From an uncultured Bacilli bacterium (GTDB lineage: Bacteria; Bacillota_I; Bacilli_A; RF39; UBA660): 56,043 nt of DNA. Positions 1-56,043 of the stretch are shown piece after piece. The position numbers were made by a program, and so were the translations under genes. The stretch lies in the NCBI GenBank assembly GCA_947632545.1, contig CANRPP010000005.1, forward strand, positions 1 to 56,043, written 5' to 3'. Under the pieces are notes generated by a model that was given only the letters and a program-made list of their open reading frames with translations, was not told where the DNA came from and made no database searches. Every line of letters starts with the position of its first letter. Position 1 is the stretch's first letter.

Positions 1-93
1 TACAGTTTTGTAGAATTAAAATACCGTTTGTAGAAAAAGGGAAAGTTAAATAAAAAATTTACTCGCAAATAGTAAAATGAATTATAAAAAATA

Positions 94-124
94 TTGACTT
101 GGGGGGGGGTAGTTATTGTATAAT
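94..124 (+). promoter_or_regulatory. sigma-A-type promoter with G9 homopolymer in the spacer
   Basis: TTGACT 94-99, G9 101-109, TATAAT 119-124 (19-bp spacer); RBS AAAGGAGG 134-141 follows. Confidence 0.75.
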
Positions 125-148
125 ACTGATATGAAAGGAGGGAAAATA

Positions 149-1042
149 ATGAAAAAATTTATGATGTTAGCGACAATATTAGTTGCAGGATTATTATTTA
201 TACCTAATATTTATGCAGAAAGTGAAATAGAAACCGCCGAAAATTTAAAAACAGCATTAAGTACTGCAGAAAATAATACGGTTACATTAAAAGCAAATAC
301 TACTATTACATTAAAGGCTAGTGATCTTCCAATAACAGTAAATAAGAATGTAACAATAGAAGGTAATGGTGCTACAATTAAAGTTGAAGATGAAAGTAGT
401 GTTGATTTAAAAGGTGATAAATCAATAATTACCGTTGTAGATGGAGGAGATGTTACTATAAATAATCTAACTTTAGAAGGATCTCCAAAATATGGATTAC
501 AAGCTTATAATGGTGGAAAAATTACAATTGATAATGTAACAATTAAAAATTGTAAGTATGGAGCAATATTAGTAAATGGTGGAGATGTAACAGTTAAACA
601 TCTAGCTATGGCTAATAATGGTACTAATGGTGGAAATGGTATTGAAATAGGAAAAGGAGAAAATGTTACTCAAGAGCCAAAAGTTACTTTAGATGGAACT
701 ATTACTTCAGATAATCAAAATGGATATATTACTGTTGCTGAAAATGATCATCTTGATAAATTTACAGTAGAAAGCACAGATACATCAGAAGAAAAACTTC
801 AAATAAAAGATGGTCAGGTAGTTATTACTAATAAAGATGGTAAAATTATAGCAGCATCTAATACCATAAAATCTGGTGTAACACCTCAAGGTGAAGAATA
901 TCAAGAACCAGTTACAATTACTGAACAACCAAAAGAAGAAGCAAATCCTAATACATCTGATATTAACTTATATTTATTATTAAGTATGATTGCAGCAAGT
1001 GGATTAGGAATAGGTTATACAGTAAAAAGAAGATTTAACTAA
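149..1042 (+). CDS. Secreted, cell-wall-anchored protein with right-handed beta-helix-like repeats
   Basis: ATG 149 after AAAGGAGG (preferred to TTG 116); signal peptide; G/N/I/T-rich repeats; C-terminal NPNTSD, hydrophobic helix and KRR tail. Confidence 0.8.
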   Translation: MKKFMMLATILVAGLLFIPNIYAESEIETAENLKTALSTAENNTVTLKANTTITLKASDLPITVNKNVTIEGNGATIKVEDESSVDLKGDKSIITVVDGGDVTINNLTLEGSPKYGLQAYNGGKITIDNVTIKNCKYGAILVNGGDVTVKHLAMANNGTNGGNGIEIGKGENVTQEPKVTLDGTITSDNQNGYITVAENDHLDKFTVESTDTSEEKLQIKDGQVVITNKDGKIIAASNTIKSGVTPQGEEYQEPVTITEQPKEEANPNTSDINLYLLLSMIAASGLGIGYTVKRRFN

Positions 1043-1071
1043 TATATTAATTTAGTAATATTTTATATTTT

Positions 1072-1100
1072 GAGCTAATACTATCTATTAGCTCTTTTTT
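1072..1100 (+). terminator. Rho-independent terminator
   Basis: GAGCTAATA-ctatc-TATTAGCTC followed by a T run. Confidence 0.8.
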
Positions 1101-1179
1101 ATTTAAATTTTATTATGCAACATAATGACTTTTTATTATAAATTTGGTAAAATATTAATATATTGTGTGGTGAGATATA

Positions 1180-2208
1180 ATGTATTGTAAAAAATGTGGT
1201 GAAAAAGTAAAAGAAAATTATAAATTTTGTAAGAATTGTGGTACTCCTATATCAAATAACTTAAATAGCAATAACAATATAATAGAAAATTCTAATATTA
1301 AAGAAGAAGATTTAGTGAAAATTTATGTAGGAAATAACTATAATGAATTAAAGAAAACAAAATTTTCTATACCAACATTTTTTCTAGGCATATATTATTT
1401 TTTATATAGAAAGATGTGGCTATATGCATTAATTTCATTTATAATTGTAGTAATATCATTTACTATTACAATTATTTATGAGAATCCAATATATATCTTA
1501 ATACAATTAATATATATTATTTTTATGGCATTTAAATTTAATGATTTATATATAAAGAAAGCAGAAAAAAGAGTAAATAAAATAAAACAAATTAATAATA
1601 ATAAAACTAATAAAGAGCTTGCATTAATATGTAAAACTAAAGGTGGAGTAAGCATATTAGCGGTAATATTAACAATAGTAATTCTAATGATTATATCATT
1701 TATATCAATATTTATTATAGTATTTTGCTTTATATTTAATGAAATACCTGATAAAATAGATAAACATAATAATTATATTAATGATAATAGTAAATTAGAA
1801 TATGTTGTTCCAGATATCTTTAAAGATAATAATTATCATTCTAAAGATTATGCTAATTATAGTTATTACAATAATAATGCATCATGTAATATTTTAATAA
1901 GTAATAGTATTATGTATGAAGATACTAATATTGATAATTATATAAAAAATGATGTTACAATAAAAATGGATGATACTGTTAGTGATATAAAAACTAGTAA
2001 TATTAATAATTATGAATGGAAATATGTAGAAATTAAAAGTGAAAATAGTATTGAATATTATTATGCATCTATATTTGATAATAGAGTATATAAAGTAAAA
2101 TATAAAATTAATAAAGATAATAATAATTTATGTACTAATGGATATAATACATTTATAAACTCTTTGAAGTTTAAAAAAGAAGATATAAAAAATGATAATA
2201 TAATTTAA
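1180..2208 (+). CDS. Zinc-ribbon plus DUF2628-like membrane protein with extracellular C-terminal domain
   Basis: CxxCG...FCxxCG; F..G..YFLYRKMW motif; several TM helices. Confidence 0.75.
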   Translation: MYCKKCGEKVKENYKFCKNCGTPISNNLNSNNNIIENSNIKEEDLVKIYVGNNYNELKKTKFSIPTFFLGIYYFLYRKMWLYALISFIIVVISFTITIIYENPIYILIQLIYIIFMAFKFNDLYIKKAEKRVNKIKQINNNKTNKELALICKTKGGVSILAVILTIVILMIISFISIFIIVFCFIFNEIPDKIDKHNNYINDNSKLEYVVPDIFKDNNYHSKDYANYSYYNNNASCNILISNSIMYEDTNIDNYIKNDVTIKMDDTVSDIKTSNINNYEWKYVEIKSENSIEYYYASIFDNRVYKVKYKINKDNNNLCTNGYNTFINSLKFKKEDIKNDNII

Positions 2209-2219
2209 GAAGGTGAACA

Positions 2220-3392
2220 ATGAAAACTATTACAGATTTAGAATTAGAAAATAAAAAAGTTTTAATTAGATGTGATTTTAATGTTCCAATAAAAAATGGA
2301 AAAATTATAGATGATACGAGAATAAAAGAGAGTTTAAAAACTATTAACTATTGTATAGAAAAAAATGCTAAAATAATATTATTATCTCATTTAGGTAGAG
2401 TTAAGACTGAATCTGATAAAAAAGATAAAACTTTAAAACCAATTGCCAAAAAATTAGAAAAGTTGTTAAATAAGGAAATAAAATTTATACCTGAAACAAG
2501 AGGAAAAAAATTAGAAGATGCAGTTGATTCATTAAAAAATGGTGAATTATTACTGATAGAAAATACTAGATTTGAAGATATAAATGGAAAAAAAGAAAGT
2601 AGTAATGATAAAGAATTAGGAAAGTATTGGGCATCACTTGGAGATATATTTATTAATGATGCTTTTGGTACAATACATAGAAAACATGCTTCTAATGTAG
2701 GTATTGCGTCAAATAAAGATAGTGCAGTAGGGTTTTTAGTAGAAAAGGAATTAAATGTATTATCTGAATTAAAATGTCCTACTAAACCATTTATTATAAT
2801 ATTAGGTGGAAGTAAAGTAAGTGATAAAATAGGTGTTATTAAGAATTTAGTGAAAAAAGCAGATCGTATATTAATAGGTGGAGGTATGGCTTTTACATTT
2901 TTGCAAAGTGAAGGATATAATATTGGTAGTTCTATATTGGATCAAGATAGCCTAGATTTTTGCAGAGATATTTTAAATAAGTATCCAGAAAAAATTTTAT
3001 TACCAGTAGATGTAAATGTAACTACTGAATTTAGTAATAGTACAAAAAATGAAGTTAAAGATATAACAGAAATTGCTGATAATGAAATGGGTCTTGATAT
3101 AGGACCTAATACAATAACTTTATATGAAAATTATTTAAAAGATGCTAAAACAGTACTATGGAATGGACCTTTGGGAGTATATGAATTAAATAAGTATAAA
3201 AAATCAACAGATGAAATATTAAAATTTTTAGTTGATAACAATATTAAAACTATATTAGGTGGTGGTGATATAGTTGCAGCCGCCTCAAATGCTAAATTAA
3301 ATGATAAAGTATATCATGCATCAACTGGAGGGGGAGCAACTTTAGAATATTTAGAAGGTAAAAAATTGCCAGGTGTAGAAGTAATAAAGTAG
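2220..3392 (+). CDS. pgk: Phosphoglycerate kinase
   Basis: RCDFNVP, SHLGR, NDAFGTIHR, WNGPLG, STGGGA motifs. Confidence 0.98.
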   Translation: MKTITDLELENKKVLIRCDFNVPIKNGKIIDDTRIKESLKTINYCIEKNAKIILLSHLGRVKTESDKKDKTLKPIAKKLEKLLNKEIKFIPETRGKKLEDAVDSLKNGELLLIENTRFEDINGKKESSNDKELGKYWASLGDIFINDAFGTIHRKHASNVGIASNKDSAVGFLVEKELNVLSELKCPTKPFIIILGGSKVSDKIGVIKNLVKKADRILIGGGMAFTFLQSEGYNIGSSILDQDSLDFCRDILNKYPEKILLPVDVNVTTEFSNSTKNEVKDITEIADNEMGLDIGPNTITLYENYLKDAKTVLWNGPLGVYELNKYKKSTDEILKFLVDNNIKTILGGGDIVAAASNAKLNDKVYHASTGGGATLEYLEGKKLPGVEVIK

Positions 3393-3400
3393 GTGATAAA

Positions 3401-3862
3401 ATGAATTTAGTAGCAGTAACAAATTATGATAAGAGTTTATATGCTAAATTAAAAAGATTTGAACAATATAGTGGAAAAAAATTAACTTTTTTAAATAACA
3501 AATCAAATATAAATAAAACAAATAATTCTTCAGTAGAATTATGTGATTTGTTATATCAAGAAAAACAAGGTGAAATTAATAATATATGTTATATAAAAGG
3601 GACTAGTGATAATGGTCTATTTCAATTAGATATAATTAATTTGAACAATTCACAAGTGAAAACAAACCTTGATTTTATAGAATCTGTTACTGAATATGCA
3701 TTTACTGTATTAAATGCTAAAACTACAACTATACTTTCTAACGATTATAATGAAAATGATTTAATGTCACTTGGGTATGAATCATTAGGTGAATATAATG
3801 GAGTATATACTTATGTAAAAGATAGACAAAAACAACCAGAAATGAGTGGAATATCAAGATGA
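3401..3862 (+). CDS. Hypothetical protein, possibly degenerate GNAT (RimJ-like) fold
   Basis: RBS AGGTGA; EYAF...L..LGY pattern of GNAT C-termini; ATGA overlap with next gene. Confidence 0.55.
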   Translation: MNLVAVTNYDKSLYAKLKRFEQYSGKKLTFLNNKSNINKTNNSSVELCDLLYQEKQGEINNICYIKGTSDNGLFQLDIINLNNSQVKTNLDFIESVTEYAFTVLNAKTTTILSNDYNENDLMSLGYESLGEYNGVYTYVKDRQKQPEMSGISR

Positions 3863-4866
3863 AAATAATTAATAATATCAAGAAAAACGCAATTATAATA
3901 TCAATAATAACAATTATTGTAATGTACTTTGTACTAAAAGATGATTTTAAAAATATAGTTAATACCTTACTAACAGTAGATATAAAATATATTTTAATAT
4001 CTATTCTTATATTTTTTATATCACTTTTTTTTAAAGCTTACATTTCATATAAAACAGTTGATAATAAAGAAAAATATTCTCTATTAGAATCAATTAAACA
4101 TAATGTAATAATTCAGTTTTTTAATGGGATTACACCATTTTCTACTGGTGGACAACCTATGGAAATATATATGCTTACAAAACATGATATAAATGCAAGT
4201 AAAGGTACAATGATAACTTTACAAAACTTTATATTCTATCAAATAGCTTTAGTATTATTTGGAATAGGTGCGGTTATATATAATGCAATATATGATATTT
4301 TTCCAAAAATTCCAATTTTAAGAAAATTAGTACTAATTGGATTTATAATAAATACACTTGTTGCAGTAGTAATAATTATAATTTCTATTTCAAAAAAGTT
4401 CACCACATCTTTTATTAAATTTATAATTAATATTTTATATAAATTAAGATTAATAAAGGATAAAACTAAAACTAAAGAAAATTGGAATAGAAGAATAAAT
4501 GAATTTCATGAATGTGCTGAATATTTAAGAAAAAGGAAAAAATTAACTTTAGTAGGAATTTTATTTAATTTTCTTTCTCTAGCGGCACTTTATATAATTC
4601 CATTATTTATATTATATAGTATGGGTAACTTTACTAGCTTAAGTATAAAAACAACATTGATATCATCAGCTTATGTACTTTTAATAGGAGCATTCATACC
4701 AATACCAGGTGGAAGTGGTGGAATCGAATATGGATTTTTACAATTTTTTGGTAATTTTTTATCAAAAAGCGAAGTAGGAACGGCATTATTAATTTGGAGA
4801 TTTATAACATACTATATGCCTATGATTATAGGTGCTATTGCTTTTAACTTTGATGAAAGGAAGTAA
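3859..4866 (+). CDS. Lysylphosphatidylglycerol-synthase TM domain (UPF0104 flippase-like) protein
   Basis: FFNGITPFSTGGQP, PIPGGSGGIE and LIWRFITYY motifs; multiple TM helices. Confidence 0.9.
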   Translation: MKIINNIKKNAIIISIITIIVMYFVLKDDFKNIVNTLLTVDIKYILISILIFFISLFFKAYISYKTVDNKEKYSLLESIKHNVIIQFFNGITPFSTGGQPMEIYMLTKHDINASKGTMITLQNFIFYQIALVLFGIGAVIYNAIYDIFPKIPILRKLVLIGFIINTLVAVVIIIISISKKFTTSFIKFIINILYKLRLIKDKTKTKENWNRRINEFHECAEYLRKRKKLTLVGILFNFLSLAALYIIPLFILYSMGNFTSLSIKTTLISSAYVLLIGAFIPIPGGSGGIEYGFLQFFGNFLSKSEVGTALLIWRFITYYMPMIIGAIAFNFDERK

Positions 4867-4870
4867 CATT

Positions 4871-6097
4871 ATGAGAATTGGTTTATTTACAGATACATAT
4901 CCTCCACAAATAAATGGAGTATCAACAAGTGTACAAATGTTAAAGAATGCATTAGAAAAGAAAAACCATGAAGTATATGTAATAACTTCAAATAATAGTT
5001 CAATAAAATATGATTATGATGAAGATAAACATATCTTAAGAATTCCAGGTGTACCAACTGGTATATATGATTATAGATTAACAAAAATATATCCATTAAA
5101 AGTAATTAATTTAATAAAAGGTTGGAAATTAGATGTAATTCATTCTCACACAGAATTTGGTGTAGGCATATTTGCTAGAATTTTTGCAAAACAATTTAAT
5201 ATACCTTTAGTTCATACATATCACACTATGTATGAAGATTATACCCATTATATAACTCATGGTTATTTTGATAGAACAAGTAAAAAAATAGTTGAATATT
5301 TAACAAAATTTTATTGTGATAAAACAGCATCAGAATTAATTGTACCAACTAATAAAATATATAAATTATTTAAAGAAAAATATACATTTGAAAAAAATAT
5401 ACATATTGTACCAACAGGTATTGAAGTAGAAAGATTCTTTAAAGAAAATGTAGATATAGAAACTATTACTTATTTAAGAAAAAGATTAGGTTATACAAAA
5501 AAAGATATAGTTTTATTATTTGTAGGAAGAATTGCGCAAGAAAAAAATATAGAATTTTTATTAAATGCACATAAAAAATTAATAAGTATAAATAAAAATA
5601 TAAAATTATTAATAGTAGGAGATGGCCCTGATAGACAAAAATATGAAAAATTATCAAAAAAGTTAAAAATAGAAAATAACGTAAAGTTTGTAGGAAAAAT
5701 ACCTTGGGATGAAACAGAATACTATTATAATATTGCGGATATTTTTGTAACTGCATCAACTACAGAAACTCAAGGTTTAACTATAATAGAAGCAATGGCG
5801 TCTAGTCTTACACCAGTATGTATAAATGATGAGGCTTTTATTAGTGCTGTTACTAATGATTTAAATGGTTATATATTCAATGATGAAAATGATTATTGTA
5901 ATATAATATTGGATTTAGTAAAAAATAAAAATAAAAGAATCAAAGCAGGAATTCAAGCAAGAATACAAGCTGAACATCTTTCTTCATCACAATTTGCAAG
6001 TAATGTTTTATTAGTTTATGAACATGCACTATCAAGTAAGAATAAATATAGATATGGCTTTATTTCTAAAATAGTAGAAAAGATGAAAGGAGAGTAA
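4871..6097 (+). CDS. GT4 glycosyltransferase (diacylglycerol glucosyltransferase-like)
   Basis: MRIGLFTDTYPPQINGV, VHTYHT, VGRIAQEKN, ETQGLTIIEAMA. Confidence 0.9.
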   Translation: MRIGLFTDTYPPQINGVSTSVQMLKNALEKKNHEVYVITSNNSSIKYDYDEDKHILRIPGVPTGIYDYRLTKIYPLKVINLIKGWKLDVIHSHTEFGVGIFARIFAKQFNIPLVHTYHTMYEDYTHYITHGYFDRTSKKIVEYLTKFYCDKTASELIVPTNKIYKLFKEKYTFEKNIHIVPTGIEVERFFKENVDIETITYLRKRLGYTKKDIVLLFVGRIAQEKNIEFLLNAHKKLISINKNIKLLIVGDGPDRQKYEKLSKKLKIENNVKFVGKIPWDETEYYYNIADIFVTASTTETQGLTIIEAMASSLTPVCINDEAFISAVTNDLNGYIFNDENDYCNIILDLVKNKNKRIKAGIQARIQAEHLSSSQFASNVLLVYEHALSSKNKYRYGFISKIVEKMKGE

Positions 6098-6098
6098 T

Positions 6099-6791
6099 AT
6101 GTTAATAGTATTAAATAATAAATGTAATTTAGAAAAAAATGAATTTAAAACTTATGTAAAAAAACTATGCAAAATATCTACTATAAATGAAATAGTATTA
6201 TGCCCTAGTTATATTTATATGGATAATATAAAACTTAAAAGAATATTTTTAGGTTCCCAAAATGTAAGTAAATATAGTGATGGATCATATACTGGTGAAA
6301 TATCTGCAAAACAATTAAAAAGTGTAAATGTTGATTACTGCATAGTAGGTCACAGTGAAAGAAGAATAAATAATAATGAAACAAATGAAGATATTAATTT
6401 AAAAATAAAAGAATTATTAAAATATAATATTATACCAATACTTTGTATAGGTGAAACACAAGAGCAAAAGTCTCATAATAAAACTGAAGATATAATAAAA
6501 CAAGAAATAGAAATGTGTTTGAAAGATATTAAACAAAAAGAAAAAATAATAATTGCTTATGAACCTATATGGTCTATTGGTACAGGAAATATTCCTCTAG
6601 CTGATGAAATAGAAAACGTAATGTATACTATAAAAAAATTACTTCCAAAAAATAGAATTATATATGGAGGTAGTGTATCTGAAGATAATATTGAAAATTT
6701 AAAAGCAATAAATTTAATAGATGGCTATATATTAGGAAATACTAGTTTATATCCAGAAAAAATAAAAAAACTTGTTGAGAAATTGAAATAA
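6099..6791 (+). CDS. tpiA: Triosephosphate isomerase
   Basis: NxK, GSYTGEIS, GHSERR, AYEPIWSIGTG, YGGSV. Confidence 0.93.
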   Translation: MLIVLNNKCNLEKNEFKTYVKKLCKISTINEIVLCPSYIYMDNIKLKRIFLGSQNVSKYSDGSYTGEISAKQLKSVNVDYCIVGHSERRINNNETNEDINLKIKELLKYNIIPILCIGETQEQKSHNKTEDIIKQEIEMCLKDIKQKEKIIIAYEPIWSIGTGNIPLADEIENVMYTIKKLLPKNRIIYGGSVSEDNIENLKAINLIDGYILGNTSLYPEKIKKLVEKLK

Positions 6792-6866
6792 TATTTCTTT
6801 TTCTTTTGTAATAAATATTTATTTAATCCATATAATTAAATGAAAATATAAATATGGGGTGAATAA

Positions 6867-7862
6867 ATGAAAAAGATAATTCTTTCTATTTTAGTTGTTG
6901 CAGTTTTATTAGTAACAGGATGCGGAAAATACGGAGAAAATGATGTAATAAATGATTTAGAGAAAAAAATAAATAAGTTGTCAGGCTATAAATTAGATGG
7001 AGATTTAGAAATAGTCAATAATGATGAGGTATATAATTATAAAGTAGAAACATCGTATAAAAAAGATGATTTATATAAGGTTAGTTTAACTAATACTTCT
7101 AATAATTATGAGCAGGTTATTTTAAAAAATACAGATGGAGTTTATGTATTGACACCATCATTAAACAAAAGCTTTAAATTTCAAAGTGATTGGCCAAATA
7201 GCAATTCTCAAATATACCTTCTCCAATCAATAATTGATGATATAACAAATGATAAAGATAAAGAATTTAAAGAAACTAAAAATAGCTATATATTTACAAC
7301 TGATGTAGATTATCCAAATAATAAAAAACTAGTAAAGCAAAAAATAGAGTTTGATAAAAAATTAAATTTAAAAAAAGTTACAGTATATAATGAAGAAAAC
7401 GTACCACTTATGACATTTAAGGTAACTGATATAGATTATTCTCCTACATTTAAAAAGAATAATTTTAAAGTAAATGAAGTATTAAAAACAATCAGTACAG
7501 AAACTATGAAAGAAACAACATCTATAAATGATACAATATATCCACTAGCATTACCTGAGGGTACAAAATTAGTTAATGAAGAAAAAGTGGATAAAACAAA
7601 TGGTAATAGAATTATAATGACATTTGATGGAGATAAACCTTTCTTACTTGTTGAGGAAACAGCCAATATAGAAGATGAAATGACTATTGTTCCAACATAT
7701 GGAGAACCATATATGCTTATGGATACAGTAGGTGCAATGACTGATAATTCAATAACATGGACTAGTGGCGGGGTAGAATATTATATTGTTAGTGATGTAA
7801 TGAATCAAGATGAATTATTGGAAATAGCTGAATCTATTGGTACAGTACCGACAATGAAATAA
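6867..7862 (+). CDS. YdcC-like sporulation lipoprotein (LolA-like fold)
   Basis: Lipobox VTGC; EQVILKN..GVYVLTP.LNKSFKFQSDWP.S.SQ.YL block typical of YdcC; CATATAAT (sigE/K-type -10) upstream at 6829. Confidence 0.85.
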   Translation: MKKIILSILVVAVLLVTGCGKYGENDVINDLEKKINKLSGYKLDGDLEIVNNDEVYNYKVETSYKKDDLYKVSLTNTSNNYEQVILKNTDGVYVLTPSLNKSFKFQSDWPNSNSQIYLLQSIIDDITNDKDKEFKETKNSYIFTTDVDYPNNKKLVKQKIEFDKKLNLKKVTVYNEENVPLMTFKVTDIDYSPTFKKNNFKVNEVLKTISTETMKETTSINDTIYPLALPEGTKLVNEEKVDKTNGNRIIMTFDGDKPFLLVEETANIEDEMTIVPTYGEPYMLMDTVGAMTDNSITWTSGGVEYYIVSDVMNQDELLEIAESIGTVPTMK

Positions 7863-7863
7863 G

Positions 7864-8715
7864 GTGACTAAAATAAAAGATAAAAAAATAAAGAAATTAC
7901 TATTAATTGTTATATTATTTAGTATATTGTTAATACGAAATGTTTTTGCTACTGCATCAGAATATCCATCTGAAATTAATTCTAGTGATGATTTGTGGAA
8001 AATAGAAGATATTACATCTAGCGATACTTTAATTGGAGAAAAGGGAACAATAACAACAGAAGGGAAAACAACAACGATTACTTATAGTGGAAAAAGTTTT
8101 AGATTGCTAGAAGGAACAGGTAAATGTGCTCTACCATCATCTGTTTCAGATCCAAATTGTAAAGGAGAAACAGGAGATAGACCGTATGGATACAGTTGGA
8201 TTAGATTTAAAGTTGCACCATTAAATGATGATGGAAGTGAAAAAAATGATGGTATATTAAATATAAAACTTCCAAACTTAAGTGAAATAAGTACAACAAC
8301 AAAAGATGAAAAAAGAAAACCAATATTTACTGACTATGTAGGAATAAGTAAAGATAAATTAAATGAAGCTTTAAAAGATAACAGAAATCTAGTATTCACG
8401 TATAACTTTGAATATAAAAGTGATACAACAAATGAAGAAGATAAAACTCATACATTAAAAATACAAGTAGATCCAGCAACAACTTTATTATATAAAGTAG
8501 GTAGTGTTGGAACTGATCCAAAAGATATAGAATATAATGGACCAGAAGAGAAGAAAAAACAAGATACATTACGAACATCGAAAATAGATAACTCTCCAAA
8601 AGCATTAGAAAAACAAAATAAAATAAGTATTAATTCTATAGTTATAATAATAGTAATAATATTTAGTGTAGGTATAATACTATATTTAATAAAAAAATTT
8701 AATAAAAATTTATAA
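7864..8715 (+). CDS. Hypothetical exported protein with C-terminal membrane anchor
   Basis: N-terminal signal peptide; C-terminal hydrophobic helix and basic tail. Confidence 0.7.
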   Translation: MTKIKDKKIKKLLLIVILFSILLIRNVFATASEYPSEINSSDDLWKIEDITSSDTLIGEKGTITTEGKTTTITYSGKSFRLLEGTGKCALPSSVSDPNCKGETGDRPYGYSWIRFKVAPLNDDGSEKNDGILNIKLPNLSEISTTTKDEKRKPIFTDYVGISKDKLNEALKDNRNLVFTYNFEYKSDTTNEEDKTHTLKIQVDPATTLLYKVGSVGTDPKDIEYNGPEEKKKQDTLRTSKIDNSPKALEKQNKISINSIVIIIVIIFSVGIILYLIKKFNKNL

Positions 8716-8718
8716 TGC

Positions 8719-8745
8719 AAAGTACATATATATTTGTACTTTTCT
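8719..8745 (+). terminator. Probable terminator
   Basis: AAAGTACA-N8-TGTACTTT directly after the stop codon. Confidence 0.6.
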
Positions 8746-8837
8746 TGTTATAAATTATATAGTCTCCAAAATGTCATACCATGCAAAATAATTAATTTCA
8801 TATGATAGTATGAAAAGTAGAAAAAGGATTGATTACT

Positions 8838-9077
8838 ATGACTTTACCACAACTAAATGAAAATGATTATATAGAAAAAGATTGTGAATTTTGGAAAAAC
8901 TATAGGAAAGAATTAACAAAACTAATTAATAAAGAAACTTCAAAAATAGAAAAAACAACAGAAAATATTTATAACTTGTCAAAAGAAATAGGAATAAAAC
9001 CTACAGCAAGATATTTTAATATAGAACCATCACAAGTAAGATATTATATTAAGAAATATGAAAAAGACTTAGTATAA
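8838..9077 (+). CDS. Small helix-turn-helix protein
   Basis: AAAGGA RBS; C-terminal GIKPTARYFNIEPSQVRYYIKKY HTH pattern. Confidence 0.65.
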   Translation: MTLPQLNENDYIEKDCEFWKNYRKELTKLINKETSKIEKTTENIYNLSKEIGIKPTARYFNIEPSQVRYYIKKYEKDLV

Positions 9078-9150
9078 TATATAAATAATAATCAAATACA
9101 AAATAATAGCAAAAAGTATAATTTTATGTTATAATTTATTTGGTGATATT

Positions 9151-9708
9151 ATGGCAAAAAAAACAAATTCAAAGAATAAAAAAAAGAAAACTACCAATAA
9201 TAAAAAAGTAGTAAATAATAAAAAAATAATTGAAAAAAATATAAGTAATAATAAAAATTCATTTGTAATAAAATGTATAGTAATAGTATTAGTAATTTTA
9301 CTTTTAGTCTATTTATTAACTGTATATATAACAAAGAATTCTACAGATTCTGTTACTAAAGAAAAAAAGGAAAATACAACAATTCAATCTGATGAAATAT
9401 TACTAGGAACAAGTTTTAAACAAACAGATAAAGAATATTTAGTATTATTTTATAATGTTGATACAGATATAAATAGTACTTATTATACATTAAAAAGTGA
9501 TTATGAAGCTAAAGAAGATGCATTACCTATTTATTATGTAAATTTAGCAAGTAAATTAAATTCAGATTGTATTAGTACTGAAAGTAATGAAGACGCAACA
9601 AATGCTAGTGAATTAAAGATAAATGATACAACACTTATTAAATTTACTAATAATGAAATTAGTGAATATATAGTAGGCGGAGAAGCAATTTCTGAATATT
9701 TACAATAG
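9151..9708 (+). CDS. Membrane-anchored hypothetical protein (possible thioredoxin-like fold without CxxC)
   Basis: Lys-rich N-terminus, single TM helix, EYLVLFY...IYYVNL...TLIKF pattern. Confidence 0.6.
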   Translation: MAKKTNSKNKKKKTTNNKKVVNNKKIIEKNISNNKNSFVIKCIVIVLVILLLVYLLTVYITKNSTDSVTKEKKENTTIQSDEILLGTSFKQTDKEYLVLFYNVDTDINSTYYTLKSDYEAKEDALPIYYVNLASKLNSDCISTESNEDATNASELKINDTTLIKFTNNEISEYIVGGEAISEYLQ

Positions 9709-9728
9709 TCATCAATAGATGACTTTAT

Positions 9729-9805
9729 GCCTCAATAGCTCAGTTGGTTAGAGCACTTGACTGTTAATCAAGGGGTCCTAGGTTCAAGTCCTAGTTGGGG
9801 CGCCA
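9729..9805 (+). tRNA. tRNA-Asn (GTT)
   Basis: Acceptor stem GCCTCAA/TTGGGGC; D-arm; anticodon arm CTTGA-ctGTTaa-TCAAG; GGTTCAAGTCC T-arm; encoded CCA. Confidence 0.97.
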
Positions 9806-9821
9806 TTAAAAAAATAACATG

Positions 9822-9832
9822 TATATTTTGTA
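9822..9832 (+). repeat. Left copy of 11-bp target-site duplication TATATTTTGTA
   Basis: Identical to 11191-11201; abuts the left IR. Confidence 0.9.
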
Positions 9833-9913
9833 TGAAGTTGTAAGATAAAAGTAGACACATAAAAAACATGTCTGCATTTTTTTGTTATAATAAATGTAAA
9901 AGGAGATGATAGT

Positions 9914-10264
9914 ATGCCAAGTGGTAGACCACCAGGTGGAATAAATAGAAATTATACAATAAAAGAAAAAGAAAAAATAATTGAAGAAGCATTAGAAATA
10001 GGGATAGGACCAATAGCTAGAAAATATAAAATAAGTAAAGGAATGGTATGTAATTGGGTAAAAAAATATAAAGAAAATGGTAATAAAGTAATTGATAATA
10101 AATATAAAAGAGGAAACCCTCTTGCTAAATATAACAAAAAGAAAAATTTAACAGATTTAGAAAAACTTGAATATGAAAATATGAAATTAAGAATTGAGAA
10201 TGAACGATTAAAAAAAGGATACCTAGTGAAAGGAGATGGTTCAGTTGTAATATTCAAAAAATAA
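9914..10264 (+). CDS. IS3-family transposase OrfA (HTH plus leucine zipper)
   Basis: RBS AAGGAG; HTH IARKYKI....VCNWVKKY; LEYENMKLRIENERLKK zipper. Confidence 0.93.
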   Translation: MPSGRPPGGINRNYTIKEKEKIIEEALEIGIGPIARKYKISKGMVCNWVKKYKENGNKVIDNKYKRGNPLAKYNKKKNLTDLEKLEYENMKLRIENERLKKGYLVKGDGSVVIFKK

Positions 10265-11154
10265 AACAACAAGAATTTGAAATTGTAGAAATATTAAGTA
10301 AAGATTTTTCAGTTAAATCATTATGTGAAGTAATGAATATATCGAGAAGTGGATACTATAAATGGTTAAAAACTAAAGATATATTAAATAGATATGAAAT
10401 AAATCGTAGAGATTTAGAACCATTAATAAAAGATATTCATAAAAGAAAGCCTAGTTATGGATATCATAGAATTAACTATTTAATAAGAAAAGAAACAGGA
10501 TGGGTAGTAAGTGATAATTTAGTTCATAAAGTATGCAAAATATTAAAAATAAAAAGTAAAGCAAGACATTATTCCATTTATAAAAAGCCAGGAGAAGAAT
10601 CAGTAAAGTATCCTAATATTATTAATAATAATTGGAAAACTTCTAGACCATTAGAAAAAATAACATCAGATACAACTATGATTTATTTTAAAGGAAAAAA
10701 ATATGATTGGACATATTATGTAGATGCATTCGATGATTCAATCATTGGTTCTGATGTAAAGCCATTTTATTATGGAGTAAATATGGTTAATCACAAAGAG
10801 GCTTTAAAAGATATGTTAAATAACAAAATAAAAAGAGGATATAAAAGCCAAGACACAATTTTTCACTCAGATCAAGGCACAATATACTCCTCAATTGCAT
10901 TTAACAATGCACATAAAGATTACAACATAATTAGATCAATGTCAAGAGCAGGAACACCAACAGATAATCCAATAATCGAATCAAAAAATGGTTGGTTAAA
11001 AAAAGAAATGTATATAGATTTTAATCAAAATGATTATGAAACAGTCGAAGATTATATAAATGACATTATACATGATCATAATTATTTAAGACCTAGTTAT
11101 GCTTTAAATTATAAAACCCCGATTGAATATAGAATTCAATCAGGATTCAATTAA
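10204..11154 (+). CDS. IS3-family DDE transposase OrfB (probably expressed as an OrfAB fusion)
   Basis: Frame open from 10204 (first ATG 10333); LC....SRSGYYKW, YGYHRI, SDTT, FHSDQG, DNPIIES..GWLKKE; DDE triad intact. Confidence 0.95.
   Translation, partial: TIKKRIPSERRWFSCNIQKIKQQEFEIVEILSKDFSVKSLCEVMNISRSGYYKWLKTKDILNRYEINRRDLEPLIKDIHKRKPSYGYHRINYLIRKETGWVVSDNLVHKVCKILKIKSKARHYSIYKKPGEESVKYPNIINNNWKTSRPLEKITSDTTMIYFKGKKYDWTYYVDAFDDSIIGSDVKPFYYGVNMVNHKEALKDMLNNKIKRGYKSQDTIFHSDQGTIYSSIAFNNAHKDYNIIRSMSRAGTPTDNPIIESKNGWLKKEMYIDFNQNDYETVEDYINDIIHDHNYLRPSYALNYKTPIEYRIQSGFN
10210..10217 (+). promoter_or_regulatory. Probable -1 ribosomal frameshift site (A AAA AAA G)
   Basis: In the OrfA frame; the -1 frame is open from 10204 into OrfB. 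C AAA AAA at 10255-10261 is an alternative site. Confidence 0.65.
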
Positions 11155-11190
11155 AGTTTTTTAACTGTCTACTTTTTGTTGACAAGTTCA

Positions 11191-11201
11191 TATATTTTGT
11201 A
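11191..11201 (+). repeat. Right copy of 11-bp target-site duplication TATATTTTGTA
   Basis: Identical to 9822-9832; abuts the right IR. Confidence 0.9.
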
Positions 11202-11283
11202 CATGTTTTTATTATTAATATTATTAAACTAATTCTAAAATTTAATTATATATGATATTATATTAATAGTAGGTGGTGATAGT

Positions 11284-12510
11284 ATGCCTAAAAAAAGAAA
11301 TACTAAAAAGAATATAATTGAAAAAGTAAAAGTAAGTAAATTAAATTTTAATTTATTTGAAGTCATAATTATAGTTATAATATCAATATCTTTAGGTACA
11401 ATAATTGGTTCTTCTATTATATATAGTAATGATAAGATTGCTATCACAAAAATACCTAAAGAACTAGATGAATTTGTAAAAACTTATAATAATATTAATG
11501 AAAATTATTATAAGAAAATAAAAAAAGAAGATTTAGTAGATGCCGCAATAGAAGGAATGATAAATTCATTAGATGATCCATATTCTAATTATATGAGTGA
11601 AAGTGATACAGAAACATTTAATGAAACTATTGATGGAGAATATGTAGGTATAGGTGTTACTATTAGTATAGAAGAAGATTATGCGCAAATACTTGAAGTA
11701 GCAGATAATTCACCTGCTAAATCTGCAGGATTAAAAGTTAATGATAAGATTATCGAGATAGATAATAAAAAAATAAAAGGTAAATCTATAGAAGAAATAT
11801 CAAATTTAGTAAAAGGTAAAAAAAATAGTAAGATTAAATTAAAGGTATTAAGAAATGATAAAGAATTAGAATTTACTTTAAAAAGAAAACCTGTAGAAAT
11901 TTCATCTATAGAGTCAAAGGTTATAGAACAAAATGATAAGAAAATTGGTTATATATATATAGATGTTTTTGCAGCTAATACGTATAAACAATTCAAAAAC
12001 AATTTAAATAAGTTAGAATCCAAAAATATTGATTCATTAATAATAGATGTTAGAAATAATCCTGGAGGTCATTTAAATCAAGTTACTAAAATACTTGAAT
12101 TATTCCTAGATAAAAATAAAGTTTTATATCAAATAAAAGTAAAAAATAATACTACTAAAGTATATTCAACAACTAAAGATAAAAGAAATTATAATATTGC
12201 AGTGTTAATAAATTCATCTAGTGCATCAGCTGCAGAAATACTAGCTAGCGCTATAAAAGAATCATATCATGGAACTATAGTAGGTATAACTTCTCATGGA
12301 AAAGGAACCGTTCAAAAATCATATGAATTAAATAATGGAACAAGTCTAAAATATACAACGGAAGAGTGGTTAACTCCAAATGGAAATTCAATTAATAAAA
12401 AAGGTGTAATACCAGATGAAGAAGTAAAATTAGATGAAGATTATTATAATGAAGGAACTGATGAATTTGATAATCAACTGCAAAAAGCTATAGAAATAAT
12501 AACAAAATAG
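11284..12510 (+). CDS. ctpA: C-terminal processing peptidase, S41 family, with PDZ domain
   Basis: LDDPYS, GIGV, DVRNNPGG, SASAAE, GKGTVQ, W.TPNG. Confidence 0.93.
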   Translation: MPKKRNTKKNIIEKVKVSKLNFNLFEVIIIVIISISLGTIIGSSIIYSNDKIAITKIPKELDEFVKTYNNINENYYKKIKKEDLVDAAIEGMINSLDDPYSNYMSESDTETFNETIDGEYVGIGVTISIEEDYAQILEVADNSPAKSAGLKVNDKIIEIDNKKIKGKSIEEISNLVKGKKNSKIKLKVLRNDKELEFTLKRKPVEISSIESKVIEQNDKKIGYIYIDVFAANTYKQFKNNLNKLESKNIDSLIIDVRNNPGGHLNQVTKILELFLDKNKVLYQIKVKNNTTKVYSTTKDKRNYNIAVLINSSSASAAEILASAIKESYHGTIVGITSHGKGTVQKSYELNNGTSLKYTTEEWLTPNGNSINKKGVIPDEEVKLDEDYYNEGTDEFDNQLQKAIEIITK

Positions 12511-12531
12511 AGGATAATCCTCTATTTTTTT
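12504..12531. terminator. Bidirectional terminator between ctpA and the sortase gene
   Basis: AAAATAGAGG-ataat-CCTCTATTTT overlapping both stop codons. Confidence 0.75.
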
Positions 12532-13046
12532 AAATTACTATTTATTATTAATTGTTTACTACTATCAGTTGTACTACAAGTAGTTAATACTAATTGATTA
12601 TTTGAAGTTTTATTAATTTCAATATCCCCATCTTTATCTTCTAAAAATTTATTATCTACTACATATGTATATTTATTATTTTTATATTGAAGTAATATTT
12701 CATCTCCTACTTTTAATTTATATAAATTATTAAAATATGATACCTCACTATTACCAGAATGTGCTGCTAGAAAAATAATACTATTTTCGTTATCAGGTAA
12801 AATTGATCCTTCAAGTAATTCTACATTTTTTGAAACATTATTATTTTTACTATTTATTTTATATATAGGTTTATTAATATTAAGTTTTTTTATAGATAAA
12901 TTAGCTATAGGTAATTCTTTAGGTATAACACTATTATTAGAAATATTTTTTGTAATAGTATCAGCTGAAATATGAAATGTCATAATAATAAATAAACAAA
13001 ATATAATACAACTAACTAAAAATATTTTTTTTAACAACAAGTCCAC
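12522..13046 (-). CDS. Sortase (compact, class D/F-like), non-canonical triad
   Basis: N-terminal TM; LAAHSG, YFNNLYKLKVGD, LVLTTC; the Arg position appears as Gln (SKQLII). Confidence 0.88.
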   Translation of the reverse strand: MDLLLKKIFLVSCIIFCLFIIMTFHISADTITKNISNNSVIPKELPIANLSIKKLNINKPIYKINSKNNNVSKNVELLEGSILPDNENSIIFLAAHSGNSEVSYFNNLYKLKVGDEILLQYKNNKYTYVVDNKFLEDKDGDIEINKTSNNQLVLTTCSTTDSSKQLIINSNLKK

Positions 13047-14454
13047 CTGCTATCAATAATATAACAGTAATAAATAATGGAGTATCTTTTTTAGTATTAG
13101 GCACTTTTATTTTATAATCATATAAATTTATTTCTTTTTTAGTACTATCTTTTACATCAATAGTAAAATCATCAGTATATTTATAACCATCTGTAGTATT
13201 TTTCTGTTTAAATGTATACTTTCCAAAAGGTAAGATAACTTTGGCATAACCATTATTATCAGTAGTAATTGTTTTAACTAGTTTATTCTTACTATCATAT
13301 ATTTCAAATGTAATATTAGCCTCATTATCACTATCAAAACCATCTCCATAAGCTTTATGAAGTACAATTTCTTTTTTAATAACTTCATTTTCTAATTCTA
13401 AAAAGACATCTTTATTATCATGAGTTATTTCAAACTCATAAATATTTTCATCAAGATTGTAACCAATACCAGCGGTAATTTCTTTTATATAATATTTACC
13501 ATAATCTAAATTTTCTATACTAGCTTTCATATCTTCATCAATTATAAGTTTTTCTACTTCTTTCATATTGCTATCGTATATTTGATATACTGCTCCACTA
13601 AGGGAGGCATCACCACTAGGAGTAGTATCTTTTGTATCACTATCAATTTTAGTAACTTCTACTTTAGTTTTATCAACATTAACTTTTAATGAAATATTAA
13701 CGTCATCAATATCTCCTATCATCATCATATTTTGACTATCTGCGGAATTATAATAAAATGGTACAGATGCATTTCTTTTCATACTTCTAACTAAATTAAT
13801 AGTATGTTCTCCTTCTTCTAAGCCACTAATAATAAGTTTATTTCCTTCTATTTTAGCATGAGAATCTAGACTAGTATAATTAGATAATACATTATTAGTA
13901 TCAGTTAAAGTTATAGTTTTTTCTTCTACCATATTAACATTTGCATTATTAATACTAGGAATAGTTAAATAATTATTAATCAAACTATTAATTTCATCCA
14001 TTTCATTTGTATAAGCAGTTATTCTATTACCATTTAGACTATCAGTAAAATAAAAATCTGCAGTAGGTTCAGCTATTTGCCAAATCATAAATTGACTAAT
14101 CGCATACCATTTAGGATCAGTATGATTATTATACGTATAACCAAAATAAGCAATCAAAGATATTCTCTTTATTTGTTCAGCATTAAGATTATCAGCAGTT
14201 AAACTTCTAGTATATGAGCCGCTTTCATTAAACATTGAAAAAGGTTCAATACAATAAGCAAATTTATTACTACCATCATTTAACATAAAGAATCTTGCTT
14301 TTTGCCAATACTTTGCTTTTCCTTTCTCTTTAGTCATCCAAATACCTTGGATATAATCACCTTCATAAAACTTATATGAAGAAGCACTAACATCGACTAA
14401 AGGAAATATGTTAATGCTTAAAATTGTCATTAAGAAAATTATAAATTTTTTCAT
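13012..14454 (-). CDS. Thioester-domain (Cys-Gln) adhesin with CnaB/prealbumin-like domains and sorting signal
   Basis: Signal peptide; AYCIEP, SQFMIW (TQxxxW-like), SQNMM; LSGAVYQIYD, GKYYIKE...GY, GKYTFKQ; C-terminal VPNT, TM and KK. Confidence 0.88.
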   Translation of the reverse strand: MKKFIIFLMTILSINIFPLVDVSASSYKFYEGDYIQGIWMTKEKGKAKYWQKARFFMLNDGSNKFAYCIEPFSMFNESGSYTRSLTADNLNAEQIKRISLIAYFGYTYNNHTDPKWYAISQFMIWQIAEPTADFYFTDSLNGNRITAYTNEMDEINSLINNYLTIPSINNANVNMVEEKTITLTDTNNVLSNYTSLDSHAKIEGNKLIISGLEEGEHTINLVRSMKRNASVPFYYNSADSQNMMMIGDIDDVNISLKVNVDKTKVEVTKIDSDTKDTTPSGDASLSGAVYQIYDSNMKEVEKLIIDEDMKASIENLDYGKYYIKEITAGIGYNLDENIYEFEITHDNKDVFLELENEVIKKEIVLHKAYGDGFDSDNEANITFEIYDSKNKLVKTITTDNNGYAKVILPFGKYTFKQKNTTDGYKYTDDFTIDVKDSTKKEINLYDYKIKVPNTKKDTPLFITVILLIAGGLVVKKNIFS

Positions 14455-14482
14455 ATTCTTCCTCCTTCTTTTTCTTAATGAC
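14426..14482 (-). repeat. Perfect 13-bp inverted repeat enclosing the adhesin RBS and start codon
   Basis: GTCATTAAGAAAA 14426-14438 and TTTTCTTAATGAC 14470-14482, 31 nt apart. Confidence 0.85.
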
Positions 14483-14486
14483 CTAG

Positions 14487-14515
14487 ACTATAGCAGAACA
14501 TTTAATTAATTACAA
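14487..14515 (-). promoter_or_regulatory. sigma-A promoter of the adhesin-sortase operon
   Basis: TTGTAA-N17-TATAGT with extended TG on the minus strand. Confidence 0.65.
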
Positions 14516-14626
14516 AAGACTAATTTATCTAAAGTAAGAATAATTAATTAATAAAAAATAAAAATCTATTATAGAATTTAATAAATTAAATAAAAAAATA
14601 CCTCTAATAATTAAAGTTAGATATAT

Positions 14627-14655
14627 TTGACAAAAAAAATTAATAAACTTATAAT
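14627..14655 (+). promoter_or_regulatory. Consensus sigma-A promoter of fhs
   Basis: TTGACA-N17-TATAAT. Confidence 0.85.
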
Positions 14656-14675
14656 GAGTTTGTTGAGGTGATATA

Positions 14676-16271
14676 ATGACCGATATAGAAATAGCGAGAT
14701 CTGCAAATAAGTTAGATATTAAAGAAATTGCAAAAAAATTAAATATTTCAAGTGATAATTTAATATTATATGGAAATGATAAAGCAAAAATAAAAGCTAC
14801 TAATAATGCTTTAAATGGAAAAATTATTTTAGTAACTGCAATTAACCCTACACCATATGGAGAAGGAAAGACTACAGTAAGTATTGGTTTAGGTGATGCC
14901 CTAAATAAATTAGGTAAGAATGTATGTATAACTTTAAGACAGCCATCAATGGGTCCTGTTTTTGGAATGAAAGGTGGGGCAACTGGTGGGGGATATTCAC
15001 AAGTTGTACCAATGGAAGATATAAACTTACATTTTACAGGAGATATTCACGCTATTAGTGAAGCCAATAATTTATTAGCATCTGCTATAGATAATCATAT
15101 TTATAATGGAAATAGTCTTGATATAAAAAAAGTAGTATTTAAAAGATGTTTAGATGTAAATGATAGAGCTTTAAGAAATATTGATTTAGGAAGTAGAAGA
15201 GATAGTTTTTGTATTACTGCTGCAAGCGAAGTAATGGCAATTTTATGTTTAGCAGAGGATTTAGCAGATTTAGAAAGAAGACTATCAAATATAGTTATCG
15301 GTTATAATAGTAAAAATGAATTTGTTTATGCTAAAGATTTAAATATAGAAAAAGCATTAACTGTTATTTTAAAAGATGCTTTTTATCCTAATTTAGTTCA
15401 AACTTTAGAAAATACTCCAGTCATAATTCATGGAGGACCTTTTGCCAATATTGCTCATGGATGCAATAGTATAAAAGCAACAAAACTTGCTAAAAGTTTA
15501 TCTGACTATGTTATAACAGAAGCAGGATTTGGCGCTGACTTGGGTGCTGAAAAGTTTATAGATATAAAATGTAGAAATAAAGATATAAAACCAGACTGTA
15601 TTGTTTTAGTTGCAACCATAAAAGCACTAAAATATAATGATATAACAAAAAATAATAATATAGAAAATGGTTTATCTAATTTAGAAGCACACATAAATAA
15701 TTTAAAAAAGACTAATTCAAATATAATAGTTTGTCTAAATAAATATAGTGATGATAATATTTCTGATATAACATTAGTAGAAAATTTTTGTAGGAAAAGA
15801 CAAATTTTATTTACACTATCAACTGCATATACAGATGGTGGAAGTGGTGCAATTGATTTAGCTAATAAAGTACTTGATATTCTAAAAAATGAAAATGACT
15901 TTAAATATTATTATGATATTAATGATTCAATAATTGATAAAATAGAAAAGTTATCTAAAAATGTTTATAACGCTAAAGACGTAGTTTATACAGAAGAAGT
16001 AAAACAAAAAATAGATTATTTAGAAAAAAATAATTTAACTAATCTTCCAATTTGTGTTGCTAAAACACAATATTCATTATCTGACGATAAAAATAAATTA
16101 GGTTATCCTAATAATCATACTATGCATATTAATGATATAAGATTATATAATGGAGCAGGCTTTATTACTGTATTTATGGGAGATATTATTGATATGCCAG
16201 GATTACCAAAAAAACCTAATTATGAAAAAATTGGTATTGATATAAACAATAATATATATGGAATAAATTAA
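14676..16271 (+). CDS. fhs: Formate-tetrahydrofolate ligase
   Basis: PTPYGEGKTT, KGGATGGGYSQV, HGGPFANIAHG, TEAGFGADLGAEKF. Confidence 0.97.
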   Translation: MTDIEIARSANKLDIKEIAKKLNISSDNLILYGNDKAKIKATNNALNGKIILVTAINPTPYGEGKTTVSIGLGDALNKLGKNVCITLRQPSMGPVFGMKGGATGGGYSQVVPMEDINLHFTGDIHAISEANNLLASAIDNHIYNGNSLDIKKVVFKRCLDVNDRALRNIDLGSRRDSFCITAASEVMAILCLAEDLADLERRLSNIVIGYNSKNEFVYAKDLNIEKALTVILKDAFYPNLVQTLENTPVIIHGGPFANIAHGCNSIKATKLAKSLSDYVITEAGFGADLGAEKFIDIKCRNKDIKPDCIVLVATIKALKYNDITKNNNIENGLSNLEAHINNLKKTNSNIIVCLNKYSDDNISDITLVENFCRKRQILFTLSTAYTDGGSGAIDLANKVLDILKNENDFKYYYDINDSIIDKIEKLSKNVYNAKDVVYTEEVKQKIDYLEKNNLTNLPICVAKTQYSLSDDKNKLGYPNNHTMHINDIRLYNGAGFITVFMGDIIDMPGLPKKPNYEKIGIDINNNIYGIN

Positions 16272-16279
16272 AAAAGGAG

Positions 16280-16957
16280 TTAAACTCCCTTTTCTTTTTC
16301 GACTTTTGTATTTGTATTCAATGTTTTATTAGCTTTTGGTTCATATATTGTTATTGTATTTGTATAGAATTTACCATTATAACTAATTGAATATAAGTAA
16401 ACTCCAGCTTTTGTAATATCGACATTACTAAGATCTAATTTTATTGCAGCTTTAACTTCATCTGATAATGCCTCTTGAATATATAGTGACACATCATTAG
16501 ATAATGTACTATTTATTTCATATGATAAAGATTTAAGAGTCATTGTATCAATATTTGGTAAAGGTTTAGCTTTAATATTTACAGTTCCATTATAAATTTT
16601 TTTATTATAAGTTATTGTAAAATTATAGCTACCAATTTCATTTATATTTACATTTGATGTATCAAGTTTTAATCTTTTAATAACAATATCATCTATATCT
16701 TCTGGATTAGCTAAATAATCTCTTACATCAACACTTAATGTATTATTTACTTCAAGTTCAACATCTTTTAATTTTATTTCATTATTTTTAAAATCAGAAA
16801 TTCGTACTTGATTAACTTGTAATTTTCCAACATTACTTTCTTCGAATTTTATCATATTAGGCATTATTAAACCACTTGTAATACATAATGCTCCAAGTAC
16901 TGTAAATGTACCAACAACAAGATGATTTAAATTCTTATCTTGCATATACACTCCCAC
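16280..16957 (-). CDS. Membrane-anchored protein with two bacterial Ig-like repeats
   Basis: N-terminal TM; repeated KLD.SNV....G.Y...I.YN motif; start may be 16945. Confidence 0.7.
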   Translation of the reverse strand: MGVYMQDKNLNHLVVGTFTVLGALCITSGLIMPNMIKFEESNVGKLQVNQVRISDFKNNEIKLKDVELEVNNTLSVDVRDYLANPEDIDDIVIKRLKLDTSNVNINEIGSYNFTITYNKKIYNGTVNIKAKPLPNIDTMTLKSLSYEINSTLSNDVSLYIQEALSDEVKAAIKLDLSNVDITKAGVYLYSISYNGKFYTNTITIYEPKANKTLNTNTKVEKEKGV

Positions 16958-17051
16958 TCCTTATAAGAATTATATAATATCTTTCAATAACATTCAAGAA
17001 ATTTGTTGAAATTTGTTTTGTTTTGACATATACTTAACTTGAGGTGAAGAA

Positions 17052-17477
17052 ATGATCGGATTATGGGTATGTATATTTTTAGTATTACTTTTTATTGAAC
17101 TCATAACAGTTAATTTAGTAACTATTTGGTTTGCAGTTGGAGCATTAGGTGCAATAATAGCAACGTTTATAACAGATAATATTACAATTCAAATTATCAT
17201 ATTTATAATAGTAAGTATCATATCATTAATTATAACAAAACCATTTGTAAATAAGATTAGAAAAAGAAAAATAACTCCAACAAATTTAGATAGAGTTATA
17301 GGAAAAGAAGGAATAGTAACTAAAGATATAACAAAAAATTCATATGGGGAAGTAAAAGTAGATGGCAGTATATGGACTGCTGCTAGTAAAGAAAGAATTA
17401 AAAAGGATACTCAAGTAAAAGTTTTAAAAATAGATGGTGTAAAACTTATTGTTGAGAAAGTAAAGGAGGAAAAGTAA
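17052..17477 (+). CDS. NfeD-family membrane protein
   Basis: TM N-terminus; IGKEGIV...GEVKVDG.IW OB-fold; adjacent to SPFH gene. Confidence 0.92.
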   Translation: MIGLWVCIFLVLLFIELITVNLVTIWFAVGALGAIIATFITDNITIQIIIFIIVSIISLIITKPFVNKIRKRKITPTNLDRVIGKEGIVTKDITKNSYGEVKVDGSIWTAASKERIKKDTQVKVLKIDGVKLIVEKVKEEK

Positions 17478-18362
17478 ATGATTTTAACAATAATTATCAT
17501 TATCATCATAGTAGTAGCATTAGGTATAAAAATAGTACCACAATCAAAAGCTTATGTAGTTGAAAGATTAGGAGCATATGATAGAACAATGCAAACAGGA
17601 CTTAACTATAAAGTTCCAATAATTGATAGAATTGCAAATACTGTAAGTTTAAAAGAAATAGTAAAAGATTTTGATCCACAACCAGTTATTACAAAAGATA
17701 ATGTAACAATGCAAATTGATACAGTAGTATATTATCAAATAACAGATCCAAAGCTATATACATATGGAGTTGATAATCCGATTAGTGCAATTGAAAACTT
17801 AACAGCAACAACTCTACGTAATATAATAGGTGAACTTGAATTAGATGAAACTTTAACTTCTCGTGATATTATTAATTCTAAAATGAGATCTATTCTAGAT
17901 GAAGCAACTGATCCATGGGGAATTAAAGTTAATCGTGTAGAAGTAAAAAATATTTTACCACCTAGAGATATCCAAGAAGCAATGGAAAAACAAATGCGTG
18001 CAGAACGTGAAAGACGTGAAGCTATACTTAAAGCTGAAGGTGAGAAAAAATCTGCTATTTTAATTGCAGAAGGTGAAAAAGAAAGTGCAATCTTAAGAGC
18101 GGAGGCTAAAAAAGAAAGTCAAATAAAGGAAGCAGAAGGTGAGGCTGAAGCAATTGTTAAAATTAATAAAGCAACTGCAGAAGGATTAAAATTATTAAAA
18201 GATGCCAAAATGGATGATGCAGTATTGAAACTAAAGAGTTATGAAGCGTTAGTTGATGTAGCCAATGGTCAATCTACAAAAATTATTGTACCAAGTGATT
18301 TACAAAATCTAGCCACTATTGGTACTACTATAAAAGAAACAATTAAATCACCAAAAAAATAA
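17478..18362 (+). CDS. SPFH/stomatin-like (QmcA-type) protein
   Basis: VVERLG, PQPVITKDNV, TLRNIIG, WGIKVNRVE, MEKQMRAER. Confidence 0.95.
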   Translation: MILTIIIIIIIVVALGIKIVPQSKAYVVERLGAYDRTMQTGLNYKVPIIDRIANTVSLKEIVKDFDPQPVITKDNVTMQIDTVVYYQITDPKLYTYGVDNPISAIENLTATTLRNIIGELELDETLTSRDIINSKMRSILDEATDPWGIKVNRVEVKNILPPRDIQEAMEKQMRAERERREAILKAEGEKKSAILIAEGEKESAILRAEAKKESQIKEAEGEAEAIVKINKATAEGLKLLKDAKMDDAVLKLKSYEALVDVANGQSTKIIVPSDLQNLATIGTTIKETIKSPKK

Positions 18363-18433
18363 AGGTTCTTTGAGCCTTTTTATTGTATTTTTAAAAAAAT
18401 TAAATTATAATTATATTTAGGGAAGGTGAGGTT

Positions 18434-19258
18434 ATGAAAGAATTTCTTGTAAATGAAAATTCAGAAAATAAAATTAATATAGAATATAAGTTACATGGTA
18501 TAAGAAAGGTTATAGTGCCTTATATATATGATGGATTACGTAAAGAAGGACACTTCAATGATGATATAATTGTAGATAATGTACATTATCCTAATTTTGC
18601 AGAAGCTTTAGTTGCAGTAGATAAAAATAATAATAAGTTTTTCTTTTCACTAGATACTTTATATGGAGAAACAAAGCTTAAAACAGACTTTTATAGTAGT
18701 AAATATAGTTGTATGATAGCAAAAGAAATTGATAAAGGACATTATAAATTATTTAATCCGTTGGACGATATCAATGGTGATCTATATATAAATAATGAAA
18801 ATATACTATGTGTTTATAAAGATTATAGAAAAACAGATTTAGTTTATTGTAATAGAAAAAAATCTAATGTAGAATATAGTTTAACAGTAGAAAATGATGA
18901 ATTATCAGATGAAGAAATAAATGAAATTTTAAATGTAAATAATAAAAATAATCCAACAACATTATTTGATTTTATTACTAATTTAAAATATGTTAAAGAT
19001 TTAGATAGATATACTACTATTTATATAGATGCTAAAAGTTGTAAAGGAACTATTGGAAAAATAAATATAAAACATGGTGTTTTAACAGATTATGATATAA
19101 AAGAACAAGATAAAAATTATAATTTAGATATAACTCAAGATACCGTAGTAGCAACACATAATAATTCAACTATTGAAGTAGATAAATTACCAGATAATTT
19201 ACAATCGATATATAAAAATAGTAAACAATTTTTAAAGAGCATAGAAAAAAAGCGTTAA
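18434..19258 (+). CDS. Hypothetical protein (orphan)
   Basis: 274-aa ORF; RBS AGGTGAGG; TTGTAT-N17-TATAAT promoter 18383-18411; hairpin at the stop. Confidence 0.75.
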   Translation: MKEFLVNENSENKINIEYKLHGIRKVIVPYIYDGLRKEGHFNDDIIVDNVHYPNFAEALVAVDKNNNKFFFSLDTLYGETKLKTDFYSSKYSCMIAKEIDKGHYKLFNPLDDINGDLYINNENILCVYKDYRKTDLVYCNRKKSNVEYSLTVENDELSDEEINEILNVNNKNNPTTLFDFITNLKYVKDLDRYTTIYIDAKSCKGTIGKINIKHGVLTDYDIKEQDKNYNLDITQDTVVATHNNSTIEVDKLPDNLQSIYKNSKQFLKSIEKKR

Positions 19259-19290
19259 ATATAACGTTTTTTTCTATACTAAAAATACTA

Positions 19291-19764
19291 TTAAATAATA
19301 TTTTTTCTATATAAATCTACTATTTCTTCAAATTTCATACTTTGATTAGCAGGTGAACTACTAGGTAAATATATGGCTTTAATTCCAATATCTTTAGATA
19401 GATATTTATTATATAAATCAAAGGCTTTTTTACCAGTTGTACATATTTTAGTAATTTTACTATTTTTAATTAATTTATTTATATCATTGACTATAACATT
19501 TTTGATACTACTATCACTAGATCCAGTTATAGTACAACTTTTAATAACATCCCATAAAGCAATTTTATGTTTAATTAAAAACTTCTTTCTTTGATCTATT
19601 GATATAGGTATTTCTTCATTAAATATTACTGCTAAAATTTTAAAAAATCTATTTTGAGGATTAGCATAGTAAAATCCTATTTCTCTAGATTTAACACTTG
19701 GCATACTACCTAATATAAGTATTTCAGAATCACTATTATAAAATGGAGGTATTGTATGTACTAC
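19291..19764 (-). CDS. DNA-deoxyinosine glycosylase (UDG superfamily); start codon unresolved
   Basis: VVHTIPPFY.....ILILGSMPS..SR...FYYA.PQNRF, IALWDV..SC...GSSDSSI, LPSSSPAN; similarity extends 20 codons upstream of the first ATG (19704). Confidence 0.88.
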   Translation of the reverse strand, partial: VVHTIPPFYNSDSEILILGSMPSVKSREIGFYYANPQNRFFKILAVIFNEEIPISIDQRKKFLIKHKIALWDVIKSCTITGSSDSSIKNVIVNDINKLIKNSKITKICTTGKKAFDLYNKYLSKDIGIKAIYLPSSSPANQSMKFEEIVDLYRKNII

Positions 19765-20699
19765 TCTAGATTCTTTCCTTGATACGTTTCTCGTTTTACC
19801 ATCTCCTTATCAATATCATTTAAAACACAAAACTTTTTTGTTAGCCATCTTGGTTCTATTAGTTGTTCTAATTCTGGATCTCCAGTAATTCTATGAATTA
19901 CTATTTCACTTCTTAAATTTTCTAATTGATTAATAACAATATCTATATATTCATCTTTTGTTAAAACATGAAATTCTTTATTTCTATACATAATTTCTAA
20001 AGGAGTATCTTTTAAAATACTAAGCATATGTATTTTAATTCCTTGAATATCTAGTCTATTTAAATATTTTACAGTTTCAATCATATCTTCTTTGGTTTCA
20101 TAGGGAAGTCCATTTATAATATGAACTACTACATCTATATTTCTTTTTCTTAACTCTAAAACTGTTTTATTAAAACATTCTAGACTGCAGCATCTATTAA
20201 TAAGTTTAGCAGTCCTATCATGAATAGTTTGAAGACCAAGTTCAATAGTTAGATAAGTTCTTTTATTAATTTCTTCTAAATAATTAATACATTCACTACT
20301 AATAGAGTCAGGACGAGTGGCAATATTTAGACCAATAATATCTTCATTAGTTAAAATTGTCTCATAAACTTCTTTTAACTTATCTACAGGTGCATAAGTA
20401 TTTGTTCTAGCTTGGAAATAAGCAATATATTTAGCAGAAGGCCACTTTTTTTTATATATTTTTGTAACTTTTCTAAATTGTTTTAATAAATCATCTTTAG
20501 GATTACCCCCAAATTCTCCACTACCACTTTTAGAGCAATATATACAACCACCATATCCAACAGTACCATCTAAATTAGGACAAGAAAAGCCAGCATTTAA
20601 ACTTATCTTACATACTTTAGAATTAAATTTATGTTTATAAAAATAATCAAGAGTATGATATCTTTTATTATTATCACTATAAATAAATGGATTATCCAT
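19761..20699 (-). CDS. Radical SAM protein, TIGR01212 (YhcC/YtqA) family
   Basis: GFSCPNLDG...GGCIYC, AYFQA.TNTY, ATRPD, ELGLQT, GIKIH. Confidence 0.95.
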   Translation of the reverse strand: MDNPFIYSDNNKRYHTLDYFYKHKFNSKVCKISLNAGFSCPNLDGTVGYGGCIYCSKSGSGEFGGNPKDDLLKQFRKVTKIYKKKWPSAKYIAYFQARTNTYAPVDKLKEVYETILTNEDIIGLNIATRPDSISSECINYLEEINKRTYLTIELGLQTIHDRTAKLINRCCSLECFNKTVLELRKRNIDVVVHIINGLPYETKEDMIETVKYLNRLDIQGIKIHMLSILKDTPLEIMYRNKEFHVLTKDEYIDIVINQLENLRSEIVIHRITGDPELEQLIEPRWLTKKFCVLNDIDKEMVKRETYQGKNLE

Positions 20700-20755
20700 A
20701 TTATCACCTGCTTCATATTATAGCACACCCTAAATATATTATAAAGATAAAATAA

Positions 20756-20784
20756 TTGACGAAATACTATGAATTTAGTAAAAT
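20756..20784 (+). promoter_or_regulatory. sigma-A promoter
   Basis: TTGACG-N17-TAAAAT. Confidence 0.75.
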
Positions 20785-20810
20785 GTAACTAGATAATGGA
20801 GGTTATAAAT

Positions 20811-21938
20811 ATGGCTACTAAAAGAAGATTTAAGTTAAAACCAGAAGCCTTAAATAAATTAAAAATAATAGGTATAGTATTAGGTATTGTTCTAGCGATA
20901 TTTATATTTTATAGATCTAATATAAATGATTTAAAAAGATTAGGTTATAGTGAAAAATCTGCTAATAAAATATTATTAAAATTTAAGAAAAAAGAAGTAA
21001 GTGCGCTTGGTAAAAATAAGACTTTAAATAAAGCTTTTGAAAGTGATGATTATATAGAAAAAAACTTTACAAGCTATTCTAAAATAGAATACCAAAATCA
21101 AAAAAATATAATTAAAAATATAAATAAATTATTAGAAAAAGGCTATAGTAATGAAGAAATATCATTAATTTTATCAAGAGGAGAAGATAAAGATGTATCT
21201 GAATTTGCTAAAAGGGCTAAAATAAGATATATAGAAGAATTTTTTACTGTAAGTTATTCAAAATTAAAAAATTATGATAGATATGTATCATATATGAATA
21301 ATTCTAGAGAAGATGAAGAAACTAGTGTTTTATATGTTAATCTTGACCTAGATAAAGAAGACTATCAAGAACCAAAACCAGTAGATGAATTTAGTTATAC
21401 TATGTTAGTTAATAAACATCATAGATTAGATAGAGAATTTATTCCTAGAGATTTAAAAGTTATTGATAAAGATTATGCTAGTGAAAAAGGTATGAAAGCT
21501 AATGCTACTGCGATAGCGCAAGCTAAAAAAATGATTGATGCTGCTAAAAAAGATGATAAACATCTTATCATTAATTCTGCCTATAGAAGTTTTAAAGACC
21601 AAGAAGAAATAGTTGAAACATATCAAAACTTATATGGAGAAAGCTATGTAGAAAAATATGTTTTAAAACCAGGATATTCTGAACATCAAACAGGATTAGG
21701 AATAGATTTTGGAAGTACTGATACTAATATATTTATTGAAAGTGATGAATATAAATGGATGGAAGATAATTGTTATAAATATGGATTTATTCATAGATTT
21801 AAAACAAAATATGAAGATATTACAGAAATAAAAAATGAAGCATGGCACTATAGGTATGTAGGTAAAAAAATAGCTAAATACATCTATGATAATGATATAA
21901 CCCTTGAAGAATATTATGCTAAATTTATAGAAAAATAG
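20811..21938 (+). CDS. M15B (VanY/LdcB-like) peptidoglycan carboxypeptidase
   Basis: N-terminal TM; LVNK, SAYRS, PGYSEHQTGL.ID, EAWHYRYVG; ATG 20811 after GGAGGT. Confidence 0.93.
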   Translation: MATKRRFKLKPEALNKLKIIGIVLGIVLAIFIFYRSNINDLKRLGYSEKSANKILLKFKKKEVSALGKNKTLNKAFESDDYIEKNFTSYSKIEYQNQKNIIKNINKLLEKGYSNEEISLILSRGEDKDVSEFAKRAKIRYIEEFFTVSYSKLKNYDRYVSYMNNSREDEETSVLYVNLDLDKEDYQEPKPVDEFSYTMLVNKHHRLDREFIPRDLKVIDKDYASEKGMKANATAIAQAKKMIDAAKKDDKHLIINSAYRSFKDQEEIVETYQNLYGESYVEKYVLKPGYSEHQTGLGIDFGSTDTNIFIESDEYKWMEDNCYKYGFIHRFKTKYEDITEIKNEAWHYRYVGKKIAKYIYDNDITLEEYYAKFIEK

Positions 21939-21960
21939 TATCATATGATACTATTTTTTT
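21931..21960. terminator. Bidirectional terminator (perfect palindrome)
   Basis: AAAAATAGTATCATATGATACTATTTTT between convergent stop codons. Confidence 0.75.
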
Positions 21961-22123
21961 AGAAACAATTATTATGATTGTTATTATTACCGTTATTAAA
22001 ACCTGAGAATAAGAAGAATATTATAATAACTACTATTATGATAGCCCAAGCCCAACCAGAACCAAAGTTATCATTATTATTGTTATTTTGGTAATATGGG
22101 TATGGGTATGGATATACGTACAT
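21959..22123 (-). CDS. 54-aa single-TM peptide absent from the ORF track (YjcZ/SscA-like architecture)
   Basis: RBS AGAAAGGAG; MYVYPYPYPYYQNNNNNDNFGSGWAWAIIIVVIIIFFLFSGFNNGNNNNHNNCF. Confidence 0.8.
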   Translation of the reverse strand: MYVYPYPYPYYQNNNNNDNFGSGWAWAIIIVVIIIFFLFSGFNNGNNNNHNNCF

Positions 22124-22285
22124 AAAACACTCTCCTTTCTATGTATTATATTAATAAAAGTATTAATTTAATATAATAATAACCTAACTTATTATAAAAA
22201 TATTATAAATAGTAATTTAATTCACTTGGAAATATAATATTTTTATGGTATTATTATACTAGAATAAAATAGGGAAGGTGTTTAT

Positions 22286-24706
22286 ATGTATCCACTAGGT
22301 AAGCAGTTTGAGATAGACTCAAAAAATGCATTATCAGAGATAAAGACAATTTATAAGGGTACTAATTATAGAATTAGCATTATAACAGAACGTGTTGTAA
22401 GACTAGAATACAGCCCTAATGGTAATTTTGTTGATGCACCTACCCAACTTATAAGAAATAGAAATTTAGGTTTCCCAGAATTTAGAGTTAATCAAGACGC
22501 TAATTATATAGAAATTGTAACAAGATATTTTAAACTTACATATTATAAAAGACAACCTTTTGAGGGTACTAAAATAGATCCAATGAAAAATTTAAAAATA
22601 ACTTTAATGTCTAATGAGAAAGATAGACAAAGAGACTGGTATTATCTTCATCCAGAAGCTAGAAATATGGATGGAAATATGGTTTCTGTAGATGTCCCTG
22701 TAAATAAAATGTTAAATAAAGGATTGTATTCACTAGAAGGATTTGCCAGTATAAATGATACTCCAAACAAAATATTAAATTCAGATGGAACTTTAGTAGA
22801 TAGACCTCTAAATACAATAGATATCTATGTATTTATGTATGATAAAGATTATAGACAAGCTCTACTTGATTATTTTAAAATGACAGGTTTTCCAGAATTA
22901 ATTCCAAGATATGCATTAGGTAACTGGTGGAGTAGAAATACAGATTATGATGATGAAAAGTTAGATGAATTAGTAAAACATTTTGAAAAAAAGAAAATAC
23001 CTTTATCAATACTTTTATTAGATAATGATTGGCATTATAGAAATGTAGGAGTTAATAAAGGTCTAAAAAGTGGATTTACATTTAATAAAAGTTTATTTCC
23101 TGATCCTAAAAAAACATTAGATAAACTTCATTCTAAAAATATTAGAGTTGGTTTAAATATTAATCCTAGTGAAGGTATATTTCCTCATGAAAATACTTAC
23201 AAGCAAGCAGCTAACTATTTAAATATAGAAAATAATAAGATTATTACATTTGACCCCTTAAATCCTAAACTAATGGATGTCTATTTTAAAATATTTCTTC
23301 ATCCATTAGAAAAATTAGGAGTAGATTTCTTCTGGAATGATTATAAAGGAGATGGAAATCTTACAAAATTATGGTTTAATAATCATTACTTATATCTTGA
23401 TTCTTCAAGAACACCAGAAAAAAGAGGTATGTTATTATCTAGAGGTGGAATTTATGCTGCTCATAGATATCCTATTCTTTATGGAGGAAGTAGTGAAATA
23501 AGTTGGGAAGAATTAAAAAAACTTCCAGGCTATTATTTAAATGCTGCTAATATTGGAGTATCATTTTGGTCTCATGATGTAGGTGGAAATCATGGTGGTG
23601 TAGAAGAAAGTGAATTATATATTAGATATTTAGAATTAAGTGTTTTCTCACCAATATTAAGATTTCATTCAGCTAGAGGGCCATATTATAAAAAAGAACC
23701 TTGGTTATGGGATCCAAAAACTCAAAGTATCGCAACAGATTATTTAAGACTTAGACATAGATTAATACCATATATATACACTGAAGCATATAATTATACA
23801 AAATCAGGTATACCTATTATTCAACCATTTTATTATAATTATATGTGGACATATGATGATGATTTATATAAAAATCAATATTACTTTGGTTCACAACTAC
23901 TAGTATGTCCTATTCTTACTAAAAAAGATCCTGTAATGAATAGAACTATACATCGTTTCTTTATACCAGAAGGTACATGGTATGACTTTATAACTGGTAA
24001 TAAATTTCCAGGTAATAAAAAATATGTAGCTTTTTATAAAGAAGAAGACTATCCAGTCTTTGCACATGCAGGTTCTATTATTCCATTATCTAATAGAAGT
24101 GATTATAATAATACTGGAATTCCTACAGATTTAGAAATTCATATATTTCCAGGTGTATCAAATACATATAATTTATATGATGATGATGGTATTACATCAC
24201 TATATAAAAGTGGTTACTTCTTAAAGACATCAATAGACTATAACTATTTAAAAAATAATTATACAGTAATATTTAGATCTATAGAAGGTAAAAGTGGTAT
24301 AGTTCCCCCTAAAAGAAATTATAAAGTTGTTTTTAGAAATACCAAACAAGCTGATAACGTAACTGCCTTTTATAATACAGAAAAATTTGATGTAAAAAGT
24401 TATGTTGATGAAAACGACTTTATTGTAGAAGTAAAAGATGTTCCAACTATTGGTCAATTAACAATAAGTTGTAAAGGTAAAGACATAGAAATAGATGCAG
24501 TAAGAGTTATTAATAATGATATTAAAAGTATTATTCTAGACTTACAAATTAATACTTATTTAAAGGAAGATATTGCAAATATTATGTTTAGTGATTTAAC
24601 TGTTCCTAAAAAGAGAATTGAAATAAGGAAATTAAGAAAAAAAGGTTTATCTAGACAATATATGAATTTATTTTTAAAATTACTTGAATATATTAGTGAA
24701 TTTTAG
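22286..24706 (+). CDS. Glycoside hydrolase family 31 protein with DUF5110-like C-terminal domain
   Basis: PRYALGNWWSR, DNDWH, LFPDP, DFFWND, WSHDVGG, ILRFH, QYYFGSQLLV.P, LYDDDG. Confidence 0.92.
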   Translation: MYPLGKQFEIDSKNALSEIKTIYKGTNYRISIITERVVRLEYSPNGNFVDAPTQLIRNRNLGFPEFRVNQDANYIEIVTRYFKLTYYKRQPFEGTKIDPMKNLKITLMSNEKDRQRDWYYLHPEARNMDGNMVSVDVPVNKMLNKGLYSLEGFASINDTPNKILNSDGTLVDRPLNTIDIYVFMYDKDYRQALLDYFKMTGFPELIPRYALGNWWSRNTDYDDEKLDELVKHFEKKKIPLSILLLDNDWHYRNVGVNKGLKSGFTFNKSLFPDPKKTLDKLHSKNIRVGLNINPSEGIFPHENTYKQAANYLNIENNKIITFDPLNPKLMDVYFKIFLHPLEKLGVDFFWNDYKGDGNLTKLWFNNHYLYLDSSRTPEKRGMLLSRGGIYAAHRYPILYGGSSEISWEELKKLPGYYLNAANIGVSFWSHDVGGNHGGVEESELYIRYLELSVFSPILRFHSARGPYYKKEPWLWDPKTQSIATDYLRLRHRLIPYIYTEAYNYTKSGIPIIQPFYYNYMWTYDDDLYKNQYYFGSQLLVCPILTKKDPVMNRTIHRFFIPEGTWYDFITGNKFPGNKKYVAFYKEEDYPVFAHAGSIIPLSNRSDYNNTGIPTDLEIHIFPGVSNTYNLYDDDGITSLYKSGYFLKTSIDYNYLKNNYTVIFRSIEGKSGIVPPKRNYKVVFRNTKQADNVTAFYNTEKFDVKSYVDENDFIVEVKDVPTIGQLTISCKGKDIEIDAVRVINNDIKSIILDLQINTYLKEDIANIMFSDLTVPKKRIEIRKLRKKGLSRQYMNLFLKLLEYISEF

Positions 24707-24712
24707 TATACT
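24684..24712 (+). promoter_or_regulatory. sigma-A promoter of the leuS leader
   Basis: TTGAAT-N17-TATACT. Confidence 0.7.
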
Positions 24713-24718
24713 AAATAC

Positions 24719-24921
24719 AATGTTTTAAATATTGGTAGTAGTAGTAATATTATTTTCTATTTAAGAGAGTTTACGTATGCTGAAAGTAAATATAGAAAAA
24801 ATATGAACTTGACTATCTTTAAGTATTTTGGGTAAGACCATTATCTCTATTAAGTGCATAGAAATATGAATTAAGGTGGTACCGCGAATTTTCGTCCTTA
24901 TTATAAGGGCGTTTTTTATTT
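24719..24921 (+). promoter_or_regulatory. T-box riboswitch (Leu)
   Basis: AGAGA and GCTGAA stem-I motifs; specifier region GAACTTGA 24805-24812; T-box AAGGTGGTACCGCG; terminator CGTCCTTA/TAAGGGCG plus T run; leuS downstream. Confidence 0.93.
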
Positions 24922-24935
24922 TATAGGAGGATTTC

Positions 24936-25286
24936 ATGAAACATATTATATTATTTATAATGACATATATATTTGTATTTTTAATATATCAAATATTTAT
25001 AGTTAGAAATAAAAGAAGAAATAGTAAAAAAAGACCAATGGAAATAAATTATTTAATCCAAAAATATAATATAGATATAAGTAAAATAAATTATAAAAAA
25101 CTATTAAAGGTAGTTGCCCTGATTAGTTCATTAGATATATCTATAATAGTTACTATTGCGACATTATTTGATAATTATCTAATACAAATAATAATAGTAT
25201 TTGTATTAGTAATACCTACTATTATGATAAGTTATAGTTTTGTAGGAAAGTATTATAAAAAAGGAGGAATTAATAAAGATGAGTAA
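24936..25286 (+). CDS. Small three-TM hypothetical membrane protein
   Basis: RBS AGGAGG; overlaps the leuS start by 8 nt. Confidence 0.8.
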   Translation: MKHIILFIMTYIFVFLIYQIFIVRNKRRNSKKRPMEINYLIQKYNIDISKINYKKLLKVVALISSLDISIIVTIATLFDNYLIQIIIVFVLVIPTIMISYSFVGKYYKKGGINKDE

Positions 25287-27681
25287 TTATAAAGAAATAG
25301 AAAAGAAATGGCAAAAATATTGGGAAGATGAAAAGGTATTTGAAGCAGATAATCATAGTAAAAAGGAAAAATATTATTATTTAGTAGAATTTCCATATCC
25401 GTCAGGAGCAGGACTTCATGTTGGACATTGTAGAAGTTATACTGCCCTAGATGCACTTGCTAGAAAGAAAAGAATGAATGGTTATAATGTTTTATTTCCA
25501 ATGGGATGGGATGCTTTTGGCGCACCTGCTGAACAATACGCTATAAAAAATCATATTCATCCAAGTGTAGCTGTAAAAGAAAATATTAAAACCTTTAAAA
25601 GTCAGGTTAAATCTTTAGGTTTATCAATTGACTGGTCAAGAGAATTTGCAACAACTGATCCAGAATATTATAAATGGACTCAATGGCAATTTTTAAAATT
25701 CTTTGAACATGGTATGGCATATAAAGCCAAGAAAAATATTAATTGGTGTCCTAATTGTAAGACAGGTTTATCTAATGAAGACTCATCAGGTGGAGTCTGT
25801 GAAAGATGTGGACATACTGTAGAGCAAAGAGAAAAAGAACAATGGATGCTTCGAATGAGTGACTACGCTGAAGATCTTATTAAAGGGCTTGATGATACAG
25901 ATTTTATAGAAAGAATTAAAACTGCTCAAATAAATTGGATTGGAAAATCAACTGGAGCAGAAGTAAACTTTAAAGTAAAGGAAACAAAAGAAGATTTAGT
26001 AGTTTATACAACAAGACCTGATACTTTATATGGAGTAACTTTTATGGTAGTTGCCCCAGAACATCCTATAATTGATAAAAATAAAGATATTATTAAGAAT
26101 ATGGATAGTATTAATAAATATAAAGAAGAAGCAAAAAATAAAACTGAATTTGAAAGAACCCAGGTAAATAAAGATAAAACAGGTGTTAAAATTGAAGGAT
26201 TAACAGGAATTAATCCAATTACAAATAAGGAAATACCAATATATATATCAGACTACGTAATGATGAATTATGGTACAGGAGCAATTATGGCAGTACCTGC
26301 ACATGATGAAAGAGATTATGAATTTGCTAAAAAGTTTGGCATAGATATAATCCCAGTAATCAAAGGTGGAGACATAAATAAAAGCGCTTATACCGGTGAT
26401 GGAGAAATGATTAATTCTGGAATCTTAAATGGTTTAACAAATAAAAAAGATTCCATAGAAAAAATGATTAATTATTTAGAAAAAGAAAAAATAGGTAATA
26501 GAAAAACAAATTATAAATTGCAGGATTGGATTTTTTCACGTCAAAGATTTTGGGGAGAACCTATACCTCTAGTATATTGTGATGATTGTGGTTGGACTGC
26601 TGTAAAAGAAGAGGACTTACCAGTTTTGCTTCCAGATGTTGCTAATTATGAACCAACTGATACAGGGGAAAGTCCACTAGCAGCAATAACCCACTGGGTT
26701 AATACAACATGTCCAAAATGTGGAAAGCCTGCTAAAAGAGAAACTGATACAATGCCAAACTGGGCAGGCTCTTCATGGTATTGGTTAAGATATATGGATG
26801 CTCATAATGATAAAGAATTTGCAAGTAAAGAAGCTCTAAATTATTGGGGGAAATTAGATTTTTATAATGGTGGTATGGAGCATGCTACACGTCACTTATT
26901 ATATGCAAGATTTTGGAATCAATTCTTATATAATATCGGATTAGTTCCAAATAAAGAACCATTTAAAACTCGTGTTTCACATGGAATGATTCTAGGCGAA
27001 GGTGGAGTAAAAATGTCTAAATCACTTGGTAATGTAGTTAATCCAAATGACATGATAGAAGAGTATGGAGCAGATGCACTTAGAACTTATGAAATGTTTA
27101 TAGGAGACTATGAAAAAGAAGTAGCTTGGAGTGAACAAGGTTTAAATGGATGTAAAAGATTTATAGATAGAGTTGTAAGAATTGGAGAAAAAGTATCTGA
27201 TAAAAAGGGTTATACTAAAGAGTTAGAAAGTATAATTCATAAAACAATTAAGAAAGTTACAGATGACTTTGACAATATGAAATTTAATACAGCAGTTTCA
27301 AGTTTAATGATACTTTTAAATAAATATGAAGAACAAAATGAAATTACAAAAGATGATTATAGAGTATTCCTAACTTTATTTAATCCTATCGCACCTCATA
27401 TAACAGAAGAGTTAAATGAAAAATATGATTTAGGAGATCCTTTATGTAAAAGTACTTGGCCTAAATATGATGAGGCAAAAACAATCGATGAAGAAAAAGA
27501 AATTGCAGTTCAAGTAAATGGTAAAGTACGTGCTACTATAAAAATAAATGTTAATGATACTGAAGATGTAATAAAAGAAAAAGCCCTACAAGCAGATAAT
27601 GTTATAAATCATACTAAAGATAAAGAAATTATAAAAATAATTGTAATAAAAGGTAAAATTGTAAATATAGTAGTAAAATAA
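25279..27681 (+). CDS. leuS: Leucine-tRNA ligase
   Basis: FPYPSGAGLHVGH, YTTRPDT, GTGAIMAVPAHD, SRQRFWG, KMSKS. Confidence 0.98.
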   Translation: MSNYKEIEKKWQKYWEDEKVFEADNHSKKEKYYYLVEFPYPSGAGLHVGHCRSYTALDALARKKRMNGYNVLFPMGWDAFGAPAEQYAIKNHIHPSVAVKENIKTFKSQVKSLGLSIDWSREFATTDPEYYKWTQWQFLKFFEHGMAYKAKKNINWCPNCKTGLSNEDSSGGVCERCGHTVEQREKEQWMLRMSDYAEDLIKGLDDTDFIERIKTAQINWIGKSTGAEVNFKVKETKEDLVVYTTRPDTLYGVTFMVVAPEHPIIDKNKDIIKNMDSINKYKEEAKNKTEFERTQVNKDKTGVKIEGLTGINPITNKEIPIYISDYVMMNYGTGAIMAVPAHDERDYEFAKKFGIDIIPVIKGGDINKSAYTGDGEMINSGILNGLTNKKDSIEKMINYLEKEKIGNRKTNYKLQDWIFSRQRFWGEPIPLVYCDDCGWTAVKEEDLPVLLPDVANYEPTDTGESPLAAITHWVNTTCPKCGKPAKRETDTMPNWAGSSWYWLRYMDAHNDKEFASKEALNYWGKLDFYNGGMEHATRHLLYARFWNQFLYNIGLVPNKEPFKTRVSHGMILGEGGVKMSKSLGNVVNPNDMIEEYGADALRTYEMFIGDYEKEVAWSEQGLNGCKRFIDRVVRIGEKVSDKKGYTKELESIIHKTIKKVTDDFDNMKFNTAVSSLMILLNKYEEQNEITKDDYRVFLTLFNPIAPHITEELNEKYDLGDPLCKSTWPKYDEAKTIDEEKEIAVQVNGKVRATIKINVNDTEDVIKEKALQADNVINHTKDKEIIKIIVIKGKIVNIVVK

Positions 27682-27757
27682 TTATTAACAGAAAATGCGG
27701 AAAGAAATTTCTACATTTTTTTTAAATAAAATAATCTACTATATAATTGGTGATTAT

Positions 27758-27928
27758 ATGAAAGTAAAAATATTTGATGAAGAGAGTGAAAAAGATTTAG
27801 AGGAAGATATTAATAATTTTTTAGAAGAAACTGAAAAAGAAATAATAGATATAAAGTATCAAGTAAGTTGTTCCATATATAGTGAAGAACAAATATATTG
27901 TTTCTCTGCTATGATAGTTTATCATTAA
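27758..27928 (+). CDS. Cse60/DUF2758-family sporulation protein
   Basis: MKVKIFDEE.EKDLE..IN.FL...IDIKYQV...EQIYCFSAMI; ATG 27758 after GGTGA. Confidence 0.85.
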   Translation: MKVKIFDEESEKDLEEDINNFLEETEKEIIDIKYQVSCSIYSEEQIYCFSAMIVYH

Positions 27929-27996
27929 TAGTTGTATTTGTGTATTTATTGGATAATAAAATAAAAAGAATATATTTGATTAAGAATTTAAATACT

Positions 27997-28038
27997 AAAA
28001 GCATCTGAAATCAACATTATCTATTTCAGATGCTTTTT
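27997..28038. terminator. Long-stem terminator
   Basis: AAAAGCATCTGAAAT-N11-ATTTCAGATGCTTTT. Confidence 0.8.
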
Positions 28039-28084
28039 ATATTATAGGGGTAAATAAAAATTTGATAAAATATTTCTATAAATA

Positions 28085-28113
28085 TTGACACAAGAACAAA
28101 CGTTTGATAATAT
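28085..28113 (+). promoter_or_regulatory. sigma-A promoter with a LexA (SOS/Cheo) box in the spacer
   Basis: TTGACA 28085-28090, GAAC-AAAC-GTTT 28094-28105, TGaTAATAT 28105-28113. Confidence 0.75.
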
Positions 28114-28131
28114 ACAACAAAGGAGGCAATT

Positions 28132-28986
28132 ATGAATCAAAACAAAATGCATTTAGTAAATAAAATATTTAATAATGAAACAATTAGAACAGTTTGGGAT
28201 AAGGAAGAAGAAAAATACTTTATAAGCATTGTAGATTTAGTTGGTGTTTTATCAGAAAGCGATAGGCCAAGAAAATATTGGAGTGATTTAAAAAGTAAGC
28301 TAAAACAAGAAGGAAATGAAGTGTCCGAAAAAATCGGACAGTTGAAATTAAAGTCACAAGATGGAAAATATCGTTTAACTGATGTTTGTGATATTGAGGA
28401 AATGTTTAGAATCATTGAATCAATTCCTAGTAAGAATGCAGAACCAATAAAGCAATGGCTTGCAAAATTAGGTAGAGAAAGAATAGATGAAACATTTGAT
28501 CCTTCACTAGCAGCACAAAGAGCGATAGACTTATATAGAACCAAAGGTTATGATGAAAAATGGATATTAAAACGTATTAAAAGTATTCAGAATAGAAAAC
28601 AGCTTACTGATATTTGGAAAGCTGGTGGAATAACAGAATCAAAAGAATATGCTATCCTAACGAATGAAATTTATAAAGAATGGTCTGGTATGACTGCAGG
28701 AGAGTATAAATCATTTAAAGGTCTTAGAAAAGAATCTTTAAGAGATAATATGACTGATGTCGAAGTTGCACTTGCAGATTTAGGAGAAATTGCAACTCGA
28801 GAAATAGCTAAAAGAAAAAATCCAAAAGGGTTAGATGAAAATATTGAAGTAGCAAGACGTGGTGGAAAGATTGCAGGTAACACAAGAAAAGATTTAGAAA
28901 ATGAATTAGGTAATAGTGTAGTTACTAGTAATAATGCCCTAACTTATGAATATGAAAAAGAAATTGAAGGTGAAATAAATGAATAA
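28132..28986 (+). CDS. BRO-N domain / phage antirepressor-like protein
   Basis: IRTVWD..EEKYFIS..D, RKYWSDLK, DGKYRLTD, SIPSKNAEP.KQWLA, SLRDNMT. Confidence 0.88.
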   Translation: MNQNKMHLVNKIFNNETIRTVWDKEEEKYFISIVDLVGVLSESDRPRKYWSDLKSKLKQEGNEVSEKIGQLKLKSQDGKYRLTDVCDIEEMFRIIESIPSKNAEPIKQWLAKLGRERIDETFDPSLAAQRAIDLYRTKGYDEKWILKRIKSIQNRKQLTDIWKAGGITESKEYAILTNEIYKEWSGMTAGEYKSFKGLRKESLRDNMTDVEVALADLGEIATREIAKRKNPKGLDENIEVARRGGKIAGNTRKDLENELGNSVVTSNNALTYEYEKEIEGEINE

Positions 28987-29854
28987 TAAATTTAATAATA
29001 TGATTAACGAATTTTTGGCAAATACTGATGCAAAAGATGAAAAAGAATTAAACGAAAAATTACAAGAATTCATAAAAAAATACAATATCGGTGAAATAAA
29101 ATATGAAAATACACCATTGGATGATGCATATGAACTATTAGAAAAGGCGGGAAAGGCTAAATCTAAAAAACAAGCAATAAATTATGCAAAAAAAGCATAT
29201 GATATATGCCCAGATTGCTTTGACGCAGTATTATTTCAGGTACATTTAGAAGACAATCCATTAAAAAGATGGAATCTTTTAGAAGAAGGATTAATGATAG
29301 AAAAAAATAGATTAGAAGCTAAAAGATATTTTGATAAAGATAATATAGGAAATTTCTATGAAATATTTGAAACTAGACCATATATTAAAGGATTATTTGC
29401 AAAAGCAGATTACTTAATTTTAGATGGTAAGATAAAACAAGCACGTGCTGTTTGTAAAGAAATTCTTAAACTAAATGAAAATGATAACACAGGTGCTAGG
29501 TATTTACTTATGGCAATATATGCATTTTTAGAAGAAGAAAATGATATACTTAAATTATATAAAAAATACCCAGAGGAAAATTTAGAAATGTTATTTCCAA
29601 TATTTATACTTTATTATAAAAAAGGAAATGATAAGAAAGCTAAAGAGTATTTAGATCAAATAAATAAAGCTAATCCAGATTTTATAAAATTTTTTAAAGG
29701 TACAATGAAAGAAAATAAAAATATACCAGGAGGATTTTATTCTATAGGAGATTCATCTGAAATAATAATGTATTTTAATCAATATGATTTTCTTATAAAG
29801 ACAATACCTACTATAGATTATTATATATTAGAAAATAGTAAAAAGAAAAAATAG
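28979..29854 (+). CDS. TPR-like alpha-helical protein
   Basis: ETRPYI and L.LNENDNTGARY motifs; overlaps the upstream stop. Confidence 0.75.
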   Translation: MNNKFNNMINEFLANTDAKDEKELNEKLQEFIKKYNIGEIKYENTPLDDAYELLEKAGKAKSKKQAINYAKKAYDICPDCFDAVLFQVHLEDNPLKRWNLLEEGLMIEKNRLEAKRYFDKDNIGNFYEIFETRPYIKGLFAKADYLILDGKIKQARAVCKEILKLNENDNTGARYLLMAIYAFLEEENDILKLYKKYPEENLEMLFPIFILYYKKGNDKKAKEYLDQINKANPDFIKFFKGTMKENKNIPGGFYSIGDSSEIIMYFNQYDFLIKTIPTIDYYILENSKKKK

Positions 29855-29944
29855 TTTACTCTGACTATCTTTCTGTTAAAAAGTTGCTAAAAGGTTTATA
29901 ATTTTTTAATTACATAGTATAATATATATGTTAGGATGTGTATT

Positions 29945-31606
29945 ATGAGAAAAAAAAGAGTAAATAAAAATAAAGATATTATGAAGAAAAATAACTTTGT
30001 TCAAGGTGCCTTTATTGCAACCCTTGGTATCGTTATAACTAAAATATTAGGTATTTTATATGTAATTCCTTTTTATGCCATAATTGGAGAAAAAGGTGGT
30101 GCTCTTTATGGATATGCCTATACTTTATATTTAGTATTTATGGCCATATCATCAGCTGGTATTCCACTAGCTATAAGTAAAATAATTAGTGAGTATCAAA
30201 CTCTAGGATACTATGATGCTAAACAAAGAGCCTTTAAAATAGGTAGACAAATTGCCATAACTTTAGGTTTAATATGTTTTGTAATATTATTTGTTTTTGC
30301 ACCACAACTTGCTCATGCTATACTTGGTAATTTAAAAGGTGGAAATACTATAGAAGATGTAACTTATGTTATAAGATTAATATCAACTGCAATTATAGTA
30401 GTTCCAGTACTTAGTATCTATAGAGGTTATTTTGAAGGACATAAATTTATAACCCCAACAGCTATATCACAAGTATTAGAACAAGTAATGAGAGTATTAG
30501 TTATAGTTATCGGAAGTTATATGACTTTAAAAATATTCCATTTATCTTTAACTACAGCAGTAGGAGTAGCAGTATTTGGAGCTACAGTAGGTTCTATTGC
30601 ATCATACTTATATTTAATAGAAAAAAGACATAAGAATAAAAAGAAATTTGAAGAAAAAGAACTGGATGTAAAAGAGCCAAAAATTACTAATAAAGAAATA
30701 CTTAAAAAGATAATGATTTATGCCTTTCCACTTATAATGATTGATATTTTTAAATCTTTATATAGTATGGTAGATTCAGTTACAGTAGTTAAAACATTAG
30801 GTGCTATATATGGAACTAACACTGCTGAAAGTATAATGAGTATTTTATCTACATGGGGAGCTAAATTTAATATGATTATAATATCAATTGCAACAGGTAT
30901 GATAGTTAGCCTAACTCCAAACTTAACTTCATCTGCAGTAGTTGGAAATACAAAAGATGTACATAAAAAGATTAATCAAAGTTTTCAAATGTTATCCTTT
31001 TTAATAATACCAATGACTGTAGGATTAAGCTTTTTAGCAAAACCTGTGTATACAGTTTTCTATGGTGCTAGTAAATATGGTCCATCTGTATTAAGCTTCT
31101 TTATATTTGTAGCCTTAATAACAGCATTATTTACAACAGCAATTACAATAACCCAAGTATTGAGATATTATAAAGTAGTATTTATATCACTTGCATCAGG
31201 ATTACTTTTAAAAGCATTAGTAAATGTTAGTTTAATAAATCAATTAAATAGTTTAGGACTACCGGCTTATTATGGTTCTATTCTAGCGTCAATTCTAGGT
31301 TATGGTCTATCATTAATTATATGTTTAATTGCTCTAAACAGAAAATGTGGAGTTAATTATGAAGAAACTGCAAAGCAATTAATAAATACATTATGTGGAA
31401 CAGTCTTAATGGTAATTTCATTATTAATTGTAAAATTAGTAATACCAATATCATCCACATCTAGATTTATGAATTTACCAATTATTATAATTTATACTTT
31501 AATAGGTGGAGCAGTATATTTATTCTATATGTATAAAACTAAATCAATAGAGCAGGTGTTTGGAAATAAAATTTTAGATAAATTTAAATTAAAAAAGAAA
31601 AGGTGA
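29945..31606 (+). CDS. MOP-superfamily flippase (YtgP/MurJ-like)
   Basis: KILGILYVIPF, SSAGIPLAISK, RGYFEG, SQVLEQ; many TM helices; start could be 29936, 29945 or 29981. Confidence 0.92.
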   Translation: MRKKRVNKNKDIMKKNNFVQGAFIATLGIVITKILGILYVIPFYAIIGEKGGALYGYAYTLYLVFMAISSAGIPLAISKIISEYQTLGYYDAKQRAFKIGRQIAITLGLICFVILFVFAPQLAHAILGNLKGGNTIEDVTYVIRLISTAIIVVPVLSIYRGYFEGHKFITPTAISQVLEQVMRVLVIVIGSYMTLKIFHLSLTTAVGVAVFGATVGSIASYLYLIEKRHKNKKKFEEKELDVKEPKITNKEILKKIMIYAFPLIMIDIFKSLYSMVDSVTVVKTLGAIYGTNTAESIMSILSTWGAKFNMIIISIATGMIVSLTPNLTSSAVVGNTKDVHKKINQSFQMLSFLIIPMTVGLSFLAKPVYTVFYGASKYGPSVLSFFIFVALITALFTTAITITQVLRYYKVVFISLASGLLLKALVNVSLINQLNSLGLPAYYGSILASILGYGLSLIICLIALNRKCGVNYEETAKQLINTLCGTVLMVISLLIVKLVIPISSTSRFMNLPIIIIYTLIGGAVYLFYMYKTKSIEQVFGNKILDKFKLKKKR

Positions 31607-31704
31607 AAATAATTCACTTTTTTTGTATATTAATGTAAAAATTTAAAATATCTTTATACATCAATTATTTAATATGTTAAAATTAAATTAATAAGGAGAA
31701 TTTT

Positions 31705-32202
31705 ATGGAACAAGAAATAATAGAAAAAATTTTTATAGATTATGGTGATAGTTTAACTAATATAAAGGGTAACTTGCATAATTTAGGAAAAAATAATGAA
31801 ACCCCTGATTTGGCCGAATATATGTTAAATGAAATAACAAAAATAGAAAAAATAGTTAGTGAAGCTAGATATGGTATTATTACTACAAATAGAGAAGATA
31901 TCTATAATGAAAATATTTATAATATGATTAATGATGCTAACAAAAAACTATATACAACTATTGGAGATTTATATGATGAAACCAAAAAAGGCATTAGTGA
32001 AAAATATGATGAACCATTATACAATATGTGTTCAATTGCAATGAGTATCAATAATTTTGAATCATCTTATTTAGATGGTATAAGTACTATTCCAATATCA
32101 CAAAAAGGTATATTAAAAATAGGAATTGAAGAAAAAAATAGGGATATTAATAATTTAAGAAAAGAATTACTTAATAGAAGGGATAAAAATCCAAAAAAAT
32201 AA
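31705..32202 (+). CDS. Hypothetical protein (orphan)
   Basis: RBS AAGGAG; extended -10 TGtTAAAAT 31675-31683. Confidence 0.7.
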   Translation: MEQEIIEKIFIDYGDSLTNIKGNLHNLGKNNETPDLAEYMLNEITKIEKIVSEARYGIITTNREDIYNENIYNMINDANKKLYTTIGDLYDETKKGISEKYDEPLYNMCSIAMSINNFESSYLDGISTIPISQKGILKIGIEEKNRDINNLRKELLNRRDKNPKK

Positions 32203-32222
32203 CTTATAATTAAGTTATTTTT

Positions 32223-33353
32223 TTAATTTAGATCATTTATTGTTATATTTTTTCTTTTACAATATTTATAATATTGTTTATAAATAAAAGTATTAAATAT
32301 TAAATCAAATTCTCCTAATAATTTAACAATATTACCATTAAAGCCTTTATATAATTGATATAGTTCATTTTCATTATTTAAATAACTATTTATAGCATTA
32401 AAATTATATAGTTCATAATTATTATCAATTGCCCATTTAATTACTTCATAGTACATATTGTATTGCATTAACATATCTTTAAATCTATCTTGAATAATAC
32501 TACATATAGTTGTTACTTCTTTACCATAACAAATAGATACAATACAACCTACTATAACTTTATGTGCAAATTCATATTCAAGTTGTTTAGCCTCTTCAAA
32601 TTCTGCTTTAGTTTGAGCACTTTTCATATATTTATCAATATCTATTTCTAATAATTTAATATTAAGTAGTTTATCTTCATTAAATATTTCAAAAAACTCA
32701 CTAATATTTTTTTTAATAAAATTAACTTTATTAGAACTATTATTAATTATTTCTATAATAGTATCAAATTCACTACTATCTATATCTCTTGTATAAATAG
32801 CTTTTTTTTCATTAGTAAGAATAGTATCTTTAGTTGCATTATCCATATTATTTAAAATATCTTCAGCACTTTTATTTTTTATATCTAATTTATAAAATGT
32901 ATTTGAATCTACATAATTATCCATCTCAATATAATTTAGACTTCTCAATATATCAATACATTTTCGATTATCATATCCTCCTTGAATATAATTTCCAGAA
33001 TTATCAAGTTCTTGTATTGAAAGGTATGGTTTTATTTTAAGAAAAAGAGCTTTCTTTTCTTTTAAATACTCTTTTATATTTTTAGTAAAACTTCTTAAAA
33101 GCTCTAAATCTTTATAATTAATAATAATACCATATGGAGCATAAAAAGCACGCTTTTTAATAATTGGTATTTCTTTAGAAAGTAATAATGCAGCAGCTTT
33201 TATTTTTCCATTTTGATCTAACCCTACAAAGTAAGTGTGCCAACCATCAAGTCTTTTATATTCAGCCCACTGCCTAGATTGATGAAAGTTATTAGTAGAT
33301 TGTTTACTACAAAAGTCAAAAAATTCTTTTTTATTTATTTCTTTTAACCTCAT
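32223..33353 (-). CDS. FemABX/MurM-family protein, divergent
   Basis: FHQSRQWA, FYAPYG, FLKIKP, LLGEFD; C-terminal catalytic motif altered. Confidence 0.85.
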   Translation of the reverse strand: MRLKEINKKEFFDFCSKQSTNNFHQSRQWAEYKRLDGWHTYFVGLDQNGKIKAAALLLSKEIPIIKKRAFYAPYGIIINYKDLELLRSFTKNIKEYLKEKKALFLKIKPYLSIQELDNSGNYIQGGYDNRKCIDILRSLNYIEMDNYVDSNTFYKLDIKNKSAEDILNNMDNATKDTILTNEKKAIYTRDIDSSEFDTIIEIINNSSNKVNFIKKNISEFFEIFNEDKLLNIKLLEIDIDKYMKSAQTKAEFEEAKQLEYEFAHKVIVGCIVSICYGKEVTTICSIIQDRFKDMLMQYNMYYEVIKWAIDNNYELYNFNAINSYLNNENELYQLYKGFNGNIVKLLGEFDLIFNTFIYKQYYKYCKRKNITINDLN

Positions 33354-34644
33354 TATTAACCTCCATTTTACTCCTTTTTCTAATTATTTTTCTATATAAT
33401 GGTACTAATTTTGTAAATACAAAATACATTATTGGATTTATAACATAATCAAATTCTCCAATAAATTCAACATAGTCTCCACCAAACTTTTTCTTAAATT
33501 CATGAAGACCAAGTCTTGGATTATCAGGACTTAAATCCCCAATAGTACCAAATTGATCATATATTTTTATATTATTTTCCTTACAATATTTAATATGTTC
33601 AAAATATGTTAAGTAATTAGCATAACTTTCAGTTAATATATTATGGTTACCAGCATATAATACCCAGGCTTTATCATTATATTTAATTATCATATGAGCA
33701 CTTAATGTAATAATATCTCCATATTCCTTATTATAGTTTTTATATTTTTCTATTTCTTTTTCTAATTTTTCTTTTTGACTATTAAGATTTTTTAATTTGT
33801 TTTTAGCATTTTTACCTGTATTATTAGGATCAATTTTTGAAATATCCTCACCAATAGATGAAATTTCCTGATTTAAATTATCTATAACTTTTTTAGTATT
33901 AACCTTACCTAAAAATAAAACAGCCATATCTTCTTTACTAAGCATTTTATACTGCTCTAGATAATAATCTTTAGAGTATGATACAAAGTCTTTTCTATTT
34001 TCTGTAAGAGTCATTAAATGATAAAATTCATCTATATCTTTAATACTTCCAATACACGTTTCACATCCTAAACGGATGGCTTTATTAATTCGTTGTTTAG
34101 TAGTTTTAGAAAAATGACTTTCGATGTCATCTAGGCTTTGTTCCATATTAATTCTAAATGTATATCTAGGTTGCATTGTTTCAAAATTCTTTGTAAAACC
34201 TAAATGTTTAAAACCACAAGATTTTATATTATTAAATACATCTTCATAATTATAAGATAATTTATTTTCTTCTCCTAAATAGTTATAACTTTTAATTATG
34301 ATATCAGGATCAATTTTTAAAAATAACGCTTTTTTATTTATAGTTTTAATATATGAAATAATTTTATCAGTCATTTCTTTTAATAATTCCTTATTAAAAA
34401 AATCCATTACAAATCCACGAGGAGCATAAAAATAACTATATCCTAAAGGTAACTTTTTTTCCAATAATAAAGTTGCTGCAACTATTTTGTTTTTATTTTT
34501 TAAACCTAAATAGTATGGAGTTAACTTCTTTTTCTTTTTAGAAAATTCTCCCCATATATATGACTGTAAAAAGTGTGATTTATATTTATTAGTTTTAACA
34601 AATTTTTCATATTCTTGAATCTCAAGTTCTACAATATCTGACAT
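33331..34644 (-). CDS. FemABX/MurM-family peptidoglycan bridge aminoacyltransferase
   Basis: HFLQS..WG, YAPRGFV, LKIDP, QPRYT, coiled coil, LYAG, YDQFG, GLHEFKKKFGG, GEFD. Confidence 0.93.
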   Translation of the reverse strand: MSDIVELEIQEYEKFVKTNKYKSHFLQSYIWGEFSKKKKKLTPYYLGLKNKNKIVAATLLLEKKLPLGYSYFYAPRGFVMDFFNKELLKEMTDKIISYIKTINKKALFLKIDPDIIIKSYNYLGEENKLSYNYEDVFNNIKSCGFKHLGFTKNFETMQPRYTFRINMEQSLDDIESHFSKTTKQRINKAIRLGCETCIGSIKDIDEFYHLMTLTENRKDFVSYSKDYYLEQYKMLSKEDMAVLFLGKVNTKKVIDNLNQEISSIGEDISKIDPNNTGKNAKNKLKNLNSQKEKLEKEIEKYKNYNKEYGDIITLSAHMIIKYNDKAWVLYAGNHNILTESYANYLTYFEHIKYCKENNIKIYDQFGTIGDLSPDNPRLGLHEFKKKFGGDYVEFIGEFDYVINPIMYFVFTKLVPLYRKIIRKRSKMEVNNEVKRNK

Positions 34645-34716
34645 AATAACACACCTTTCCATTATACTATATAATTATTATACCACAAAAATATAAAAAG
34701 AACACAAATTTGTGCT

Positions 34717-34929
34717 CTACATCATATACATACCATCATCATCTTTAATATTTTCATTTTGGGTAGTTGTAACATATGGAGTTTTATTTCGTTCAAGTAC
34801 AGAAACTCTATGTTCTAATCTTTTAACTTCACGTTCTAATTTTTTAACATTTTGTTCAATATCCATATATTTATTTGAAAACATAAGATTAGGATCTGGT
34901 ATAAATGGATAAGACATATTAGTATACAT
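34717..34929 (-). CDS. 70-aa coiled-coil protein, probably mother-cell/spore-coat associated
   Basis: RBS AAAGGAG before ATG 34929; LEREVKRLEHRVSVLE heptads; sigK-like promoter upstream. Confidence 0.7.
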   Translation of the reverse strand: MYTNMSYPFIPDPNLMFSNKYMDIEQNVKKLEREVKRLEHRVSVLERNKTPYVTTTQNENIKDDDGMYMM

Positions 34930-34949
34930 AATTATCTCCTTTATCGCTT

Positions 34950-34977
34950 TATTATATGCAAATAACATAGTTATGTG
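34950..34977 (-). promoter_or_regulatory. sigma-K-like promoter
   Basis: cAC-N16-CATATAATA on the minus strand. Confidence 0.6.
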
Positions 34978-35015
34978 ATAAAATATAAGTGTTAATAAGA
35001 AATGGGTGATTATTT

Positions 35016-35648
35016 TTGAGAATACGTAATGTGAAAAATAAAGAAGAAATCTTAAATAACTCAAAATTTTTAATAAAAGATTATAAATCTAATATTGGTA
35101 AATGGAATAAATTATTTAAAAATAATAATCCTATATATATAGAAATAGGTATGGGTAAAGGTAAATTTATAATAGAAAATGCTAAAAAATATCCTAATAT
35201 TAATTTTATTGGAATAGATAGATTTGATTCTATAGTAGCTAAAGCATTAAAAAAAATAGATGAGGATATTAAAAATCTATTAGTAATTAGAATGAATGCT
35301 TTAGAAATAGATGAAGTATTTAAAAATGAAATAGATAGAATATATTTAAACTTTTCAGATCCATGGCCCAAAGTTAGACATCATAATAGAAGATTAACTA
35401 GTGAAATTTTTTTAAAGAAGTATGATAAAATCTTTAAAAATAAAAATGAAATATACTTACGAACAGATAATACAGATTTATATGCATACTCAGTAGAAAC
35501 ATTAAGTAAGCACAAATATATATTAAATGATGTTACATTTGATCTTCATAAAACAGAAGAAAACTTAATAACAACAGAATATGAAGATAAGTTTTCGAAA
35601 CAAAATATACCTATATATTCATTAAAAGCAATAAAAGAAGATGTCTAA
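35016..35648 (+). CDS. trmB: tRNA (guanine-N7)-methyltransferase
   Basis: EIGMGKG, LNFSDPWPK.RH..RRLT, TEYE.KF; TTG start. Confidence 0.96.
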   Translation: MRIRNVKNKEEILNNSKFLIKDYKSNIGKWNKLFKNNNPIYIEIGMGKGKFIIENAKKYPNINFIGIDRFDSIVAKALKKIDEDIKNLLVIRMNALEIDEVFKNEIDRIYLNFSDPWPKVRHHNRRLTSEIFLKKYDKIFKNKNEIYLRTDNTDLYAYSVETLSKHKYILNDVTFDLHKTEENLITTEYEDKFSKQNIPIYSLKAIKEDV

Positions 35649-35723
35649 AATAGTAAATAATTTATTAAAATATTTTTATTTTATAAAATGTTTGATATAA
35701 TATAAGATAAGAGTAGGTGAAAT

Positions 35724-36380
35724 ATGAAAAAAATAATTGTTTTACTCTCTTTATTATCATTATTTTTAATAACAGGATGTACTAATATAAACACATTAAG
35801 TATAGATAGGATAATAGAAACAGTAATTAAAAAAGATAGTAAATTAAAAAATGTAAATTTTGAAGGTTATAGTTATTATGTACCTAGAGGTTTAAAATTT
35901 ATAAATAAAAATGAATATAATGCTTATTTAAGTGATCAATATAATAATAATTATTATATTTATGTTGATGTAGTAAGTAAATATAATAAAATAAAACATA
36001 AATATAAGATTAATAAAAAAGCATTTTATTCTAAAGAAATAAAGTATAAAGATAAGTTTGGGTATTTAGAAATAAATGAACATAATGATAGCTACTTTGT
36101 AGAAGCTATGTATAATTACATGAAAATAGAAGCATATGTTTCAAAAAATAATTTAAATAATACCTTATCTGATATAAGTTTAATACTATCATCAGTTAAT
36201 TATAATGATAAAGTTCTAGATACAATAGTAGGAGAAAATATCTTAAATTATAAAGAAGAAAATTATAATATATTTGATACAAATAAAGATAAAAGTGATT
36301 TCTTGGATTATGTAAAAGAATATGATTCAGAAGAAACTACTAAAGATGAAGATAGTATAGAAATAGAAGAGGAAGAATAG
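35724..36380 (+). CDS. Hypothetical lipoprotein
   Basis: Lipobox LITGC; RBS AGGTGA; acidic tail. Confidence 0.8.
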   Translation: MKKIIVLLSLLSLFLITGCTNINTLSIDRIIETVIKKDSKLKNVNFEGYSYYVPRGLKFINKNEYNAYLSDQYNNNYYIYVDVVSKYNKIKHKYKINKKAFYSKEIKYKDKFGYLEINEHNDSYFVEAMYNYMKIEAYVSKNNLNNTLSDISLILSSVNYNDKVLDTIVGENILNYKEENYNIFDTNKDKSDFLDYVKEYDSEETTKDEDSIEIEEEE

Positions 36381-36389
36381 AGGTGGCTT

Positions 36390-37460
36390 ATGAAATTATT
36401 AGATAAACTAAAAAATGCTCTTTTTGAAGAAGAATATGTTGAAGTAGAAGAAAAACCAAAAAGAAAAGAAATTATAAGAGAAAAGAAAGTAAAAGAGCCA
36501 AAAAGAAAAGAAAAATTAGTTAAGGAATCTAAAAAAGAAGAAGAACAGCCTATTGCAAAAAAAATAATTCAACATGATAAAAAAGAAAAAGAAATAGAAG
36601 AGGAAGAAGTAGAATTAACAGAGGATGAACATATAGGAGAATCATTAGCCTATAATCCTGAAACAGAAAATGAATTTAAGTTCCCAATGGTTAGTGATAC
36701 TGAATTTACATCAGATTCTTATTATAAAGAACCACCTATGGAAGAAAAAAAGACCCAAAAAAGTGAAATACCACTTTATAAGGAAAATTCAAAACATGAA
36801 AATAAACCATATGGATTAGATGAATTTGATTTAGTAGACCATGATTATGGAGCATATAGTAAAAAAGAAGAAAAATCATACTTTAAACCATCACCTATTA
36901 TATCTCCAATATATGGTATTTTAGATAAAAATTATACAAAAGAAGATATAGTACCTAAAAAAGAAATAAGATTAACTAGTACCTATGCAAGAGAAAAAAT
37001 CGATGTAGATGATGTTAGAAAGAAAGCATTTGGTTCTCTAGAAGACGATATAGAAAATGAAATAGAAAATATTGATGATTATGAAGAAGATAATCAACTA
37101 CTTGATTTAAGTTCAGATAGTAAAACTCCAGAAGTAAAAAGAGTTACTATGGGTGATGCAGAAGAATATTTTGAAGATTTAGGGTTAGAATATAATGTAG
37201 ATTATAAAGATACTTCAAAAGAAAGAGCAAGTGGTAGAAGAATAAAAGAAAATTATGAACAAGATACAGAAGAAAGTATGGATTTAGAAGAAACTGAAGA
37301 AGATAATGAAGTAACAGAAAAAGACCTTACACAAAAAGAAGTAAAAATAGTAGATAATAGTGATATTGATGCAGATGATATAAATGATACAAATGATAAC
37401 GATGATGATAATGATGATAATTTATTTGATTTAATTGATTCAATGTATGATAAAGATTAG
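36390..37460 (+). CDS. Acidic low-complexity protein with SftA-like N-terminal motifs and no FtsK motor
   Basis: Amphipathic MKLLDKLKNALFEEE; FKPSPIISPIYG; C-terminal NLFDLIDSMY; no Walker A. Confidence 0.6.
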   Translation: MKLLDKLKNALFEEEYVEVEEKPKRKEIIREKKVKEPKRKEKLVKESKKEEEQPIAKKIIQHDKKEKEIEEEEVELTEDEHIGESLAYNPETENEFKFPMVSDTEFTSDSYYKEPPMEEKKTQKSEIPLYKENSKHENKPYGLDEFDLVDHDYGAYSKKEEKSYFKPSPIISPIYGILDKNYTKEDIVPKKEIRLTSTYAREKIDVDDVRKKAFGSLEDDIENEIENIDDYEEDNQLLDLSSDSKTPEVKRVTMGDAEEYFEDLGLEYNVDYKDTSKERASGRRIKENYEQDTEESMDLEETEEDNEVTEKDLTQKEVKIVDNSDIDADDINDTNDNDDDNDDNLFDLIDSMYDKD

Positions 37461-37473
37461 AAGGTGAATTACA

Positions 37474-37758
37474 ATGGAAGATATTAGTATAGTATTACAA
37501 GTAGTAACATATATATTTACTATAGCACTATTAATTATAGGAATAATAATAGGTATAAAGGTTATTGGTTTATCTGATAAAGTAGATAAGCTTTTAGATG
37601 ATTTACAAGATAAGGCTACTACATTAAATGGAGCATTTAATGTTGTTAATAAATTTTCAACAGGAATGGATTTAGTTAGCAGTAAAATTATAAATACCAT
37701 TACTAGTTTAATTAGTAAAATTATAAAAAAGAAAGAAGATGAGGATGAAAATGAGTAA
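37474..37758 (+). CDS. DUF948 (YtxG/YoxC/FacZ-like) membrane protein
   Basis: N-terminal TM plus helical region; immediately upstream of a YtxH-like gene. Confidence 0.65.
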   Translation: MEDISIVLQVVTYIFTIALLIIGIIIGIKVIGLSDKVDKLLDDLQDKATTLNGAFNVVNKFSTGMDLVSSKIINTITSLISKIIKKKEDEDENE

Positions 37759-38158
37759 AAAAGGAACAGGAAAATTTATTTTAGGTGCAGCTGTTGGAGC
37801 AGGATTAGGTCTTTTATTTGCACCAAAAAAAGGTAAAGAATTAAGAGGAGATTTAAAAGTAAAAATTGATGAAGTTATTGAAAATATTAAATCTTTAGAT
37901 AAAGAAGAAGTAAAAAAAGAATTTGATGCAAAAATTAAAGAAATAAAAAAAGATTTAAAAGATCTTGATAAAGAAAAAGTTTTAAAAATTGCAAAACAAA
38001 AAGGTGCTGATATTAAGAAAAAAACAGATGAATTAGTAGACCTTGCAGTTGAAAAGGGAACTCCTGTTTTAAAAAAAGCTGCAGAAGGATTAAGAGATAA
38101 AGCAGTTGATGTAACAAAAGACGTAGTAAAAAAATTAGAATCAATAGAAATTAAGTAA
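37751..38158 (+). CDS. YtxH-domain protein
   Basis: FILGAAVGAGLGLLFAPKKGKELR. Confidence 0.92.
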   Translation: MSKKGTGKFILGAAVGAGLGLLFAPKKGKELRGDLKVKIDEVIENIKSLDKEEVKKEFDAKIKEIKKDLKDLDKEKVLKIAKQKGADIKKKTDELVDLAVEKGTPVLKKAAEGLRDKAVDVTKDVVKKLESIEIK

Positions 38159-38244
38159 TTGTACAAGCATATTTATGATATGCTTGTATTTTTAATAAAA
38201 ATATATTTTAATTTAGAAAAAAATATGTTATATTATAAATATAA

Positions 38245-38442
38245 TTTTCAATGATTAATTATAAGTAGTATTATTAGATACTTTAAGAGACTTAGCGGTT
38301 GGTGCAAGCTAAGATATTTACTAATATGAAATACAAATTATGAGAAAAATCGTTTATCGCGTTAAGATATTAAGAGCATAGAAATATGAATTAAGGTGGT
38401 ACCGCGAACTATTCGTCCTTATATGGATGGGTAGTTTTTTTT
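38245..38442 (+). promoter_or_regulatory. T-box riboswitch (Tyr)
   Basis: AGAGA and GGTG stem-I motifs; specifier TAC 38332-38334; AAGGTGGTACCGCG; terminator and T run; tyrS downstream. Confidence 0.93.
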
Positions 38443-38456
38443 AAGGAGGAAAGAAA

Positions 38457-39689
38457 ATGACATTATTTGAAGAATTAAAATGGAGAGGATTAATTAAGGA
38501 TACTGCAGGTATCGATTTAGAAAAAAAATTAAATAATGAAAAGATTACATTTTATTGGGGAACTGATCCAACTGCTGATAGTCTTCATTTAGGGCACTAT
38601 TCATCACTTGTTACTGCAAAAAGATTAGCTATGGCAGGGCATCATCCTATACTTTTAGTAGGAGGCGCAACAGGATTGATTGGAGATCCTAGACCAACAT
38701 CAGAAAGAGAAATAATTTCTAAAGAAGTTTTAGAAAATAATTTAGTATGTATAAAAAAGCAAGTAGAAGATGTATTTAAGGGAAATGTAGAAGTAGTAAA
38801 TAACAATGATTGGATGAGGCAGTTTACTTTTACAGACTTTTTACGTGAAGTGGGTAAATATATTAATATAAATTATATGTTAGATAAAGATATTATTAGA
38901 AGAAGATTAGAAACAGGTATAACTTTTGCGGAATTTGCATATACACTAATTCAAGGCTATGACTTTCTTCACTTATTTACAGAAAAAAATTGCATTATGC
39001 AAGTAGAAGGTTCAGATCAATGGGGTAATATTACAACAGGTATAGATCTAATCAGAAAAAAAACAGGTAAAGAAGCTTATGCATTTACTATGCCACTTGT
39101 AGTAGACAAATATGGTAAAAAATTTGGAAAAAGTGAAGGAAATGCTTTATGGTTAGATGAAGATAAAACTTCAAGTTATGAATTATATCAATATTTAATT
39201 AATGTAGATGATGAAAATGTAATAGATTATTTAAAAATATTTACTTTTTTAACAAAAGAAGAAATAGAAGAATATGAAAGAAAAAATAGAAACCATCCAG
39301 AATTAAGAGAAGCCCATAAAGCTCTTGCTAGAGAAATTATTACAGATTTACATGGAGAAAAATCTTATAATACAGCTGTAGAAATAAGTGAGGCACTATT
39401 TAATGGTGATATTAAAAAATTAAATAGCAAAGAAATAGAAATGGCATTTAAAGGTTTAACACCTAAAACTATAAATGATGATATTAATATTATTGATTTA
39501 TTAGTCGAAAAAGAAATTTGCTCTAGTAAAAGGGAAGCTCGTGAATTTGTTACTAATGGATCAATCACAATTAATGGAGATAAGATAACTGATACGGAGT
39601 TTAATGTTACAAAAAGTGTTGCAATAGAACAAAAATATGTAGTTATAAGACGTGGTAAAAAGAAATATTATATAGTTGTATACTCATAA
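38457..39689 (+). CDS. tyrS: Tyrosine-tRNA ligase
   Basis: DPTADSLHLGH, Y.LIQGYD, GSDQWGNI, KFGKS, C-terminal S4 domain. Confidence 0.98.
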   Translation: MTLFEELKWRGLIKDTAGIDLEKKLNNEKITFYWGTDPTADSLHLGHYSSLVTAKRLAMAGHHPILLVGGATGLIGDPRPTSEREIISKEVLENNLVCIKKQVEDVFKGNVEVVNNNDWMRQFTFTDFLREVGKYININYMLDKDIIRRRLETGITFAEFAYTLIQGYDFLHLFTEKNCIMQVEGSDQWGNITTGIDLIRKKTGKEAYAFTMPLVVDKYGKKFGKSEGNALWLDEDKTSSYELYQYLINVDDENVIDYLKIFTFLTKEEIEEYERKNRNHPELREAHKALAREIITDLHGEKSYNTAVEISEALFNGDIKKLNSKEIEMAFKGLTPKTINDDINIIDLLVEKEICSSKREAREFVTNGSITINGDKITDTEFNVTKSVAIEQKYVVIRRGKKKYYIVVYS

Positions 39690-39700
39690 AAGGTGATTAT

Positions 39701-40909
39701 ATGAACAAAATATATAAAAGAATAATAAAAATAATAGTTGCTATATGTATTATTATTTTAATAGTGGATATAATTTATTTAATATATATAAGTTCCAAGA
39801 AAAAACAAAAGTTATACTTTGATACTATAAATGCTTTTGAAATAACTAACGATGGTATAATTTCTGTAGGTAGTTATAATAAAGATGGTTATGAAAAAGC
39901 AAAATTAACTAAATATAATTCAAAGAATAAAAAAACAATAGAAAAAATATATAGTAAAAAATATAATAGTAGTTATTTTAATGTTAAAAAAGATGATAAT
40001 TACTTTATTGCAGTAGGAGATTATGAAGCAAATAAAAGTGAAAATAAAAATAATGTAAGATCTGCATTAATAGTAAAATATGATAAAAATGGAAAAATTA
40101 TAAAAGAAAAAAGATTTCAAGTGCTAGGAGATTCTAAATTTACTAATATTTTGGTTGTATCAGATGGATATATTGTATCAGGTCAAAGTATATATGAAAA
40201 TATGACACTAGGTTTATCTGATGAAGGAGGAGCATTTCTAATAAAATATGATAAAGATTTAAATGAAGTATGGAGAAGTAATTATGGAGGCTCTAAATCG
40301 GCAATATATAACGACTTAATAATAATAAATAGCAACATATATGCTATTGGAAAAGATTCTGTAAATACAGGAATTATATCAAAATATAATATGGATGGTA
40401 CAAGAATTACTACAACTAACTATAGTTATACAGATAGTATTGGTTTTACTAGTATAGTAAATATGAACAATAGTTTATATGTAGTAGGTTCTAAAAAAGT
40501 AAAAAAAGATAAATCATCATATGATACAGATAGTTTAATAGTAAAATATAATTATGATTGCCAAAAATTAGATGAAAAAATATATAGAGGTAAGGGTATA
40601 GAAAGATTTAATAAAGCGATAGTAGATAACAAAAATATTGTTATTGTAGGACAAACAGGAATTTATAATAAGAAAAAATCTACTGATAAAGAAAATGTAT
40701 TTGATTATAATGGTATACTAGCTATATATAATAGTAATTTAAAAAGAATAAAGTTATTAAATTATAAAAAAAATACTAATAATTATTTTACTGATATAAA
40801 AAAACATAATAATAATTTTATAATTAGTAGTTATCATTCTAATAAAAATGGTTATGCTTCTGAATTTATTAATTATAACAATTCTTTTCAGTTAATAGGA
40901 GAAAAATAA
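39701..40909 (+). CDS. Membrane-anchored beta-propeller-like protein
   Basis: N-terminal TM; about 7 repeats of 'IAVG...ALIVKYD..G'. Confidence 0.7.
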   Translation: MNKIYKRIIKIIVAICIIILIVDIIYLIYISSKKKQKLYFDTINAFEITNDGIISVGSYNKDGYEKAKLTKYNSKNKKTIEKIYSKKYNSSYFNVKKDDNYFIAVGDYEANKSENKNNVRSALIVKYDKNGKIIKEKRFQVLGDSKFTNILVVSDGYIVSGQSIYENMTLGLSDEGGAFLIKYDKDLNEVWRSNYGGSKSAIYNDLIIINSNIYAIGKDSVNTGIISKYNMDGTRITTTNYSYTDSIGFTSIVNMNNSLYVVGSKKVKKDKSSYDTDSLIVKYNYDCQKLDEKIYRGKGIERFNKAIVDNKNIVIVGQTGIYNKKKSTDKENVFDYNGILAIYNSNLKRIKLLNYKKNTNNYFTDIKKHNNNFIISSYHSNKNGYASEFINYNNSFQLIGEK

Positions 40910-41445
40910 TGAAAATAACTATAGTAAGACATGGTGAAACTGATTATAATAAAAATAATATATTACAAGGTAGAAGTAATATATCATTAAATGATGCTGG
41001 AAGAAGGCAATGTAAGAGATTAAAATATAAATTAAAGGATGAAAAGTTTGATATATGTTTTTCTTCTCCTTTAGTACGAGCAGTTGAAACAGCTATGATT
41101 TTAGTAGGAGATAGAGTTGAAATAAAAATTGATGATAGATTAATTGAAAGAAATTTAGGTAATTATGAAGGAAAAGAAGTTACAGGATATGATTCTATAA
41201 AACATTGGGATTATAATCTAAACTTAAATGATAATGGCATAGAACCAATTAAAGATATCATAAAAAGAGTTGATGATTTTGTAACTTATTTAAAGAATAA
41301 TTATATGGATAAAGATATTCTAATAGTAACTCATGGTGGTATCGTGAGAGCACTTTATCATATTTTAAATAATACTGATTTAAATAGTAAATTATGTAAC
41401 TTTAATATAGATAATTGTTATATTACAACTATAGAGATAAAATAA
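40909..41445 (+). CDS. Histidine phosphatase (PGM-like) family protein
   Basis: VRHGET, SSPL.RA..TA, ER..G..EG, LIVTHGG. Confidence 0.93.
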   Translation: MKITIVRHGETDYNKNNILQGRSNISLNDAGRRQCKRLKYKLKDEKFDICFSSPLVRAVETAMILVGDRVEIKIDDRLIERNLGNYEGKEVTGYDSIKHWDYNLNLNDNGIEPIKDIIKRVDDFVTYLKNNYMDKDILIVTHGGIVRALYHILNNTDLNSKLCNFNIDNCYITTIEIK

Positions 41446-41473
41446 AAAAATTCCATTTAGGAATTTTCTTGTT

Positions 41474-41869
41474 TTATACTTTTAATTTTTGAGTTGGTTT
41501 TTTTGCTGATGCAAAATTATCAATACTATCTTCTAACGAAGTATTACCTTTTAAAATAGTAGAATCTGCAATTGTATTAAAAGGTGTTAGATGTACTTCA
41601 TATAAAACATCATTGTTACTATATTCATAATCTTTATATGAACTATCTATATCATAAAAATAAGCTTTTCCTGTAGCAAAATCTAAATATTGAGTATTAG
41701 AAAGAGCAGGAGAATATGTAGATAGATAATTATCATAAAATCCAATATTAATATCATTAGACATCATTGTTTTATATAATATATAAGTGTCCCCTTTTTT
41801 ATTAAACTTTCCTAAATCATTTTCATTAATTAATAAAAGTCTAAGAGGTGTCTTACTATAACATTTCAT
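41474..41869 (-). CDS. Hypothetical protein (orphan)
   Basis: RBS AAAGGGG; TTGACT-N17-TAAAAT promoter upstream. Confidence 0.7.
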   Translation of the reverse strand: MKCYSKTPLRLLLINENDLGKFNKKGDTYILYKTMMSNDINIGFYDNYLSTYSPALSNTQYLDFATGKAYFYDIDSSYKDYEYSNNDVLYEVHLTPFNTIADSTILKGNTSLEDSIDNFASAKKPTQKLKV

Positions 41870-41950
41870 ATAAAAGTCCCCTTTCATTTAGTACTTCGTA
41901 TTTTAACATATTTTATTTAAAAAGTCAATAAAAAAAGGATTATTCAATCC

Positions 41951-42553
41951 TTATTTATTATAGAATTCAACTATTAATGCTTCATTGATATCTGCATTAA
42001 GTTCGCCTCTTTCAGGTAATCTTACATATGTACCTTCCATTTTCTTATCATCATAGTTTACGAATTCAACTCTTTTAGTTACTTTAGATAAAGATTCTAA
42101 AACTACTTTTAATTCTTTATCTTTGTCTTTTAATGATATAACATCTCCAGGTTTACATCTATATGATGGGATATCAACTTTACGACCATTAACAGTAACA
42201 TGTCCGTGATTAACTAACTGTCTAGCACCACGTCTAGTTGATGAAAAACCAATACGATAAACTAAATTATCAAGTCTTGATTCAAGAAGTCTTAAGAAGT
42301 TTGTACCATGAATACCTTTAATTTTAGAAGCTTCATCAAATGTTTTTCTTAATTGTCTTTCACTAAGACCATACATAAATCTAACTTTTTGTTTTTCTTT
42401 TAATTGAACACCATAGTCAGATAATTTTCCATGACGTGCATTACCATGTTGACCAGGGGAATATGGACGACGAGCTAATTCTTTACCTGTTTCAGTAGTA
42501 GAAAAACCAACACGACGACTTCTTTTAGTTTCAGATCCAGTATATCTTGACAT
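41951..42553 (-). CDS. rpsD: 30S ribosomal protein S4
   Basis: [40 protein letters not shown]; ATG 42553 after GAAAGGAG. Confidence 0.98.
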
Positions 42554-42740
42554 ATTGTTCTCCTTTCTATAAATATTACATAAATACTTAAAGTAATTTA
42601 GTCGAACATTAGGGAGTTTTCCTTCACCTAATGGCAACGGTTACTTAACCTATATAGAAAACACATTAATGAACTCTAAATTATGCCATCTAAGTCAATA
42701 TGCAGTATTAATTATATTATAAAATATTAAAAAAAGTCAA
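42554..42740 (-). promoter_or_regulatory. rpsD promoter and about 150-nt leader (probable S4 autoregulatory RNA)
   Basis: TTGACT (42740-42735) N18 TATAAT; long, relatively GC-rich leader containing GTAACC and a CATTAGG/CCTAATG stem. Confidence 0.65.
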
Positions 42741-42880
42741 GAATATGTTAATTTTTTATATAAAATATAAAAATAATATATATAATTTCAATATATTATT
42801 TTAACTTTGTAGCAATTTTTTAAATTTAGTAGAAAAAAAATACTTAATATGATAAACTTAATATAATAGAGGTGTATATT

Positions 42881-44590
42881 ATGGGACAAATATTAGTAAT
42901 TAGTACAGTTATATTAATATGTTTAATAATAACATTAGTATGTTTACTTATTATTAGAAAAAAAGAACAAAAAAAATATATAGATGTTGCTAATCAATTA
43001 GAAATAAATAAAAATAAAATTACAAGTACACCAGTTCTATTAGAATTATCAAAAATTGAACCTCTTATAAAAAATGATTTAATGGAAGATAAATATAATA
43101 AATGGAATGATAGATTTATATCAATTAAAGAAAATAAAATACCTAAAATAGATGATATTTTAATAGATTTAGATTTATATATTGAAAATAGAAAGTATAA
43201 AGAATGTACTAGGAGTATCGCTAAAGCTGAAATGGAAATATATAAAGCTAGAGAATCTGCAGATCACTTATTAGATGAAATAAAAGAAATTACATTAAGT
43301 GAAGAAAAATATAGGAGTATTGTAACTAAATTAAAAACTAAATACAGAAAAACTAATAATGAGTATCAAAAACATAAAAATCTATATGATGATATGCAAG
43401 AAGCTATAGAATTGCAATTAGAAAATATAGAAAAAAATTTCCTAGACTTTGAAAAAGTTATGGATAAAAATGAATATAGTGAAGTAGTAAAAGTAGTTAA
43501 AGCTCTAGATACTATGATAGATCATATTAGTATTGTAGTAGATGAAACTCCAGATATATTATTAATGGCAAAACAATTAATTCCTAAAAGAATGAAAGAA
43601 ATAAAAGATACCGCAAAAGAAATGACGAAAGAAGGATATGCATTAGAGTATTTAAATATTGATTATAATATAGAAGAATCTAAAAAGAATATAGAAAAAA
43701 TACTAGATAAAGTAAAATTATTAAATTTAGAAGACTGTATGTTTGAACTTAAAACTATTCTTGATTACTTAGATTCATTATTTGTAGATTTTGAAAAAGA
43801 AAGATTAAGTCGTAAAGTATATGAAGAAATAGAAAGTAGTTTTAGTAAAAAATTAGAAAAGACAAATAAAGTAGTTGATGATATTTATAATCAATTAAAT
43901 GATATTAAAAATATGTATGATTTAAATGAAGATGATGTAAAAATTATCCATGAAGTTAAAAAAACATTAGTAGTAATAAATGATGATTATAAAAAAATGA
44001 CAGGTAAAATAGGTTCTTTATCAGTACCATATTCGATACTTCATAAAGATATAGAATCGTTAACTGAAAGATTAAAAAAGATGGAAGAAGACTTGGATAT
44101 TGCTTTAAAATCGCTTGGTAACATGCATGATGATGAAGAAAGAGCAAGAGAACAGCTAGAAGAAATAGAAAATTTCTTACAAGAATCAAAAAATAAAATG
44201 AGATCATTTAAATTACCAGTTATAACAGATAATTATTTTATACAATTAAAAGAAGCTAATGAAGCTATAGTTGAAGTTATAAAAGAATTAGAAAAAAAAC
44301 CAATTGTTATAAAAACACTTAATACTAGAGTAGATACTGCAAGAGATTTAGTCTTAAAACTATATAATACAACTAATGAAATGATAAAAACTGCAATTTT
44401 AGCAGAAAAATCTATTATATATGGAAATAGATATAAACCATATTATAATGAAGTAGAAGATGGCTTAAATGAAGCTGAAAATTATTTTTATAAAGGTGAA
44501 TATAAAAAATCACTTGATACAGTATTAAAAACTTGTTCATTAGTAGATGAAAATATTTATAAAAAATTATTAACAGTTTATGATAAATAA
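42881..44590 (+). CDS. ezrA: Septation ring formation regulator
   Basis: N-terminal TM, long helical repeats, I.YGNRY (QNR-patch equivalent); located between rpsD and thiI. Confidence 0.92.
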   Translation: MGQILVISTVILICLIITLVCLLIIRKKEQKKYIDVANQLEINKNKITSTPVLLELSKIEPLIKNDLMEDKYNKWNDRFISIKENKIPKIDDILIDLDLYIENRKYKECTRSIAKAEMEIYKARESADHLLDEIKEITLSEEKYRSIVTKLKTKYRKTNNEYQKHKNLYDDMQEAIELQLENIEKNFLDFEKVMDKNEYSEVVKVVKALDTMIDHISIVVDETPDILLMAKQLIPKRMKEIKDTAKEMTKEGYALEYLNIDYNIEESKKNIEKILDKVKLLNLEDCMFELKTILDYLDSLFVDFEKERLSRKVYEEIESSFSKKLEKTNKVVDDIYNQLNDIKNMYDLNEDDVKIIHEVKKTLVVINDDYKKMTGKIGSLSVPYSILHKDIESLTERLKKMEEDLDIALKSLGNMHDDEERAREQLEEIENFLQESKNKMRSFKLPVITDNYFIQLKEANEAIVEVIKELEKKPIVIKTLNTRVDTARDLVLKLYNTTNEMIKTAILAEKSIIYGNRYKPYYNEVEDGLNEAENYFYKGEYKKSLDTVLKTCSLVDENIYKKLLTVYDK

Positions 44591-44649
44591 GAAAACTATT
44601 TAGTTTTTCTTTTTTATATGTTAAACTATATACGTTTGGAGTGATATAT

Positions 44650-45837
44650 ATGGATAGAGTTATCTTAATAAAATATGGAGAACTTACTACAAAAAAAGGT
44701 AATAGAAATTTTTTTATTAATACTTTATATAATAATATAAAAGATAAATTAGATGGCTTTAATGTAAAAATAGTTAAAGATAGATCAAGAATGTATATAG
44801 AATTTTTAGATAGCGAATTAGATAAAATAAAAAAAGTTATTGATAATATATTTGGTATTCATATGTATCATATTGCATATATAGTAGATACTAATATAGA
44901 AGAGATTAAAAATAAATTACTTGATATAATGAAAAGTAAAAGTTTTAAAACATTTAAAATTGAAACTAAAAGAAGTGATAAGACATTTGCTTATAACAGT
45001 ATGGAAGTTAATCCTATTCTAGGTGGGCATCTTTTAAAAAATATTGATAATATAAGTGTTGATGTTCACAATCCTGATATTTTAGTTAAAGTTGAAATTA
45101 GAAATAAACATTCATATATTTATACAAATAGTTATAAAGGTAGTGGTGGCTATCCTATCGGTACTCAAGCTAAAGGTATGCTAATGCTTAGTGGTGGAAT
45201 AGATTCACCTGTTGCTGGATATCTTGCAATGAAACGTGGAATAAAGTTAGATGCTGTATATTTTGAGGCTATACCACATACTAGCCTAGATGCTAGAAAT
45301 AAGGTAATTGAACTAACTAAAAAATTAGTAAAATATACAAATGAAATAAATTTGCATATAGTTAATTTTACTAAAATTCAAGAAGAAATATATAAAACAG
45401 CAGATGATACATACTGTATTACTATTATGCGTAGAATGATGTATAAAATAATGGAAAAACTTGCTAAAAAAAATAAAGCTTTAGTTATAATTAATGGAGA
45501 ATCAATTGGACAAGTAGCATCTCAAACTTTAACAAGTATGTCAGTGATAAATAGCGTTACTAATATGCCAGTTATTAGACCAGTAGCATGTTTAGATAAA
45601 CTAGAAATAATTGACATAGCAAAAAAAATAGATACATATGAAACTAGTATTTTACCATATGAAGATTGTTGTACAATATTTGTACCAAAACATCCCGTAA
45701 TTAATCCAAAATTATCAGAATGTCTTAAAATGGAAGAAAAAGTTGACTATGATAAAATGATAGATAAAGCAGTAGAAGATATCTATACTATTAAAATAAA
45801 AGATGAAAAAGATATAAAATTTAAAAATTTATTATAG
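44650..45837 (+). CDS. thiI: tRNA 4-thiouridine synthase
   Basis: KYGEL..K..NR, THUMP domain, SGGIDSPVA, GESIGQVASQT, EDCC. Confidence 0.96.
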   Translation: MDRVILIKYGELTTKKGNRNFFINTLYNNIKDKLDGFNVKIVKDRSRMYIEFLDSELDKIKKVIDNIFGIHMYHIAYIVDTNIEEIKNKLLDIMKSKSFKTFKIETKRSDKTFAYNSMEVNPILGGHLLKNIDNISVDVHNPDILVKVEIRNKHSYIYTNSYKGSGGYPIGTQAKGMLMLSGGIDSPVAGYLAMKRGIKLDAVYFEAIPHTSLDARNKVIELTKKLVKYTNEINLHIVNFTKIQEEIYKTADDTYCITIMRRMMYKIMEKLAKKNKALVIINGESIGQVASQTLTSMSVINSVTNMPVIRPVACLDKLEIIDIAKKIDTYETSILPYEDCCTIFVPKHPVINPKLSECLKMEEKVDYDKMIDKAVEDIYTIKIKDEKDIKFKNLL

Positions 45838-45861
45838 GTATAAATTACCAATACAATTTAT

Positions 45862-45890
45862 GTATTATTTGGTAGAAATTTCACACTCTA
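45862..45890 (+). promoter_or_regulatory. sigma-G-like promoter
   Basis: GTATT-N17-CACTCTA upstream of the SASP gene. Confidence 0.55.
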
Positions 45891-45911
45891 TAAATGTAGG
45901 AGGTGAAATAC

Positions 45912-46127
45912 ATGAACAAATCAAATAATACTTCAAGTATGAAAATGAGAGTTCCAGGAGCTAAACAAGCTATCGATAAAATGAAATATGAAATAGCTAA
46001 TGAGTTCGGTGTTAACTTAGGACCAGATGCTACTTCTCGTGCTAACGGTTCAGTTGGTGGTGAAATCACAAGACGTTTAGTTCAAAATGGACTTAACCAA
46101 GTAAGTGGAAGCTATAATAATCAATAA
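45912..46127 (+). CDS. Alpha/beta-type small acid-soluble spore protein
   Basis: [38 protein letters not shown]; RBS AGGAGGTG. Confidence 0.96.
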
Positions 46128-46168
46128 TGTTAGCTTAAAAGATAGACTATAGGGGTCTATCTTTTGTT

Positions 46169-47059
46169 TTATATAGATTTTGAACGATTTATTGTTTTCT
46201 TTAAATATTTAATACTAGTATCACTATTAAAACCAATTTCATAATCATCCATAAATTTTTCTACTGTAATTTTTCCATTTAAGCAATCTTTTATTCTATT
46301 TCTCATTTCTAATTGTTGATTTGGATTAAAATCTAAATACTTTTCTAATAACTGAAAACTTAAAAGAGATGATACCACATAAGAATTATTTTTAACATAT
46401 TCCTCATAAGATGAACAGCTATATGTGTTTAGACTACAAGTATCATATAATCGACTTTTTATTACTAAATTTAATTCTTCTTTATCGTTATGTATATATG
46501 AATAAAGTAGTTCCAATGAAATTGGAATAACTTCATGATGTAAATAATTAGAAACAGAGCCTTTATTTTTAAGCACTAAAACATGTCCTAATTCATGGAT
46601 ATATCTACTTTCTAAAAGAAAATTATAATACTGAGAGCAATTTTCAAGACAAATTTTATTTATTAAAATTGGAGTAGTATTGTTAAAAGAAAACTTAAAA
46701 TAAGTACAAGAACGATCATCATACTCAATTGGTATATTAAAAATGCTTATATTTTTAATTTTGTAATCTAAATTTTCATATTCAGAATTTAAATAGTGAT
46801 TAAATTTTTTAATACTAATATATGATACAGTTTTATCAACACCATCTAATAAAATGCCAGACTTACTTTTAACATCTTTTTTTAATTTTGAAAGTTTTAC
46901 TTTTCTTTTATCTTTATAATGATCATAATTAGAATATTGGATATTTCTATTATTATGTAATAGATTTTTGCAGTCAAAGTAATTTTTATTATTTGATAGA
47001 TACATTTTTGCTGTTTTATATCCTATATATTTTAATTTATCATTAAAACTAACTTCCAC
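46169..47059 (-). CDS. Hypothetical protein with zincin HExxH motif
   Basis: YIHELGH plus downstream HEV...LE; GTG start after AAAAGGAG; TTGCTT-N17-TACAAT promoter. Confidence 0.7.
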   Translation of the reverse strand: MEVSFNDKLKYIGYKTAKMYLSNNKNYFDCKNLLHNNRNIQYSNYDHYKDKRKVKLSKLKKDVKSKSGILLDGVDKTVSYISIKKFNHYLNSEYENLDYKIKNISIFNIPIEYDDRSCTYFKFSFNNTTPILINKICLENCSQYYNFLLESRYIHELGHVLVLKNKGSVSNYLHHEVIPISLELLYSYIHNDKEELNLVIKSRLYDTCSLNTYSCSSYEEYVKNNSYVVSSLLSFQLLEKYLDFNPNQQLEMRNRIKDCLNGKITVEKFMDDYEIGFNSDTSIKYLKKTINRSKSI

Positions 47060-47215
47060 AATATCTCTCCTTTTTGTTTGAATATTGTATTATAAAATCT
47101 ATAAAAAAGCAATTAAAAAAATAATAACTACTATAAATAATAAATTAATTTTAAATACTTTGTATAGGAAAAAAAACTATTTTATAGTATAATAAGTAAG
47201 GAGGAGTGATATTAA

Positions 47216-48391
47216 GTGAAAATTATATCAATTAATGCAGGGAGTAGTTCATTAAAATTTCAATTATTCAATATGGATAATGAAGAAGTAATGGTAAGTG
47301 GATTATTTGAAAGAATAGGAATAGATAATAGTCAGTATACTTTAAAATATAATGGAGAAAAGATAACTGAAGAAATAGATTTACCTGATCATACTGTGGC
47401 AGTTAATATTTTATTAGATAAATTAGTATCTTTAAATATTATTAGTTCTCTAGATGAAATAGATGGTGTAGGACATAGAGTAGTTCAAGGTGGAGATAAA
47501 TATGATAAATCAGTTTTAATTACAGATGAAGTAATAAATGATATAGAAAATCTTAAAGAGTTAGCACCACTTCATAATCCAGCAGGATTACTTGGAATAA
47601 GAGCTTTTAAAGAGGCTTTACCTAATGTTAAACAAGTAGCAGTTTTTGATACTGCATTCCATCAAACCATGCCAAGAGAAAGTTATTTATATCCAGTACC
47701 TTATTCATGGTATAAAGATTATAAAGTTAGAAAATATGGATTTCATGGAACAAGTCATAGATTTATAGTTGAACAAGTAAAAAAATTAACAGGTAAAGAT
47801 AATCTTAAAGTAATAAGTTGCCATATTGGTAGTGGGGCATCTATTGCAGCAGTATCATCTGGTAAATGTATTGATACAAGTATGGGCTTTACACCACTAG
47901 CAGGTATTATGATGGGAACTAGATCAGGGGATATAGATCCATCAATTATTCCATATATAATGGAAAAAGAAGGAAAAAATGCTAGTGAAGTAGTTGATGA
48001 TTTAAATAAAAAATCTGGACTTCTTGGCTTAAGTGAAGTAAGTTCAGATTATAGAGATATTCAAAAAGGAATGAGTGAAGGTGATGATAGCTGTATCCTT
48101 GCTAATGAAAAAATGATAAAAACAATTGTTGGATATATTGCTAATTATTATGTATTATTAGAAGGAGCAGATGTAATAACATTTACAGCTGGACTTGCAG
48201 AAAATAGTGTTGCTTTAAGAGCTAAAATAATTGAAAAATTATCTTGCCTTGGAATTAAAATTGATAATGAAGCTAATGATTGCAATGGAAAGATTAGAAA
48301 GATTAGTGCTGAAGATTCAAGTACTTTAGTATATGTAATTCCAACTAATGAGGAATTAATGATTGCAAGAGATACATTGAATTTAGTATAA
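47216..48391 (+). CDS. ackA: Acetate kinase
   Basis: NAGSSSLKFQ, GHRVV, APLHN, FDTAFH, YGFHGTSH, TNEEL. Confidence 0.98.
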   Translation: MKIISINAGSSSLKFQLFNMDNEEVMVSGLFERIGIDNSQYTLKYNGEKITEEIDLPDHTVAVNILLDKLVSLNIISSLDEIDGVGHRVVQGGDKYDKSVLITDEVINDIENLKELAPLHNPAGLLGIRAFKEALPNVKQVAVFDTAFHQTMPRESYLYPVPYSWYKDYKVRKYGFHGTSHRFIVEQVKKLTGKDNLKVISCHIGSGASIAAVSSGKCIDTSMGFTPLAGIMMGTRSGDIDPSIIPYIMEKEGKNASEVVDDLNKKSGLLGLSEVSSDYRDIQKGMSEGDDSCILANEKMIKTIVGYIANYYVLLEGADVITFTAGLAENSVALRAKIIEKLSCLGIKIDNEANDCNGKIRKISAEDSSTLVYVIPTNEELMIARDTLNLV

Positions 48392-48401
48392 GGGTATATA
48401 T

Positions 48402-49364
48402 ATGTTTAAACAAATTTTTAAGGAAATAAAAAAATATGATAATATTGTAATTGCAAGACACATTGGTGTTGATCCGGATGCTATGGCATCACAGATAGCC
48501 TTAAGAGATTCAATTAAATTAACATTTCCTCAAAAAAAAGTTATTGCTGTAGGTACGGGTAGTTCAAAATTTAGATACATTGGTGATTTAGATAAATATG
48601 AAGAAATGAAAGATGCTTTACTAATAATTGTTGATACTCCAGATAAAAAAAGAATAGATATTCCAACATTAGAAGGCTTTAAATATAAAATAAAAATAGA
48701 TCATCACCCCTTTATTGAAAAGTTTTGTGATTTAGAATATATTGAGGATACTGCATCGTCTGCAGCAGAGGTTATAATGAAATTTATTGAAGAGACTAAA
48801 TTAGAATGTAATAAATCCATCGCTAGAACATTATTTATAGGACTAGCATCTGATTCTAATAGATTTTTATTTAATAGTTGTAGTCCTAAAACTTTTAGTT
48901 TAGTTTCTACATATTTAGAAAAATATAAATTTGATTTACAAAGTATCTATCAAGATATGTATAAAAGACCATTAAAAGAAGTAAGATTTGAAGGTTATAT
49001 ATCAAATAATATGGAATTAACTAAACATGGTGTTCTTTATATGAAAATAACTGATGATATGATAAATGAATATAAAGTAGATTCTGCATCAGCAGGTAAC
49101 ATGATAAATAATTTCAATTTCATTGAAGAAGCTTTAGTATGGATGACAATTACAGAAGATGTAAAAAATGATCTTATTAGAATATCCATTAGATCGCGAG
49201 GACCAGAAATTAATAAAGTAGCTGAGAAATATAATGGTGGTGGTCATAAAATGGCTAGTGGTATAAAATTAACTAATTTTGACGATGCTATGCTAGTAGT
49301 AAAAGATTTAGATAAAGTATGTGAAAAATATATAAAAGATAATAATCTATCAAAGGAGGATTAA
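48402..49364 (+). CDS. nrnA: DHH/DHHA1 bifunctional oligoribonuclease/PAP phosphatase
   Basis: H...DPDA..SQ, VDT, IDHHP, SIRS, GGGH..ASG. Confidence 0.93.
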   Translation: MFKQIFKEIKKYDNIVIARHIGVDPDAMASQIALRDSIKLTFPQKKVIAVGTGSSKFRYIGDLDKYEEMKDALLIIVDTPDKKRIDIPTLEGFKYKIKIDHHPFIEKFCDLEYIEDTASSAAEVIMKFIEETKLECNKSIARTLFIGLASDSNRFLFNSCSPKTFSLVSTYLEKYKFDLQSIYQDMYKRPLKEVRFEGYISNNMELTKHGVLYMKITDDMINEYKVDSASAGNMINNFNFIEEALVWMTITEDVKNDLIRISIRSRGPEINKVAEKYNGGGHKMASGIKLTNFDDAMLVVKDLDKVCEKYIKDNNLSKED

Positions 49365-49365
49365 A

Positions 49366-49962
49366 ATGGAAATAAAGAAAGCAGATTTGGAAGTTATTGC
49401 AACAAGGCGTAGTCAATACCCTGATAGATCAAAACCAGAGTTTTTATTAGTAGGTAGAAGTAATGTAGGAAAAAGTAGTTTTATAAATACACTTTTAAAA
49501 AGAAAAAATCTTGCGCATACTTCATCAAGGCCAGGAAAGACTCAAACACTTAATTTTTATTCAGTAAATGATGCCTTTTATCTAATAGATGTTCCTGGAT
49601 ATGGATATGCTCAAGTAGATAAAAAAACTCAAGCAAAATTTGGAATGATGATAGAAGAATATTTAGAAAAAAGAGAACAACTAAAAAGAGTTTTTATGTT
49701 AGTAGATTTTAGACATAAACCAAATGAAGATGACCAGCTTATGTATAATTTTCTTAAATATTATAAAGTACCTGTAACTATAATTGCTACAAAAGTAGAT
49801 AAAGTAGGAAGTAGTAAAAGAGATAAAAATCTTCAAATTATAAAAGATACACTTGATTTAGTAGTAGGAGATGACTTAATATTATTTTCAAGTATAACTA
49901 AATTAGGTGTAGAGCAAGTATTACAAAATATAGAACAAATAATTCAAACACAAAGTATATGA
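49366..49962 (+). CDS. ysxC: Ribosome biogenesis GTPase YsxC/EngB
   Basis: GRSNVGKSS, PGKTQ, DVPGYG, TKVDK. Confidence 0.96.
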   Translation: MEIKKADLEVIATRRSQYPDRSKPEFLLVGRSNVGKSSFINTLLKRKNLAHTSSRPGKTQTLNFYSVNDAFYLIDVPGYGYAQVDKKTQAKFGMMIEEYLEKREQLKRVFMLVDFRHKPNEDDQLMYNFLKYYKVPVTIIATKVDKVGSSKRDKNLQIIKDTLDLVVGDDLILFSSITKLGVEQVLQNIEQIIQTQSI

Positions 49963-50067
49963 TATAAATAAGATAATTAATTTTATCTTTTTTTTATATA
50001 TTTTACTTTATAAAAATTGATTTTTATTAACATTTAATATATAATAAACACCACTGGAGATGGTATA

Positions 50068-50889
50068 ATGAATAAAACGTGGAATTTAATTAAAAAAATA
50101 TTCATTAGAAAAAAAGATAACGAACAAGAAGTCATAAATGAAGAAAAAAATTCTATTAACATCACAAATATAAATTTAGATCTTATTAATAGTATAGCAA
50201 ATAATGATATTGTTTTAGTAAAAATGAATGAAGAAGAGATTATAAAAAGAAATATAGAGCTATCACATCAAAAAAGACCTTTTTTAATTAAGAAGAAAAA
50301 AGATAACGAACAAAGTGTTCTTGGATATTATTTAACTAGTAATATTCATTATAGTTTTTTTGAGAAAGAAAAATATAAAGGTTTAAAATTAGTATTGAGT
50401 AAAGAAACATATACATTAAAGAAAAATAGTATTATAAAGTTAAATAAAATTGTTAAATTACCATATGAAAATATAATTTCTATTTTAGGACATATAAATA
50501 ATAAAGATTTAAATAAATTAAAAAAATATAGAGATTTATTGTGTGGCAATCCGGTTATTTCAAATAAAGAAAATAAATTAATTGAAACTTGTGATATTAT
50601 TTTAGATAATGAAAAAAAGTATATTATATATCAAACTGATAATACAAATAGCTATGGCTATCCAATTTCAGAAACTAGTGAAATTATTAATATAAAAACA
50701 AATCATAATTATATAGAATTTAATAAAAAACTATATCTTATAGACTATAAAAATAGTAAAGTATTTAATAATAATAGTAAATTATGTATAATTGAAAGAT
50801 GGAATCAAGATATAGTTGATACTATAAATAGTAATAAAAAATTATTAAAATATGAATTAAAAAATAAAAGTAAAATTAAGAAAAAATAA
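50068..50889 (+). CDS. Hypothetical protein with a possible PemK/MazF-like domain
   Basis: DIVLV...HQKRPFLI...GYYLTS...S.I pattern; own TTGATT-N17-TATAAT promoter 50017-50045. Confidence 0.55.
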   Translation: MNKTWNLIKKIFIRKKDNEQEVINEEKNSINITNINLDLINSIANNDIVLVKMNEEEIIKRNIELSHQKRPFLIKKKKDNEQSVLGYYLTSNIHYSFFEKEKYKGLKLVLSKETYTLKKNSIIKLNKIVKLPYENIISILGHINNKDLNKLKKYRDLLCGNPVISNKENKLIETCDIILDNEKKYIIYQTDNTNSYGYPISETSEIINIKTNHNYIEFNKKLYLIDYKNSKVFNNNSKLCIIERWNQDIVDTINSNKKLLKYELKNKSKIKKK

Positions 50890-50967
50890 TGTTCTATATA
50901 AATTAATAATTATAATTACAGAAAGAACCAACCGGTTCTTTTTTCATACTATATTATAGGTGATAAT

Positions 50968-51426
50968 GTGAAAGTAGAAAAAATTAATGATGAGTTAATA
51001 AATGCATATTTTAGTCCTTTTTATTTTAAAAAAATAGATATAAATAATAAATTAGAATTAGTTGAAGTTATTAAAGATTTAATTAAGAAAATAGAGACAA
51101 GATATAAAATATATTTATCAGGTTTTTATAAAATAAAAGTATATCCTAGTAAAAAATTAGGAGTATTTATAAATATTATTAAAATAGATGATAATGAGTT
51201 TTCTAATACAACAGATTTTAGAATAGTTATATATCCAAATGAAAAATTCTTTTTAGAAACAGACTATTATGAATTATTTTCTAATGTACCAATAAGATAC
51301 TATGATAATAAATTTTATATAGATAGTGAAGATATAGAAAGTATAGATACTATAACTGATATGGTAAATATAATATATGGTAATGATGTTAAAGAGATAT
51401 TAACTAATGCAATTATTATAAATTAA
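50968..51426 (+). CDS. Divergent MecA/YpbH-like adaptor protein
   Basis: MKVEKIND...F N-terminus and YY.NKFYI motif resemble a shortened MecA family member. Confidence 0.5.
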   Translation: MKVEKINDELINAYFSPFYFKKIDINNKLELVEVIKDLIKKIETRYKIYLSGFYKIKVYPSKKLGVFINIIKIDDNEFSNTTDFRIVIYPNEKFFLETDYYELFSNVPIRYYDNKFYIDSEDIESIDTITDMVNIIYGNDVKEILTNAIIIN

Positions 51427-51441
51427 AAAGAGGTTTCCCTC

Positions 51442-52917
51442 TTATATTACTATAGCAATCATATTGTTAGAACCTTTATTAACTACTTTAGTTAGTGTTT
51501 GTTGTAGTTTTAATCTAATATTATCAGGCATTAAATTTATTTTAGACTGAATTCCTTCTTGTACAATATTATCTAAACTTCTACCAAATATTTCACTACT
51601 CCAAATACTTTTTGGATTAGTTTTATAATCTTTCATCAAATAGTCAATTAGTTCTTTACTTTGAACTTCACTACCTATAATTGGTTCAAAAGTAGATTCT
51701 ACATCAACTCTAATCATATGTATAGATGGTGCTATTGCTTTTAATTTAACACCATATCTAGGTCCTTGTTTAACAATTTCTGGAGTATTTAATTTCATAT
51801 CATCAAGTGAAGGTACAGCAACGCCATATCCAGTTTGTTTAACCATTTTTAAAGCATATTTTATTTGGTCATATTCACGTTTTGCAATATTAAAATCTTG
51901 GAATAATGCTAATAAATCTGCTTTATTGTTAACATCAACATCTATTATTTCTGTAAGAGTTTCATTATATAAATTAGGTGGAGCAGTTAAATTAATAGTG
52001 ACTATACCTGTAGATGGGTCAACATCTGCTAAATAGCTTTTTTCAATCATAGGATTATCTAGGAAATGATTTGTAATAGAATCAATATCTCTTAATTTAT
52101 CTACTTCAACTACACTTTCTTTAATAGATTTGATATATTCTTTTTTAATTTTATGATCATGATTTAATATCGCAATCCATTCAGGCATGTTAACTTTAAC
52201 TTCTAAAACAGGGAATTCATATAGTGCTTCTTTTAAGATATTATACATATCTTTTTCACCCATTGCTTCAACACTTATAGGAATAACTGGTACATCATAT
52301 TCTTCTTTTAATGAATTAGCTAGTCTTTCAGTTTCAGGAAGAGTAGGATGTACAGAGTTTAAAATTACAATAAATGGTTTACCAATACTTTTTAACTCAC
52401 TTATGACTCTATTTTCAGCTTCCAAATAATCACTTCTATCAAATTCTCCGATAGAACCATCAGTAGTTACTACTATACCAATAGTAGAATGTTCTTTAAT
52501 AACTTTTTCAGTGCCAACTTCAGCAGCTTCTACAAAAGGTATATCTTCATTGTACCAAGGGGTTTTAACCATTCGTGGTCCATTTTCATCTTCAGCACCT
52601 ACAGCTTTATCAATAACATAACCAACACAATCAATTAATCTAATATTACAACTAAAATCATCAATTCCTATTTTAGCAGCATTATTAGGTACAAATTTAG
52701 GTTCAGTTGTCATAATAGTTTTTCCAGCTGCACTTTGAGGTATTTCATCAAGTGCTCTTTTTCTTTCATATTCATCTTCAATATTAGGAACAATTAAAGT
52801 TTCTACCATTCTTTTTATAAATGTAGATTTACCAGTTCTAACAGCACCAACAACTCCTAGATATATATCACCACCACTACGGGCAGCAATGTTTTTAATA
52901 ATTTCTTGCTTTTCCAT
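51442..52917 (-). CDS. spoIVA: Stage IV sporulation protein A
   Basis: DIYLGVVGAVRTGKSTFIKR, MTTEPKFVP, IDCVGY, TTDGSI, IW.SEIFGRSL. Confidence 0.98.
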   Translation of the reverse strand: MEKQEIIKNIAARSGGDIYLGVVGAVRTGKSTFIKRMVETLIVPNIEDEYERKRALDEIPQSAAGKTIMTTEPKFVPNNAAKIGIDDFSCNIRLIDCVGYVIDKAVGAEDENGPRMVKTPWYNEDIPFVEAAEVGTEKVIKEHSTIGIVVTTDGSIGEFDRSDYLEAENRVISELKSIGKPFIVILNSVHPTLPETERLANSLKEEYDVPVIPISVEAMGEKDMYNILKEALYEFPVLEVKVNMPEWIAILNHDHKIKKEYIKSIKESVVEVDKLRDIDSITNHFLDNPMIEKSYLADVDPSTGIVTINLTAPPNLYNETLTEIIDVDVNNKADLLALFQDFNIAKREYDQIKYALKMVKQTGYGVAVPSLDDMKLNTPEIVKQGPRYGVKLKAIAPSIHMIRVDVESTFEPIIGSEVQSKELIDYLMKDYKTNPKSIWSSEIFGRSLDNIVQEGIQSKINLMPDNIRLKLQQTLTKVVNKGSNNMIAIVI

Positions 52918-52940
52918 ATACATTCTCCTTTATTCATTTA

Positions 52941-52969
52941 AGCTTATGTCTAAAAAAAGGTATATATGC
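52941..52969 (-). promoter_or_regulatory. sigma-E-type promoter of spoIVA
   Basis: GCATATA-N14-CATAAGCT on the minus strand. Confidence 0.75.
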
Positions 52970-52994
52970 AAGAAAAAAAGAACTATTTAAGTTC

Positions 52995-53237
52995 TTAAAA
53001 CATTTTATCTATATCTTTAGGAACATTATCTTTAATAATAGCATTCACAATTTTATCTTCTCTTTCTTTACTAACTTCTTTACCTGTAATTGAAGATATT
53101 TCTTGTACCATATCCCTAAGCACTTTCTCATCTTTCATATTATTTGAATCTTGTAATTTCTTTGCAAGAGACATAATAGTATTTTTATCCACATTAGTTT
53201 TTTTCTCTACTTTTTTAAAAAAGCTATCTCCAAACAT
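52995..53237 (-). CDS. spoVIF: Stage VI sporulation protein F family
   Basis: FFKKVEKKTNV...I..LA...KDEK..R......VSKE.EDKIV.AI; CATATAAT upstream. Confidence 0.88.
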   Translation of the reverse strand: MFGDSFFKKVEKKTNVDKNTIMSLAKKLQDSNNMKDEKVLRDMVQEISSITGKEVSKEREDKIVNAIIKDNVPKDIDKMF

Positions 53238-53298
53238 AAAACTCCTCCTATATAATTATATGTAGGATGAAAAAATATGTTATATAAAAATGTACCTA

Positions 53299-53487
53299 TT
53301 AGTACATCTTTTTTTCTTTTTTATCTAACTGTTTTTGATATTTTTCACGTTTTTTTGCAATTTCCTGACATTCCCTAGAAAATTGTTCAATAGTAATAAC
53401 CTTTTTATCATATCGATCTTGTAATATTTCTAAAGCTCTATCTAGGCTATCTAATTCAGTTTTTGGATCTTTTGGTTTAAAAAACAT
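53299..53487 (-). CDS. Small helical hypothetical protein (SHOCT-like)
   Basis: TAATG coupling to der; L..L...Y....IT.EQF pattern. Confidence 0.6.
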   Translation of the reverse strand: MFFKPKDPKTELDSLDRALEILQDRYDKKVITIEQFSRECQEIAKKREKYQKQLDKKEKKMY

Positions 53488-54794
53488 TAATCACCACTCC
53501 TATTCTTAAATTGTAACACAATAGGAGTTCCTTGTAAATCAAAGCTTTCACGTAATTTATTTTCTAGATATCTTTCATATGAAAAATGAACTAATCCCTT
53601 ATTATTAACTCTTAATGTAAATTTAGGGGGTTTAATTCCTGTTTGACTAGAATAATATATCTTTAAACGTTTTCCTTTATATGAAGGTGGTTTATTTAAT
53701 TGATATGCATCTAAAATAACATCATTTAGTACACTAGTTTTTACTTCTCTTTTAATATTTTCTAAAACTTTAATAACTTCAGGCATTAATGTATGAATAC
53801 GTTTTTTAGTAAGTGCAGATAAAAATACTATAGGTGCATATGTTGCAAATTGAAATTCTGCTTTCATAAGTTTAGTAAATTCTGATATAGTAGTATCTTT
53901 AACTAAATCCCATTTATTGACAACAAATATTAAACCTTTACCACGTTCAATGGCATATCCTGCTATATGTTTATCGTGTTCGGTAATACCTTCTTCTGCA
54001 TTTATAACTACTAAACACAAATCACTAGAATCAATAGATCTCATAGAACGAATTAAACTGTATTTTTCAATGGTATCAAAAATTCGACCCTTTTTTCTCA
54101 TACCTGCTGTATCAATTAGTATATATTCTTCACCATGATATTTAAAAACAGAATTAATAGAATCTCTAGTAGTACCAGAAATATCAGATACAACAACGCG
54201 TTCCTCGTTTAATAAGGCATTAGTTAAAGAACTTTTACCAACATTAGGTCTACCAATAATACAAAATTTTAGTCTCGTATCGTTATTTTCTTTATCAATA
54301 GTATTAAAATCTATTGTGATATTATCCATTAATTCACTATAGCCAGTATTATGAATACTACTAATAGGAATATATGTATCAAAGCCTAGTTCATAAAAAT
54401 CATATATATTATTTTGAGCTGATTTAACATCAATTTTATTAATGGCAACAACAACACGTTTTTTACTCTTTCTTAAGATATCTCTAACAACTAAATCATT
54501 ATGAGTAATTCCTTCTTTACCATCAACCATAAATAATACAACATCAGCTTCTTCAATAGCAATTTCTGCTTGTATTTTTATCTCTTCATTAAAAGTTTCT
54601 TTTTCTACATCAATTCCACCAGTATCTATTAAATAAAATCGCTTATTATTATAGATGGCTTCTTGATATAATCTATCTCTAGTAACTCCAGGAGTATCTT
54701 CAACAATAGCAAGTTTTTGACCAATAACCTTATTAAAAAAGGTACTTTTACCAACATTAGGTCTTCCTACTATTGCAACAACAGGTGTAGCCAT
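53487..54794 (-). CDS. der: Ribosome biogenesis GTPase Der/EngA
   Basis: Two GRPNVGKS domains, GVTRD/GTTRD, C-terminal KH-like domain. Confidence 0.98.
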   Translation of the reverse strand: MATPVVAIVGRPNVGKSTFFNKVIGQKLAIVEDTPGVTRDRLYQEAIYNNKRFYLIDTGGIDVEKETFNEEIKIQAEIAIEEADVVLFMVDGKEGITHNDLVVRDILRKSKKRVVVAINKIDVKSAQNNIYDFYELGFDTYIPISSIHNTGYSELMDNITIDFNTIDKENNDTRLKFCIIGRPNVGKSSLTNALLNEERVVVSDISGTTRDSINSVFKYHGEEYILIDTAGMRKKGRIFDTIEKYSLIRSMRSIDSSDLCLVVINAEEGITEHDKHIAGYAIERGKGLIFVVNKWDLVKDTTISEFTKLMKAEFQFATYAPIVFLSALTKKRIHTLMPEVIKVLENIKREVKTSVLNDVILDAYQLNKPPSYKGKRLKIYYSSQTGIKPPKFTLRVNNKGLVHFSYERYLENKLRESFDLQGTPIVLQFKNRSGD

Positions 54795-54861
54795 AATATC
54801 CCCTCCAAACTAGGCCTATTATAACATGAAGTTTTATTTTTGTATAGTCGTTAAATTTTAT

Positions 54862-54891
54862 TTGACAAAACGCTCTGGGGGGGGGTAGAAT
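54862..54891 (+). promoter_or_regulatory. sigma-A-type promoter with G9 homopolymer in the spacer
   Basis: TTGACA 54862-54867, G9 54877-54885, TAGAAT 54886-54891 (18-bp spacer). Confidence 0.78.
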
Positions 54892-54924
54892 TATAGTATA
54901 AGATAAAAAAATACGGAGAAAGTT

Positions 54925-55860
54925 ATGAAAAGGATAGTAAAGAAAAATTATAAAATACTAATAGGTATAGTAATAGGAATAATTATATCAACAACAATAG
55001 TATATAGTGCAGAAAATATATTAACAGGAGAAGATATTTCATATGATAATAAAACAAGTGGAGAAGAAACAGTACAAGGTGCGATAGATGAATTATATGA
55101 AAAAGCAAATAAAAGTAAAGCCCCAAAACCAAATAATACAAATATAGTAGCTGTATATTATTATGATGAAACAAAAGGATCAGAAGATTTTTGTGTAACA
55201 GGAGATGAAGAAACCTGTAAAGTAAATACATGTTATTTAAATAAAGCAAAAGATAGTTGCCCATCTGGAACAATAGTAGAATATAAAGTAAATGATAATG
55301 ATACTGTAAGATTTCATGTAATGAAAGATAATGGAAGTAAAATGATATTACAAAGTCAACAAAATACACTAAATAGTATACAGTGGTATACTGAAAATAA
55401 TAATAGTTATGGTCCAACAACAGCATTAAGTGAATTGGAAAAAGCAACAGAAAATTGGGCTAATGTAAATACATTTGATTATTCAATAGGAGATGATAAA
55501 TCAACATTAGGATATTCTGGTTGTAATGGTTCTCAAGAGTGGACAACAACTCCTTATATTTTAGAAAAAAAAGGAATTAAAGCAAGAATGATAACAATGC
55601 AAGAAGTCATTAGTTTTGGATGTAATAATGAAGATAATAATAATATTGTCTCTTGTCCAATATGGATGTACAATTATTTAAAAGATTCAATAAATTTTGG
55701 GGGAACAATAAATGACTCAAATGCATTAGCTTCCTATTGGACTATGTCTACAGCAATGTGGAAAGATATTATGGCTTTTGTGATATATAAAAATACATAT
55801 AGCACTTTGAGTACTAATTTAAAATCAGGAGCCAGAGCAGTAGTAGAAATAAATAAATAA
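54925..55860 (+). CDS. Exported surface protein with C-terminal C-type-lectin-fold-like (DUF6273-like) domain
   Basis: Signal/TM N-terminus; SYDN..SG..TVQGAIDELY linker; ARMIT..E, YWTMS...AFVI...GARAVVEI terminal pattern; several Cys. Confidence 0.7.
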   Translation: MKRIVKKNYKILIGIVIGIIISTTIVYSAENILTGEDISYDNKTSGEETVQGAIDELYEKANKSKAPKPNNTNIVAVYYYDETKGSEDFCVTGDEETCKVNTCYLNKAKDSCPSGTIVEYKVNDNDTVRFHVMKDNGSKMILQSQQNTLNSIQWYTENNNSYGPTTALSELEKATENWANVNTFDYSIGDDKSTLGYSGCNGSQEWTTTPYILEKKGIKARMITMQEVISFGCNNEDNNNIVSCPIWMYNYLKDSINFGGTINDSNALASYWTMSTAMWKDIMAFVIYKNTYSTLSTNLKSGARAVVEINK

Positions 55861-55886
55861 AAATTTACAAAAAAGTAAGGGAAAAT

Positions 55887-55925
55887 AAACTTCTTTTGCA
55901 AATAATAAAGCAAAAGGAGTTTTTT
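55887..55925 (+). terminator. Rho-independent terminator
   Basis: AAACTTCTTTTGC-N10-GCAAAAGGAGTTT plus T run. Confidence 0.8.
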
Positions 55926-55961
55926 AGTGTGAAAAAATATAAATAAAAAAGGAGAAATGAT

Positions 55962-56043
55962 ATGACAAAAGAAAAATTTTATACCTGTAGATATGACAGA
56001 GCATTTAAAGAAGTCTTTATGAATGAAAATAATAAAGATATAT
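55962..56043 (+). CDS. 5' fragment of a probable Rpn/PD-(D/E)XK nuclease-transposase family gene (runs off the window)
   Basis: RBS AAAGGAG; MTKEKFYTCRYDRAFKEVFMNENNKDI contains the D..FK..F N-terminal motif. Confidence 0.65.
   Translation, partial: MTKEKFYTCRYDRAFKEVFMNENNKDI

Follow-up and report, generated by a model that had tools for sequence, protein, structure and literature searches.

Why does a genome with only 24.3% G+C hold nine consecutive G residues between the −35 and −10 hexamers of a promoter, and what would they do to the gene that follows? The question is raised by positions 94-124 of the window, i.e., the whole stretch of DNA that was analysed (56,043 nucleotides, the complete contig C5). 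The window belongs to a genome of 1,045,355 bp from an uncultured Bacilli bacterium, assembled in 42 contigs with about 95% completeness. We consider that the site is probably a slipped-strand phase-variable (or volume-control) sigma-A promoter, with the G9 run as its variable element. The feature stands as real and non-random, and its interest lies more in the genome- and lineage-wide system than in the individual site.

The features of the locus and of the related sites are collected in Table 1. The original prediction had read the site as TTGACT-t-G9-tagttattg-TATAAT with a 19-bp spacer, and this was confirmed base by base. Its description of a homopolymer lying in the −35/−10 spacer of a strong-looking promoter, upstream of the gene of a sortase-anchored surface protein, also stood. 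The same applied to the rarity that it had claimed for such runs: the window holds two G/C runs of nine bases (at 101 and 54877), none of six to eight, and seven of five bases, which are the next longest. The A/T-rich stretch that adjoins the −35 hexamer has counterparts similar to aattataaaaaat in the other family-A promoters (see below). It resembles an UP element and may function as one. The site was absent from an automated promoter scan because that scan permits spacers of 16-18 bp only. No known RNA element was found in positions 1-1300, where the sole match had an E value of 0.49.

Table 1. Coordinates of the promoter, the downstream gene, the second poly-G locus of the window and the sortase genes (window positions, unless a contig is given)
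Feature	Position	Strand	Description or basis
A/T-rich stretch aattataaaaaat	81..93	+	Adjoins −35; read from the sequence
−35 hexamer TTGACT	94..99	+	5/6 match to TTGACA
Promoter spacer, 19 bp	100..118	+	t (100) + G9 + tagttattg (110-118)
G9 homopolymer, putative slippage tract	101..109	+	Sequence read and genome-wide run count
−10 hexamer TATAAT	119..124	+	6/6 match
Ribosome-binding site AAAGGAGGG	134..142	+	Strong; 7 nt before the ATG at 149
CDS, 297 aa + stop	149..1042	+	Secreted right-handed beta-helix protein, family-A member
Signal peptide MKKFMMLATILVAGLLFIPNIYA	149..217	+	Conserved across family A
C-terminal sorting signal	944..1039	+	NPNTSD (944-961), hydrophobic segment INLYLLLSMIAASGLGIGYTV, KRRFN tail
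Intrinsic terminator	1072..1104	+	Terminator scan
Second poly-G promoter, type B	54862..54891	+	TTGACA, aaacgctct, G9 (54877-54885), TAGAAT; 18-bp spacer
Family-B gene, 311 aa	54925..55860	+	N-terminal membrane anchor, Cys-rich body, C-terminal ...GARAVVEINK
Sortase genes	C5:12540-12899 (in window), C1:57139, C11:13422, C13:1454, C10:17324, C10:40538, C2:28538		

Other readings of the 19-bp spacer were considered at the level of the promoter itself. An alternative −35 at 17 bp from TATAAT was ruled out, as positions 96-101 read GACTTG, which is not −35-like. A TGn extended −10 was also ruled out, the TG abutting the hexamer instead of standing one base off. Promoters activated by MerR-type regulators have spacers of 19-20 bp that hold a dyad-symmetric operator. 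This reading was rejected as well, since the spacer, tGGGGGGGGGtagttattg, has neither a C run to pair with the G run nor an inverted repeat.

The gene downstream encodes a protein that matched the beta-helix profile PF13229 over residues 94-196 (E 1.4e-9, 38.2 bits vs a cut-off of 25.9). Cleavage of its signal peptide would be expected after IYA. The gene is monocistronic by our reading, because an intrinsic terminator comes right after it. Sorting signals of the NPxTx type go with class B sortases, whose motif consensus is NP(Q/K)(T/S)(N/G/S)(D/A). The protein has the layout of a class B sortase substrate, with a signal peptide, an NPxTx-type motif, a hydrophobic segment and a basic tail; NPNTSD carries N at position 3, vs Q/K in the consensus. 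The columns of the sorting signal were invariant in 7/7 aligned family-A paralogues. One of the family-A paralogues lies at C21:7125-8097 and is 96.7% identical over 973 bp.

Sortase-domain genes numbered seven in this 1.05-Mb genome. Three of them exceeded the cut-off of the TIGR03064 class-B equivalog (160.8, 163.7 and 154.4 vs 153.75), a count that rests on five of the seven sortases and leaves the one in the window (12540-12899) without a class. Two of the three class-B sortases flank clusters of family-A genes with poly-G promoters on contig C10. The protein had originally been called cell-wall-anchored, which is a sound reading given its sorting signal and the encoded class B sortases, two of them beside paralogue clusters. 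In the accessible portion of a study of related lineages, srtA/B sortases were absent in RFN20 and ML615J-28, and most RF39 species were predicted to have a peptidoglycan wall (PMC10868615). The seven sortases found here would suit a tentative, RF39-like placement of the genome.

The neighbouring gene (1180-2208) encodes a zinc-ribbon membrane protein (MYCKKCG...). A paralogue of it is found at C24:618-1598, beside another poly-G promoter, and in a relative of the same genus (locus L020, G013) a poly-G promoter directly drives a zinc-ribbon protein.

The tract had been treated as a single locus, but it is one of about ten copies of a type-A promoter, among 23 poly-G promoters in all. Across the genome, G/C runs of six bases occurred four times, runs of seven were missing (n = 0), and runs of at least eight occurred 23 times (lengths 8-11), vs 0.087 expected from base composition. 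All of these long runs (23/23) sit between a TTGAC-type −35 and a TATAAT-type −10, and in every case (23/23) it is the sense (non-template) strand, relative to the gene that follows, that carries the G residues. Type A (10 copies, including 101-109) consists of TTGACy, 0-1 nt, G9-11, tagttatNg and TATAAT, and heads genes with a common signal peptide and NPNTSD anchor. Type B (13 copies, including 54877) consists of TTGACA, 9 nt and G9-10, followed directly by a −10-like TAGAAT, TATATT or TATGAT. Most type-B promoters precede genes whose products begin with a membrane anchor, share a conserved NIQGAIDELY motif and differ in a Cys-rich body.

For the family-B protein of the window, which belongs to a family of 13 members, no Pfam or NCBIfam match above cut-offs was found; the query (54916-55851) was in frame, from three codons before the true ATG at 54925 to two codons short of the end. 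The C-terminus of this protein is, as we take it, loosely like DUF1566-type endings. A 62-bp intergenic segment (window 1-62) recurs at C29:40-101 with 96.8% identity, upstream of a type-B poly-G promoter, and several poly-G promoters were found at contig ends. Small repeated intergenic modules accompany the poly-G promoters and probably cause the contig breaks.

To relate the tract to promoter spacing, the whole genome was scanned for TTGACA/TATAAT sites that matched at 11/12 positions or more, for every spacing from 13 to 23 bp. The preference of ordinary promoters for 17 bp, as first proposed from a few sites of the window, was borne out: 112 non-poly-G sites had this spacing, vs 28-44 at each other spacing. 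Among perfect (12/12) non-poly-G sites, 19 were at 17 bp, four at 18 bp, two at 16 bp and none at 19 bp. The poly-G promoters that could be measured (n = 22) all reached 11/12 or more, with spacers of 18 bp (6), 19 bp (13), 20 bp (2) and 21 bp (1), and with none at 17 bp. They thus combine the best hexamers of the genome with the wrong spacing, which would be the signature of an activity set by spacer length. Within promoter families, the length from −35 to −10 differs only in the tract or at its edge. Another genome carries tracts of G11-G13 with just six further spacer bases, for a total of 18-19 bp. Since the longer tract goes with a shorter remaining spacer, it is the total spacer, and not tract length, that is bounded.

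The same design was found well beyond this genome. The pattern TTGAC-N(0-12)-G8-TA was present in 13/41 relatives and, in the uncultured Bacilli family, in 91/401 genomes and 64/214 genera; with the pattern reversed as a control, the totals were 0 and 1 hits in the scans of relatives and family, respectively. A C-tract version of the promoter was found in 0/41 relatives. Single genomes carried up to 33 copies of the poly-G promoter. Across the lineage, the tract touches the −35, touches the −10 or lies in between, and its length is 8-13. Surface proteins are again the cargo: 95 promoter copies from other genera yielded 68 callable downstream ORFs, with an N-terminal hydrophobic signal or anchor in 61/68, and 16 of 38 full-length downstream ORFs from these genera had an NPxTx-type anchor. 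Many of the poly-G-driven proteins found elsewhere (loci L159-L212) have signals that end in GVTYAYW, GTTFAFF or SSYAYFS (GxTYAYW / TFAFF types). We take such endings to resemble SipW-dependent (TasA/camelysin-type) signal peptides.

For spacing across genomes, the −10 was defined as the hexamer downstream of the tract that best resembled TATAAT, with A2 and T6 required and the spacer limited to 14-23 bp. Of 110 promoter copies from 26 genomes, 98 yielded an unambiguous spacer and the 12 ambiguous ones were dropped, in a sample that is uneven and whose paralogues are not independent. The counts were 2 at 14 bp, 4 at 15 bp, 23 at 16 bp, 5 at 17 bp, 13 at 18 bp, 36 at 19 bp, 11 at 20 bp, 3 at 21 bp and 1 at 23 bp. 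The assembled alleles were therefore bimodal, with modes at 16 and 19 bp and a dip at 17 bp (5/98; loci L014-L217). Our reading is that this pile-up is the pattern expected with bulk alleles parked OFF and ON alleles in the minority.

Beyond the anatomy of the promoter, its genome- and lineage-wide distribution, its off-optimum spacing and its surface-protein cargo, we infer a high rate of tract-length switching within populations, a dependence of expression on the length of the spacer, and the identity of the ON length. Replication slippage would alter the G run by one base per step, and spacer length would set the strength of the sigma-A promoter, with 17 bp as the presumed optimum in this genome. 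The G9 allele at 94-124 is predicted to be weak or OFF because its 19-bp spacer is two over that optimum. By the same rule, G8 (18 bp) would be intermediate and G7 (17 bp) fully ON, so that ON is expected at G7-G8 for this type-A promoter, and G8 would be ON for type B. The loss of one or two G residues at 101-109 would then activate the gene of a secreted beta-helix protein that a class B sortase anchors. Each poly-G promoter heads a member of a surface multigene family, and therefore each cell would display a random subset of these proteins. The whole would amount to a set of contingency loci (a "phasome") built entirely from promoter-spacer homopolymers, with about 10 of type A and 13 of type B. 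The comparative picture, with its 23 promoters, differing lengths in two of six promoter pairs and family-wide design, fits such contingency loci. The best reading of the assembled alleles is that most loci would be parked OFF or low in the bulk population. Against switching counts that the predicted ON length, G7, is absent genome-wide (0 runs of seven) and that two steps are needed to reach it from G9.

Extended to the family, the proposal becomes more tentative, possible rather than probable: a dedicated promoter with a G-only spacer tract may run the variable surface proteome of this family in at least 64 genera, with bulk alleles parked at 16 or 19 bp, one short of the 17-bp optimum and two past it, and a rare, random subset ON in each cell. 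The cargo in this reading would comprise sortase-anchored, TasA-like-signal and other secreted proteins.

We have looked for length variation of the tract both in public sequence data and among the copies within the genome. Twelve public runs were listed, of which 10 contain the window or a part of it (four studies; stored as Logan contigs; no RNA run among them). Eight of the 10 are labelled rabbit gut metagenome, one gut metagenome, and one has a coded organism. Logan contigs, not reads, from four runs (X1, X2, X5 and X6) were aligned to window 1-6000 at 90% likeness. Over these 6 kb only two indels were present in the four runs, an additional G at the tract (X2) and an additional T at 1094 (X5), the latter falling in the T run of the terminator. 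The additional G was carried by one contig, with a depth of 7.24 of 16.2, and this contig may be a paralogue, because 90% likeness admits the promoter at C10:18255. In alignment with window 82-161, this paralogous G10 promoter reaches 91.4%, with a single gap. The 30-mers that flank the two tracts of the window, in 60-160 and in 54840-54930, are unique in the genome. In three runs Logan contigs break off within the tract (X1 at 107, X6 at 103 and X2 at 100), as could result from length heterogeneity or from the known difficulty that G runs pose to sequencing. The available part of a Bifidobacterium breve paper also notes that G runs are hard to sequence (PMC9187656).

A metagenome scan with the family-A promoter pattern and a free gap of 6-16 nt gave 94 matches. 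No poly-G run was seen by eye among them, the longest G run being 4, and they were rejected as tract alleles; they are unrelated promoters, mostly with 16-17-bp spacers. Orthologues of the neighbour ORF (1180-2205) occur in 13/16 other genomes of the genus, at ≤48% identity, and no poly-G run was found within 1.5 kb of them in the 13 genomes, the locus not being syntenic. The loss of mismatch repair as a source of instability was rejected as well: MutS (858-aa frame) and MutL (592-aa frame) are both present and intact, and there is therefore no general mutator background.

The alternative that survives best is a fixed promoter module, in which the tract would be a conserved structural or regulator-binding element spread by duplication or gene conversion. 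The length differences would then represent slow drift, and control would be conventional, e.g., through a factor specific for the G run or one that makes up for the unusual spacer length. We consider this unlikely. The strongest argument for stable modules is that tract length is near-uniform within each genome: 28 of 33 sites in G316 are G9 (16 bp) with two at G10 (17 bp), and the predominant state accounts for 12/12 sites in G075 (G8), 13/14 in G268 and 17/20 in G336 (19 bp). Copies with identical flanks do differ in length, however. In the genome studied here, tract length differs in 2/6 promoter pairs with identical 25+25-nt flanks and in 8/18 pairs with ≤2 flank mismatches. That alleles are almost never at 17 bp would also follow if 16 or 19 bp works with a helper protein, and the contigs of the four runs hold no demonstrated length polymorphism at 101-109. 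Yet one binding geometry fits poorly with two dominant spacings (16 and 19-20 bp) and with a tract at either end of the spacer, and the total spacer is bounded across genera while the tract ranges from 8 to 13. The strict use of G on the sense strand (23/23, and C-tract 0/41) suggests that sequence matters and not just length. This polarity is not predicted by a pure spacer-length model and hints at a further mechanistic requirement. Against a fixed module, a spacer with a G run but without a C run leaves no place for a dyad operator under the MerR rule given above.

A recombination signal is a more improbable explanation, and one that is compatible with a phase-variable promoter, the two not being mutually exclusive. 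Family-A genes have near-identical 5′ ends (promoter and signal peptide) and 3′ ends (sorting signal) around unrelated middles, and such conserved ends could be homology arms for cassette exchange between paralogues, with the G tract marking or stimulating the exchange. In run X5, contigs connect window 161, 208 or 220 with 923 across different intervening sequence, a pattern suggestive of exchanged cassettes or of additional paralogues, and the lack of synteny in the 13 genus genomes with the neighbour gene would suit this reading too. The X5 joints, however, may be just paralogues matched at 90% likeness, an intramolecular quadruplex of the pilE type needs more than a single G run, and recombination leaves unexplained why the tract is placed exactly between −35 and −10 in 22/22 measurable cases.

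A sequencing or assembly artefact, either the poly-G signal of two-colour chemistry or a wrongly joined contig end, is extremely unlikely. The contig does begin only 100 bp before the tract, other poly-G promoters are likewise found at contig ends, and Logan contigs stop inside the tract in three runs. However, conserved functional sequence borders this internal tract on either side, the same architecture is present in 91 independently assembled genomes, contigs of three studies contain the tract, its lengths of 8-13 are unlike the long terminal runs typical of artefact, and the contig ends are accounted for by the multi-copy promoters.

A slipped-strand phase-variable promoter thus remains our preferred reading. 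If the tracts switch, a 1-Mb gut bacterium would hold 23 independent stochastic surface switches, i.e., roughly 2^23 surface states, and the device would recur in dozens of genera of a lineage that metagenomes alone have revealed. This would bear on the evasion of antibodies or phages by these organisms. It would also affect how metagenome-assembled genomes are interpreted, as contigs break at poly-G promoters and the consensus hides minority ON alleles. The system would be a Gram-positive-type, promoter-only form of phase variation with clean predictions of ON length. Should the family-wide reading be true, it would be the first promoter-only poly-G phasome, and gut metagenomes would contain a major, so far overlooked, source of heterogeneity within strains. 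The search for the device is simple and portable: G/C runs of at least eight bases in very low-GC genomes flag the whole regulon.

The mechanism itself is textbook, as in porA and vlp, and what appear undescribed are the lineage, the gene families, the scale and the strict G polarity. A literature search, which was not exhaustive, found no account of poly-G tracts in promoters of RF39, RFN20, UBA660 or further uncultured Bacilli of the gut. The original prediction had invoked promoter-spacer homopolymers that tune surface antigens, and the porA precedent was upheld by the sections available of a study in Neisseria meningitidis, with expression graded by tract length (PMC3639595). There, the G tract between −35 and −10 gave high surface expression with 11G, about 2-fold lower with 10G and about 13-fold lower with 9G (PMC3639595). 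As here, a G homopolymer occupies the −35/−10 spacer of a surface-antigen gene. However, porA encodes a Gram-negative outer-membrane porin at a single locus, whereas the present system comprises 23 loci and two paralogous families in a Gram-positive-type reduced genome, and its assembled alleles, unlike those of porA, lie above the optimum (18-21 bp).

The vlp genes of Mycoplasma hyorhinis form a lipoprotein multigene family in which each copy has a poly-A tract in its own promoter spacer; the majority of copies are OFF, with lengths above the optimum, and expression is combinatorial. The likeness extends to a variable surface family, a small AT-rich genome and the same broad Bacilli/Mollicutes radiation. 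The differences are that vlp uses poly-A, lipoproteins and a wall-less host, vs poly-G at 24% GC and cargo that is sortase- or N-terminally anchored, and that here, unlike in vlp, the device is common to many genera and to two families without relation to each other.

A gut commensal with G-tract control of sortase-dependent surface structures is also known. According to the portion available of the report on Bifidobacterium breve, replication slippage in G tracts switches sortase-dependent pili, and its authors mention unpublished promoter-spacer G-tracts (PMC9187656). The characterised B. breve tracts act by intragenic frameshift at two loci of a high-GC actinobacterium, whereas those described here are in promoter spacers only, and number 23. 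To our knowledge, Campylobacter lacks canonical MutS/MutL repair. In the excerpts available for C. jejuni, this low-GC species has a few dozen G/C tracts of 8-13 bases, far above expectation, that are contingency loci (PMC6321876, PMC3025981). The Campylobacter tracts are mostly intragenic, whereas in the genome studied here every tract lies in a promoter spacer, and both MutS and MutL are present.

Follow-up and report, generated by a model that had tools for sequence, protein, structure and literature searches.

Poly-G tracts in promoter spacers of two putative surface-protein families of an uncultured Bacilli bacterium: a candidate phase-variation system

Close to the right end of the window, i.e. 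the whole stretch of 56,043 nucleotides that was analysed, nine consecutive guanines fill one half of a promoter spacer. This locus raises the question whether such a tract is a fixed part of the promoter or a length switch for the gene behind it, and whether it stands alone. The first-pass annotation had proposed a candidate contingency promoter; on re-reading, the arrangement TTGACA-aaacgctct-G9-TAGAAT with its 18-bp spacer was found with the same coordinates and letters. The following features belong to the locus, whose promoter and gene are called type B.

54862 to 54867, plus strand: -35 hexamer TTGACA (sequence reading and promoter scan, 11 of 12 matches)
54868 to 54885, plus strand: 18-bp spacer, aaacgctct followed by G9 (sequence reading)
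54877 to 54885, plus strand: poly-G tract G9, in the 3' half of the spacer and adjoining the -10 hexamer
54886 to 54891, plus strand: -10 hexamer TAGAAT (sequence reading and promoter scan)
54915 to 54918, plus strand: GGAG, with the ATG at 54925 (sequence reading)
54925 to 55860, plus strand: type B gene, 311 aa, with N-terminal membrane anchor, conserved stalk motif and Cys-rich C-terminal domain (DUF6273-like)

With 11/12 hexamer matches, the promoter at 54862-54891 was the top-ranked site of its region in the promoter scan. Promoter-like sites as such numbered 12 in the scanned region, which is not above the number in shuffles (9.0, s.d. 3.4). The G8 pattern was matched four times in the window, by two G9 tracts, against 0.02 matches expected, and none of 100 shuffles reached four. 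A known RNA element was not detected in the leader (Rfam, E up to 1). An inverton was rejected as well; the inverted-repeat search of 54600-55100 returned only short, 70-92% complementary AT-rich pairs. The exported protein that had been expected 3' of the promoter is a membrane-anchored product of 311 aa, which starts 33 nt downstream, and the calculation that G8 gives a 17-bp spacer at this site is correct. Transcription is predicted to begin some 7 nt behind TAGAAT, close to 54898.

The second tract lies at the opposite end of the window and belongs to a gene and promoter of another kind, called type A.

94 to 124, plus strand: type A promoter with 19-bp spacer, consisting of TTGACT (94 to 99), t, G9 (101 to 109), tagttattg and TATAAT (119 to 124)
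149 to 1042, plus strand: type A gene, 297 aa, ATG at 149, with signal peptide, right-handed beta-helix middle and C-terminal sorting-signal-like tail
12540 to 12899, minus strand: sortase domain (PF04203, 63.7 bits)

Both tracts of the window are indeed located between -35 and -10, and both have the t-G9-tag context described earlier. Their placement differs, as the tract is situated beside the -35 hexamer in type A and beside the -10 hexamer in type B.

Above the cut-off, Pfam and NCBIfam yielded nothing except Beta_helix (PF13229, E 1.4e-09) in the 297-aa type A protein of the window. Models for LPXTG or other anchors did not match the type A proteins; their tail, read from sequence only, is composed of NPNTS, a hydrophobic stretch and KRRFN, with VPNTG in one paralogue. 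The sortase encoded at 12540 to 12899 is a candidate anchoring enzyme for these proteins. It is one of seven sortase genes of the genome, two others of which flank type A clusters on contig C10. The 311-aa type B protein remained without a Pfam or NCBIfam match above cut-off, and only matches with E 0.5 were obtained when its profile was compared with solved structures. Its 116 homologues are all unnamed or hypothetical in the source records, and PF19789 was found in one of them. Six cysteines are invariant in 37 type B sequences. Atlas neighbours of the type B homologue P0043 carry DUF6273 (feature score 0.94) and prepilin N_methyl (TM 0.56-0.64). The type A signal peptides end in YA|E or similar and lack a lipobox, and the type B anchor looks uncleaved. 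Repeats of the kind that mediate size variation in Vlp proteins were represented only by weak AT-rich rows of two to three copies (Tandem Repeats Finder; L010 and window positions 54800-56043). Conservation is seen in the 5' ends (promoter, ribosome-binding site, signal peptide) and, in type A, also in the 3' ends, with unrelated middles in between. The host is cell-walled and probably sporulating, in view of SpoIVA and of the seven sortase genes. We infer that the type A and type B products are exposed at the cell surface.

To what extent the two tracts represent the genome was evident from a census of all G/C runs. The genome comprises 1.05 Mb with a GC content of 24.3% and is 86% coding according to a crude gene call. 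Its G/C runs are distributed bimodally, with four runs of length 6, none of length 7, one of length 8, which is cut by a contig end, and eleven, ten and one of length 9, 10 and 11, respectively; A/T runs decay smoothly with length and include 55 A9/T9 runs. All 23 runs of 8-11 G/C are intergenic, all 22 complete tracts are enclosed by hexamer pairs with 11/12 matches, and two conserved near-consensus promoter types, A and B, account for the whole set. The type A layout occurs in ten further copies, and TTGACA is present in 13 promoters at the same offset as at 54862-54867. Every tract is oriented toward an ATG 39-70 nt downstream. Where the 5' region of a type A or type B gene is assembled, the tract precedes the start by 40-41 nt (71 nt at C10:39415); the sole exception lacking its own tract is a divergent type B gene, the second in an operon. 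All 18 downstream proteins that were scored have a basic-hydrophobic N-terminus, a feature of 242 among the 877 crudely called genes; the 19th complete ORF, located at C8, is not part of this score. Thus the assertion that no housekeeping gene lies behind a tract can be extended from the window to the genome (23/23 tracts intergenic, 18/18 scored ORFs with an N-terminal hydrophobic signal). The search and the signal-peptide comparison suggested by the first-pass annotation turned out strongly favourable, all 23 runs being found in -35/-10 spacers of secreted or surface paralogues. The tracts are not independent of each other: they represent two or three promoter lineages that were spread by gene duplication.

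The spacers themselves have an unusual length distribution. Among near-consensus hexamer pairs of the genome (at least 11/12 matches, without G8), 114 have a spacer of 17 bp, compared to 32-46 at each other length from 12 to 24 bp. Not one of the 22 complete poly-G promoters shows 17 bp in the assembly; six have 18 bp, 13 have 19 bp, two have 20 bp and one has 21 bp, and most type A copies are two guanines above the 17-bp length. Among 37 sites of the genus, spacers of 17 bp (n=3), 18 bp (n=13), 19 bp (n=18) and 20 bp (n=2) were determined, one site being unclear. A rule that spacers never fall below 17 bp holds in the genus and was rejected for the family, in which spacers of 16 bp (G051) and 15-16 bp (G128 and G230, measured to the nearest TAnnnT) occur. 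In some relatives (G020, G149), a clear -35 hexamer is absent upstream of the tract.

It is probable, in our view, that these promoters undergo slipped-strand, promoter-spacing phase variation, that they are mostly OFF in the consensus and that the approximately 23 promoters form a phasome. According to this model, G9 would give a strong sigma-A-type promoter a spacer of variable length, and each promoter would drive one gene of its own from two paralogous families of surface proteins. In type A, the signal peptide is followed by a variable middle and a sortase-type tail; in type B, the N-terminal anchor bears a variable head that is Cys-rich and DUF6273-like. Slipped-strand mispairing at replication may add or remove guanines and thereby shift the distance between -35 and -10. 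If the optimum in this host is exactly 17 bp, transcription would be weak or OFF at the assembled 18-21 bp and ON at 17 bp, which would correspond to G8 for the promoter at 54862-54891 and to G7-G8 for type A. As the genes do not share a tract, the combination of surface proteins on display might differ from cell to cell, and a bulk consensus would record the commonest, OFF-length alleles. That switching is reversible and of high frequency, and also which length is ON, we infer. Homopolymer indels in vlp promoters are described to switch lipoproteins of Mycoplasma hyorhinis (PMC10502178).

Variation of tract length on otherwise constant flanks was apparent at several levels. Within the genome, two lengths occur in five of six groups sharing identical 15+6-nt flanks, and 9 of the 18 pairs whose flanks agree to at least 93% differ in length. 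The tracts C14:29882 (G10) and C37:4679 (G9) might be the two ends of a single locus, which would make them a case of heterogeneity within the sample; their 59 shared flank bases are identical, but the same upstream block is also present at C2:73291. Four loci could be matched to the sister genome G232, with G11 versus G9, G10 versus G9 and twice G9 versus G9. In G051, tracts of G9 to G14 are found on one flank, in G178 tracts of G11 to G13. Another organism with the same promoter design has G8, G9 and G10 across human-gut assemblies with near-identical flanks; the broad promoter pattern used here returns promoter-like contexts by design and served for the comparison of lengths at the same locus, not for enrichment. 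The stretch itself is contained in 12 sequencing runs, all as Logan contigs and none of them an RNA run. Three of four runs (X1, X4, X6) have a contig that is anchored in the unique der flank, and each of these contigs stops inside the tract or at its edge (54883, 54885 and 54883). G10 contigs in the Logan runs may come from paralogous promoters and are not assignable to the locus at 54862-54891, and the single contig over the site in X7 has eight other letters and five gaps and is therefore a relative or a paralogue. The Logan contigs are fragmentary, several type B gene bins being without cover in X4, X6 and X7.

On the other hand, the G run might be a fixed cis-element, either a regulator site or a structural or extended -10-like feature, which was copied together with the gene, changes only by slow indels and leaves the gene under conventional regulation. 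We regard this explanation as unlikely, even though several observations agree with it. The tracts occur in just two or three promoter lineages of the genome, the assembled lengths all give 18-21 bp and no mix around 17 bp, and all 13 copies in G230 have G10, 12 sharing one flank. Contigs, which are fragmentary and mostly end at the tract, reveal no length heterogeneity. Loss of mismatch repair as a cause of instability was rejected because homologues of MutS (858-aa frame, MutS_V match) and MutL (592-aa frame, DNA_mis_repair match) are present, and this also suits a stable element. However, 8 to 14 guanines on identical flanks are hard to fit to a fixed geometry, and so is a tract that borders on -35 in type A and on -10 in type B. 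Moreover, the sequence between -35 and tract diverges freely while the run stays pure, and uninterrupted G9-11 is intrinsically slippage-prone, whatever other role it has (PMC11868660). The particular idea that the shared t-Gn-tag flanks mark a protein-binding site, raised earlier as an alternative, is disfavoured for two reasons. In type B, TAG simply begins the -10 hexamer (TAGAAT, elsewhere TATATT or TATGAT), while in type A the -10 hexamer lies 9 nt further on; besides, a tract length of 8 to 14 across relatives is at odds with a fixed site.

Phase variation of the spacer would also agree with the distribution of the tracts beyond this genome. G8TA was found in 86 of 201 genomes of the family (85 of 200 genera), the reversed control being mostly 0. 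The stricter pattern TTGACA-N5-10-G7+-N0-6-TAnnnT was detected in 30 of the 201 genomes, with a control of 0 in 201/201. The 37 sites of the genus are distributed over 8 of 17 genomes, and every tract there has at least eight guanines. In nine other genomes, 49 tracts were inspected, of which 28 precede a signal-bearing ORF, one precedes a non-signal ORF, six are without ORF and 14 are truncated at the end of a contig. Signals resembling a lipobox were observed solely in G033 and G370, which belong to other families. The exact type B promoter pattern had no match in metagenome contigs. In the literature searched, most subscription journals being outside the search, no description of poly-G promoters was found for RF39, RFN20, Erysipelotrich-related or metagenome-assembled Bacilli. 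Through the census, the length differences and the recurrence in the family, the dispersed surface-protein repertoire under poly-G contingency promoters that the first-pass annotation had suggested is supported as an architecture and as a candidate system.

It is also conceivable that promoter and 5' coding block together constitute a mobile or gene-converting cassette, with recombination between paralogue ends and the G run as a by-product or hot spot, but this we consider improbable. The conserved ends around unrelated middles could be explained in this way, as could the clustering of genes on C10 and C21 and the locus 3' of der, where the type B gene is found only in G000 and G232 and other genes are found in four other species. 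Against this, every gene carries a complete promoter and start, neither silent cassettes nor a single expression site were seen, and the promoter is not flanked by inverted repeats. Furthermore, recombination of this type would operate alongside spacer-length switching and not in its place. That the tracts are sequencing or assembly artefacts, e.g. poly-G from two-colour chemistry, is scarcely credible: 9 of the 23 are located within 150 nt of a contig end and several contigs of relatives start inside a tract, yet such ends are expected since promoter and 5' gene block are repeated, and 14 tracts lie within contigs, between conserved flanking sequences. The same contexts were found again in four Logan runs and in genome records whose accession prefixes and assembler naming styles are unrelated, and the reversed control pattern gave 0 in most genomes.

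Returning to spacer-length switching, there is about an even chance that a very large family of uncultured small-genome gut Bacilli (more than 200 genera), together with some neighbouring families, uses poly-G spacers as a general switch of the surface repertoire, each cell showing a different combination and most loci being OFF by default. On the same even terms, and jointly with that family-wide reading, the controlled genes would comprise sortase-signal, DUF6273/pilin-like and type IV pilin-like proteins as well as lipoproteins. If this is true, a mutational phasome would be described for the first time in Gram-positive-type gut commensals that are known from metagenomes alone, and it would contribute, so far unnoticed, to phenotypic differences between strains, to evasion of phages or of immunity and to assembly fragmentation. 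If the tracts switch, a metagenome consensus does not reveal which of about twenty surface genes of a genome are expressed, tract lengths at the level of reads could track selection by host, immunity or phages in vivo, and many contig breaks in these genomes can be attributed to the repetition of the poly-G promoter blocks. The system is easy to test, since unique flanks permit locus-specific counting of reads.

Simple-repeat phase variation is documented mainly in small-genome pathogens. A system of this kind is already known; what is notable is its breadth. In an uncultured lineage of commensals, common in the guts of animals and humans, the entire repertoire of surface proteins appears to be organised on this principle. 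In Neisseria meningitidis porA and opc and in Bordetella fim, poly-G or poly-C between -35 and -10 results in graded or ON/OFF output. As in the promoters described here, the -35/-10 distance in front of a surface-protein gene is determined by a G/C homopolymer within the spacer. However, these are single loci of Gram-negative pathogens, whereas in the uncultured Gram-positive-type gut commensal essentially every long G run and whole paralogous families are involved. The tracts of Campylobacter and Helicobacter are mostly intragenic frameshift switches and, to our knowledge, mismatch repair is missing in Campylobacter. In the present genome, by contrast, 23/23 tracts are intergenic promoter tracts and mismatch-repair genes are present. 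The likeness to the poly-G phasome of Campylobacter and Helicobacter consists in an AT-rich small genome whose G8-G11 tracts, roughly twenty to thirty in number, form a length class of their own, and in contingency genes that concern the cell surface (PMC6321876, PMC8355987); the tracts of these bacteria are both intergenic and intragenic (PMC8355987).

Within the Gram-positive bacteria, the transcript level of an LPXTG protein at Spy1336/R28 of Streptococcus pyogenes depends on the length of an intergenic poly-T (9, 10 or 11 T). This locus likewise combines an upstream homopolymer with a surface protein, and its tract is polymorphic in natural populations. It differs in being a single locus at which the T tract alters direct-repeat spacing near a regulator gene, i.e. 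neither a -35/-10 spacer nor a genome-wide set as found here (PMC7098570). Genome-resolved metagenomics was also applied to Candidatus Mycoplasma girerdii, an uncultured relative in which repeat-length variation was followed in metagenomes; most alleles of the consensus were OFF there, and ON variants were rare (PMC5476646). In that case, dinucleotide repeats and few homopolymers inside genes (BspA-like, R-M) are concerned and not promoter poly-G (PMC5476646). From the Vlp system of M. hyorhinis, the promoters of the window are distinguished by poly-G instead of poly-A, by a signal peptide with sortase-type tail (type A) or an N-terminal anchor (type B) instead of lipoproteins, and by the in-frame tandem repeats for size variation, which exist in Vlp and were not found here. 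In addition, the proteins belong to two families that are unrelated to each other, the loci number about 23, the host has a cell wall and probably sporulates, and switching is presumed. What both have in common is a related host lineage, the relatives of the window being uncultured Bacilli or Tenericutes, and a variable surface-protein multigene family with a homopolymer in each gene's own promoter. They also share a conserved 5' region with divergent mature parts, and combinatorial ON/OFF expression would be expected (PMC10502178, PMC11868660).

The two poly-G promoters of the window follow different layouts, referred to as type A and type B, each of which precedes its own paralogous family of predicted surface proteins. 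The following features were located:

94-99, 101-109 and 119-124, plus strand: TTGACT, type A G tract and TATAAT with a 19-bp spacer, followed by ATG at 149 (read in the sequence)
12540-12899: sortase gene, one of seven in the genome
51442-52923, minus strand: full-length SpoIVA gene (493 aa)
54862-54867, plus strand: TTGACA, -35 hexamer of the type B promoter (read in the sequence)
54877-54885, plus strand: nine G's which, preceded by aaacgctct, make up the 18-bp type B spacer (read in the sequence)
54886-54891, plus strand: TAGAAT, -10 hexamer of the type B promoter (read in the sequence)
54915-54918, plus strand: GGAG, followed by ATG at 54925 and a 311-codon frame to 55860 (ORF call)

The type B coordinates agree with the promoter described in the first-pass annotation, whose calculation that a G8 tract would yield a 17-bp spacer at this site proved correct when recomputed. 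In a promoter scan the site at 54862-54891 ranked top of its region with 11 of 12 matches. Since the number of promoter-like sites in this region (12) did not exceed that in shuffled sequences (9.0, sd 3.4), the scan alone is little proof. A G8 pattern matched the window four times, corresponding to the two G9 tracts, compared to 0.02 expected matches, and none of 100 shuffles reached four. The poly-G promoter tract is a real feature.

All runs were counted in the genome of the window (G000; 1,045,355 bases, GC 24.3%), in which the window is contig C5 of 42. While A/T runs decayed smoothly with length, G/C runs fell from 180,392 single bases to four of length six and none of seven, followed by one run of eight, truncated by a contig end, and then eleven of nine, ten of ten and one of eleven. 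All 23 long runs belong to two conserved contexts facing a start codon 39-70 nt downstream. Type A (11 copies including the tract at 101) consists of TTGACT or TTGACC, zero or one base, the G run, nine bases and TATAAT; in type B (12 copies including the promoter at 54862-54891) TTGACA and nine bases precede a G run abutting TAGAAT, TATATT or TATGAT. Hexamer pairs with 11 of 12 matches flank each of the 22 complete tracts, at spacers of 18 bp (6), 19 bp (13), 20 bp (2) and 21 bp (1). The preferred spacing was determined from all hexamer pairs of this genome that reached 11 of 12 matches or more and whose spacer lacked a G8. Such pairs numbered 114 at 17 bp, compared to 32-46 at each other spacer between 12 and 24 bp, without any excess at 16 or 18 bp, which indicates that 17 bp is the working distance. 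Every assembled poly-G promoter exceeds it by one to four bases.

All 23 tracts are intergenic, in a genome for which a crude gene call gives 86% coding sequence. A simple criterion for an N-terminal signal (basic plus hydrophobic N-terminus) was positive for all 18 downstream proteins scored, compared to 242 of 877 crude genes. The genome-wide check proposed in the first-pass annotation thus placed every long G run in a promoter context, and the suggestion of a surface-protein repertoire under poly-G contingency promoters is supported as a candidate. In all type A and B genes whose 5′ region was assembled, the tract lies 40-41 nt upstream of the start (71 nt at C10:39415). The sole member without a tract, a divergent type B gene, occupies the second position of an operon on contig C34; three others are truncated at contig ends.

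A signal peptide and a C-terminal tail are common to the type A products, whose middle parts are unrelated to each other. In the copy of the window, the tail comprises NPNTS, a hydrophobic stretch and KRRFN; one paralogue has VPNTG. A right-handed beta-helix was detected in the window's type A protein (PF13229, E 1.4e-09); the other type A proteins gave no family match, and LPXTG models did not match the tails. The tails suggest that type A proteins may be anchored by sortase, the more so because the genome contains seven sortase genes, two of which, besides the one in the window, flank type A clusters on C10. Type B products have in common a hydrophobic anchor at the N-terminus and a conserved stalk motif; the cysteine-rich domains that come after these are variable. 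The 116 homologues of the window's type B protein are all unnamed or hypothetical at source, only one containing PF19789 (DUF6273), and six cysteines are invariant in an alignment of 37 sequences. In the Atlas, the homologue P0043 adjoins DUF6273 clusters (score 0.94) and is also near modelled proteins that carry a prepilin N_methyl signal (TM 0.56-0.64); a search by sequence found no solved relative. On C8, a type B-style promoter precedes a third kind of secreted protein (324 aa).

Several comparisons bear on the lability of the tracts. Among G000 promoter groups with identical flanks (15 nt before and 6 nt after the run), five of six contain two lengths, and the number of G's differs in nine of 18 promoter pairs at least 93% identical over 59-80 flanking bases. 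One pair, identical at 59/59 flank bases, has G10 and G9 (C14:29882 and C37:4679, both at contig ends). The two might be one locus left unjoined because of tract-length heterogeneity; the upstream block recurs at C2:73291, which makes this reading ambiguous. The sister genome G232, 91% identical in the region of der (the gene providing the unique upstream flank of the type B promoter), contains 15 tracts of G8-G11 in the same two promoter types, save those at L086 and L091. These two lie outside promoter contexts, one of them within a long open frame, where a frameshift-type switch is possible. Four tracts could be matched between the sister genomes, three by the flank upstream of the run and one by the sequence of the gene downstream (88% identity), giving G11 vs G9, G10 vs G9 and twice G9 vs G9. 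Within the genus, eight of 17 genomes contain the type B layout, at 37 sites in total (reversed control: none). All runs are at least G8 although the pattern admitted G6, the nine bases between -35 and run are freely variable, and the spacers measure 17 bp (3), 18 bp (13), 19 bp (18) and 20 bp (2), one being unclear. Elsewhere in the family, single flanks carry many lengths (G9, 9, 10, 11, 11, 13, 14 and 14 in G051; G11, 12 and 13 in G178). On the other hand, all 13 copies in G230 are G10, twelve on one flank, where the spacer is nominally just 15 bp, and the thirteenth on another (contigs C1, C3, C4, C5, C7, C8, C9, C10 and C12). Either this set is a recently spread repeat or its promoter has to be read differently; it counts against universal length lability.

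In the family, sampled at one genome per genus, 86 of 201 genomes contain G8 followed by TA; 21 have at least ten matches, the maximum being 57 in about 1.4 Mb. Reversed controls were near zero except for G055, G116 and G160, which are among the 21, and a few genomes with lower counts (G086, G092, G093). Outside the family, 52 of 220 genomes of a class-level sample had a match, only two of them at least ten. Of 49 tracts in nine other family genomes, 28 precede a signal-bearing ORF and one an ORF without signal; six have no ORF by the crude finder and 14 are cut by contig ends. One of the tracts in these genomes lies inside a long ORF. The controlled protein families differ by genus. In G182 (L022, L027, L037, L042), G8-G10 tracts occupy a TTGCTA/TTGCAA ... 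TATTTT promoter before type IV pilin-like genes, whose products carry the prepilin-type GFTLIELL motif at the N-terminus. No -35 was recognisable at the tracts of G020 and G149. In G033 and G370 of other families, TTGACA lies at most a dozen bases upstream of 16 of 24 tracts, several of which precede lipobox-bearing proteins. When metagenome contigs were scanned with a broad pattern, TTGACA, nine bases, the run and TAGAAT were also found upstream of a gene for a secreted protein in a human-gut organism of roughly 40% GC. Its eleven contigs, partly labelled human gut metagenome (L101, L106, L107, L116, L132, L143, L155, L170, L174, L177, L179), have G8 (2, one interrupted after eight G's), G9 (8) or G10 (1) on flanks up to 98-100% identical. 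Thus, the design is length-polymorphic in nature, though in another lineage.

Parts of the stretch are contained in twelve sequencing runs from five studies, mostly rabbit gut metagenomes (assembled contigs, none RNA), four of which were compared over 53300-56043. The contigs that are anchored in der, the unique flank, stop inside the tract or at its end (54883 in X1, 54885 in X4, 54883 in X6); X4 and X6 also contain short contigs with one extra G, which bear substitutions of paralogous promoters. Such stops would be expected from length polymorphism, but equally from poor read quality after poly-G or from a repeated promoter block. Nine of the 23 tracts lie at most 150 nt from a contig end (C5:101, C7:48280, C14:29882, C21:17971, C24:31, C29:142, C37:4679, C42:1, C42:3383), and in relatives such as G219 several contigs start within a G run. 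Much of the fragmentation of these assembled genomes is due to the repeated promoter blocks with poly-G. At 55876-56043, the summed contig depth was 39-69 (X1, X4) compared to about 2-20 across most of the stretch, indicating that the contig ends in a multi-copy element; an ORF of which the window contains 27 codons (55963-56043) runs off this end. Downstream of der, four other species (L071-L074) have different genes without poly-G where G000 and G232 have a type B gene, which shows rapid turnover or insertion of family members.

As to the host, sporulation genes and sortases in a 1-Mb genome match the predictions of PMC10868615 for parts of the order RF39, and would fit these rather than RFN20 or ML615J-28. 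The relatives found by SpoIVA mostly bear the titles uncultured Bacilli or uncultured Tenericutes bacterium; two of them (81-92% identity) are in bins titled Muribaculaceae, probably a binning or labelling error.

Classical promoter-spacer phase variation is the most economical reading and, as a candidate, a fairly probable one. The near-perfect hexamers after A/T-rich upstream sequence would form intrinsically strong promoters, on which the slippage-prone spacer would be the only throttle. Gain or loss of one base could then shift a promoter between a 17-bp ON state and a weak or OFF state at 18-21 bp, and independent tracts would generate combinatorial surface display. An all-OFF consensus would be compatible with rare ON variants in a mixed population, as described for an uncultured mycoplasma tracked in metagenomes (PMC5476646). 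Several points speak against phase variation. Mismatch-repair genes are present: homologues of MutL (592-aa open frame, C6:12282-12635) and MutS (858-aa open frame, C6:16767-17318) are near each other, and repair appears intact despite 23 long G runs. Moreover, type A copies are mostly two steps off 17 bp, the copies are not independent but spread by duplication, and the length is constant in G230. A fixed cis-element that does not switch is nonetheless unlikely, the tracts differing in length on identical flanks. Recombination-driven cassette variation, to which the gene turnover downstream of der might be related, is very improbable as the main process, and an artefact is hardly credible.

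The literature searched, with most subscription journals outside its coverage, did not describe poly-G tracts in promoters of these lineages or of metagenome-assembled Bacilli, in line with the first-pass annotation, which knew of none for this lineage. Promoter-spacing switches working the same way are those of Neisseria porA and opc, which the poly-G set would resemble in its proposed mechanism. In Mycoplasma hyorhinis, homopolymer indels in the promoter of each vlp gene switch a surface protein (PMC10502178; PMC11868660); the poly-G set would likewise work by promoter indels gene by gene. Membership in the Vlp family was ruled out, the system described here having no lipobox, poly-A tract or size-variation repeats. 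Unlike in the Campylobacter phasome, the G000 tracts are all intergenic, and MutS and MutL are retained. The poly-T tract upstream of the R28 gene of S. pyogenes (PMC7098570) is a Gram-positive analogue, but a single-locus one. The mechanism is already known; what is new is the lineage in which it occurs, the families of proteins concerned and its scale, with all long G runs of the genome, two families and about 40% of the sampled genera involved.
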